This document shows, one piece after another, positions 1 to 46,362 of a DNA stretch of 46,362 nt. The notes beneath the pieces are model-generated. The model was given only the letters and a program-made list of their open reading frames with translations, was not told where the DNA came from and searched no databases. The stretch is from Anaerotignum sp. Its GTDB lineage: Bacteria > Bacillota > Clostridia > Lachnospirales > Anaerotignaceae. Each line of letters starts with the position of its first letter. The stretch's first letter is position 1. Position numbers and translations under genes: made by a program. Location: positions 1 through 46,362 of the forward strand of contig JBKEAS010000128.1 of NCBI GenBank assembly GCA_047972635.1, written 5' to 3'.

Positions 1-51
1 CATCTCACATAATCCACAACCAATGCAATTTTCATTTACACTATACCTCAT
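1..51 (-). CDS. Ferredoxin, 5' part only (runs off the window start)
   Basis: Hand translation from ATG 51 gives MRYSVNENCIGCGLCEM, with a CxxCxxC Fe-S motif. SD AAGGAG at 61-66. Not in the ORF track. Confidence 0.85.
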   Translation of the reverse strand, partial: MRYSVNENCIGCGLCEM

Positions 52-348
52 AAGAAACATCTCCTTTTTAAATAATTTATGAAATGTTGTTTTTGTTAAA
101 CCAATCATAACACACATTCCGTAGCACTTATGTTGTAAAAACAACATATATCAAAATATTTCAAAGTAAAATAAAACTAGCCCTCAATCACTATGACCAC
201 CAACACAAACTCTGCCACAATCTTAGTCAAATCCTATTTTACATAGAGAATTTTAAATCTCATGACATATCATCTATCAGGACTCCTGCATATTCAAATG
301 ATCCATATCATTCGTGCAGCCTAGATAGCTAAATTCTCATCTCAGTAC

Positions 349-384
349 AAAAAAACCCGAGAACATAACATTCTCGGGTTTTTG
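349..384 (-). terminator. Intrinsic terminator of rplM-rpsI (could act in both directions)
   Basis: AAAAACCCGAGAA-N7-TTCTCGGGTTTTT inverted repeat with A/T tails, about 25 bp after the rpsI stop. Confidence 0.88.
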
Positions 385-408
385 ATAACTTGTATAAAGT
401 TGAAATAA

Positions 409-801
409 TTATCTCTTGCTGAACTGTGGAGCACGACGTGCTGCCTTAAGACCATATTTCTTTCTTTCTTTCATTCTAGGATCACGAGTTAAGAAACCAG
501 CTTTTTTCAAAGAAGGTCTGTAATCGCCATCTGCCTGAAGCAAAGCTCTAGAAATACCGTGTCTAATCGCACCTGCCTGACCTGTGAAACCGCCACCATT
601 TACGTTTACCAAAACGTCAAATTTAGCTGATGTTTCTGTCAATTCTAAAGGCTGACGAACAATAAGCTTAAGTGTTTCAAGACCAAAATAATCGTCCATA
701 TCTCTTTTATTAATTGTAACTTTACCGTTGCCTGGTACTAAATATACTCTAGCTACGGAAGATTTTCTTCTACCTGTACCATAATATCTAGCTGCTGCCA
801 T
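409..801 (-). CDS. rpsI: 30S ribosomal protein S9
   Basis: [13 protein letters not shown] at the N-terminus and [10 protein letters not shown] at the C-terminus. SD GGAGGAG. Confidence 0.99.
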
Positions 802-819
802 TATGCGTTCCTCCTCCTA

Positions 820-1257
820 TTAAAATTTAATTTCCAATTTTTCGGGTTTCTGTGCTTCATGGGGATGATCTGCGCCCGCATAAACGTGCAATTTGCCGAA
901 CATCTTTCTACCAAGAGCATTTTTAGGAAGCATACCTTTTACAGCATGTTCAATTACTCTTTCAGGGTGTGTTTCAAGCATTTTGTCAAGTCTAGTTGAT
1001 TTCAAACCGCCTGTGTAACCAGAGTGATGATGGTACATTTTCTGTTCCAATTTCTTACCTGTTACAGCAACCTTTTCAGCATTTACAACGATTACATAAT
1101 CGCCCATATCTACGTTAGGTGCATACTGTGGTTTGTTCTTGCCTCTTAAAATGTTTGCGATTTCTGTGGACATACGACCTAGTGTCACATCAGCAGCATC
1201 AATTACATACCACTTTTTTACTACATCAGACTCCTTCGCAATATAAGTTGTTCTCAT
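820..1257 (-). CDS. rplM: 50S ribosomal protein L13
   Basis: WYVIDA..LGR and [10 protein letters not shown] motifs. Start moved to ATG 1257 (MRTTY), behind SD GGGAGGT. Confidence 0.98.
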
Positions 1258-1271
1258 GGTTTCTACCTCCC

Positions 1272-1415
1272 TATAATTTATTTGTTTGATCCTTTGACTT
1301 TGACGCTTTGCGGGTACAAAACGGCCAATCTCCATTATGTTCATTCACATAACTTGTTGGATCCCACCTTGAGAAACATATATTTAAAACCTTTCGGTTC
1401 TAAAATCAATAATAG
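1272..1415 (-). promoter_or_regulatory. Structured rplM 5' leader (L13-leader candidate)
   Basis: UTR of about 160 nt with a GAAA-tetraloop hairpin (TTTTAGAACC-GAAA-GGTTTTAAA) and a TTATGT/ACATAA stem. Confidence 0.55.
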
Positions 1416-1422
1416 CTTTATT

Positions 1423-1451
1423 ATTATAGTACATTCATTTGCAACTGTCAA
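1423..1451 (-). promoter_or_regulatory. SigA promoter of rplM-rpsI
   Basis: Perfect TTGACA (1451-1446)-17 bp-TATAAT (1428-1423). Confidence 0.92.
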
Positions 1452-2210
1452 CTAAATTCCTTGAAAATCGTAATATATTTCCAGTAAAGATAAACCTTGT
1501 GCCTCTGCGGTCTGTCCCGCTTTTTGCCTGTCTTTACTAAAAATAATATTCGTCACTTCCTCTGGTGAAATTTTATCTAACCCTACAGAAATTAAAGTAC
1601 CTGCGATAATACGTACCATATTGTATAAAAATCCATCACCAGTAACATAAATGCAGATCATATCTCCCTCTTGCTTCACAAAGCAGTCAAAAATCGTTCT
1701 CACCTTAGAGTTAACCGTACTCCCCACTGCACAAAAGGCAGAAAAATCGTAAGTACCAATAAACTTCTTCGCCGCCAAATTCATCCTTTCCAAATTTAGC
1801 GTGCTGTGTATAAACGTAGAATATAACCTTTCCTTCGGATTTTTAATTTTCCCATTAAAAATTCGATATTCATACGTTTTTTTCACACAATCATATCTAG
1901 GATGAAAGCAATCTGGCACTTCCTGTGCGTTGGTTACAACAATATCGTCCGGAAGAAATGCACGTATCGCCAAAGGTATTTTTTCTGTTGGTATCTTTGT
2001 ATCAACGTCAATTGTGGCTCTTTGCCCCAAAGCGTGCACGCCACTATCCGTTCTGCTAGCCCCAATACAGCTTAAGTCTGGCATCTGAAAAAGAAGTCGC
2101 AAAGCTTTTTCTAACTCACCCTCAACAGTTGTCACTTCCGGTAGCAATTGTTTCTGCCAACCGCTATATTTCGTTCCGTCATAGGCAATGGTCAATAATA
2201 TGCGTTTCAC
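1452..2210 (-). CDS. truA: tRNA pseudouridine(38-40) synthase
   Basis: AYDGTKYSGWQ, ASRTDSGVHA (catalytic Asp) and FLYNMVRII. GTG start with SD AGGAGG. Confidence 0.97.
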   Translation of the reverse strand: MKRILLTIAYDGTKYSGWQKQLLPEVTTVEGELEKALRLLFQMPDLSCIGASRTDSGVHALGQRATIDVDTKIPTEKIPLAIRAFLPDDIVVTNAQEVPDCFHPRYDCVKKTYEYRIFNGKIKNPKERLYSTFIHSTLNLERMNLAAKKFIGTYDFSAFCAVGSTVNSKVRTIFDCFVKQEGDMICIYVTGDGFLYNMVRIIAGTLISVGLDKISPEEVTNIIFSKDRQKAGQTAEAQGLSLLEIYYDFQGI

Positions 2211-2228
2211 CCAATTCCTCCTAAGTCA

Positions 2229-2258
2229 CAAAAAGGGAACAACCTTGTTCCCCTTTTG
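2229..2258 (-). terminator. Terminator-like hairpin between ecfT and truA
   Basis: Perfect inverted repeat CAAAAAGGGAACA-ACCT-TGTTCCCTTTTTG. Confidence 0.7.
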
Positions 2259-2293
2259 CTTGTGTCATAATATATCACTGGCACCCACGCCAT

Positions 2294-3118
2294 TTAAATC
2301 ATAAATGGAACTATTCCAGTGGCATAACGTAATCCAAAAATCATTGCAATATATAATACGCCCAGTGTCAGTGCAAAATAATCTCTCTTTTGCATATACA
2401 TGCGATTCATCCTCGTTCTATTTTCATCCCCATGGTAACATCTAGCTTCCATAGCCATAGCAAGCTCCTCCGCCCTACGAAAAGCAGAAATAAATAATGG
2501 AACAAGAATTGGGATCAAGCTTTTTGCCTTTTGCATCAAATTCCCCGTATCAAAGTCAGCACCTCTTGCTTGCTGTGCTTTCATGATTTTATCTGTTTCA
2601 TCAAGCAATGTAGGAATAAAGCGTAATGCAATGGTCATCATCATCGCAATCTCATGTGCCGGAACCCCAATCTTTTTAAATGGACGTAGAATGTACTCAA
2701 TACCATCTGTCAATTGTATTGGTGTCGTCGTAAGGGTAAGCACAGAAGAACCAATAATCAAAAGCACCAAACGGATACACATCTTCGTTGCCAATATAAT
2801 CCCTTCAACTGTAAGCGTCAAAAACTTCCATTCCCAAATAATGCTTTCTCCCGGTGTCATAAAAAGATTAATAAAAGCCGTAAACAAAATAATAACCATA
2901 ATGCTTTTAATCCCTTTAAGCATAAATTTTAAGGGTATCTTAGAAGCAGCAATCACTATCCCTAACACAGCAACCACGAAAAAGTAACCTGTAAAAGAAT
3001 TTACCGCAAAAAGCGTAATAATATATATAAAAGTTATCGTTAGCTTTACTCTGGCATCTAGCCGATGGATGGGGGAATCCACAGGATAGTATTGGCCAAT
3101 GGTAATATCCCGAATCAT
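2294..3118 (-). CDS. ecfT: ECF transporter transmembrane T component
   Basis: Hydrophobic protein with HRLDARVK and the AQQARG and AMEARCY motifs. Follows two ECF ATPases. Confidence 0.96.
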   Translation of the reverse strand: MIRDITIGQYYPVDSPIHRLDARVKLTITFIYIITLFAVNSFTGYFFVVAVLGIVIAASKIPLKFMLKGIKSIMVIILFTAFINLFMTPGESIIWEWKFLTLTVEGIILATKMCIRLVLLIIGSSVLTLTTTPIQLTDGIEYILRPFKKIGVPAHEIAMMMTIALRFIPTLLDETDKIMKAQQARGADFDTGNLMQKAKSLIPILVPLFISAFRRAEELAMAMEARCYHGDENRTRMNRMYMQKRDYFALTLGVLYIAMIFGLRYATGIVPFMI

Positions 3119-3972
3119 ACGTTCACCTGCTTTACTAAATCTAGCAATACATGCTTAGCTTCGTCTATTGTAAACACATCCAAAGGCACATCAAATCCTT
3201 TTTCTTTTAGTGCCGAAAAAACATAACTTACTTGTGGTGCTGCAAGCCCCATATCTTCTAGCTCCTTGACTTTACAAAAAACTTCTTTTGGCGTCCCCAT
3301 AGTCGCTACCTTGCCTTCATGCATCACAATAATCCGATCCACCAGTTTCGCAACATCCTCCATACTATGGCTAACCAAAATAACAGTAATGCCTCTTTCT
3401 TTATGCAGACGTTTAATTGCCTGTAGAATTTCGTCACGACCCTTAGGGTCTAGTCCAGCGGTAGGTTCGTCCAAAATAAGAACCTCAGGATTCATCGCCA
3501 AAACGCCAGCGATCGCCACACGACGCTTTTGCCCTCCCGATAGATCAAAGGGTGACTTTTCATATAAGTCTGATGATATCCCAACCGTTTCCAGTGCAGA
3601 GACAACATTTTTGTCAATGTCCTCTTTTGAAAGCATCATATTAGTGGGGCCAAAAGCCACATCTTTATAAACACTCATTTCAAAAAGTTGATACTCTGGA
3701 TATTGAAAAGCCAAACCAATACGACGACGTACCTCTTTCAGCTTCGCTTTATCCTTATGAATGTTATCGCCATCCACTAATATTTCACCCTTAGTCGGAC
3801 TGATAATTCCATTTAAATGCTGAATTAATGTCGACTTACCCGAACCTGTATGTCCAATTAAGCCAATAAACTCGCCTTTTTTTATTTCTAAAGAAACATC
3901 ATCCAATGCTTTTTTTTCAAAAGCAGTATCCTTATTATAAATATATGTTAAGTTGTTAATTTTAATTGACAT
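3115..3972 (-). CDS. ecfA2: ECF transporter ATPase A'
   Basis: Walker [31 protein letters not shown] and [10 protein letters not shown]. Confidence 0.96.
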
Positions 3973-4814
3973 ATTGCACCTACCATTTCTTCGACTGTCA
4001 AAATATCCGCGGGTAATTCGATTCCTTCCTTACGCAAAAGATGTGCAACCTCAGTCACCTGCGGTACATCCAAACCGTATTGTTGAAGACGTTCAACCTG
4101 CGAAAAAATCTGCCTAGGTTTCCCCTCCATCACTACCTCACCGTCATCAATCACATAAACCCGATCTCCACGAACTGCTTCATCCATGTAGTGAGTAATC
4201 AAAATAATGGTAATGCCCTCTTCTTTATTTAAGCGCTCAATCGTTTCTATCACTTCTTTTCGACCCACAGGATCAAGCATCGCGGTAGGCTCGTCCAAAA
4301 TAATGCAATCTGGCTTCATCGCCAAAACGCCTGCAATGGCAATTCTTTGTTTCTGACCGCCCGAAAGCTTTGATGGCGTGTGGGTGGCATACTGTTGCAT
4401 ACGCACCGTTGCCAATGCTTCGTCCACACGACGGCGGATTTCTTCTGGTTCTATTCCCATATTTTCTGGCCCAAAGGCAATATCTTCTTCTACAATGGTC
4501 GCTACCAATTGATTATCCGGATTTTGAAAAACCATACCAGCCTTTTGTCTGATTTCCCAAACCAGTTCACCATTTTTTGTATCCATACCCTCTACCCATA
4601 TCGTGCCATCTGTTGGCTCTAATAAAGCATTAATATGTTTTGCAAAAGTAGATTTTCCTGATCCATTATGGCCCAAAACCACCACAAATTCGCCTTTTTC
4701 AATTTCTAAGGTAACCGACTTTAAGGCGGCAACCTTTTCTTCTTCAGTACCGTAGTCTGTTTCATGCATTTTTAAATATTCGTATGTTAGACCTTCGGAC
4801 TTCACCATTTTCAT
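3948..4814 (-). CDS. ecfA1: ECF transporter ATPase A
   Basis: [25 protein letters not shown] and [10 protein letters not shown]. Confidence 0.96.
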
Positions 4815-4883
4815 AATTTCACCTTTTCACGTAGAGACTTCTCTCCTCTTAGTCTATGGCAAGCTATGCTCATAGCTATCAAT

Positions 4884-4912
4884 AGAATACGTTTTTTCAA
4901 GAAAAAAGTCAA
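4884..4912 (-). promoter_or_regulatory. Putative SigA promoter of ecfA1-ecfA2-ecfT
   Basis: TTGACT (4912-4907)-17 bp-TATTCT (4889-4884). Confidence 0.65.
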
Positions 4913-5018
4913 GGAAAATACCCTTTGTACTTTATCAATATGCAAGCGTACTCACCACACACATTCTCCTCTATTCGTTTTCAAATGAGAGCACATTATT
5001 CTAATGAAGAAAATTTTT

Positions 5019-5060
5019 AAAAAAAGAGCTGACGATTTTGCAAGCGTCAGCTCTTTTTTA
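5019..5060 (-). terminator. Intrinsic terminator closing the sigma54 operon
   Basis: AAAAAAGAGCTGACG-N10-CGTCAGCTCTTTTTT, about 35 bp after the amidase stop. Confidence 0.88.
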
Positions 5061-5094
5061 TATTTCTTTATCTTTTCATTACAAAAGATTTTTA

Positions 5095-6078
5095 TTATTT
5101 TCTGTTAAGAAATTCATCCAAATTCTTTTCAAACTGATCTACATCAGGCATAATCTCAATCATATTACCAATTTGACAAACGCCAATAGATTTTACATCT
5201 TCCTCATATTCATGTGGATCAACAGGTGTTTTTCTTATTGTTTCAAACACAGGTGCCTTAGACACATCGTCTGCATAAGGCATTGGGAAGTTATAATCTC
5301 TTAAGTGCTGTAAATAATGGTCAACAAACATTGTGCCGTACTGTCTTGTTCTTGTTACCAAGTCCAAATCTAAGGTAAGGGTTGCAATTGTAGCTTCTTG
5401 TCCAGCTTCCCAAAGAAGTTGGCCTTCAGGGTTAACCACCAAAGAATTTCCATACATATGAATGTTATTAAAGAATCCAACACCATTTGTAGAAATCATA
5501 TATGCTTGGTTTTCAATCGCACGAGCAAAATGCAATGGTTTGTTGAAGTAGTATAATTCCTGTGGATCCATTGTTAACTTAACAAGAATTTCTGCACCCA
5601 TCAAAGTTTCATTTCTAGAAATTTCCGGGAAATTCAAATCGTAACAAATCTGTACGCCAACTTTGGTCTGTTTCTCAGGAATATCAAATACAACATAACG
5701 TCTACCTGGTTCTGCAAATGCTTCAGAAGGACGCCAAGGAGCCATCTTTCTGTAAACATCTACCAATTCACCTTTAGGGTTAAAAATTGGTGCAGAGTTA
5801 TAGTAAATACCTTCTGGAAGGTCAGCATGTTTTTCATACATTGTTCCTGGAATGAAGTAAATTCCATATTTTTTAGCAATTCCCGAGAAAAATTCTGTCA
5901 TTGCACCAGGGATATATTCAGGTGTGAAACACTGTATACATTCAACACCTACAATAAGTTCTGGCTTATGGTATCCACTCATAAGTGCTGCCACTTTTTC
6001 TTCGATATACTTCAAATTCACCACTGTATCTTGACTAATTGGCATCTGAATTAAACCTACATTTAAAAATCTTCCCAT
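5095..6078 (-). CDS. Carbon-nitrogen hydrolase (nitrilase superfamily; aliphatic amidase/formamidase-like)
   Basis: Glu-Lys-Cys triad in VGVEC, YRKMAPW and QICYDLNFPE, plus ARAIENQ. ATG 6078 lies behind AGAGAGGT and next to the MFS stop. Confidence 0.9.
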   Translation of the reverse strand: MGRFLNVGLIQMPISQDTVVNLKYIEEKVAALMSGYHKPELIVGVECIQCFTPEYIPGAMTEFFSGIAKKYGIYFIPGTMYEKHADLPEGIYYNSAPIFNPKGELVDVYRKMAPWRPSEAFAEPGRRYVVFDIPEKQTKVGVQICYDLNFPEISRNETLMGAEILVKLTMDPQELYYFNKPLHFARAIENQAYMISTNGVGFFNNIHMYGNSLVVNPEGQLLWEAGQEATIATLTLDLDLVTRTRQYGTMFVDHYLQHLRDYNFPMPYADDVSKAPVFETIRKTPVDPHEYEEDVKSIGVCQIGNMIEIMPDVDQFEKNLDEFLNRK

Positions 6079-6079
6079 C

Positions 6080-7306
6080 TTATTCAACCTCTCTTTGTTT
6101 CGAAATAATTTTTAGTATCAATAAGCAGGCGATCACACTAAAAAGTGCCACGCCAGCACAAACCATCCATCCAATATTCCAATATCCTTTTATACCAAAC
6201 ATAATACCAACCACAACTGGCGCAAAAGTCATGCCTATATCCCCGCACCCACCAATAAAGCCTGTAGCCATCGGCAAGGAATCGGGATTAAAAATTTCTG
6301 GCAAAATGGAATAAAAAGCGCCAAAGCCCCAAGCAGAACCAAAAGAAAAACTCATAACTGCCAAATAGAATGTCATAAAATTTGCTAAATCCAACAACAG
6401 CAACATTGCTATCGACAAAATAGTAATGACACACCCAAAAGAATATACCATAACCCTAGCAAACCCTTTATTTGTCATCCTAGCTGCAAACGCATCACTC
6501 GCCTTACCAGAAATGATACAGGCACTAACGATACCGATTGTTATGCCAGATAAAATCTTACCTGTTTCCATCTCTCCATAGCCCAAATAGCTACTAAAGA
6601 GTGGCATATCAATAGAGATTGCTTGTACCGACCAAGTTGTGGAAATTAGTGCTACAAATAAAAGCCAAACAATAGGCATGGTCAGCATTTTTGAAAAAGG
6701 AACATCAGTTTTTTCTTCTTCCCTCTGATCTTGTCCCTCAAGAGCAGGGTTTTCTTTTATTGTTAACAGCCAAATAACGGCTGTAATTAAGTGCAAAACC
6801 CCTAGTGCCCAATACGATTCTATCCAACCGTATTGAGCAATAATATAACCACTAAAGGTTCCACCAATACCTGCACCACCGTAAAAAATTCCATTAAAGA
6901 CTGCAGTAGAAATACCTCTGTTTTCTTCATCCACCCATCCCATAATGATAAGCAAAAAGACAGGAAATACTAAAGATGAGAGCCCTTGCACAAACTTCAG
7001 CACATAAAATGCGAAAACAGAAGTAACATAAGGCGTTAACACCAACGCCGGTATTAAAGCAATCATACCTAACACGAATGCTTTCTTAGCGCCTATTTTT
7101 TTGTAAAGAATACCAGAAACAAACATAGCAATAATGATTGCAACGGTTTTTATCGTATCCCCTACAAGTAGAACCTCTGGAGCTACCTGCATTTTTTCTG
7201 CTAAGTAATTAATGGTCATTGATGATTGTGGAAATCCAGCCGATAAAATACACCCAATAAAAGCATTCAGAAAAACCACATACCATGTATATACTTTTTT
7301 ACTCAT
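6080..7306 (-). CDS. MFS transporter
   Basis: 408 aa with about 12 hydrophobic segments and motif A-like GILYKKIGAKK and GKASDAF. Confidence 0.88.
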   Translation of the reverse strand: MSKKVYTWYVVFLNAFIGCILSAGFPQSSMTINYLAEKMQVAPEVLLVGDTIKTVAIIIAMFVSGILYKKIGAKKAFVLGMIALIPALVLTPYVTSVFAFYVLKFVQGLSSLVFPVFLLIIMGWVDEENRGISTAVFNGIFYGGAGIGGTFSGYIIAQYGWIESYWALGVLHLITAVIWLLTIKENPALEGQDQREEEKTDVPFSKMLTMPIVWLLFVALISTTWSVQAISIDMPLFSSYLGYGEMETGKILSGITIGIVSACIISGKASDAFAARMTNKGFARVMVYSFGCVITILSIAMLLLLDLANFMTFYLAVMSFSFGSAWGFGAFYSILPEIFNPDSLPMATGFIGGCGDIGMTFAPVVVGIMFGIKGYWNIGWMVCAGVALFSVIACLLILKIISKQREVE

Positions 7307-7339
7307 TTTTCCACCATTTGCAAATACAAAAAATTTAAA

Positions 7340-8743
7340 TTATAAAAGGTCACTAAAACCTTCTGTTGAGTATTCTTTACCAGCTTTTTTAGCTTCCAAA
7401 GCATTGCTAATTGCAACAAATTTTGTTTTTGTAAGAGGGTACATAATTACAACAAGTCCAGCCGCTATACCAAAAACACCAGGAAGTGCTGTGTTGATGA
7501 GCATAATTGCTTTATTTGTAGCTTCTACAGCACCTTCGATGCCGTACTGTCCCCAAGCCAAAACCTGTCCTGTTAGCCACATAGCAAATGCTGCACCCAA
7601 TTTCTGACAGAAAGACATCAATGCTGTAATAGCACCTTCGATTCTTTCACCTGTTTGGAACTCACCTAATTCAGTAATATCGTACATCATAGAATAATAT
7701 AGAGTCCAGTATGTGGAATTACCAAAGCAATAAATGAAGATCATCGCTAATAACATAAACAAGGAAGAGAAACCGATAAAATAGAATACAACCAAAGTAG
7801 CAGCAGAAATAATCATACCATTCATGTAAACTTTCTTTTTATCGAATTTAGCAGCCAATTTATTAATAACTGGCAACCATACCATAGCAAAGATAGAAAG
7901 GCTGGCCAAAACCATAGACTGTATTCCTGCATCATAGCTTAATGTGTTGTTGATCAAATACACAATACCACCACTGCTTAAAGAAGAAGTACAAGACCAA
8001 AGTAAAACAGAAACTGCCAAAGGTTTTACACATTTCATTTTGAAAATTTTACCGTAGGATTTAAAGATATCCTTAAACTCTGACTTTGGAACATCTGCCA
8101 TTGATAATTCTTTGCCTTTTGTGCTATTCCAACAAATTAAAATAACAAGAAGAATTAAAATTCCAAAAGTCGTACCAACATTTCTCCAACCATCAACTGC
8201 AGTACCACCTGCTTGTTCAGTCATAGAAATAATCATAGGTGGTGTGGAAGAAGCGATCAAAACTGCTGCATACATGAAATAACTTGCCCAAACTCTAAGT
8301 GTTGTTCTTTCTTCGAAATCCTGAGTAATCTCAGCACCTAAAGCAAAATAAGGAATTACGTAAGCGGTGTATGCTGTCCAAAACAACATAGAAACGATAA
8401 TGAAATATCCATTTTTCGCTGTTTCAGAGAAATTTACATCATTAAATAATAAAAACATAATAAGTGCGTAAGGAATAGCTGCAGCAAGCATAAATGGTCT
8501 TCTTCTGCCGCGTTTGCTACGCATATTGTCTGTACAGTGTCCAATAATTGGATCTGTAATGGCATCCCACATAACTGCGATCAAAGAAATCGCACCTGCG
8601 ATTGTTGGTGAAATTCCGATAACGTCTGTCAAAAAGAATAAGAAAAAGAAATAAAATACATTGAAACCGATGGAATCACCCATCTGACCTATGCCGTAGC
8701 CTAATTTCGTTTTTATACTCAACTTTTCCGTGCTAGTGGTCAT
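7340..8743 (-). CDS. GPH-family (MelB-like) cation symporter
   Basis: KLGYGIGQMG, WDAITDPIIG..D and RGRRRPF signatures. ATG 8743 fits SD AAGGAGG better than GTG 8749. Confidence 0.9.
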   Translation of the reverse strand: MTTSTEKLSIKTKLGYGIGQMGDSIGFNVFYFFFLFFLTDVIGISPTIAGAISLIAVMWDAITDPIIGHCTDNMRSKRGRRRPFMLAAAIPYALIMFLLFNDVNFSETAKNGYFIIVSMLFWTAYTAYVIPYFALGAEITQDFEERTTLRVWASYFMYAAVLIASSTPPMIISMTEQAGGTAVDGWRNVGTTFGILILLVILICWNSTKGKELSMADVPKSEFKDIFKSYGKIFKMKCVKPLAVSVLLWSCTSSLSSGGIVYLINNTLSYDAGIQSMVLASLSIFAMVWLPVINKLAAKFDKKKVYMNGMIISAATLVVFYFIGFSSLFMLLAMIFIYCFGNSTYWTLYYSMMYDITELGEFQTGERIEGAITALMSFCQKLGAAFAMWLTGQVLAWGQYGIEGAVEATNKAIMLINTALPGVFGIAAGLVVIMYPLTKTKFVAISNALEAKKAGKEYSTEGFSDLL

Positions 8744-8883
8744 TTCCACTCCTCCTTAAATCATAAACAACTTTCGGTTACATTGCGAAGCCTCTCTACA
8801 GTAGGGCCCTTTACCATAGAAAAAAACTTTTGATCCATCCTGTCACAACTTCAGTATATAGCAACAGGTGATAGTTATATTAA

Positions 8884-8902
8884 TAGCAATATCCGTGCCA
8901 AA
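8884..8902 (-). promoter_or_regulatory. Sigma54 (-24/-12) promoter
   Basis: TTTGGCACGGATATTGCTA matches TGGCAC-N5-TTGCW with exact GG-N10-GC spacing. It lies between the activator and the transporter operon. Confidence 0.93.
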
Positions 8903-8976
8903 CCCAAAAAAATAGACAAATTACTTGTTTTATCAGCATTCTGACGATTTCAATTTTTTGATACCATGCGATGATT

Positions 8977-9082
8977 TGTTCAGATATTTTTACACTTCAT
9001 CATCATAATTTGCTTCATTCGCCTAATTTATAACATTTATACGTATGTTCAAAATATTTTACAGTGTTCACTTTTAACGACA
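8977..9082. promoter_or_regulatory. Three putative upstream activator sequences (TGT-N12-ACA)
   Basis: TGTTCAGATATTTTTACA (8977-8994), TGTTCAAAATATTTTACA (9046-9063) and TGTTCACTTTTAACGACA (9065-9082), about 80-180 bp upstream of the -24 element. Confidence 0.75.
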
Positions 9083-9095
9083 CTCATTTCTCCTA

Positions 9096-10523
9096 CTATA
9101 TAATATTATATTTTTCAATTTTATTATACAGGCTAGTTCTGGAAATTTTTAATAATTTTGCAGCCATACTTCGATTTCCTTTGGTCATTTCTAATACTTT
9201 CATAATGGCTTCTCTCTCTGCACGGTCTCTAATCTCTTCCAAAGGATTTCCTATGGAATGAAATAAAGTGTCATTTTCAGAAAGTAAAGCTTCCGTTAAA
9301 AAATTCCCAAAATGCGCCGGAAGCAATAGGCCTTCTTGGCAATTATTCATAGCTCTTTCCAGTATATTGTATAATTCTCTGACATTTCCTGGCCAGTCGT
9401 GATACATCAATAAGTCCAAGGCTTCCTTTGAAATACCTGTCACATTTTTCCTCATCGTTTTATTTAAGCGTTTGATCTGGCTCTCTGTTAATACTGCGAT
9501 GTCTTCTTTCCTCTCCAGTAACGGTGGTACACGAATTTCTACCACATTCAAACGATAATATAAATCCTCTCGAAATTTTCCTTGTGCAACCATTTCTTTT
9601 AAGTTCTTATTTGAGGCAGCGATTACACGGATGTCGACAGGAACTTTCTTGCCCCCAATTAATGTAACCTCTTTTTCCTGCAAAACCCTTAGTAGCTTGG
9701 GCTGCACATGATACGGCAGGAGATCAATTTCATCAAGAAAAATTGTACTTTTATCAGCCATTTCAAATCGCCCCACAAAACCGCCCTTTTTTGCTCCCGT
9801 GAAAGCCCCTTCCTCGTAACCGAACAATTCACTTTCCACAAGATTTTCAGGGATTGCCGCACAATTAATTTCTATCATTTCTTTACTTCTTCTTCTGCTT
9901 ATATTATGAATGGAATGAGCCACCAATTCCTTGCCACAGCCCGTAGGCCCCATAATCATAACGGTTGATTCAGACTGAGAACTAAGATGAATTTTTTTAC
10001 GTAATTCAACAATCTCAGTACTCTCTCCAATAATATCCGATACACAGTATTTTACCCGATCCAGTTTATTGGAAAGTTCATAAATCGTATTCACAACTTC
10101 TTTTAGGTTTAGAAATCCTTTCATCGAGTAGTCTACGACCTTATCCAGAAAAGATTTTAGCGCATGGTCCTCCGAAAATATGTCGTAGTCGACAGCACCT
10201 ACTAATTTATCTCCTCGAAAAACAGGCTTAATTTTGGCAACATTTGTTACACCAACAGCAAAATAAAAGCAATCTGGATTTTCTTGTTTTTTCTCAAGCG
10301 TTTCACAAATCTTACTTAGAGGATGAACATCTAAAATGTGTTTCCCCACCACATCTTTTGAAATAGGTCTGCCTACAATCACCTCAACAGCTTTGTACAT
10401 ATCCGGTGAAAAGTACTTGATCTTTCCTTCCTCATCTACAATAACCATATTGTCTATTGCATCAAACACATCTCGACATTCTTCTAAGGTCATATCAAAG
10501 TTGTTCATTTCTTCGTCCTTCAA
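9096..10523 (-). CDS. Sigma54-dependent transcriptional activator (PAS-like sensor, AAA+, Fis HTH; RocR/PrdR-like architecture)
   Basis: GPTGCGKE, ESELFGYEEGAFTGA, FLDEID, FREDLYYRLNV, WPGNVREL and the C-terminal HTH GNRSMAAKLLKISRTSLYNK. TTG start. Confidence 0.95.
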   Translation of the reverse strand: MKDEEMNNFDMTLEECRDVFDAIDNMVIVDEEGKIKYFSPDMYKAVEVIVGRPISKDVVGKHILDVHPLSKICETLEKKQENPDCFYFAVGVTNVAKIKPVFRGDKLVGAVDYDIFSEDHALKSFLDKVVDYSMKGFLNLKEVVNTIYELSNKLDRVKYCVSDIIGESTEIVELRKKIHLSSQSESTVMIMGPTGCGKELVAHSIHNISRRRSKEMIEINCAAIPENLVESELFGYEEGAFTGAKKGGFVGRFEMADKSTIFLDEIDLLPYHVQPKLLRVLQEKEVTLIGGKKVPVDIRVIAASNKNLKEMVAQGKFREDLYYRLNVVEIRVPPLLERKEDIAVLTESQIKRLNKTMRKNVTGISKEALDLLMYHDWPGNVRELYNILERAMNNCQEGLLLPAHFGNFLTEALLSENDTLFHSIGNPLEEIRDRAEREAIMKVLEMTKGNRSMAAKLLKISRTSLYNKIEKYNII

Positions 10524-10837
10524 AATTACCCCTCACATTCTCTTGAAATAACCCAAACTATTTGGTAAAAATAATCTCACTTTGCATATATCAATTGCAT
10601 TAAAAAATATTTTTCTCTTAAATTGCTATCCATACCTTCTCATAAATAATTTATAACTTTCATTTGCCATAGTATGCCAAGGCAAAACTGTTTCGATGTA
10701 GCTCGTATCCTATTGAACCTATAAACCTACATAAGAATTTGTGCACTTCGTTTTATTCTATACTATGAAAATATAATTTTCTCAAATACATCGTATTTCC
10801 ATCTCTAGCTACAGCAAAATTTGCATTCATTGTAACT

Positions 10838-10866
10838 ATTATATCATCATATTATACGCAAGTAAA
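10838..10866 (-). promoter_or_regulatory. Candidate SigA promoter of the activator gene
   Basis: TTTACT-17 bp-TATAAT with an extended -10 TG. The context is AT-rich, so a chance match is possible. Confidence 0.4.
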
Positions 10867-11017
10867 TTTTAAAAACACTTATTTGAGTGGTGATTTTTGT
10901 AAAAAAATATAAATCAGCTTATCTTCTTGATATGCCCTTCACTTATTCAAATCACATTCTTTATGTCTCAAATAAATCCTTCGTAATAAAAAATCTGACT
11001 CTTTCTAAAATCAGCAC

Positions 11018-11063
11018 AAAAAAAGAACCTATAGATTCTGATTTAACAAAACCTATAGGTTCC
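11018..11063 (-). terminator. Intrinsic terminator of the alpha operon
   Basis: GAACCTATAG...CTATAGGTTC stem followed by T7 on the minus strand, just after rplQ. Confidence 0.85.
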
Positions 11064-11069
11064 TAATAA

Positions 11070-11612
11070 TTATACTAATTCGATGAATACTTCCATCGCG
11101 CCGTCGCCTTTTCTAGCGCCTAATTTCACGATTCTTGTGTAACCACCGTTACGACCTACATACTTAGGTGCAATCTCATCAAACATCTTAGCAGCCATGT
11201 CTACCTCTTTGCTCAAGCTTCTAACTTTTTTGCCATCAGCAGGAACTTCAGTTACTGGGTAGATGTAAGCTAACATCTGACGTCTAGCAACAAGTCTAGA
11301 AGGTCTATCCTTCTTAACTGTTTTTTTAACTTCATCATAAACAGTTACTTTCTTACCGTTTACAACTTCTTTCACACGCTTACCATTTGCGTCTTTTTTT
11401 GCTACCTTAGCTGTCACTTCTACTTCATCGAAGTTGTCTTTTTCTTTTACAGCCAATGTAATAAGCTTTTCAGCGATTCTTCTTACTTCTTTCGCTCTAG
11501 TTTCTGTTGTTTTAATTTTGCCGTGATACAACAAATTTGTTACTTGGTTTCTTAACAATGCCTTTCTTTGAGGTGTTGTTTTACCAAGTTTTCTATAACC
11601 GGATGCATGCAT
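11070..11612 (-). CDS. rplQ: 50S ribosomal protein L17 (long, 180 aa form)
   Basis: [25 protein letters not shown] and [21 protein letters not shown] 11612 behind AAGGAGG. Confidence 0.97.
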
Positions 11613-11718
11613 GGTTCGTATCCTCCTTGTTGATACCCATACGATAGTGCCCGCCACCACAGCTCATCGGTCTTATGTGAAGGCGTAATCGTACAGTAAT
11701 TATAGTAACAAGCAAAGC

Positions 11719-12678
11719 TTACTCGTCGCTAGGTCTTAGCACCAAGCCGAGCTCTGCCATTTTGTTCAATACTTCTTCCAAAGACTTGCGTCCCAGATTT
11801 CTAACTTTCATCATTTCTTCTTCCGTTTTGTTCGCTAAGTCTTCCACAGTGTTGATACCGGCTCTTTTCAAGCAGTTATAAGAACGAACGGAAAGATCAA
11901 GTTCTTCTATACTCATTTCAAGAACTTTTTCTTTCTTACCTTCCTCTTTTTCAACCATAATGGAAGCATCTTTTGCGTTATCGGAAAGATCAATGAACAA
12001 GTTTAAGTGTTCATTCAAAATTTTTGCACCGTAACTTACTGCATCATCAGGTGCGATGGTGCCATTGGTCCACACTTCTAAAGACAATTTGTCATAATCA
12101 GTGATCTGACCTACACGAGTATTTTCTACAAGAAAATTAACTCTAGTCACAGGTGTAAAAATACTGTCAACAGGAAGCATGCCAATAGGTTGGTCATCCT
12201 TCTTATTTTTGTCTGCACCAATGTAGCCGCGTCCTTTGTTGATGGTAATTTCCATATAAAGCTTGCTTGTAGCACCACCAGAAAGTGTCGCAATATGATG
12301 CTCAGGATTTAAAATTTCGATATCGCTATCACATTTAATATCAGAGCCCTTTACTTCACCTTCACCCTCGATGTCAATATATGCAACCTTGGGTTCATTT
12401 CCTTCACTGGTGTTTTTAATTGCAAGTCCTTTCAAGTTCAAAATAATCTCTGTAACGTCTTCTTTTACGCCGGGAATTACGCTAAACTCATGAAGCACAC
12501 CATCGATCTTCACGTTGCTGACAGCAGCCCCTGGAAGAGAGGAAAGTAAAATCCTTCTAAGGGAATTACCTAATGTGGTACCATAGCCTCTTTCTAAAGG
12601 CTCTACCACAAATTTGCCATAAGTTCCGTCCGGTGCCATCTCAGCAATCTCAATACGAGGTTTCTCAAATTCAAACAC
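11719..12678 (-). CDS. rpoA: RNA polymerase alpha subunit
   Basis: [22 protein letters not shown] and [17 protein letters not shown] start. Confidence 0.99.
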
Positions 12679-12768
12679 TCATTCAAACCTCCCTTTTTTA
12701 TATTAAGGTGCTGCGGGACGATTGCCCCACAGCTTTTTTGATTGACTATTTTGCACAACCGTTTCAGA

Positions 12769-13371
12769 TTATTTGGAGTACAATTCGACGATAAATGTTT
12801 CTTCAACAGGAATATCGATTTGTGCTCTCGTAGGTTTTGCTACTACTGTACCGGTTAAACCATCATGGTTTGCAGACAACCATTCAGGAACAAGTCTACC
12901 GTCTGTAACGGATAAAACGTCTTTGTATCTCTGAATGGATTTGTATTTTTCTTTCACTTCAACTACGTCGCCAACCTTAACCTGGTAGGAAGGGATGTCA
13001 ACGGGTTTGCCGTTTACCAAAACATGTTTATGGCGAACAATCTGTCTAGCTTCTTTTCTAGTTCTGCCATAACCAAGACGGAACATTACATTGTCCAATC
13101 TCATTTCGAGCAACATAAGTAGGTTTTCACCAGGAATACCTTCTTTTTTAGCAATTTTTTCAGCCTGTGCATAGTAGCCTCTAAACTGTTTTTCTAAAAC
13201 GCCGTAGATGAATTTCGCTTTTTGCTTTTCTCTCATCTGAAGGCCATATTCACTCATTTTCTTGTTTGCTCTTAAATTTTGCTTTTTAGATTTTTTATCG
13301 ATACCAAGGTAGATGGGATCTAGGTTTAAAGATCTACATCTCTTCAGTACGGGTACTCTATCTCTTGCCAT
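12769..13371 (-). CDS. rpsD: 30S ribosomal protein S4
   Basis: SEYGLQMREKQK, LEMRLDN and IVELYSK. Only one N-terminal Cys, so no zinc ribbon. Confidence 0.99.
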   Translation of the reverse strand: MARDRVPVLKRCRSLNLDPIYLGIDKKSKKQNLRANKKMSEYGLQMREKQKAKFIYGVLEKQFRGYYAQAEKIAKKEGIPGENLLMLLEMRLDNVMFRLGYGRTRKEARQIVRHKHVLVNGKPVDIPSYQVKVGDVVEVKEKYKSIQRYKDVLSVTDGRLVPEWLSANHDGLTGTVVAKPTRAQIDIPVEETFIVELYSK

Positions 13372-13392
13372 TTATTCTACACCTCCTGATGA

Positions 13393-13794
13393 TTATACTC
13401 TTCTGCGTTTCGGTGGTCTACAACCATTGTGAGGAACAGGCGTTACATCTTTAATCATTGTAACATCTAATCCAGCAGCCTGCAATGCACGGATTGCAGC
13501 TTCACGGCCAGAACCAGGTCCTTTAACGAAAACTTCAATTGTTTTCAAACCGTAATCGGAAGCAGCCTTTGCAGCTGTATCTGCAGCCATCTGTGCTGCA
13601 TAAGGTGTGGATTTTTTAGAACCTCTGAAACCTAACTGACCTGCACTTGCCCAAGACAATGCATTGCCAACAGCATCAGTAATTGTAACAATTGTATTGT
13701 TAAAAGTAGACTGAATGTGAGCCTGGCCACGTTCTACTTTTCTTTTGTCACGGCGTCTGCGAGTTGTTGTCTTTTTCACAGTTTTCTTAGCCAT
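13393..13794 (-). CDS. rpsK: 30S ribosomal protein S11
   Basis: [12 protein letters not shown] and [18 protein letters not shown]. Confidence 0.99.
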
Positions 13795-13819
13795 TATTCA
13801 AACCTCCTTATGAAATCAA

Positions 13820-14188
13820 TTATTTCTTCTTATTCGCAACGGTCTTTCTAGGGCCTTTTCTTGTTCTTGCATTTGTTTTTGTTTTCTGGCCTCTTACAGG
13901 TAAACCTTTTCTGTGGCGAATGCCTCTGTAACAGCCGATTTCAATCAGACGCTTGATGTTCAGAGCAACCTCTCTTCTCAAGTCACCTTCAACCTTCTGA
14001 GATTTTTCAATTACTTCACGAATTTTCGCTACTTCATCATCAGTCAAATCTCTAACTCTTGTGCTAAGATCAACACCTGCTTCATTCAGGATGCGAACTG
14101 CACTGCGATGACCAATGCCGTAAACATAAGTCAGACCAATTTCTACGCGTTTTTCTCTTGGTAAATCTACACCAGCAATACGTGCCAT
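13820..14188 (-). CDS. rpsM: 30S ribosomal protein S13
   Basis: [10 protein letters not shown] and [18 protein letters not shown]. Confidence 0.99.
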
Positions 14189-14403
14189 GTATACATTGCA
14201 CCTCCTATTATATTCACTAAAACTATGGTTAATTTCAATTATATTCGCATAAATGATTATACTCGTTGGGCATTACAAACAGAGTGAGCAGCCGTCAGCC
14301 TGCACGCTGCCTCCGCTATTAACTGTATGCTCCTTCGGGTATCTTGACGGATTTATCAAACGACCTTTAAAGGTATTCCCCTTGGATAGTCATATAATAT
14401 ATA

Positions 14404-14517
14404 TCAGCCTTGTTTTTGTTTATGCTTGGGATTTTCACAAATGACCATTACACGACCTTTTCTTTTGATGATTCTGCATTTTTCACACATGGGTTTTACA
14501 GATGGTCTTACTTTCAT
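14404..14517 (-). CDS. rpmJ: 50S ribosomal protein L36 (zinc-binding form)
   Basis: Hand translation gives [45 protein letters not shown]. Too short for the ORF track. Confidence 0.99.
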
Positions 14518-14534
14518 TGTGATCGCTCCTTCCT

Positions 14535-14753
14535 TTATTTCGCTCTCCAAATAATTCTGCCTTTAGTCAGGTCGTATGGAGACATTTCAACTAATACTTT
14601 ATCACCTGGCAAAATACGGATAAAATTCATACGCAATTTCCCAGAAATATGTGCCAATATCTGATGGCCATTTTCTAACTCCACCTGGAACATGGCATTA
14701 GGTAATTTTTCCAGTACGGTTCCTTCTACTTCAATTACGTCATCTTTTGACAA
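14535..14753 (-). CDS. infA: Translation initiation factor IF-1
   Basis: [13 protein letters not shown] and [23 protein letters not shown] start. Confidence 0.99.
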
Positions 14754-14766
14754 GCTAAGAACCTCC

Positions 14767-15042
14767 TCAACAGTCTATTGCTTTCATTTGATACAATTTC
14801 AAAGCCTTCCTAATGTCTGCATCCAAAATATATTCGTTCTGCTTCAATTTTTCGGCCACATTTTCGTCCACATATTGCGTCGGTTGAACATGAATGATTT
14901 TTTTTCGCTTAGGTTTTGCAACCTTGCGTCTTTCTCCATTAGCCAGATATAAATATCTGTCCTCAACAGAAAGAACCATCATAATTTCGCCCTTATCGTG
15001 TCCGCCTTTAGAATAAACAATTTGCCCGAGTTTATATTCCAA
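14767..15042 (-). CDS. KOW-motif RNA-binding protein (L14e-like)
   Basis: [13 protein letters not shown]...[15 protein letters not shown], at the usual Firmicute map-infA position. TTG 15042 fits SD GAGGTG (alternative GTG 15051). Confidence 0.85.
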
Positions 15043-15069
15043 CGTAATCACCTCAATCTTTCATTACGT

Positions 15070-15822
15070 CTATCGTGGTAACGTAAGAATTTCGGGTCCA
15101 TCATCTGTAATCAGAATGGTATTTTCATAATGTGCTGAATACTTGCCATCCTTAGTAACTGCAGTCCATCCATCTTTTAATGTACGCACATTGCAGTCCC
15201 CCATATTCACCATAGGCTCAATTGCTAAGGTCATTCCTTTTACCAAGCGAACACCTCTGCCAAAGGTTTTATAGTTAGGGATTTCTGGTGCTTCATGCAA
15301 TTGTGTACCAATGCCATGCCCTACATAAGCACGTACAACGGAAAATCCATTTTTTTCTACGTACTTTTGTATTGCAGAACCAATATCATTGAGATAATTG
15401 CCTTCTTTTGCAAAAGTTATACCTTCAAAAAAGCTTTGCTTTGTTACCTCAATTAATTTTTTTGCTTCTGGTGAAATCTCACCAACGGCATAAGTTCTGG
15501 CCATATCCGCATGATAACCGCCTAAGATACATCCCATATCCACGCTAAGGATATCCCCTTCTTTTAGTACACGCTCACTTGGAATTCCATGCACAACCTC
15601 TTCATTAATAGAAGTACAAAGTGTTCCAGGAAATCCACCGTATCCCTTAAAAGAGGGCGTTGCCTCATGGCTACGGATATAATCTTCTGCCAATTTATCA
15701 AGATAGGATGTGGTCACACCAGGTACAACTGCCTTTGCAATAACTGCTTCCACTTCCGCTAAAAGATTACCGGCTCTACGCATCTTATCAATCTGATTTT
15801 CAGTTTTGATCGTAATAGACAT
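15070..15822 (-). CDS. map: Methionine aminopeptidase type I
   Basis: SINEEVVHGIP, GHGIG..LHE, IEPMVN and SAHYENT. Confidence 0.98.
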   Translation of the reverse strand: MSITIKTENQIDKMRRAGNLLAEVEAVIAKAVVPGVTTSYLDKLAEDYIRSHEATPSFKGYGGFPGTLCTSINEEVVHGIPSERVLKEGDILSVDMGCILGGYHADMARTYAVGEISPEAKKLIEVTKQSFFEGITFAKEGNYLNDIGSAIQKYVEKNGFSVVRAYVGHGIGTQLHEAPEIPNYKTFGRGVRLVKGMTLAIEPMVNMGDCNVRTLKDGWTAVTKDGKYSAHYENTILITDDGPEILTLPR

Positions 15823-15823
15823 A

Positions 15824-16453
15824 TTATTTCTCCAGACCTTCTACGATCGCCTTTGTAATTTCATCAATCTCTCGTGTACCATCCACTTCGATCAAGATGT
15901 TTTTATTTCCATAGAACCCAACCAAAGGCATGCTTTGTTCATGGAATGTTCTAATCCTTGCAAGTCCTGCTTCGTTTGTATCATCTTTGCGCTGTGTCAA
16001 TGTTTCCCCGCAAATATCACAAATACCCGCTTGTTTTGCAGGTAAGAACAGTTTATTGTAAGTCGCACCACATTTAGGACAAGTTTCTCTTGCTGTCAGT
16101 CTAGCCAACATAACCTCATCCGGTGCATTGATATAAACAACTTTATCCAGAGCTACCATCTCTTCAAGCTTTTCAGCCTGAATAGCTGTACGAGGGAAAC
16201 CATCCAAAATGAAACCATTTTTACAATCATCTTTTTGAATTCTCTCTTTTACGATAGCAATGATTAATTCGTCAGAAACTAGGCCACCGGAAGCCATAAT
16301 GCTTTTTGCCTGATTGCCAAGTTCTGTACCCTTTGCAACTTCTTCTCTCAGCATATCGCCCGTAGAAATATGAGCTATACCATAATGCTTAACCAGTCTT
16401 GCAGCCTGTGTACCTTTGCCTGCAGCGGGTGCACCAATGAGAACCAATTTCAT
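15824..16453 (-). CDS. adk: Adenylate kinase
   Basis: GAPAAGKGTQA, FILDGFPRT and a zinc lid CPKC..CDIC. Start moved to ATG 16453. Confidence 0.98.
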   Translation of the reverse strand: MKLVLIGAPAAGKGTQAARLVKHYGIAHISTGDMLREEVAKGTELGNQAKSIMASGGLVSDELIIAIVKERIQKDDCKNGFILDGFPRTAIQAEKLEEMVALDKVVYINAPDEVMLARLTARETCPKCGATYNKLFLPAKQAGICDICGETLTQRKDDTNEAGLARIRTFHEQSMPLVGFYGNKNILIEVDGTREIDEITKAIVEGLEK

Positions 16454-16588
16454 AACAATCACTACCTCTTTTCCTCTGATAGCCCTTCTTTTCCGCAATA
16501 ACATCCCTCTCGACCTGGAAGTGAACTTATAGGTCAACCCATAGGCTGACCTATAAGAAATGCTCTTCCATTTCTCAACAGGTCAAGA

Positions 16589-17854
16589 TTACTCACTCAA
16601 AAACCCTTTGTAATGACGCATAAGCAGCTGGCTTTCCAATGACTTTACAATATCTAATGCAACACCAACAACGATAATCAGTGTTGTACCACCAAAACCT
16701 ACGTTGATCTTGAAAATCCACTGTAAAACAACAGGAACCATAGCTAAGATTGCGTAACAAATCGCACCTACTAAAGTAATTCTGCTTACAACTCTAGTAA
16801 TATAGGCACTTGTGGGCTGACCCGGTCTAATTCCAGGGATAAAACCACCATTCTTCTTCATATTCATCGCAATTTCGTTTGGATTGATTACAATCGAAGT
16901 ATAGAAATATGTGAAGAAGATAATAAGCATTACATACAAACACGCGCCAATAGGGTGTGTCATATTCAGAACTTCAATAATTTTAGTAAATGTCGCACCT
17001 TTATCTGGGATAAAGTTACCAATTTGCTGTGGGAACTGTAACAGTGAAATCGCAAAGATAATAGAAATTACACCTGCGGTATTCACCTTGATTGGCATAG
17101 TTGTGTTATTTCCACGTACCTGCTTATGTCCTGCCATTTTTGAAGAATAATGCACAGGCAATCTTCTCTCACCGGTGTTTACACACACGATGAATGCCAA
17201 AACAATAAGAAGTGCCACCAAAATCGCAACTACTTTAGCAATACCAACTGCACCAGAACCAGAAATTGTGTAGTACATACTAGCAATCCCCTGTGGTAAG
17301 TTGGATACGATGTTGATAAAAATAATCATGGAAGAACCATTACCAATACCTTTTGCCGTAATTTGTTCTGCCAACCACATAACAAATGTGGAACCACAAA
17401 CCAAACAAAGTACAGAAGCTACATATACCAACGCATTGTCGGTCAAGTACATATTCTGGTAAGTATATGTCAGACCCGCACCCTGGATTAGCGCTAACAC
17501 AACCGTTAGATACCTGCTATAGGACTGTAGCTTTTTACGTCCCTCCGGACCTTCCTTTGAAAGTTGTTCAAACTTTGGAATAGCAATCGTTAACAGCTGC
17601 ATGATAATGGAGGCTGTAATGTAAGGACCGATACCCATTGCAAACAGGGACCATCCGGAATTAGCTCCACCAGCAATTAAGTTATATAACGTGCCCATGC
17701 CCGTCGCATCTCTTGCAGCCATTACGCTGGCTGCATCAATACCAGGTAGTGCAATCAATGTACCCAATCTAACAATCGCAAAGATCATCAGCGTGTACAA
17801 AATTTTATTTCTAATTTCTTTCGTTCTCCAGGAGTTAACGAAAATCTTAAACAA
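16589..17854 (-). CDS. secY: Preprotein translocase SecY
   Basis: SLFAMGIGPYITASIIMQLL, GIGNGSS and FIPGIRPG. TTG start abuts the rplO stop. Confidence 0.99.
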   Translation of the reverse strand: MFKIFVNSWRTKEIRNKILYTLMIFAIVRLGTLIALPGIDAASVMAARDATGMGTLYNLIAGGANSGWSLFAMGIGPYITASIIMQLLTIAIPKFEQLSKEGPEGRKKLQSYSRYLTVVLALIQGAGLTYTYQNMYLTDNALVYVASVLCLVCGSTFVMWLAEQITAKGIGNGSSMIIFINIVSNLPQGIASMYYTISGSGAVGIAKVVAILVALLIVLAFIVCVNTGERRLPVHYSSKMAGHKQVRGNNTTMPIKVNTAGVISIIFAISLLQFPQQIGNFIPDKGATFTKIIEVLNMTHPIGACLYVMLIIFFTYFYTSIVINPNEIAMNMKKNGGFIPGIRPGQPTSAYITRVVSRITLVGAICYAILAMVPVVLQWIFKINVGFGGTTLIIVVGVALDIVKSLESQLLMRHYKGFLSE

Positions 17855-18295
17855 TTAAATCACCTCTGCTTTTCCGCCGGCTGCTTCAATTTTTTCAAGT
17901 GCAGTTTTACTAAACTGATTTACTTTAATTGTAAGCTTTCTTTCTAGCTCACCCTCACCGAGAATTTTAATACCATCTCTAGGGTTGCTGATTAAACCAA
18001 CGGCTTTTAAAGCATCGATATCAACTACTGTATCGTTTTCAAAGACATTTAACATACAAACATTAATAGCAACGATATCTTTGCTGTTTCTGCATGTGAA
18101 ACCTCTTTTAGGAAGTCTTCTGTATAAAGGCATCTGGCCGCCTTCAAAACCGGACTTACCGCCGGAACCGGAACGCTGACCCTGACCTTTATGGCCTCTG
18201 CCTGCTGTTTTACCGTTACCTGTTGCATGACCTCTGCCACGTCTCCAACTTTTCCCCTTGGATCCTTCTGCAGGTCTTAATTCGCATAAGTTCAT
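17855..18295 (-). CDS. rplO: 50S ribosomal protein L15
   Basis: GKTAGRGHKGQ and FEGGQMPLYRRLPKRGF. Confidence 0.99.
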   Translation of the reverse strand: MNLCELRPAEGSKGKSWRRGRGHATGNGKTAGRGHKGQGQRSGSGGKSGFEGGQMPLYRRLPKRGFTCRNSKDIVAINVCMLNVFENDTVVDIDALKAVGLISNPRDGIKILGEGELERKLTIKVNQFSKTALEKIEAAGGKAEVI

Positions 18296-18312
18296 TTTGG
18301 CACCTCCTTAAA

Positions 18313-18492
18313 TCAAATTTCTTCAACTTTTACAAGGTGGCTAATTTGATGGATCATACCTCTCATAGCCGCATTGTCCTGTTGAACGACACTGCTGTTT
18401 GTCTTTTTCAAGCCCAAAGCTTGAATTGTTCTTTTATGTTTCGGAATTGCTCCGATTGTAGATTTCACTAATGTGATTTTAATTTCAGCCAC
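18313..18492 (-). CDS. rpmD: 50S ribosomal protein L30
   Basis: [11 protein letters not shown]...ALGLKK. GTG 18492 fits the SD spacing (alternative TTG 18498). Confidence 0.97.
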
Positions 18493-18505
18493 TGCCAATT
18501 CCTCC

Positions 18506-19009
18506 TTAACCTAAGAGTTCTTCTACAGTAATGCCACGTAATTTTGCAATTGCTTCAGGTGTAGTCGCTCTAGACAAACCTTCGATTGTTGCACTAACTA
18601 CGTTGCGTTTATTATTGGAACCCAAGGATTTTGTTCTGATGTTACGAACACCGCTCAATTCTAATACCGCACGAGCAGGACCACCAGCGATAATACCGGT
18701 ACCTTCTGGAGCTGGCATTAACAATACTCTTGCACTACCAAAAGTACCTTTAACATCATGATAAATGCTTTCAACATCATTCATGTTTACTTTGATGATG
18801 TTTTTCATAGCATCTTCTTTACCTTTACGGATCGCATCGGGAATTTCAGCCGCTTTGCCCATTCCGCAACCAACGTGGCCATTGCCATCGCCAACTACAA
18901 CAAGAGCTGCGAATCTGAATGTACGACCACCCTTAACAACCTTAGTTACACGGTTGATAGTTACTACTTTATCTTTCAGATCTAAAGTGCTTGGATCGAT
19001 TTTCTTCAA
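18506..19009 (-). CDS. rpsE: 30S ribosomal protein S5
   Basis: [23 protein letters not shown]. Confidence 0.99.
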
Positions 19010-19027
19010 CGTACTTTCCTCCTTGCC

Positions 19028-19396
19028 TTAGAATTTTAATCCGGCTTCTCTTGCTGCTTCTGCCAAAGCTTTTACTTTTCCGTGATAAACGAAACCGCCT
19101 CTGTCAAAAACAACTTCAGTAATGCCTTTTTCAACTGCTCTCTTAGCGACTACTTCACCAACAATAGCAGCTGCTGCAACAGTAGAAGTAAATTCTACTT
19201 TGCTGGAAATTTCAGATTCCATTGTGGAAGCTGCAACCAATGTTTGATGTGTAACATCGTCAATAATCTGTGCATACATATGCTTATTGGATCTGAACAC
19301 AGCCAATCTTGGTCTCTGAGCAGTTCCATTCACATGATTACGGATTCTGTAGTGTCTTTTCACACGAGCCGCCGCACGAGATGGCTTTCTAATCAT
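19028..19396 (-). CDS. rplR: 50S ribosomal protein L18
   Basis: [12 protein letters not shown] and [14 protein letters not shown]. Confidence 0.99.
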
Positions 19397-19465
19397 AGTA
19401 TTTCACTCCATTTCTTCAAAATTAGTCACTTTCCGATATAAATATCTCAAGCTACTCCGCGTTGA

Positions 19466-20008
19466 TTATTTCTTACCGGTCTTACCAACTTTACGTCTAA
19501 TGCGTTCATCAGAGTATTTAATACCCTTACCTTTATAAGGTTCAGGAGGACGTTTTGTTCTGATTTCAGCTGCAAACTGTCCAACTTTTTCTTTATCAAT
19601 ACCCTTAACAATAATTTTATTTGTACCTTCAACAATAGATTCGATCCCTTCAGGATCTTCCATCTCTACTGGATGAGAGTAACCCAATGTAAGATTTAAT
19701 TTCTTACCGGATTTCGCTGCTCTGTAACCAACACCGTTGATTTCCAAAACCTTTTCGTAACCCTGTGTTACACCAACTACCATGTTAAAGATTAAAGTTC
19801 TTGTTAAACCGTGTAAAGCTCTATGTCTTTTCAGATCACTAGGTCTTTCAACCACAATCTGACCTTCTTCCATTGCGATATGCATGTCAGCAGGTAACTT
19901 TCTTTCAAGTGTACCTTTTGGGCCTTTTACTGTAAGCAGGTTGCCTTCGCCGATTTTAATATCAACGCCAGCAGGTACTGCAACAGGTAATTTACCAATT
20001 CTTGACAT
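19466..20008 (-). CDS. rplF: 50S ribosomal protein L6
   Basis: MSRIGKLPV and [13 protein letters not shown]. Start at ATG 20008. Confidence 0.99.
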
Positions 20009-20038
20009 GGTCTGCACCTCCTATTTGTCTCTAAATAA

Positions 20039-20440
20039 TTACCAGATAAAAGCGATAACTTCGCCACCAATACCAGCTTTTCTCGCATCCTTATCTGTCA
20101 TCAAACCACGGCTTGTGGAAATAACTGCAATACCCAGTCCACCCAAAACCTTAGGTAATTCATCTTTGCCAGCAAAAATTCTAAGACCTGGTTTGGAAAT
20201 TCTTTTCAAACCTGTGATAACCTTTTCATTTTTGTCAGCACCATATTTTAAGCTAACACGAATTGTAGATTTAACACCATCTTCAATTACTTCATAGCCT
20301 TTTAGATAACCTTCTGTTGTCAAGATATCAGCGATTGCTCTCTTCATCTTGGAAGAAGGAACATCAACTGTATCGTGTTTCGCTGTGTTACCATTTCTGA
20401 TTCTTGTCAGCATATCTGCGATAGGGTCGCTCATTGACAT
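20039..20440 (-). CDS. rpsH: 30S ribosomal protein S8
   Basis: [12 protein letters not shown] and RISKPGLR. Confidence 0.99.
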
Positions 20441-20460
20441 TACGAATTCCTCCTTTCTGT

Positions 20461-20646
20461 TTACCAGCTAGCTTTCTTTACGCCGGGAATCTGGCCTTTG
20501 TATGCCAATTCACGGAAGCAAATACGGCAAATTCCATATTTTTTAAGCACAGAGTGGGGTCTACCACACACTCTGCAACGAGTGTAAGCTCTTGTAGAGA
20601 ACTTAGGAGTTCTCTGCTGCTTTACGATCATAGATCTTTTAGCCAT
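20461..20646 (-). CDS. rpsZ: 30S ribosomal protein S14 type Z (zinc-binding)
   Basis: 61 aa with CRVCGRP...ICRICFRE. Confidence 0.98.
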
Positions 20647-20661
20647 TTTTGTCCCTCCCTT

Positions 20662-21201
20662 TTATTTTGCGAATGGCATACCAAATAATTTAAGCAATTC
20701 TCTTGCTTCTTCATCAGTGTTTGCAGTTGTAACAAACACGATGTCCATACCTCTGATTTTATCAACTTTATCGTATTCGATTTCAGGGAAAATCAGCTGT
20801 TCTTTGATACCCATTGTGTAGTTACCTCTACCATCAAAGCTATTTGCCTTAACACCACGGAAGTCACGTACACGAGGGAGAGCGATATTGATCAGTCTGT
20901 CAGCAAACTCGTACATTCTGTTGCCTCTTAATGTAGCCTTGCAACCAATGTTCATACCTTCACGAAGTTTGAAAGCTGCGATTGACTTTTTCGCCTTTGT
21001 TACAACAGGTTTCTGTCCAACGATAATTGTCATATCTTTTACAGCACCGTCCAAAACTTTCGCATTTTCTTTTGCTTCACCCACACCCATGTTGATAATA
21101 ATTTTTTCCAACTTAGGCACAGCCATTTTATTTGTATATGAAAACTTCTTCATCATTTCAGGAACGACTTCAGCTTCATAAAAATCTCTTAATCTGGTCA
21201 T
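20662..21201 (-). CDS. rplE: 50S ribosomal protein L5
   Basis: LPRVRDFRG and EQLIFPEI. Confidence 0.99.
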
Positions 21202-21222
21202 TGTTTACCTCCTTTCCGGTGA

Positions 21223-21534
21223 TCAGTCGATAACTTCGCCTGTCTTTTTTGCGATTCTTACTTTTTTGCCGTCTTTGATCATTGCGCCAAGACGTGTTGC
21301 CTTGCCATTGTGTAGATACATTACGTTAGAAGCGTGAATGTAACCTTCTTTCTTAATAATACCACCCTGCTGATTTTGCACATTGGGTTTTGTATGTTTG
21401 GAAATCATGTTAACGCCTTCAACAAGCACTCTGTTGCTCTTTTTATCTACTGCAAGGATCTTGCCTTCTTTACCTTTATCTTTTCCTGTAATCACAACGA
21501 CTTTGTCGCCGCTTTTTAATTTCAAGTTAGCCAC
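21223..21534 (-). CDS. rplX: 50S ribosomal protein L24
   Basis: [14 protein letters not shown] and IHASNVM. Confidence 0.99.
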
Positions 21535-21547
21535 CTAGCACACCTCC

Positions 21548-21916
21548 TTATAATACTTCAGGTGCCAGAGAAAGAATTTTCATAAAGTGCTTCTCTCTCA
21601 GTTCTCTAGCAACGGGTCCAAAAATACGTGTACCTCTGGGATTTTTATCATCTTTGATGATAACCGCTGCATTCTCGTCGAATTTAATATAGCTACCGTC
21701 TGCTCTACCTACGGAGTGTACTGTTCTAACAACAACAGCCTTAACAACATCGCCTTTTTTAACAACGCCGCCGGGTGTTGCGTCTTTAACTGCAGCAACA
21801 ATGATGTCGCCAACGCCCGCATATCTTCTTGTAGAACCGCCAAGTACTCTAATGCAAAGGAGTTCTTTCGCTCCGGAATTATCTGCTACTTTTAATCTGG
21901 TTTCCTGTTGAACCAT
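21548..21916 (-). CDS. rplN: 50S ribosomal protein L14
   Basis: VADNSGAK and [13 protein letters not shown]. Confidence 0.99.
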
Positions 21917-21941
21917 ATGAATGCCTCCTCTCCAAAAAGGA

Positions 21942-22199
21942 TTATTTTGCTTTTTCGATGATGCTTACCAGTCTCCATCTTTTGTCCTTGGACAAAGGTC
22001 TGGTTTCCATAACCTTTACACGGTCGCCGATACCACATTCGTTGTTTTCATCATGTGCTTTAAGCTTGTAAGTTCTATTAATAATTTTACCGTACAAAGG
22101 GTGTTTTACTTTATCTTCTACAGCAACAACAATTGTCTTATCCATCTTGTCGCTGACAACTTTACCAATTCTGGTTTTACGAAGATTTCTTTCTTCCAC
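21942..22199 (-). CDS. rpsQ: 30S ribosomal protein S17
   Basis: [11 protein letters not shown] and [11 protein letters not shown]. Confidence 0.99.
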
Positions 22200-22229
22200 G
22201 ATGAGTTCCTCCTTTCATAGACCGGATTA

Positions 22230-22439
22230 TTATTCTGCTGTTCTAGCTTGTTGTGTAATCACTGTCTGGATTCTTGCGATGTTCTTACGAACTTCCTTAA
22301 TTCTTGCTGTATTATCCAACTGGTTCGTTGCGTTCTGAAATCTCAGGTTGAATAATTCTTTTTTAGCAGAAACAAGGTCCTTCTGTAATTCATCTGCAGT
22401 CTTACCCATCAATTCATTAACATAACCTTTTGTTTTCAC
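22230..22439 (-). CDS. rpmC: 50S ribosomal protein L29
   Basis: ELFNLRFQ and [14 protein letters not shown] overlap with the rplP stop. Confidence 0.98.
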
Positions 22440-22873
22440 TGCTGATCACCTGCCATTTCTAACGCCTCTGCCTTGGAAACAATTTTACACTTAATAGGAA
22501 GCTTGTGAACCGCTAGTCTCAACGCTTCTCTTGCTGTTTCTTCTGCAACGCCGCCAATTTCAAACATAACTCTGCCGGGCTTAACTACTGCTACCCAATA
22601 TTCAGGTGCGCCTTTACCGGAACCCATACGAGTACCAATAGGCTTTGCGGATACAGGTTTATCTGGGAAAACCTTAATCCAAACGTCACCACCACGTCTG
22701 ATATATCTTGTCATCGCGATACGCGCTGCTTCAATCTGGTTAGATGTGATCCAGCTAGGCTCCATAGCCATAATACCGAATTCACCGTAAGTTACCTTAT
22801 TGCCTCTGGTAGCTCTACCCTTCATGGAACCTCTTTGTTGCTTACGATATTTCACTCTTTTAGGCATTAACAT
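22436..22873 (-). CDS. rplP: 50S ribosomal protein L16
   Basis: [11 protein letters not shown] and RMGSGKG. Confidence 0.99.
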
Positions 22874-22875
22874 AA

Positions 22876-23535
22876 TTACTTAGCGCCTCCTTCCTTTTTC
22901 GCTGCTTTAACAGGAAGTACCTCACCTTTGTAGATCCAAACTTTTACGCCCAATTTGCCGTATGTTGTATCAGCTTCTGCAAAACCGTAATCGATATCTG
23001 CACGAAGTGTCTGAAGAGGGATAGTACCTTCATGATAGCTTTCTGAACGAGCCATGTCAGCACCGCCCAAACGACCGCTAACAGCTGTCTTGATACCCTT
23101 TGCGCCAAACTTCATCGTTCTACCCATAGACTGCTTCATAGCACGACGGAATGTCACACGGTTTTCCAACTGTAATGCGATATTTTCAGCTACTAACTGT
23201 GCATCCAATTCAGGTTTTCTGATTTCTTCAATGTTTAAAGCAACCTTCTGCTCTGTCATCTTTTGAACTTCTGCCTTCAATTCTTCAATTGCTTGACCAT
23301 TCTTACCAATAACAATACCAGGTTTTGCTGTGTGTACTGTAATTTTAATTCTGCCAGCTGTTCTTTCAATAGCAATTTTAGAAACGCCGGAAGTATATAA
23401 TTTAGCTTTAATAAACTTTCTGATTTTAACGTCCTCTACTAGGTAGTCAGCAAAATCTTTTTCAGCATACCATTTCGTATCCCAATCTTTGATGATACCG
23501 ACTCTTAATCCATGAGGATTTACTTTCTGTCCCAT
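22876..23535 (-). CDS. rpsC: 30S ribosomal protein S3
   Basis: [13 protein letters not shown] and [11 protein letters not shown]. Confidence 0.99.
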
Positions 23536-23546
23536 TTCGTACCTCC

Positions 23547-23936
23547 TTATCTCTCATTGAGAATGATGGAAATATGGCAGGATCTTTTCAAGATGCGATA
23601 TGCTCTGCCTTGTGCTCTAGGGCGGATTCTTTTCATTGTGGGCCCTTGATCAGCACTTACCTCTTCCACATACAATTTGTTTACGTCCATACCCAAGTTG
23701 TTTTCTGCGTTAGCCACTGCAGATTTTAAAACCTTTGCAATGATATCAGAAGCATATCTTGGGGAATAATTTAACAACGCTGCTGCTGTCACAACATCTT
23801 TACCTTTGATCTGATCCAAAACGATCTTTCCTTTAGAGGCAGGGATGCCAACGTACTTTGCAGATGCGTGTGGTCTAGTTTCTTTATTGTTGATATTTCT
23901 TTCTTTCTTTATTTGGCTTCTATGACCTTTTGCCAT
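23547..23936 (-). CDS. rplV: 50S ribosomal protein L22 (N-terminally extended)
   Basis: [11 protein letters not shown] and RPRAQGRA. Confidence 0.98.
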
Positions 23937-23961
23937 GAACGAAACCTCCTTTCATCAGATA

Positions 23962-24246
23962 TTAGCGAAGTCTTGATTTCTTTTCTGCGTCTTTGCCATG
24001 ACCTCTGTAGCTTCTTGTCAACGCAAATTCACCAAGTTTGTGGCCTACCATATCTTCTGTAATATATACAGGCACATGTTTTCTGCCGTCGTAAACTGCG
24101 ATTGTATGACCGATCATATCGGGGAAAATTGTAGAACGACGAGACCATGTTTTAATTACGTTCTTTTCGCCTGCTGCATTCATAGCATCAATCTTTTTCA
24201 AAAGATGATCATCAGCGAAAGGTCCCTTTTTGAGTGATCTGCTCAT
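23962..24246 (-). CDS. rpsS: 30S ribosomal protein S19
   Basis: [10 protein letters not shown] and MVGHKLGEF. Confidence 0.99.
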
Positions 24247-24310
24247 GTTTTACTCCTCCTTGTTTCGTGTTTTTGTGCTTTAGGCAACAGCCTTTACACA
24301 TTCCGATCTA

Positions 24311-25141
24311 TTAGCCGTTTCTGCGGCGAACAATATACTTATTGGAAGCTTTATGTTTCTTTCTTGTTTTGTAACCCATTGCTGGTTTACCCCAAGGTGT
24401 CATAGGAGATGGACGACCGATAGGTGCTCTACCTTCACCACCACCGTGAGGGTGATCGTTAGGGTTCATTACGGAACCTCTTACAGTAGGTCTAATACCC
24501 ATGTGACGTTTTCTACCTGCTTTACCAATATGAATTAATTCGTGGTCGATATTACCAACCTGACCGATTGTAGCTCTACACTCGATAGGCAGTAATCTCA
24601 TTTCTCCAGAAGGAAGTTTTACTGTTGCATACTTGCCTTCTTTCGCCATCAACTGTGCTTCGTTACCAGCTGCACGTACCAACTGTCCACCTTTACCAGG
24701 TTTCATTTCGATGTTGTGGATGTTTGCACCAACGGGAATTCTGCTCATAGGTAATGTGTTGCCCAATTTAACTTCTGCATCAGGGCCGTTCATTACTTTG
24801 TCGCCAACTTTCAAACCAACGGGAGCCAAAATATAAGATTTTTGACCATCAGCGTAAACAATCAAAGCAATGTTTGCTGTTCTGTTAGGATCGTATTCGA
24901 TCGCTGTAACTGTTGCAGCAATGCCGTCTTTATTACGTCTGAAATCTACCAATCTGTATTTAATTTTGGAGCCACCGCCACGATGACGTACTGTCAATTT
25001 ACCCTGGTTATTTCTACCTGAATTTTTCTTAAGGTGTACTACCAAAGATTTTTCAGGAGTTGATTTTGTGATTTCATCAAAAGCGGACACAGTCATGTGT
25101 CTTCTAGATGGGGTATATGGTTTATATCTTTTAATTGCCAT
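24311..25141 (-). CDS. rplB: 50S ribosomal protein L2
   Basis: IEYDPNRTA and [13 protein letters not shown]. Start at ATG 25141. Confidence 0.99.
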
Positions 25142-25219
25142 CTTTTGCACTCCTTTCAAGCTTCTATCTATCTACACGTTTCCGTGTGTTTTGCATTTCG
25201 CGTCTTGTTTTCCTAAGAA

Positions 25220-25519
25220 TTACATTCCCTGGAAAATTTCGATGTCTTTACTATCAGCAGTCAATTTAACGATTGCTTTTTTGAACTTTGGTGTTCTACC
25301 AAAATGCATACCTCTTCTTTTAGGTTTGCCATCATAGTTCATTGTGTTTACAGCTGCAACCTTTGCACCAGTGAACATTTTTTCAACCGCATCTTTAACC
25401 TGAGCCTTTGTTGCTTCAGGGTGTACGATGAAAGTATATTTCTTTTCATCTAAAACAGACATACTGTTTTCTGTGATAACGGGCTTCAAGATTACGTCAT
25501 AATATTTCAAATCAGCCAT
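25220..25519 (-). CDS. rplW: 50S ribosomal protein L23
   Basis: PVITE and KKAIVKL, in the expected gene order. Confidence 0.98.
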
Positions 25520-26139
25520 TATGCGTACACCTCCTCAATTTTCGCTACCGCTTCTTTTGTTACAACCAAAGTGTTGTATTTCAAAAGATCATATACGTTA
25601 ATTGTATTTACGGAAGCTGTTTTCACTTCTGGGATATTTCTTGCGGAAAGCATTACATTGCTGTTTGTACCATCCATAACAATCAAAGCTTTACCACATT
25701 TGATGTTTTCAAGTACACCAACCATTGCTTTTGTCTTAACTTCCGCTAAGTTTAATTCGTCTAATACGATGATTTTGCCTTCTGCTGCTTTTACAGAAAG
25801 AGCAGATTGAAGAGCCAATCTTTTCACTTTCTTGTTCAGCTTGAAGGAATAATCTCTAGGCTTCGGAGCGAATACAACACCACCGCCTACCCATTGAGGG
25901 GAACGGATGGAGCCCTGTCTTGCTCTACCTGTACCTTTTTGTCTCCAAGGCTTTCTACCACCACCACGAACTTCTGCACGTGTTTTTGTGCTTTGTGTGC
26001 CCTGTCTCTGGTTAGCCAGATACTGAACAACTGCCATATGCATCACGTGTTCATTTGCTTCTACGCCGAAAATAGCGTCATTTAGTTCGATTGTGCTTAC
26101 CTGATCGCCCTTCATGTTTAATACTGCAACATTTGCCAT
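25519..26139 (-). CDS. rplD: 50S ribosomal protein L4
   Basis: [19 protein letters not shown]. Confidence 0.99.
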
Positions 26140-26166
26140 GTTAATTTCCTCCTTTCGTAAAGTTTA

Positions 26167-26796
26167 TCAAGCCTTTACGCTATCTTTGATAACCAGAATA
26201 GAACCTTTTGCACCAGGAACTGCACCCTTGATTAAAATCAAGTTCTTTTCTGCATCAGTACGAACGATTTCAAGGTTCTGAATTGTTACATTTTCGCAAC
26301 CCATGTGACCAGGCATCTTTTTGCCTTTTTTAACACGGCTAGGTGTTGCGGAAGTACCCATAGAACCTACTACTCTGTGAGATTTGGAACCGTGTCCCAT
26401 AGGTCCTCTACTTGCATTGTATCTCTTAATTGTACTTTGGAAGCCTTTACCTTTGGAAACGCCGCTTGCATCAACTTTTTCGCCAACTGCGAATACATCA
26501 GCTTTAATCTCAGCACCAACTTCATATGTGCTTACATCTTCCAATCTAAATTCTTTCACAAATTTCTTTGCTGTAACGCCTGCTTTGTCAAAATGACCCT
26601 GTGCAGGTTTTGTTACATGCTTAGCCTTTGCATCTACGAAACCAATCTGAATTGCTTCGTAACCATCATTTTCAGTTGTTTTCTTCTGAACAACAACGCA
26701 AGGACCAGCTTCAAGAACTGTTACAGGCACCAACGTACCGTTTTCAACGAAAACTTGTGTCATGCCGATCTTTTTAGCTATAATCGCCTTTTTCAT
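26167..26796 (-). CDS. rplC: 50S ribosomal protein L3
   Basis: [16 protein letters not shown] and MPGHMG. Start at ATG 26796. Confidence 0.99.
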
Positions 26797-26974
26797 TCCG
26801 TGCACCTCCTAATTTTCTACAGCGGATTGCCCCTTTTAGGGGTAATCATACTAGATTCATATAAGAGTTGTTGGCATTGCTTTTGTTAGCGTTTGCTTCT
26901 TATATAAACCAGTTTTGGATGTTTTCCTTCTCAGAAATACGTCCGGTTCGTCGCATTCCGTACATACTTCAAAA

Positions 26975-27289
26975 TTATTTCATTACTTTTAATGTGATAT
27001 CCACACCAGCAGGCAAATCCAAACGACTTAAAGCGTCAGCTGTCTTTGCTGTAGGGCTAAGAATATCAATCAATCTCTTGTGCGTTCTCATCTCAAACTG
27101 CTCTCTAGAGTCTTTGTACTTGTGTACCGCTCTGATAATCGTAACAACTTCCTTCTTTGTTGGAAGAGGGATCGGACCACTGATTTGTGCTCCTGTTTTC
27201 TTCGCTGTTTCGATGATCTGCGCTGCAGACTGGTCGATCAATTTGTGATCGTAAGCTTTGAGACTGATTCTGATTTTTGGGTTAGCCAT
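26975..27289 (-). CDS. rpsJ: 30S ribosomal protein S10
   Basis: [17 protein letters not shown] and [16 protein letters not shown]. Confidence 0.99.
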
Positions 27290-27434
27290 AAAAAAAGTCC
27301 CCTCCTTTTCGTACTTTTAGTTTCAGCACGACAAGTGGTGACTGCACACTTATCCAGGTGTATCCTGCAACGACAGATACAAAATTATCCCATTCACATG
27401 GGTAATCATTCCCTAATATTCAGTACAGTGACCT

Positions 27435-27527
27435 TGTCGCCCGGTTTCTTGAACTGGACATCGCTCCACAGAAAAACCCAAAAGCCCTGATTTTATAGGC
27501 TTTAGACAACCTTCTGCTTCAACACTC
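27435..27527 (-). ncRNA. S10-operon leader RNA (Firmicute/Clostridia S10-leader-like)
   Basis: GTGTTGAAGCAGAAGGTTG...TTTCTGTGGAGCGATGTCC...GGGCGAC resembles the Firmicute rpsJ leader as I recall it. It contains an AAAGCCT/GGGCTTT stem. Confidence 0.65.
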
Positions 27528-27545
27528 TATGTCACAACATTAATG

Positions 27546-27574
27546 AGTATACACGAAAACCCTTGTCATTGCAA
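27546..27574 (-). promoter_or_regulatory. SigA promoter of the S10 operon
   Basis: TTGCAA (27574-27569)-17 bp-TATACT (27551-27546). Confidence 0.75.
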
Positions 27575-27831
27575 GCTTTTTGGCGTATTTTTTTGGAAAT
27601 TTTCCTCGATTTTTAATAAAATTTTCCACCGCCAAACGGATAAATTTTATACACATTGCACAAGAAATAGAATTGTATCTTGTGCAATGCAATCCTAAAT
27701 TGTGTTTTTCTCTATTTTTCTAAAAATAAATAGAACCCAAAATATTTAAAAAAGTTCACAATCTATACTCATTTTATAGCAAGTAAAGCATCACCTCTTT
27801 GTGTACTTCACCAAACTTCACACAAGTATCC

Positions 27832-29190
27832 TTAGTTTTTAAAACTATGAATAGGTGCCGGAATACGTCCACCGCGTGCAATAAATGCTTCGCAGCTATA
27901 ACGGTTTACAGGCATAATTGGTGCGTGTCCAAGCAAACCGCCAAATTCCACGTGTTCGCCTTCTTTTCTTCCAATCACAGGAATTAAACGAACAGCAGTT
28001 GTCTTGTTGTTGACCATACCAATTGCTGCTTCATCTGCAATAATGCCAGAAATGGTAGATGCAGGCGTATTTCCTGGGATAGCAACCATATCCAACCCTA
28101 CAGAACAAACACAAGTCATAGCTTCTAACTTCTCTAATGTCAACGCACCTTTTTCAGCCGCTTCAATCATACCATGGTCTTCGCTAACAGGAATAAACGC
28201 ACCGCTTAATCCACCTACATAAGAGGACGCCATAACTCCACCTTTTTTCACGTTGTCGTTCAATAGCGCTAACGCCGCTGTTGTTCCGGGCGCACCGGGT
28301 TCTGCAAGTCCCATTTCTTGAAAAATTTCCGCAATACTATCGCCAACTGCTGGCGTAGGTGCCAAAGAAAGATCAATAATTCCAAAAGGAACATCTAACC
28401 TTTTCGCCGCTTCTTCTGCAATCATCTGTCCAACACGTGTAATTTTAAAAGCAGTACGCTTTACCGTTTCACAAAGCGTCTCAAAATCAGCACCACGTGC
28501 TTCTTCCAAAGCTTTCTTCACAACACCAGGACCACTTACACCCACGTTAATGGCACAATCTCCCTCACCAACGCCATGGAATGCACCCGCCATAAAAGGA
28601 TTGTCCTCAACTGCATTACAGAAAATAACCAATTTCGCACACCCAATGCACTCTGCATCTTTTGTCAATTCCGCTGTCTTTAGGATAATCTCTCCCATTT
28701 CTTTTACTGCGTCCATATTAATACCGTTTCTTGACGTACCAATATTCACAGAAGAACAAACTCTTTCGGTAACAGCCATTGCCTCTGGAATAGAAGCAAT
28801 CAATGTTCTATCGCTTTTTGTGTATCCTTTATGTACCAAAGCCGAAAACCCGCCGATAAAGTTTACACCAACCTCTTTTGCAGCTTTATCCAAAGTTTGT
28901 GCAATACTTACGTAAGAATCTGTTTCACAGCCCGCTGCCGCAATGGCAATTGGTGTAATAGAAATTCTCTTGTTTACAACAGGCACTCCATATTTTTTCG
29001 CCAACTCATCACCAACCTTAACTAGGTCCTTTGCATAAGTTGTAATTTTATTATATATTTTTTCGTTAAATTTATTGACATCTGCGTCTGCACAGTCCAA
29101 CAAGCTAATGCCCATTGTAATCGTACGCACATCCAAATTCATGTCATCAATCATGCGGTTTGTTTCCAAAATTTCATTTCTTGTAATCAT
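27832..29190 (-). CDS. DUF711/UPF0210 (PFL-like) protein
   Basis: [28 protein letters not shown] and [12 protein letters not shown] 29190 behind GGGAGG. Paired with an ACT protein. Confidence 0.93.
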
Positions 29191-29205
29191 TTTCAACCCT
29201 CCCAA

Positions 29206-29487
29206 TTAAATACGATGCATCGCATCAAAAATTGTCGTGTGCTGAACTCTGATCTTAAGCCCCATTTCACCACCAAGTGTATCAAATTTTTCAATCAACT
29301 CGTTATATTCACTTGTTGCCTTGGAAATATCCACAACCGTCACCATACTAAAATAGCCTCCAACGATTGTCTGTGAAATATCCAAAATATTGATATTCGC
29401 ATCAGCCAAAAGCGTACACACCTTAGCTGTAATGCCAACACAATCCTGTCCCAATACGGTAATCACTGCCTTTTCCATTTCCTGCAT
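29206..29487 (-). CDS. ACT-domain protein (UPF0237)
   Basis: KAVITVLGQDCVGI..NILDISQTI..IFDAMHRI. ATG 29487 behind AGGAGG. Confidence 0.92.
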   Translation of the reverse strand: MQEMEKAVITVLGQDCVGITAKVCTLLADANINILDISQTIVGGYFSMVTVVDISKATSEYNELIEKFDTLGGEMGLKIRVQHTTIFDAMHRI

Positions 29488-29555
29488 CTTTTCTCCTCCT
29501 AAATAAACCTGAAAGACCGCTCGTGCCTTTTCCAATATCTTTTGTCATATAATAC

Positions 29556-29590
29556 AAAATGCCGTTTGCTCCACAAAGAGCAAACGCATC
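29556..29590 (-). terminator. Hairpin or possible terminator after thpR
   Basis: CGTTTGCTC-N6-GAGCAAACG followed by GCATTTTG on the minus strand. Confidence 0.5.
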
Positions 29591-29600
29591 ATCAATCATA

Positions 29601-30158
29601 TCATTCTTTTCCATATCCCTTTAATAACTGACGATATATCGGCTTGTATATCAACCTTGGTCCTCTACGCACACTTTCCATCAAAGTGATTTTTTCCACT
29701 GTAAAACTTCTGCCGTCCATAGTAACAGCCCTTTGTACGTCTGAAAAACCTCTTTGTGGTTCTATATCACGTCCTAGTGTGATATGCGGGCTAAGCCCCT
29801 TCTTTTCTCTGGCAAAGCCTTGTCTGCCCAAACTTTTTTCTAAATTTAGAAACAATCGTTGCAGCGGGTCACTTTTTTGTACCCCTGCCCATAAAACACC
29901 CTTGTCTCCTCTTCCGAAAAAACCAATCTGATCTAGTTTCAAGTCAAAAACCTTATTTCTCTTTGCAGTTTCAAACATTGCTTCCTTAATATATTCCACA
30001 TCTGATGGGTCAATTTCACCTAAGAAATGAAGTGTAATATGAAAATTATCCTCTGGTGTATAATTCCCTCGGCGACAAAATTTCTTTGTCTCTGCCTGAA
30101 TTTCAGTCAAATATTGCGTCACATCAGGTGACAATTCGATGGAGATAAACGTACGCAT
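29601..30158 (-). CDS. thpR: RNA 2',3'-cyclic phosphodiesterase (2H family, LigT/ThpR)
   Basis: MRTFISI start and two HxT motifs (FHITLHFLG, PHITLGR). Start at ATG 30158. Confidence 0.92.
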   Translation of the reverse strand: MRTFISIELSPDVTQYLTEIQAETKKFCRRGNYTPEDNFHITLHFLGEIDPSDVEYIKEAMFETAKRNKVFDLKLDQIGFFGRGDKGVLWAGVQKSDPLQRLFLNLEKSLGRQGFAREKKGLSPHITLGRDIEPQRGFSDVQRAVTMDGRSFTVEKITLMESVRRGPRLIYKPIYRQLLKGYGKE

Positions 30159-30174
30159 ATCGCCCCTCCTTCTT

Positions 30175-30240
30175 AAAAAAACTCTCGATCGGAATGAAGT
30201 AACACTTATAATTTTCAATCCATCCGACCGAGAATTTTTC
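30175..30240 (-). terminator. Terminator-like large-loop hairpin after tkt
   Basis: TTCTCGGTCGGA...TCCGATCGAGAG stem followed by a T run on the minus strand. Confidence 0.6.
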
Positions 30241-30254
30241 ATTTTATCTATTCG

Positions 30255-32237
30255 TTATTCTTTCAGCAAAGCCAGTGCTTTTTCCACCACATTTTCTACT
30301 GTAAAGCCAAAATCTTTAAATAATAGGTCTGCCGGAGCAGATGCACCAAAGCCTTCCATAGCAATCACAGCACCATCTAAACCAACATATTTATGCCAAC
30401 CAAAATCAGCTGCCGCTTCCACAGCAACTCTCTTTCTAACTTCCTTCGGCATAATGCTTTCCTTATATTCCGCGCTTTGTTCCGCAAAAAGCTCCCAGCT
30501 AGGCATACTAATCACTCTAGCCTTTACGCCTTTTTCAGCCAACACATCATAAGCCTTATAAATCAATTCCACCTCTGAACCACTAGCCATTAGCAAAATG
30601 TCAGGTGTGCCCAAGCAATCCTTCAATACATAAGCACCCTTTAATGCACCCTTGCCTGTTCCTTCCAATGCCGGTAAATTCTGTCTGGTAAGAATTAACG
30701 CTGTCGGTGTTGTTTCCTTTGTTAAAGCAGTGTACCAAGCAGCAGCGGTCTCTCTTGTATCGCAAGGGCGGAACACAATATAGTTTGGCATACTGCGTAG
30801 CATGGCCAAGTGCTCAATCGGCTGATGTGTAGGGCCATCTTCGCCAACGCCAATGCTGTCATGCGTCATAATGCTAATCACAGGCAATCCCATCAACGAC
30901 TCCATACGAAGCCCCGCCTTCATATAATCAGCAAATACGAAGAAACCAGCTACGTAAGGGCGTACGCCACCGTGTACCGCCATACCATTTGCCATTGCCG
31001 TCATTGCAAACTCACGAATACCAAAGTGAATATTAGAACCTGTAGGATTTTCTCTGCTGTAATATTCTCTTTCTTTCATCAAAGATTTATTGGACGGTGC
31101 CAAATCGGCAGAACCACCAAATAAGTTTGGCACAACCTTCGCAACCTTTTGCAACACCTTTTCAGATGCGGCACGTGTTGCAATATCGCCTTCATTTTTC
31201 CAAAAATCTTCATCATTCAAAAGGTCAACTGCCATTTTCCCGCTGTACCAAGCAACGTATTCCTTAGCCAAATCAGGGTTCTTTTGTGCATACGCTTTAA
31301 ATAGTTCGCTCCAAGCAACTTCCGCCTTTTCACCCTCAGCGATAATATTTTCCATATGTGCTTTCACTTCATCAGGCACATAAAAATCATCTGTATACTT
31401 CCAATCCAAATTTTTCTTAGCCAATCCAATTTCGTCAACGCCAAGAGGTTCACCATGAGCAGATGCCTTGCCCTGCTTGTTTGGGGCACCGTAACCAATT
31501 TGTGTATTTACTTTTATCAAAGCCGGCTTGTCCGATGATTTTGCTTTTTCAATCGTTTTTTCAAGCACATCAATATCATTGCCGTCTTCCACTTCAAAAA
31601 CGTCCCAATTATATGCAATAAAACGAGCTTTTACATCTTCTGTAAATGCTTCGTCCGTACTACCTTCAATCGTAATTTTGTTGCAATCGTATAAAATAAC
31701 TAGCTTGGAAAGTCCCATTGTTCCAGCTAAAGAAGCTGCTTCCGAAGCAACACCTTCTTGTAAACAACCATCGCCACAAAGTGCAAACGTATGGTGATCC
31801 ACCACTTTAAATTCAGCCGTATTAAACTTTGCCGCCAAATGTTTTTCTGCCAAAGCCATACCAACAGCGTTTGCAATGCCTTGTCCCAAAGGTCCGCTCG
31901 TTGTTTCCACACCAACAGTGTGTTTATACTCAGGGTGACCAGGTGTCAAAGAATTTCTCTGGCGAAAATTCTTCAAATCATCAATGGTCAAGCCATAACC
32001 AAATACATGAAGCAAAGAATATAATAACGCAGAGCCATGTCCAGCAGAAAGAACAAACCGATCTCTGTTGTCCCAATTAGGATTTTTCGGATTTGCCTTC
32101 ATCCCTTTCGCCCACAACGTGTATGCCATCGGTGCAGCACCTAACGGCAAGCCCGGATGTCCGCTATTCGCCTTCTGAATTGCTTCTGCAGAAAGAAAGC
32201 GTAGCGTATTAATGGTCAATTGATCCATAGGATTCAT
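30255..32237 (-). CDS. tkt: Transketolase
   Basis: SGHPG, DRFVLSAGH, GDGCLQEG and THDSIGVGEDGPTHQP. Start at ATG 32237. Confidence 0.98.
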   Translation of the reverse strand: MNPMDQLTINTLRFLSAEAIQKANSGHPGLPLGAAPMAYTLWAKGMKANPKNPNWDNRDRFVLSAGHGSALLYSLLHVFGYGLTIDDLKNFRQRNSLTPGHPEYKHTVGVETTSGPLGQGIANAVGMALAEKHLAAKFNTAEFKVVDHHTFALCGDGCLQEGVASEAASLAGTMGLSKLVILYDCNKITIEGSTDEAFTEDVKARFIAYNWDVFEVEDGNDIDVLEKTIEKAKSSDKPALIKVNTQIGYGAPNKQGKASAHGEPLGVDEIGLAKKNLDWKYTDDFYVPDEVKAHMENIIAEGEKAEVAWSELFKAYAQKNPDLAKEYVAWYSGKMAVDLLNDEDFWKNEGDIATRAASEKVLQKVAKVVPNLFGGSADLAPSNKSLMKEREYYSRENPTGSNIHFGIREFAMTAMANGMAVHGGVRPYVAGFFVFADYMKAGLRMESLMGLPVISIMTHDSIGVGEDGPTHQPIEHLAMLRSMPNYIVFRPCDTRETAAAWYTALTKETTPTALILTRQNLPALEGTGKGALKGAYVLKDCLGTPDILLMASGSEVELIYKAYDVLAEKGVKARVISMPSWELFAEQSAEYKESIMPKEVRKRVAVEAAADFGWHKYVGLDGAVIAMEGFGASAPADLLFKDFGFTVENVVEKALALLKE

Positions 32238-32281
32238 ATTTTTACCTCCCAAAATAGTTATAAACCTAAAGTAACGTCAAT

Positions 32282-32929
32282 TTATTTTTTAGGTACAGAC
32301 TCCCAGTCTTTCAAGAAACGCTCAATACCAATATCTGTCAAAGGATGTTTTGCCATTTGAATGATTACGTTATAAGGAATGGTTGCAATGTGGCAACCAA
32401 CTCTAGCTGCATCAATAACGTGCAAAGGATTACGGATACTAGCCGCAATGATTTCTGTTTCAATGCCATGCACTTCAAAAATCTCAACAATTTCTTCGAT
32501 CAAGGTCATGCCCACCGCACCAATGTCGTCTACTCTGCCTAAAAAAGGGCTAACGTAAGATGCACCTGCTCTTGCAGCCATCAAAGCCTGTGTAGCAGAA
32601 AAAATCAAAGTCACATTTGTCTTGATACCTTCCGCTGCCAAAATTTTTACAGCCTTTAAACCTTCTAATGTCATCGGAATTTTAATTACAATATTTTTAT
32701 GAATTTTAACCAATTCACGTGCTTCTGTTACCATGCCTTCATGCTCAAGAGAGATGACCTCTGCACTGATCGGGCCATCAACAATGGTCGTAATTTCTTT
32801 TACCACTTCAACAAAATCTCTGCCTTCTTTTGCAATCAAGGAAGGGTTTGTTGTAACGCCACAAATTACACCTAAATCATTTGCCTCTTTAATGTGTTCC
32901 ACATTTGCTGTGTCAATGAACATTTTCAT
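32282..32929 (-). CDS. tal: Transaldolase (TalC / fructose-6-phosphate aldolase family)
   Basis: [19 protein letters not shown] and [11 protein letters not shown]. Adjacent to tkt. Confidence 0.9.
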
Positions 32930-33042
32930 GGTAGTTATCTCCTTTTTTATTCTAATTAATTATATGTTAGCATCATCTCAACACAATACCAACGCCATAA
33001 AATACATTAAGTGGTGTTGAGTTGTTTTTGTATACTTTCTTT

Positions 33043-33071
33043 ATTGTAATCCATATAAACAACAAAATCAA
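33043..33071 (-). promoter_or_regulatory. Putative SigA promoter of tal-tkt
   Basis: TTGATT-17 bp-TACAAT. Confidence 0.6.
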
Positions 33072-33158
33072 CGTCTTTCCCCCTATAAACTGTACTTTCT
33101 AAAAGGCAACCAAGGGCTTACGCTAAAGTAGGTTCTTTCTTGTTATTTGTGTATAAGT

Positions 33159-33190
33159 AAAATGAGAGCATCTTGTTAAAATACCCTCAT
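33159..33190 (-). terminator. Terminator after thrC
   Basis: ATGAGGGTAT-N9-ATGCTCTCAT followed by TTT on the minus strand. Confidence 0.6.
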
Positions 33191-33212
33191 CTTTTTATAG
33201 ATTACATGACTT

Positions 33213-34679
33213 TTATAATAAATAGCCTTTTACAAATTCCTTAATTTTATCCCGCTCGCAAACATTTTTATGCAAAATTTCTCTTTCTTCAATCCCTCTA
33301 ATTGGTTCAGGTATGGAAACACTACTTATTTTTTCCAAAACTTTCATCAACTCAAACGCATCCTCGGCCCCATATTTTTCATCTAAAGCGGTCATAACGT
33401 CCTTTGTAAATTTATACGGACTTGCAGTAGATACAATGACCATAGGTCTATCGTCTTTGCTTTCTGCCTTATACTTTTGATATGCAACATATGCAACAGC
33501 GGTATGTGTGTCCATGACATATCCGGTTTCCGTAAAGAAAGTTTTAATTGCATCGTATGTTTCTTGTTCTGTAGCATACGCACCGCTAATTTTACTTTCT
33601 GTAAGACGAACGCTATACTTTCCTTCCTGGTTTAATTTCATCATTCCATCTTTTGTCACTTCTTGTCCTAGCATATGGGATAACAATCGTTCCAAATTGC
33701 TAGAAACCAAAATATCCATTGAAGGTGAAACCGTCACACAAAACGCTCTATTTCTGTCATATGTGCCTGTACGAAAGAAATCATATAATACTTTGTTGTC
33801 GTTAGATGCACACACAAAATGCCCCACAGGAAGTCCCAACTTCATTGCATACCATCCCGCCAAAAGATCCCCAAAGTTTCCAGTAGGCACGCTGAAGTTC
33901 ATTTCTTCGCCTATATTTATAATGCCTTGCTTTACTGATTGTAGATATGCATGAAAGTAATACACAATTTGCGGAACCAAACGACCAATATTAATTGAAT
34001 TTGCCGAAGAAAAAACATATCCCTTCTCCTCTAATTCTGCCGCTAAAATTTCGTCGGTAAAAATACTTTTCACTGCGCTTTGGGCATCGTCAAAATTTCC
34101 CAAAATCCCAACAACACAAGTATTCTCACCTTCTTGCGTTGTCATTTGTAATTTTTGAACGGGACTTACCCCATCCTCCGGGAAAAATACAATAATTTTT
34201 GTACCCTCTACTTTAGCAAAGCCTTCTAATGCAGCCTTTCCAGTATCACCAGATGTCGCAGTTAAAATAACAATTTCTCTCTCCAAGCCTTCTCTTTTTG
34301 CTGCCGTTTTCATGAAATATGGCAAAATGGATAATGCCATATCCTTAAATGCTAATGTTTTGCCGTGAAATAATTCTAAAAACAACGCATCCCCCTTTTG
34401 TATCAAAGGAGCAATCTCTGTGGTATCAAATTTTTCATCATACGCGCCCTTAATACAGCTTCTAAGCTCATCTTCTGTAAAATCTAAAAACAAATTTAAA
34501 ATTTCGTATGCTAAATCTTGATAGCTTAGTTGTAGCAATTCTTCCAAAGACTTTTCCAAAACTGGAATTTCTTTGGGTATATAAAGTCCACCGTCAGGAC
34601 AAATTCCTCTCAAAATCGCCTCAGAAGCAGTCGCACGAATAGACTTGTCTCTCGTTCCAAAATATGTAACCTTTTCCAT
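33213..34679 (-). CDS. thrC: Threonine synthase
   Basis: LELFHGKTLAFKDMAL (PLP Lys), TATSGDTG, SANSINIGRL and VPTGNFGD. ATG 34679 (alternative TTG 34685). Confidence 0.97.
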   Translation of the reverse strand: MEKVTYFGTRDKSIRATASEAILRGICPDGGLYIPKEIPVLEKSLEELLQLSYQDLAYEILNLFLDFTEDELRSCIKGAYDEKFDTTEIAPLIQKGDALFLELFHGKTLAFKDMALSILPYFMKTAAKREGLEREIVILTATSGDTGKAALEGFAKVEGTKIIVFFPEDGVSPVQKLQMTTQEGENTCVVGILGNFDDAQSAVKSIFTDEILAAELEEKGYVFSSANSINIGRLVPQIVYYFHAYLQSVKQGIINIGEEMNFSVPTGNFGDLLAGWYAMKLGLPVGHFVCASNDNKVLYDFFRTGTYDRNRAFCVTVSPSMDILVSSNLERLLSHMLGQEVTKDGMMKLNQEGKYSVRLTESKISGAYATEQETYDAIKTFFTETGYVMDTHTAVAYVAYQKYKAESKDDRPMVIVSTASPYKFTKDVMTALDEKYGAEDAFELMKVLEKISSVSIPEPIRGIEEREILHKNVCERDKIKEFVKGYLL

Positions 34680-34719
34680 TACCAATTACCTTCTTCCTTA
34701 TAAAAAATATACTATTTCT

Positions 34720-34747
34720 ATTTTACAAATTTTTCACCATTTGTCAA
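34720..34747 (-). promoter_or_regulatory. Putative SigA promoter of thrC
   Basis: TTGACA-16 bp-TAAAAT. Confidence 0.6.
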
Positions 34748-35068
34748 CCAGCATTGTACATTTGTCTGTTATCCAAGGACACATTTCAGTTTCCAACTCT
34801 AAAAGATATCTATTTTCTCCCTAGTGCCAAACCTCAAAAAACATATCTTATTCTTATATCCATGATAGGCTTCATTTCATAACTTCTTTAGATCTTTTTT
34901 TTTATTCTTTTAACATCATATCAAAGATTTGCATATAATACAAAAAACACACACAAACAAAATCTATATTCTGGAAATATTTATCTTTACAAAGTACCTT
35001 AACTCGTTTAATATAAAATGACTATATTGGTATTTTGTTTGCTATGATTTTTAAAGGAGGCATTTTTG

Positions 35069-35668
35069 ATGGGCAAAGCAGTGTGGAAACCGGGCACCGT
35101 ACTCTATCCAGTACCTGTTGTTATGGTATCTTGTGGCACTGAGGAAAAAGGTAATATCATCACCGTAGCCTGGGCAGGCACCGTAAATAGCGACCCTGCA
35201 ATGACCTATGTTTCCATTCGCCCTTCTCGCCAATCCTTTGATCTCATTAAAAACAGTAAAGAATTTGTAATCAATTTGGTTACAAAAGATTTGGCATATG
35301 CTTGCGATTATTGTGGTGTAAAAAGCGGGCGAGATGTAGATAAATTTAAAGAAATGAAACTTACAGCCAAAAAAGGTGAAGTGGTAGATGCACCTATCAT
35401 TTATGAAAGCCCTGTAAATATCGAGTGTAGGGTAAAAGAAATCATACCTTTAGGCACCCATCATATGTTTTTAGCTGAAGTAGTTTCTGTTAGCGTCAGC
35501 GATGAATTTTTAGACAAAACAGGTAAATTTCACTTCAACAAAACAGAACCTGTTTGCTATTCTCACGGTGCATATTTCGCCATCGGCGAACAATTGGGAA
35601 CATTTGGTTATTCAATAAAGAAAAAACCAATCAATAAAAAAAAGAAATATAACTCAAACTTTGATTAA
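35069..35668 (+). CDS. Flavin reductase-like / flavoredoxin (FMN-binding split barrel)
   Basis: LYPVPVVMVSC, EFVINL, CGVKSGRDVDKF and GTHHMFLAEV. SD AAAGGAGG. Confidence 0.9.
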   Translation: MGKAVWKPGTVLYPVPVVMVSCGTEEKGNIITVAWAGTVNSDPAMTYVSIRPSRQSFDLIKNSKEFVINLVTKDLAYACDYCGVKSGRDVDKFKEMKLTAKKGEVVDAPIIYESPVNIECRVKEIIPLGTHHMFLAEVVSVSVSDEFLDKTGKFHFNKTEPVCYSHGAYFAIGEQLGTFGYSIKKKPINKKKKYNSNFD

Positions 35669-35685
35669 AGGGAGGATCTTTTGAA

Positions 35686-35919
35686 ATGTTAAGGATTACA
35701 GAAGTCAATATTTATTCTATTGATAAAAGCGATGATAATTGGGCAATTGAGGGTGAAATTTTGTTTGAGGATGATTTAACCTCCGCCTTTGAAGCCACAT
35801 ATCTTGCAGAAGAAGACGAATTAGAAAGCCTTTCCCTAGAGTTGGATTTAGATGAAGACTACGATGCACGTGCACTTAAAAAATGGATTTTAGCAGCGAC
35901 AAATAACTACGAAGACTAA
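35686..35919 (+). CDS. Small highly acidic hypothetical protein
   Basis: 77 aa ORF with SD GGGAGG, 17 bp after the flavin reductase stop and followed by a terminator. Confidence 0.75.
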   Translation: MLRITEVNIYSIDKSDDNWAIEGEILFEDDLTSAFEATYLAEEDELESLSLELDLDEDYDARALKKWILAATNNYED

Positions 35920-35925
35920 AAAATT

Positions 35926-35952
35926 ACGGCTATTATAATAATAGCCGTTTTA
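35926..35952 (+). terminator. Intrinsic terminator
   Basis: ACGGCTATTA-TAA-TAATAGCCGT followed by a T run. Confidence 0.8.
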
Positions 35953-36018
35953 TTATGCAAAAATATATCATTAATCGATGCTTTTCCCACCCTAATCATA
36001 AACCACTTAAGCTTTCTT

Positions 36019-36708
36019 TCAACGAATTCGTTTCGGACAAAAATCAATATAATCAGCCGATACCAAATGAAAAAAAACACCATCCCGATCTCCTTTTACA
36101 CCATTTTCGTGACTAGCACTTCCGTGTAAATGTCCATACACTACCTCTTTAATGGGATATTGTGCAATAATCTCAGTAAAAGCCGAATTTTCTTGTTTGT
36201 CATTGGTAGGTGGAAAATGCATCATAAGTAAGATTTCTTTAGCGCCCTGCCTCATCGCATAATCCAAAGAAAGCTTTAATCTAATCTGCTCTCGTTGGTA
36301 AAGCTTTTCATCTTGCGGTGTAAAATGAGTATCATTGGGACAAATCCACCCCCTCGTACCACAAATATAAATATCGTCATAAAGCTGACAATCGTTTTTT
36401 AAAAATTTCATTCCCTCATACATTCTTCCAAGTTTTGATGTCGACTTCCACCAGTAGTCATGGTTTCCTTCTAAAAGTATTTTACGCCCCGGTAAATCAT
36501 GAATGATTTCCAAATCAGCCTTCGCTTCACACTCTCTCATACCCCAAGAAATATCTCCCGCTAACAAAACGGTATCTGTATCGCTAATTTCTCGTTTCCA
36601 ATTGTCTATGATCTTCTCGCTATGACCCTCCCAATGAGCTCCAAAAATGCTCATCGGTTTTTGTACCGCATACCCAAAATGAAGATCTCCTATGGCAAAT
36701 AATCCCAT
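36019..36708 (-). CDS. Calcineurin-like metallophosphoesterase
   Basis: GDLH, GDISW, GNHDYWW, HFPP and YGHLH motifs. Confidence 0.92.
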   Translation of the reverse strand: MGLFAIGDLHFGYAVQKPMSIFGAHWEGHSEKIIDNWKREISDTDTVLLAGDISWGMRECEAKADLEIIHDLPGRKILLEGNHDYWWKSTSKLGRMYEGMKFLKNDCQLYDDIYICGTRGWICPNDTHFTPQDEKLYQREQIRLKLSLDYAMRQGAKEILLMMHFPPTNDKQENSAFTEIIAQYPIKEVVYGHLHGSASHENGVKGDRDGVFFHLVSADYIDFCPKRIR

Positions 36709-36880
36709 ACCCCGCTCCTTTTCACTTCGATAAACTTCTGCTCATGCATTTCATTTTTCAATTCAATATCATAATGAGCTACTCAAATTATAACACACTC
36801 TTTTTCCCTATTCCATACTATTCCAACCACCACTCCTACACCTTAACCTTAAATTACACCTTGGTAAAAAATCACATCCA

Positions 36881-36919
36881 CAAAAAAAGAAATGCCTAAT
36901 TGTAAAATTTCAGCATTTC
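36881..36919 (-). terminator. Probable terminator of the proB-panE operon
   Basis: GAAATGC...GCATTTC stem followed by a T run on the minus strand. Confidence 0.55.
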
Positions 36920-37027
36920 CCTCTTTTCAACCATCTTCGTAATAAAGACTTATTCTAAATTACATATCCTTCTTCATTTTCGTGCTAGAATAATCCATCC
37001 TATACTTACGTTCATGTATAGTCATAT

Positions 37028-37939
37028 TTAATGTTTCATTTCATATACCTTCTCCATAAACGGGATAGAAATATCCAACTCCTTCGCCAACCGGTAACCG
37101 CTTCCTACCACCCAATCAAACTCAGTTTCTGCTTTCCCATCTTTTATATCTCTGTATAATGAAGAAACCGTTTCAGCCTTGAGACCCCGAAATACTTCCA
37201 TGTGTCTCTCCGGCATATCTTCCATCCCTGTAACGCCCATAGCCTCACCCAAATGATAGATGTCCTCAAAAATGCCTCGTAAAAATTCCATCTTTTTGTC
37301 ATCTTCTTGTATGCCACCAGCGGAACAATCAAAGTAAATAAAAGCACAACTATTGCCACACATCATAGCATATTTTTCCCAAAGCGACTTCATAATGTCC
37401 TGCCCATAAACCGAAGGTAATCCGCCCTCATTCAACATCCGAACGAGTTTTTCAGCCTTTTCGTTCTCTCTTCCATCTTTGAACCCAATCCCCACTTGAA
37501 GAAGATTGCCGGAATTGACAACATACCCTGTCTGTATAATATTGGATAAGCAATAAATATAGCTATCACTTACAATGCCTTTGCCCCCTAACCATTCTGT
37601 AACAGTCCTCGAAGCGGCAATCCCATTTTGTAAGGGAACAACCAAGGTATCTTTCCCAATAATAGGAGCATATTTTTTACAACTATCCTCTAGTCCATAA
37701 CTCTTACTGCAAAGAATTAAAACATCAACAATCCCAATTTCGTCCGAATCATCACAAACCAAGCTAGGACGAATAACCATATCTCCTAATAAATCAGACT
37801 TCAAGTGAAGCCCTTCTTCCTCCAAAACACGCTTCGTGTCGCTTCTGGCAATAAAAATCAAATCTTTCTCATATTTTTTCAGCCCACCTGCAATCGTGGC
37901 ACCAACGCCACCAAGTCCTAATATAGCAATTCTCATCAT
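37028..37939 (-). CDS. panE: Ketopantoate reductase family protein (PanE/ApbA)
   Basis: GLGGVG Rossmann motif, KSY, PLQNG, WEK and SSLYRD..G..ETE. Confidence 0.85.
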   Translation of the reverse strand: MMRIAILGLGGVGATIAGGLKKYEKDLIFIARSDTKRVLEEEGLHLKSDLLGDMVIRPSLVCDDSDEIGIVDVLILCSKSYGLEDSCKKYAPIIGKDTLVVPLQNGIAASRTVTEWLGGKGIVSDSYIYCLSNIIQTGYVVNSGNLLQVGIGFKDGRENEKAEKLVRMLNEGGLPSVYGQDIMKSLWEKYAMMCGNSCAFIYFDCSAGGIQEDDKKMEFLRGIFEDIYHLGEAMGVTGMEDMPERHMEVFRGLKAETVSSLYRDIKDGKAETEFDWVVGSGYRLAKELDISIPFMEKVYEMKH

Positions 37940-37957
37940 CTTCCCCCTTTTCTAATT

Positions 37958-38905
37958 TCAATATCTAAGCGGAATATCTGAAAGAGTAACAGGAATGTTC
38001 AACCCCTGTGCTCTCAAAAAAGCCCTAACGCCTCGAATTGTAATATCGTTATTGTTTTTTGCCCCTACCATAACCGTTTCTAGTGGTATCGGCTTATCCT
38101 TTCCATCAAACTCCACCATGATAAAAGGCAAAAAAACCTCCCCTAAAATCCTAAACCTTGGTTTGTTTGCCGCTTCGTCAGCAGAAGGAGAAAATATAAA
38201 TCGATACTCCTCTTCACCATCAAAATGCTGACTTTTAAAAAACATAGCATACACAGAACAAACCATGGCCATGTCTTTTCCAATTTTGTGTAAAGACTCC
38301 TCATCAATATATGACACTTCGTCAAAAAAGGTCTCCAAGTCGATATGTCCCTCGCCTTTAACACGACCAATACAGGATAATAAGGCCTCCAAGAGGCAGT
38401 TAATTTGTTGTCTTTCATCATAAATTACTGTGCCATGAAGAAAAGATCTATTAGAAAATCCCTCCACAATCTTTTCATAATCAAAACCAAGACAATATCC
38501 TTTAAACTCAGTAAATTCCGCCCAAAGCAATGCGCTATTTTCAAGCTTGGAAAAAGAAACCACATAAAAACTCATCTGCCTTTTTTCAGGGGCACAAGCA
38601 ATGTCGCAAGAAGGTTTCACAATTGCAAGTTCGTCCATTTCATCTTTAACAATCTGATAAAGCTTCCGCCCTAATTCTTTATCCACCACATAAATTTCAA
38701 TCAATTTTTCCAACACATCAAGTGCATATAAAAACTCAAGCTTATCGTTTAAAAAATTGCTTTTTGTAGCAATAAATTGTTTGTTTTCAACAATCCCTTG
38801 TACGCCCTCTGCTGTCGTGTAATGATATAGCCTTTTTCCACTTTCATAAAGAGGTATCTGTACCCATTTATCAATATATCCTGTTTTTTTGAATAGCTCC
38901 ACCAA
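37958..38905 (-). CDS. DUF2971-domain protein
   Basis: LYHYTT, FLND..E, VSFS, LLWAEF..GYCLGFD and K..HF..EEEYR pattern. Confidence 0.78.
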   Translation of the reverse strand: MVELFKKTGYIDKWVQIPLYESGKRLYHYTTAEGVQGIVENKQFIATKSNFLNDKLEFLYALDVLEKLIEIYVVDKELGRKLYQIVKDEMDELAIVKPSCDIACAPEKRQMSFYVVSFSKLENSALLWAEFTEFKGYCLGFDYEKIVEGFSNRSFLHGTVIYDERQQINCLLEALLSCIGRVKGEGHIDLETFFDEVSYIDEESLHKIGKDMAMVCSVYAMFFKSQHFDGEEEYRFIFSPSADEAANKPRFRILGEVFLPFIMVEFDGKDKPIPLETVMVGAKNNNDITIRGVRAFLRAQGLNIPVTLSDIPLRY

Positions 38906-38920
38906 TAAATCCTCCTAACA

Positions 38921-40165
38921 CTACCTTATTTGTCCATTTCCATAGATAATGTATTTCGTCGTGGTAAGCTCTTTTAGACCCATAGGCCCTCTTGCGTGTA
39001 ACTTTTGTGTGCTGATACCAATTTCCGCACCAAAGCCAAACTGTCCACCATCTGTAAAACGTGTTGATGCATTCACATAAACCGCCGCTGCATCTACCTC
39101 ATTTAAAAACCTTTGTGCATTTGTATAGTTCTCAGTCAAGATTGCCTCTGAATGCCCCGTGGAGTACTTGCGAATATGTGTAATCGCTTCATCCAAATCC
39201 TTCACCACACGGGTAGAGATAATATAATCAGAATACTCCGTTGCCCAATCTTCATCGGTCGCGCCAACTGCATTAGGAATAAGCGTACAGGTATCTTCAT
39301 CCCCACGAATTTCCACATTCTTCTCTTGTAGAGCCGCTCCTACCATAGGCAAAAATAATTTTGCAATCTTTTCATGCACCAATAAACTCTCGCAAGCATT
39401 GCAAACACCCGGTCGCTGCGTTTTGGCATTGAGCACAATATCAACAGCTTGATCCAAATTTGCCGTTTCATCCACAAAAATATGGCAATTGCCAACACCA
39501 GTTTCTATCACAGGAACCGTGCTGTTTTGCACAACACTCTGGATTAAGCCCATGCCACCTCTAGGAATTAAAACATCCAAATATCCATTTAACCGCATCA
39601 TTTCCTGCGCACTCTCTCTAGATGTGTCCGGAACCAATTGCACAATATCTATAGGCATCCCCATCTTCCCAATTGCATGACGAAAAACAGAAACTATCGC
39701 CTCATTTGTTTGAAACGCTTCTTTTCCGCCTCTAAGAATAACTGCACTACCTGCCTTTAAACATAATCCAAACGCATCCGCCGTAACATTGGGTCTTGCT
39801 TCAAAAATAATGCCAATCACGCCCATGGGCACTCTTTTTTGTCCAACCACCAAACCATTGTCTAATGTTTTCATGGACAAAACCTCGCCCACAGGATCCT
39901 CAAGCCCCGCCACCTGGCGAAGTCCCTCTGCCATTTCTAAAACCCTTTGCCTATTTAAAGTCAAGCGATCAATGAAAGCACCCTTAATTCCCGATGCCAA
40001 AGCCGCCTTAACATCCATCTCATTTGCCGCTAAAATGTCCGACTCTGCCGCAAGCAATGCATCCGCAGCGCAACAAAGAATTTCGTTTTTCTTTGGTGTA
40101 GTTAAGCCAGCCAGTATCACCGATGCATCCTTTGCCTTTTGTCCCATCTCAGTTAAAATACTCAC
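38921..40165 (-). CDS. proA: Glutamate-5-semialdehyde dehydrogenase
   Basis: IFEARPNVT, VCNACE, NASTRFTDG and KLHARGPMGL. GTG start. Confidence 0.98.
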   Translation of the reverse strand: MSILTEMGQKAKDASVILAGLTTPKKNEILCCAADALLAAESDILAANEMDVKAALASGIKGAFIDRLTLNRQRVLEMAEGLRQVAGLEDPVGEVLSMKTLDNGLVVGQKRVPMGVIGIIFEARPNVTADAFGLCLKAGSAVILRGGKEAFQTNEAIVSVFRHAIGKMGMPIDIVQLVPDTSRESAQEMMRLNGYLDVLIPRGGMGLIQSVVQNSTVPVIETGVGNCHIFVDETANLDQAVDIVLNAKTQRPGVCNACESLLVHEKIAKLFLPMVGAALQEKNVEIRGDEDTCTLIPNAVGATDEDWATEYSDYIISTRVVKDLDEAITHIRKYSTGHSEAILTENYTNAQRFLNEVDAAAVYVNASTRFTDGGQFGFGAEIGISTQKLHARGPMGLKELTTTKYIIYGNGQIR

Positions 40166-40730
40166 GTTTATTCCCTCCTATCAAGCCTTTTTCCGTAACA
40201 ATACAATCCACAGGAATGTCATATTCTTCCACTTGTAATTCAAATTCCATCACTTGAAAAGAAAATGCTACGCCCATTTTAAATACGTCGGGATAGCATT
40301 GAAAATATCTGTCGTAAAACCCAGCCCCATAGCCGTAACGGTTTCCCCTTGTATCAAAAACACTTCCAGGAACAATAAAAAGATCGTTTTCATGAGGGAT
40401 CATGGCTTCGCTTTCTTCCTTTTGTGGTTCCAATACGCCAAAACTGGTCCTTTTTAGCTCTGCAAAAGATTTCAAATGCACAAAATACATCTTTCCACCT
40501 TTTTTCGCAATCGGCACAGCAACCTCTTTGCCTTCTTGCCAAGCCTGCTTAATTAGAGGATGTGTATCAATCTCCTCCTCCATACTCACAAATATAAATA
40601 TACGCTTTGCATCTTGATATTCTTTCCTATTCAAAATATAATTTCTAATTTCCAAACTGCCTTCTTGCCTTTCTATTTTAGAAAGATCTTTTCGTTTCCC
40701 TAATATTTCTTTACGTAGCCTTGCTTTCAT
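40149..40730 (-). CDS. 5-formyltetrahydrofolate cyclo-ligase
   Basis: EIDT, IVPGSVFD..GNRYGYGAGFYDRY and DIPVD.IVTE. ATG 40730 overlaps the upstream stop (ATGA). Confidence 0.93.
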   Translation of the reverse strand: MKARLRKEILGKRKDLSKIERQEGSLEIRNYILNRKEYQDAKRIFIFVSMEEEIDTHPLIKQAWQEGKEVAVPIAKKGGKMYFVHLKSFAELKRTSFGVLEPQKEESEAMIPHENDLFIVPGSVFDTRGNRYGYGAGFYDRYFQCYPDVFKMGVAFSFQVMEFELQVEEYDIPVDCIVTEKGLIGGNKREYFN

Positions 40731-41347
40731 AGTCGCAACACCCCTATTGATAAAATAAAAATCATACCTGTGCAAAATGCCAATCGCCAACAATGCCAAT
40801 CCCTCTTACCTGCAAGATTTTTTATAATCAAATACAAAAAGTTAGTCCAAAAACAAATAATCCCACCTACAATAACAACAGAAACAAGAAAATAATTCCC
40901 AAAATGAAGCCAAATCAAAATACCCCATAAGAGCGTAACCAAAATAAGTAAAAGTTCCTCACTTGCTGATTTATAAATAGGTCGGTTATTGTCACCAATA
41001 ACGTCAAAATTTGCCCCCAAAATCATAAATCCCGGCAAGCAAACTCCCGCAAACGTCCCCGTCACCATTCTTAAAAATTGGTTACTCTCCCAAAATCCCG
41101 CATAACTAAAAAACCCATCAATAGAAATCGGAATAAAAGAACAAGCACCAATAATCATTGCCAAAGTAGCATATGGCTTATTCCCATTAAGCCTTCCAAA
41201 GATAACAAAGAAAAGCATAGAAAAAAAAACGCCCGAATATATTCCAGTACATCTAGCACAAACCGGAAGCGTCTCTTCCCCCAATATAAAACTACGCTCT
41301 GCAATCTGGTGACAGACAGCAGAGCCAAAAAAATCAAATATATTCAT
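40727..41347 (-). CDS. DUF2085 membrane protein
   Basis: VCHQIAERSF...PVCARCTGIYSG, IDG and SN..R..TG, with several TM segments. Confidence 0.85.
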   Translation of the reverse strand: MNIFDFFGSAVCHQIAERSFILGEETLPVCARCTGIYSGVFFSMLFFVIFGRLNGNKPYATLAMIIGACSFIPISIDGFFSYAGFWESNQFLRMVTGTFAGVCLPGFMILGANFDVIGDNNRPIYKSASEELLLILVTLLWGILIWLHFGNYFLVSVVIVGGIICFWTNFLYLIIKNLAGKRDWHCWRLAFCTGMIFILSIGVLRL

Positions 41348-41353
41348 ATCAAA

Positions 41354-41827
41354 TCAATAATAGTAAGCCATATTTCCCACAAGGCCAAACAATCCACCAA
41401 GTATGCAGCATAACAACCATACAGCCAACATAACGCAACTAACAACAATTAAAGTCTTACCAAATTTACGGTAATCTTCAAGCGGACTTTTTAGTAAAAT
41501 AATACCTGCAATAATACCTGCAACCTGACCAATTCCACCAGCCAAAAGAACCAAAATAATAATAACGATTTTTAAAGCAACGTGAAGTGTCTGTTCCTGA
41601 ACAGGTTGCGGTTCTGTAGAACGATAGTCCTCCCAATTTTTTTCTTCACTTTTCGTTTCAAATTTTTGAGAAGTTCCACGGTCATCCTCAACCGTAAATT
41701 CTTCCACCACTTCTACTTCGGTTTTAGCTTGATTGTCAAAATTTGTAGTGTTTTCATTTAAACTGCAAATAGGACACCCCAAACTTTCGTCTAATATTTG
41801 TTTCCCACATTTTGAGCAATAACTCAT
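41354..41827 (-). CDS. Zinc-ribbon-containing membrane protein
   Basis: N-terminal CSKC..CPIC, an acidic linker and hydrophobic C-terminal helices. ATG 41827 behind AAGGAG. Confidence 0.8.
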   Translation of the reverse strand: MSYCSKCGKQILDESLGCPICSLNENTTNFDNQAKTEVEVVEEFTVEDDRGTSQKFETKSEEKNWEDYRSTEPQPVQEQTLHVALKIVIIILVLLAGGIGQVAGIIAGIILLKSPLEDYRKFGKTLIVVSCVMLAVWLLCCILGGLFGLVGNMAYYY

Positions 41828-41848
41828 ATCTGTCACTCCTTCCATAAT

Positions 41849-42643
41849 TTACTTGTTTTTACAGTGAAAAAATGTTCCCACATCCTCACCGCTCATCACT
41901 TTATGAATAATTGTTGGATCTTCACCCAAAACAATAGCCATCTTAACGCCTGCTTCTTGGCAAATGGTTGCCGCTTGCAATTTCGTATGCATGCCCCCAA
42001 CGCTAAAGGCAGATCCTTTGTCCCCTGCCATGTTTCTTATTTCATCCGTGACCCAGCCTACATTAGAAACACGTTTTGCGTCAGAATTTGATCTCGGGTC
42101 TTTGTCGTAAAGACCGTCTATATCTGTCATTAAAATCAAAAGGTCAGCCCCAATGATCTCTGCTACCATCGCCGAAAGCCTGTCATTGTCAGAAATTTCA
42201 ATTTCATCAGTAGAAATACTGTCATTGGCATTCACAATCGGAATAACCCCAAGCTCCATCAAAGTCTCCATCGTGTTCTGCGTATTTTCATAACGCTTTT
42301 GGTTTTCCACTTCTTCTTTTGTGAGTAAAACCTGTGCAACCGTTTGATTATACCTGTCAAAAAAATTATGATAAATTTGCATAATCACCGCTTGCCCAAC
42401 TGCCGCAGCTGCCTGTTTTTTTCTAATTTCAGTTGGTCGTTCCTTCATGCCCATACGCACAGAGCCAACGCCAATGGCACCACTGGTAACCAAAACAACG
42501 TCTTTACCGCTATTTTTAAGGTTTGTCAAAACCCACGCCAGTTCTTCTATTCTCTTAAGGTTTAGAAGTCCATTTGGGTACGTAATCGTAGACGTACCAA
42601 CCTTTACCACAACACGATTGCAATTTTCTAGTAATTCTCTCAC
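41849..42643 (-). CDS. proB: Glutamate 5-kinase (short form, no PUA domain)
   Basis: VVKVGTS, VTSGAIG, KQAAAAVGQ, DNDRLSA and GGMHTKL. GTG start. Confidence 0.97.
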   Translation of the reverse strand: MRELLENCNRVVVKVGTSTITYPNGLLNLKRIEELAWVLTNLKNSGKDVVLVTSGAIGVGSVRMGMKERPTEIRKKQAAAAVGQAVIMQIYHNFFDRYNQTVAQVLLTKEEVENQKRYENTQNTMETLMELGVIPIVNANDSISTDEIEISDNDRLSAMVAEIIGADLLILMTDIDGLYDKDPRSNSDAKRVSNVGWVTDEIRNMAGDKGSAFSVGGMHTKLQAATICQEAGVKMAIVLGEDPTIIHKVMSGEDVGTFFHCKNK

Positions 42644-42845
42644 AACGATCCTCTCCAGTTCTCATATATAAACAAAGTATACCATATTTCTTGTTGATAA
42701 AAAAAGCTTTTTCTAAATTGAAAGAAAATATTAAAACATTCAAAATAATTCTTATTCGGAAATCCGACTTGAAAAAATTTTATCCCGTGAAATTCAAACC
42801 TTTTCTTTCATTATTTCTCTAATTTCCAAATCAAATTCATATAAG

Positions 42846-42882
42846 AAAAACCAACGAATATAAACAGTCCATATCCGTTGGT
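42846..42882 (-). terminator. Terminator after glnS
   Basis: ACCAACGGATAT-N9-ATATTCGTTGGT followed by TTTT on the minus strand. Confidence 0.75.
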
Positions 42883-42890
42883 CATAATTA

Positions 42891-44567
42891 TTATGATAAT
42901 TTAAACGAACTTTTCAATGATACAATACGGTTAAATACCAATTTTTCCTCTGTTGTATCCTTCGTATCCACAATATAGTATCCATTACGCATAAACTGAA
43001 AACGATCTCCTTTTTTCGCATCCTTTATTGATGTTTCAAGGAAGCATTTCTTTGTTTCCAAAGAGTTTGGATTCATAATCATCTCTCCGCTAGGATCTTC
43101 GGGATTATCCAACATCATATAGTCATATAATCTTGCCGTTGCTTCTACATTTTCGGTCGCACTCACCCAGTGTAATGTGCCTTTTACTTTTCTTCCTTCA
43201 AAGCCACTGCCGCTTTTTGTCTCTGGGTCGTAGGTGCAATGTACTTCTATAACCTCTCCTGCCTCATCCTTAATCAAATCTGTGCAGGTAACAAAGTACG
43301 CACCTTTTAAGCGAACTTCTTTCCCTGGTGCCAAGCGGAAGAATTTTTTTACTGGTTCTTCCATAAAGTCATCCTTTTCGATATAAAGCTCTCTTGTAAA
43401 AGGTGCTGTTCTTACGCCCATATCTGGTACTTCCGGATTGTTTTCAAGCTCCATCATTTCTACTTGGCCTTCAGGATAGTTTGTAATAACAACCTTCAAT
43501 GGATCTAAAATTGCCATAATAACTTTTGCCTTCGCCTTCAAATCATCACGGATGCAATAGTCCAATAAACCACTGTCAACCATGCTATTGGCTTTTGCAA
43601 CGCCAATTCTCTCGCAAAAATCACGAATTGCCTCGGGTGTATAACCTCTGCGACGTAAGCCACTAATGGTTGGCATACGTGGATCATCCCATCCATCAAC
43701 CAAGCCATCTTCAACCAAAGCACGAAGCTTTCTTTTGCTCATAACAGTGTTGGTCATACCCAAACGGGCAAATTCAATTTGTCTAGGTGGGTTTGTGTCA
43801 AAGCCAGCCTCTTTTATCACCCAGTCATATAACGGACGATGGTCCTCAAATTCCATAGTACAAATAGAATGCGTAATCCCTTCAATTGCATCTTCTAGGG
43901 GATGTGCAAAATCGTACATAGGGTAGATACACCACGCATCACCTGTTGTATGGTGGGTAGCATGTGCAATTCTGTATAAAACAGGATCTCTCATGTTAAT
44001 GTTTGGAGATGTCACATCAATCTTAGCCCTAAGCGTGCGAGAACCATCCGCAAATTCGCCATTTTTCATACGTCCAAACAAATCCAAGTTTTCCGCAATA
44101 CTTCTGTTACGGTAAGGGCTCTCCTTACCGGGTGTGCTGAGCGTACCACGATATTCGCGCATTTGCTCTGCTGTCAAATCGCAAACAAAAGCTTTTCCTT
44201 CTTCAATCAGCTTCAATGCAACTTCGTAATACTTCTGAAAATAACTAGAAGCGTAGTATAATCTGTCCTCCCAGTCAAACCCTAACCACTTAACGTCCTC
44301 ACGAATAGACTCTACATACTCTACATCTTCCTTTGCAGGGTTTGTATCATCAAAACGTAAATTACATTTTCCTTTGTAAAGGTTTTCCAAGCCAAAATTT
44401 AGGCAAATAGATTTTGCGTGTCCAATATGCAAATATCCGTTTGGTTCAGGTGGAAACCTCGTATGAATTTTGTTAAGCTCTCCCTTTAAATCTTCTTGAA
44501 TGTAACTATGTATAAAGTTACCAGTAGCCCCCAAGCCACTGTTCTCCGTGCTTTTTTCGTCTGCCAT
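42891..44567 (-). CDS. glnS: Glutamine--tRNA ligase
   Basis: [33 protein letters not shown] and a beta-barrel anticodon domain ([18 protein letters not shown]). Confidence 0.97.
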
Positions 44568-44699
44568 GCTATTTCCCTCCCAAAATCTGTACTTCCTTCA
44601 AAGATCATTTATACTTTCTTATGAAATGCAGAAGTGTTCAAAACATTTTCCCTTTTCTACATTTGAAGCTTTTACAATCTATTTTCTCATAATTCTAAT

Positions 44700-44728
44700 A
44701 TTATAATATAGCACGTCTACAAACGCAA
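44700..44728 (-). promoter_or_regulatory. Putative SigA promoter of glnS
   Basis: TTGCGT-17 bp-TATAAT. Confidence 0.55.
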
Positions 44729-44886
44729 TTCATTTCCAAAACAAATTTTTCTAATTATTCTCTGCAAAAAATTGAATATTATTTGTCTTTTTTCTTTTTC
44801 CATAGTAAAATCAAATGCAAAGAGTTTCTGCTTAAAATTCCAACTTCATAAACGAAGTTTTACAAACAATACCGGAGGAACAATTT

Positions 44887-45342
44887 ATGTTAGCTTTTCG
44901 TATCCATGATACAAAAATATTAATGGCACATCTTTTAAAAGGAGATGTCTTTGACCATTTTACAGTTCGTCAAGTTGAAGTATTCTCTTTCGCTTCCTTT
45001 AGTATAAATGGCATGAAAGAAGAAAGTTATCTTAGCCAAGAGGACCCCGAACCCTATTGTCTTTGGTCAGATTTAAAACCGATTGTATTCCAATTTGTAA
45101 AAGGAAAAACCTTACCCAAAAGCATAAAAATCGTTCTTTCGCTGCCAAAAGCCAAAACCGAAGTATACCCAAATGCCAAGGCAGTTTTTTTAAACTTCCT
45201 GTTTCGAGATGGCTCTCTGCTTTGTACCACGTCGGTTGCAGAAGAGACGTTTTCTTTGACACAAAACACAACAAAACAATGGGATGAAGATATTCTACAA
45301 TTCTTTAAAGATACACAAATCGCCATACAAATCGAAACATAA
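44887..45342 (+). CDS. DUF5721-family protein
   Basis: The pattern M.A.RI..TK..M..LL....FD.F, W..LKP..F..VKGKTLP, WD resembles this clostridial family. SD GGAGG. Confidence 0.75.
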   Translation: MLAFRIHDTKILMAHLLKGDVFDHFTVRQVEVFSFASFSINGMKEESYLSQEDPEPYCLWSDLKPIVFQFVKGKTLPKSIKIVLSLPKAKTEVYPNAKAVFLNFLFRDGSLLCTTSVAEETFSLTQNTTKQWDEDILQFFKDTQIAIQIET

Positions 45343-45351
45343 ACCATTTTG

Positions 45352-45378
45352 TTAGCACTCTGTTTGATTGAGTGCTAA
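45352..45378. promoter_or_regulatory. CIRCE element (HrcA operator)
   Basis: Exact TTAGCACTC-N9-GAGTGCTAA. Confidence 0.97.
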
Positions 45379-45385
45379 TTTTGTA

Positions 45386-45414
45386 TTGACTTTTTTCCAT
45401 ATCCTAGCTAAAAT
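45386..45414 (+). promoter_or_regulatory. SigA promoter of htpG
   Basis: TTGACT-17 bp-TAAAAT. Confidence 0.8.
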
Positions 45415-45470
45415 ACCAGTATATGATTTGAACGATACACATTTTGTGATTTTTTAGGAGGTTACGGAAC

Positions 45471-46362
45471 ATGAATGAAAAAGGAAATCTATCAATAAAT
45501 AGCGAAAATTTTCTACCTATCATTAAAAAATGGCTCTACACAGACAAAGATATCTTTGTCCGTGAATTGGTATCAAATGCCTGCGATGCAGTCACAAAGC
45601 TAGAAAAACTCTCCCGCATGGGCGAAGCAGATATCACGCAAAACGATCCATTTGCCATCCATGTCGTTTTAGACCAAGATAAGCAAACCTTACAAATCAT
45701 CGACAATGGCATAGGTATGACTGGTGAAGAAATCAAAAAATATATCAACCAAATCGCCTTTTCTGGCGCAACTGACTTTCTTGCTAAATTCCAAGAAAAA
45801 ACGGAACAAGATAATGAAATCATCGGTCACTTTGGCCTAGGATTTTATTCTGCCTTTATGGTCGCAGATAAGGTAGAAATTGATACCCTCTCTTTCCAAA
45901 AAGATGCACAGGCAGCAAAATGGATTTGCGAAGGCGGAATTGATTATGAAATGCAAAGTAGTACCCGCCAAACAAGAGGTACGACCATTACCCTATTCTT
46001 AGGCGAAGACGGTAAAGAATTTTTAGAATCCGCAACTCTTTATGCTGCCCTTCAAAAATACTGCTCCTTTATGCCAATCCCTATTTTTGTTGATATCAAA
46101 AAAGAAGCTACACAAGAGGAAATAGAAGCGGAAAAAAAAGAAGCTACAACACTTCACGTTTCTGCCGAAGAAGCAGCAACATTAACAAAAGAAGATGCAC
46201 GCAAAAAACTAGATGAAAAAAACGCAGACCAAACAGAAGATCAAAAGCCATTAAACGATACAACCCCGTTGTGGCAAAAAAACCCAAGCGAATGCACCGA
46301 TGAAGAATATAAAGCCTTTTATCATAAGGTTTTCACGGATATGAACGATCCGCTCTTTTGGA
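45471..46362 (+). CDS. htpG: Chaperone HtpG (Hsp90), 3' end truncated by the window
   Basis: Hand translation gives MNEKGNLSINSEN..LYTDKDIFVRELVSNACDA, DNGIGM, IGHFGLGFYSAFMVAD and GTTI. The frame is open to the window end. SD AGGAGG. Not in the ORF track. Confidence 0.97.
   Translation, partial: MNEKGNLSINSENFLPIIKKWLYTDKDIFVRELVSNACDAVTKLEKLSRMGEADITQNDPFAIHVVLDQDKQTLQIIDNGIGMTGEEIKKYINQIAFSGATDFLAKFQEKTEQDNEIIGHFGLGFYSAFMVADKVEIDTLSFQKDAQAAKWICEGGIDYEMQSSTRQTRGTTITLFLGEDGKEFLESATLYAALQKYCSFMPIPIFVDIKKEATQEEIEAEKKEATTLHVSAEEAATLTKEDARKKLDEKNADQTEDQKPLNDTTPLWQKNPSECTDEEYKAFYHKVFTDMNDPLFW

Follow-up and report, generated by a model that had tools for sequence, protein, structure and literature searches.

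Which compound would a bacterium take up through a GPH symporter, a carrier whose usual role is glycoside or hexuronide import, when the only enzyme encoded beside it is an amidase? The question is raised by a four-gene cassette of Anaerotignum sp., a gut-type clostridium (contig JBKEAS010000128.1). The window, i.e. the whole stretch of 46,362 nucleotides that was analysed, had been described from sequence as carrying a self-contained amide uptake, hydrolysis and export system under sigma-54 control. The module is small, depends on no outside parts and carries an inducible promoter that is clean; its substrate is therefore directly testable, and the activator-operator pairs of such modules might be used as orthogonal sensors. 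Our best explanation, to which we assign a probability of roughly 70%, is that the module is inducible and serves to take up its substrate and hydrolyse it.

Anatomy and promoter logic of the inserted cassette

Comparison with five genomes of the same genus identified the whole cassette as an insert in the rplQ/ecfA1 interval (4928..11068, no strand assigned), a block of ~6.1 kb that separates the two genes. Similarity to the five genomes ends at the rplQ stop (window position 11069) and returns upstream of ecfA1 at 4918-4927 in four of them; the rplQ-ecfA1 spacing is 6.26 kb here versus 0.9-1.4 kb in genomes G004, G009 and G012. The neighbours flanking such modules are unrelated housekeeping genes. 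The module was probably acquired horizontally, and would be substrate-inducible and serve catabolism or scavenging.

On the minus strand, the activator gene is followed by three TGT-N12-ACA boxes, a -24/-12 promoter, the GPH, MFS and amidase genes and a hairpin; all parts named in the preliminary description are in place. Pfam assigned the four proteins to EBP, MFS_2, MFS_1 and CN_hydrolase, and detected no other domains. The gene of the GPH/MFS_2 cation symporter (7340..8749, minus strand; PF13347, TIGR00792) most likely starts at ATG 8743. A gap of 33 nt separates it from the MFS_1 transporter gene (6080..7306, minus strand; MFS_1, 139 bits), whose stop adjoins the ATG of the nitrilase-superfamily amidase gene (CN_hydrolase, 5095..6087, minus strand; PF00795, 126 bits). 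This ATG, at 6078, is the most likely amidase start and gives a protein of 327 aa, as in the homologues. The spacing bears out the tight operon that had been proposed.

The promoter, TGGCACGGATATTGCT (8885..8900, minus strand), was recognized by pattern match and is identical in the related locus L003. It is the sole match to TGGCAYN5TTGCW in the window (0.12 expected); genome-wide (1.8 Mb) there are six matches, and none in the reversed control. With TGGCAC-N5-TTGCW upstream of a target, an activator nearby and a sigma-54 gene in the genome (which also encodes three true sigma-54 activators), the element is a probable sigma-54 promoter, as its earlier designation as a consensus -24/-12 element implied. 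Between activator and promoter lie the palindromes previously called enhancer boxes, all on the minus strand: UAS box 1, TGTCGTTAAAAGTGAACA (9065..9082, at -183 from the -24 element), box 2, TGTAAAATATTTTGAACA (9046..9063, at -164), and box 3, TGTAAAAATATCTGAACA (8977..8994, at -95), each of the form TGT-N12-ACA. The spacing of box 1 is identical in L003, L010, L015, L032 and L043, and 17 related upstream regions together contain 21 such sites versus 1.3 ± 1.1 in shuffles. The operon is closed by its own intrinsic terminator, a strong hairpin followed by a T run (5020..5059, minus strand; -21.3 kcal/mol, z -7.0; 0/200 shuffles equally stable). The cassette, with its own activator, boxes, promoter and terminator in a genome that encodes sigma-54, is thus self-contained and under sigma-54/EBP control, as had been claimed; its anatomy and promoter logic are established here.

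The activator gene (9096..10523, minus strand) has a TTG start behind GAGGGG and encodes a PAS-AAA+-HTH_8 sigma-54 enhancer-binding protein (EBP) of 475 aa, as judged by Pfam, NCBIfam, fold search and motifs. Sigma54_activat (PF00158, 218 bits), AAA_lid_14 and HTH_8 (47.7 bits) were detected, together with the GAFTGA loop (EEGAFTGAKK) and the Walker A and B motifs (GPTGCGKE and IFLDEID); the protein has both the AAA+ domain with GAFTGA and the DNA-binding HTH that characterize sigma-54 EBPs. Pfam PAS models remained below threshold on the N-terminal domain (PAS_10, E 0.014). Modelled with AlphaFold, residues 1-165 (pLDDT 75.9) gave PAS domains as structural matches in Foldseek, the top one being the cytoplasmic PAS of CitA (5fq1, E 5e-7, TMt 0.75). 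The PAS-AAA+-Fis type assigned earlier is therefore retained, with AAA+ and HTH_8 identified by Pfam and PAS by predicted fold only. The best NCBIfam model is PrdR, and we rejected this identity at 372.3 bits versus a cut-off of 795 (NF041552), the first 126 profile positions being without match. Upstream of the gene, TTTACT-17-TATAAT with TG (10838..10866, minus strand) is a candidate sigma-70-like promoter by consensus match only, in a region with 29 such matches versus 24 expected; the activator gene would be transcribed from a promoter of its own. Binding of the inducer is expected at the cytoplasmic PAS domain. With the inducer bound, the AAA+ ring would assemble on the three TGT-N12-ACA sites and open the -24/-12 promoter, so that GPH, MFS and amidase would be transcribed as one unit up to the hairpin.

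Conservation of the module and the place of the second transporter

To follow the cassette in other genomes, we used 43 loci with an amidase homologue. An activator lies upstream of the homologue at 20 of them and a GPH gene is present at 17; nine have an MFS gene. The expected co-occurrence was found for three genes, activator, GPH and amidase (14/43), and only at six of the 43 loci for the complete set of four, which occurs there in two arrangements. Judged by gene content, the conserved core is activator-GPH-amidase. The strict -24/-12 pattern lies between activator and target at 16 of the 20 activator loci, the other four having a near-consensus element. In the amidase tree, the EBP-plus-GPH context is scattered over basal branches and most clades, and a single genome can have as many as seven paralogous modules, every one of them with a separate activator and operator. 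Related cassettes are thus present in further bacteria that ferment amino acids. While conservation is established by these counts, one might still regard the four genes as chance neighbours left by an insertion, with no joint action; this is hardly credible, since gene order, promoter and operator architecture recur across many lineages and genomic positions.

The MFS transporter had been called unrelated to the GPH protein. It does belong to another family, but the two are not truly unrelated because they share one superfamily. Its function was originally placed in a scheme in which an amide conjugate enters through the GPH protein and is cleaved by the amidase, and its unwanted half leaves through the MFS. 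On this scheme only one half (ammonia, amine or acid) would be kept. Such a division of labour would suit two different transporters governed by one regulator, a carboxylate as the expected product of amide hydrolysis, and the weak likeness of the MFS to organic-anion carriers of the oxalate/formate antiporter and anion:cation symporter type (TIGR00893, 83.8 bits versus a cut-off of 395); the recurrence of all four genes in two arrangements also agrees with it. However, MFS-amidase pairs occur with neither GPH nor activator at L004, L005 and L007, where the MFS would be the sole nearby carrier, and eight of the 14 loci with EBP, GPH and amidase have no counterpart of this MFS. Moreover, the lone transporter adjoining the amidase is interchangeable (GPH, MFS or, elsewhere, DASS, NhaC and APC types), as expected of uptake systems. 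Since MFS-amidase pairs stand alone and the transporters are exchangeable, each is most simply an uptake route; we regard the scheme as a whole as rather unlikely and see no support for its export step. Divergent MFS genes at L024, L026, L029 and L042 each have a -24/-12 element of their own, which suggests that the MFS is a frequent accessory, driven separately by sigma-54. In a module for import and hydrolysis, it would act as a co-regulated second carrier, with uptake or substrate/product exchange likelier than pure export.

Amidase, symporter and substrate class

The amidase scored 125.9 bits against PF00795 (gathering cut-off 23.2). Residues E49, K114 and C148, plus E122, are invariant across 26 aligned sequences, and the catalytic K and C line up with the AmiE catalytic motifs. 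Its AlphaFold model (pLDDT 91.7) has the alpha-beta-beta-alpha sandwich fold and gave 213 PDB matches at E <= 0.001; among the matches listed, all are CN hydrolases, and the enzyme superfamily is established. The best full-length structural matches are AmiF/AmiE (5g3p, TM 0.77 over 329 columns), and the C-terminal extension is AmiE/AmiF-like. Identity to any solved structure is at most 28%, and the NCBIfam search returned no curated equivalog containing the protein: AmiE (NF009802, 86.3 bits versus 427 needed), AmiF (NF009803, 66.7 versus 406) and AguB (TIGR03381, 66.2 versus 410.25) were all rejected. The enzyme thus lies outside the characterised clades, as originally supposed. In profile searches AmiE, the omega-amidases Nit2/Nit3 and the archaeal amidases are all about equally distant from it (~100 bits), and by this measure primary amides, carbamoyl groups and omega-amides are all candidates for the reaction type. 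The cytoplasmic Glu-Lys-Cys enzyme would cleave a non-peptide C-N bond, that of a primary amide or else of a ureido/carbamoyl group, and release a carboxylate or amine plus ammonia.

An AmiE/AmiF-like enzyme beside an MFS efflux pump could also detoxify amides or nitriles, whether short aliphatic ones or xenobiotics (acrylamide, formamide, chloroacetamides). AmiE and AmiF are the best single-sequence as well as structural matches, the L014 host is by name a chloroacetamide degrader, and MatE efflux genes adjoin three loci. Nevertheless, we consider detoxification improbable: the AmiE and AmiF equivalog scores (86 versus 427 and 67 versus 406) are far under their cut-offs, small uncharged amides make a cation-coupled 12-helix symporter unnecessary, and up to seven paralogous modules per genome agree better with several related nutrients than with a single toxin.

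The symporter exceeds both family models (PF13347, 248.5 bits, cut-off 27; TIGR00792, 237.8 bits, cut-off 231.35), and a weak second MFS_2 match in the host genome falls in the cassette's MFS gene. The MelB cation residues Asp55, Asp59 and Thr121 are D62, D66 and T128 here, D62 and D66 being retained in 19/19 amidase-linked GPHs. MelB K18, D19, D124, W128 and R149 are replaced by D, S, V, F and S, with Asp at the K18 position again in all 19. The roles of these cation-site and galactoside residues are those given in the MelB paper (PMC8329300), according to which the galactoside residues are kept only among MelB orthologues. Loss of the galactoside residues thus excludes a pocket of MelB type but leaves room for other sugars. 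Identity with MelB was rejected on the five replaced residues and the MelB equivalog (166.7 versus 456).

Twelve other GPH paralogues were examined in genomes G431 and G432. Eight have an amide/amidine-type hydrolase in the gene row (two Peptidase_S58, four Amidohydro_3, one agmatine deiminase and one DDAH-like; one of the Amidohydro_3 cases additionally has a CN_hydrolase), and none of the 12 adjoins a glycosidase. These hydrolase-linked paralogues share 28-47% identity with the cassette GPH and may carry other compounds. No glycosidase or sugar-catabolic gene accompanies a GPH at any scanned locus, which extends what had been noted for this one.

In its usual role the GPH would import a glycoside, hexuronide or sugar amide (uronamide, glycosylated amino-acid amide), and the amidase would trim the amide. 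We give this a low probability, although the subfamily model is exceeded (237.8 versus 231.35 bits) and GPHs for other sugars normally lack the MelB galactoside residues as well. Glycoside hydrolases, sugar kinases and isomerases are absent from the scanned GPH-locus neighbours, the cassette GPH is the sole MFS_2 gene above family cut-off in its genome, and the partners of paralogous GPHs are amide/amidine hydrolases and amino-acid permeases. Further against a sugar, several host genera (Anaerovorax, Acidaminobacter) are presumably asaccharolytic amino-acid or amine fermenters.

Within the import-and-hydrolysis module, the GPH would be a Na+/H+-coupled symporter whose pocket has been reshaped, and it would take up a small polar nitrogenous non-sugar compound. 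Of the claim that it imports a non-sugar amide, the non-sugar nitrogenous substrate is backed by the hydrolase neighbours of the paralogues; the chemical identity we infer, as we do transport direction, inducer and substrate class. The best reading of this class is an amide or ureide that is small, nitrogenous and not a sugar, and that may bear an amine. Our leading guess, at about even odds, is an amide or ureide with an additional free amino group, e.g. the amide of an amino acid or omega-amino acid, or an N-carbamoyl amine. At five other amidase loci, an APC permease of the basic amino acid/polyamine type lies beside a 3-aminobutyryl-CoA ammonia-lyase-like gene. L018 has a class-III aminotransferase followed by methylmalonate-semialdehyde dehydrogenase, and this aminotransferase clusters with the putrescine-aminotransferase-type gene of L022, located two genes upstream of the amidase. 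While these contexts hint at an amine, the DASS transporters at three amidase loci and the weakly anion-symporter-like MFS of the cassette both speak for an anionic and against a cationic substrate. In part, the amine hypothesis also draws on the substrate ranges ascribed to RamA and DmpA/BapA.

A possible wider system and its relatives

More tentatively, and with somewhat less than even confidence, we suggest an unrecognised system of amino-acid-fermenting Clostridia. A GPH/MFS_2 clade of nominal sugar symporters, recognisable by an acidic residue at the MelB Lys18 position, would have been repurposed to import amide, ureido or guanidino compounds. Its members would have partner hydrolases from different superfamilies (CN-hydrolase, S58, Amidohydro_3, agmatine deiminase, DDAH-like) and often a PAS-type sigma-54 activator of their own, the inner bases of the TGT-N12-ACA operator varying from one activator to the next. 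If true, these operator differences would allow as many as seven paralogous modules to run in one genome without cross-talk. Part of the GPH/MFS_2 family would then be routinely mis-annotated as sugar transporters, while in fact supplying amide/ureide nitrogen compounds to amino-acid fermenters of gut and sediment. The rare, paralogue-rich amidase family would mark an unmapped nutrient set, possibly amino-acid amides or carbamoyl amines, that bacteria scavenge for ammonia and fermentable acids or amines.

Among known systems, MelB and the GPH/MFS_2 family share the architecture and the cation-site residues Asp55, Asp59 and Thr121; they differ in that all five main galactoside contacts are replaced here, with an invariant Asp in place of Lys18, and in that cassette-type GPHs have amide hydrolases and no glycosidases as partners. 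AmiE/AmiF (2uxy, 2plq, 5g3p, 2dyu) resemble the amidase in the CN_hydrolase fold, Glu-Lys-Cys with a second Glu, a length of ~330 aa, the C-terminal extension and the best full-length structural match. Identity is only 22-24%, however, and in the profile search AmiE is no closer a relative of the enzyme than Nit2/Nit3 or PH0642 are. A Pseudomonas-type ami operon (amiEBCRS) was rejected, there being no AmiC, AmiR or AmiS among the four genes. N-carbamoylputrescine amidase (AguB/CPA) and beta-ureidopropionase have the superfamily in common and act on ureido substrates bearing an amine or carboxylate, the plant CPA structures 5h8i/5h8j appear among the fold-search matches, and the agmatine deiminase beside a GPH paralogue is a further likeness; AguB differs at 66 bits versus a cut-off of 410, and no agmatine deiminase gene was found in the host genome (93.8% complete). 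The (R)-stereoselective amidase RamA of Pseudomonas, which acts on beta- and gamma-amino carboxamides, is a CN_hydrolase of comparable length with a feature-based score of 0.97; this match comes without alignment or E-value under an automatic ESM Atlas cluster label, and serves as a lead only.

For the control of the cassette, Table 1 of Nie et al. 2019 (PMC6615313) offers 39 EBP regulons for comparison. None of those tabulated has an amidase or GPH target or this composition (0/39), in line with the original statement that no such pathway has been described. The activator differs from PrdR in its score (372 bits, cut-off 795). It shares with PrdR and the tabulated EBPs the PAS-AAA+-HTH_8 build, an upstream UAS of TGT...ACA type and a -24/-12 promoter, and the clostridial PAS-type members among them govern nitrogen-compound catabolism, a further likeness to the cassette.

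Layout and insertion site of the cassette

The window's first 16 kb carry genes on the minus strand only, in the order rpsD, rpoA, rplQ, the four cassette genes, ecfA1, ecfA2, ecfT and truA. Between rplQ (11070-11660, minus strand), directly before the cassette, and ecfA1 (3948-4814, minus strand), directly after it, domain matches place four genes, all on the minus strand: at 9096-10523 the activator, which carries Sigma54_activat, AAA_lid_14 and HTH_8; at 7340-8749 the GPH/MFS_2 symporter; at 6080-7306 the MFS_1 transporter; and at 5095-6087 a CN_hydrolase protein, the amidase. GPH translation probably starts at ATG 8743, and the amidase probably at ATG 6078, the start shared by its homologues. 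The operon is tight, with a 33-nt gap followed by an adjacent stop and start, and ends in a hairpin (-21.3 kcal/mol, z -7).

In five genomes of the same genus, similarity to the window breaks off at position 11069, precisely the rplQ stop, and in four of the five it picks up again at 4918-4927, just 5′ of ecfA1. The rplQ-ecfA1 gap is 6.26 kb in the window versus 0.9-1.4 kb in three of these genomes. Judged by these boundaries, the cassette is an insert between rplQ and ecfA1. The other carrier in the genus has the cassette at a different chromosomal place, and only 0.9 kb separates its rplQ from its ecfA1. In L032 (6280-10425), a locus of another lineage, rplQ is again followed directly by an activator-amidase-GPH set; insertions may land repeatedly at the rplQ/ecfA junction. 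A mobile element was set aside because the insert carries no integrase or transposase; a phage-type integrase is nearby in only one related locus, L034. The rplQ product itself, ribosomal protein L17, has 196 aa and so greatly exceeds the Pfam model, whose 97 positions it spans in a match split in two, with a partial match to the L17 'sunset domain variant'; five genomes of the genus have this long form at 92-96% conservation.

Activator, promoter and leader

The activator carries GAFTGA and Walker motifs. Pfam made no PAS call in residues 1-165 (E 0.014); an AlphaFold model of the N-terminus (21 homologues, pLDDT 75.9) is PAS-like, with the cytoplasmic PAS domain of CitA as best match (E 5e-7). 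Between activator and GPH lie three TGT-N12-ACA palindromes, the predicted activator boxes (9065-9082, 9046-9063 and 8977-8994), and a -24/-12 element, TGGCACGGATATTGCT (8885-8900), which is the sole TGGCAYN5TTGCW match in the window (0.12 expected). Genome-wide the pattern has six matches and its reversed control none; the only five other consensus sites are C86:2452, C158:3241, C242:220, C256:6054 and C263:2549 (contig:position). Sigma-54 is encoded in the genome, together with only three true activators, the two besides that of the cassette being on contigs C235 and C256. The organism's sigma-54 regulon is very small.

The leader between the -24/-12 element and GPH measures about 126-140 nt. 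Its fold was not significant in the window or in L003, a locus with the same four genes (z 0.46 and -0.27 respectively), and an Rfam search over 4800-11100 gave no match over any gathering score; a riboswitch or attenuator is therefore not proposed. One block of the GPH leader, AAGGGCCCTACTGTA followed by TTCGCA.TG.A.CC, is conserved between the window (8797-8812, minus strand) and L003 (about 5295-5310). Outside this block the two leaders have diverged, and the block has no significant fold or Rfam match.

Recurrence of the amidase and its neighbours

A scan of one genome per species, with neighbours assigned by tblastn and clustering, turned up 43 loci that encode an amidase homologue (55-86% identity). 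The activator is 5′ of the amidase in 20 of these and GPH adjoins it in 17 (L030, truncated by a contig end, would be an 18th); both are present in 14, and the cassette's MFS family is near the amidase in nine. The preliminary description had treated the four genes as one cassette. All four occur together in six loci (L003, L006, L024, L026, L029 and L042) and the activator-GPH-amidase core in 14; the MFS, present in 9/43, is a frequent accessory. The flanks of activator-GPH-amidase modules are unrelated housekeeping genes.

In 16/20 activator loci a strict -24/-12 match separates activator and target, and the remaining four have near-consensus elements; activator-less loci have no such match at the corresponding position. 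Where the MFS gene is divergent (four loci), it has its own -24/-12 element. Three boxes at about -183, -164 and -95 form an operator that the window shares with L003, L010, L015, L032 and L043; operator sites total 21, versus 1.3 ± 1.1 in shuffles, and the inner bases of the boxes vary among paralogues. A single metagenome-assembled genome holds seven amidase loci (L007, L008, L010, L016, L019, L034 and L043). Four of them have their own activator, and three of those four have TGT-N12-ACA operators with differing inner bases (L034 has none). From their operators, these look like insulated parallel regulons.

The amidase was found in two of 15 same-genus genomes, the cassette's own included, in none of 16 others from the family and order, and in none of 399 other genomes of the class (an even sample of 400, one unscorable; E ≤ 1e-80). 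In a quick maximum-likelihood tree of 42 amidases and one outgroup, with the L006 copy left out, the activator-plus-GPH context occupies the basal branches and most clades, and is probably ancestral. The window pairs with L003 (support 98) and next with MFS-only loci.

Other transporters also adjoin the amidase: a DASS carrier in three loci, NhaC in one, and an APC permease of the basic-amino-acid/polyamine type in five, which also hold genes resembling saccharopine dehydrogenase and 3-aminobutyryl-CoA ammonia-lyase. L004, L005 and L007 each have an MFS-amidase pair on its own. Across the amidase family the one adjoining transporter is interchangeable, and the suggestion that the MFS exports the unwanted half of a split conjugate is not supported. 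Directly 5′ of the amidase, L018 has a class-III aminotransferase followed by a methylmalonate-semialdehyde dehydrogenase; in L022 a putrescine-aminotransferase-type gene precedes an amidohydrolase gene that adjoins the amidase. Separately, L009, L011, L012, L028 and L040 share a conserved row of divergent GNAT, APC permease, saccharopine-dehydrogenase-like gene, 3-aminobutyryl-CoA ammonia-lyase-like gene, amidase and a 103-aa gene, which may represent an unmapped amine or amino-acid pathway using this amidase family.

Amidase branch, GPH clade and predicted substrate

The amidase scores under every NCBIfam equivalog cut-off (AmiE 86 versus 427, AmiF 67 versus 406, AguB 66 versus 410); named homologues are labelled only 'carbon-nitrogen hydrolase family protein' or 'predicted amidohydrolase'. 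E49, K114, C148 and E122 are invariant, as is an MDPQEL motif whose surrounding alignment shifts between two comparisons. The structural model (pLDDT 91.7) matches AmiE and AmiF over the full length, C-terminal extension included (TM 0.77), and its core also matches Nit2, PH0642 and plant N-carbamoylputrescine amidase. The family profile scores about 100 bits against each of these five; given these about equal scores, the amidase is, by profile comparison, a separate branch of the nitrilase superfamily. Completion of an agmatine pathway by the amidase was rejected, as agmatine deiminase was not found in the genome (93.8% complete).

The GPH protein passes its family model by a small margin. 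In a confident alignment of helices I, II, IV and V with MelB, the cation residues are kept and the galactoside contacts K18, D19, D124, W128 and R149 are replaced by D, S, V, F and S (residue roles as given in PMC8329300). All 19 amidase-linked GPHs compared have Asp where MelB has K18. According to the same paper, the galactoside residues are conserved among MelB orthologues only; their loss alone therefore leaves room for other sugars.

In the cassette's own genome no MFS_2 gene other than GPH clears the family's own cut-off, the one further, weak match lying inside the cassette's MFS gene; five genomes with amidase loci have 1 to 12 paralogues each. We compared same-row neighbours of 12 GPHs away from cassette-type amidases, 11 from one genome (G431) and one from another (G432). 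Their partners are Peptidase_S58 (two loci, each with activator and -24/-12 element), Amidohydro_3 (four loci, one also with another CN_hydrolase and NhaC), an agmatine deiminase (515 bits versus a cut-off of 382) with amino-acid permease and Fe-ADH, a DDAH-like enzyme with amino-acid permease, Fe-ADH alone, and a 235-aa protein of no named family beside a BKACE/CoA-transferase operon; the remaining two lack an informative partner. No glycosidase stood beside any of these 12, and ten carry an acidic residue (D or E) in the column of MelB K18. On these residues and partners, the GPH clade appears to have been repurposed. Twelve GPH/MFS_2 paralogues occur in one genome, and several of loci L075-L085 (G431) and L086 (G432) have sigma-54 promoters. 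In L075 (93-3316, minus strand) an operon of BKACE, 3-hydroxyacyl-CoA dehydrogenase and CoA-transferase A/B lies behind such a promoter, divergent from an activator that also faces the GPH operon.

A nitrogenous substrate other than a sugar is indicated by the hydrolase partners of the GPH clade, by the lack of sugar genes and by the physiology of the host lineages, for the most part fermenters of amino acids and amines. The PAS domain of the activator would sense this compound and switch on the operon, GPH would carry it into the cell with Na+ or H+, and the cytoplasmic amidase would free ammonia, the MFS presumably being a co-regulated second carrier. The chance that the compound also bears a free amino group is about even: the invariant Asp in the predicted transporter pocket, the APC, aminotransferase and ammonia-lyase contexts, the S58 partners and an automatic Atlas label, '(R)-stereoselective amidase', taken as a lead only, all suggest it, whereas the contexts with DASS or an anion-type MFS speak against it.

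No comparable regulon appears in Table 1 of a clostridial sigma-54 regulon survey of 57 species (PMC6615313), and the main text of that survey does not mention amidase, amidohydrolase, nitrilase, carbon-nitrogen, symporter or hydrolase. Nor was the module found described in literature on clostridial sigma-54 and carbon-nitrogen hydrolases, the gut nitrilase superfamily, or Anaerotignum or Sinanaerobacter amidases. The closest known pieces are AmiE/AmiF amidases, MelB-type GPH carriers and PrdR-like clostridial activators, but the cassette's proteins are not full members of these specific families. In general type the cassette is already known, being an inducible uptake-plus-hydrolase operon; it has an uncharacterised amidase branch and an apparently repurposed GPH clade.
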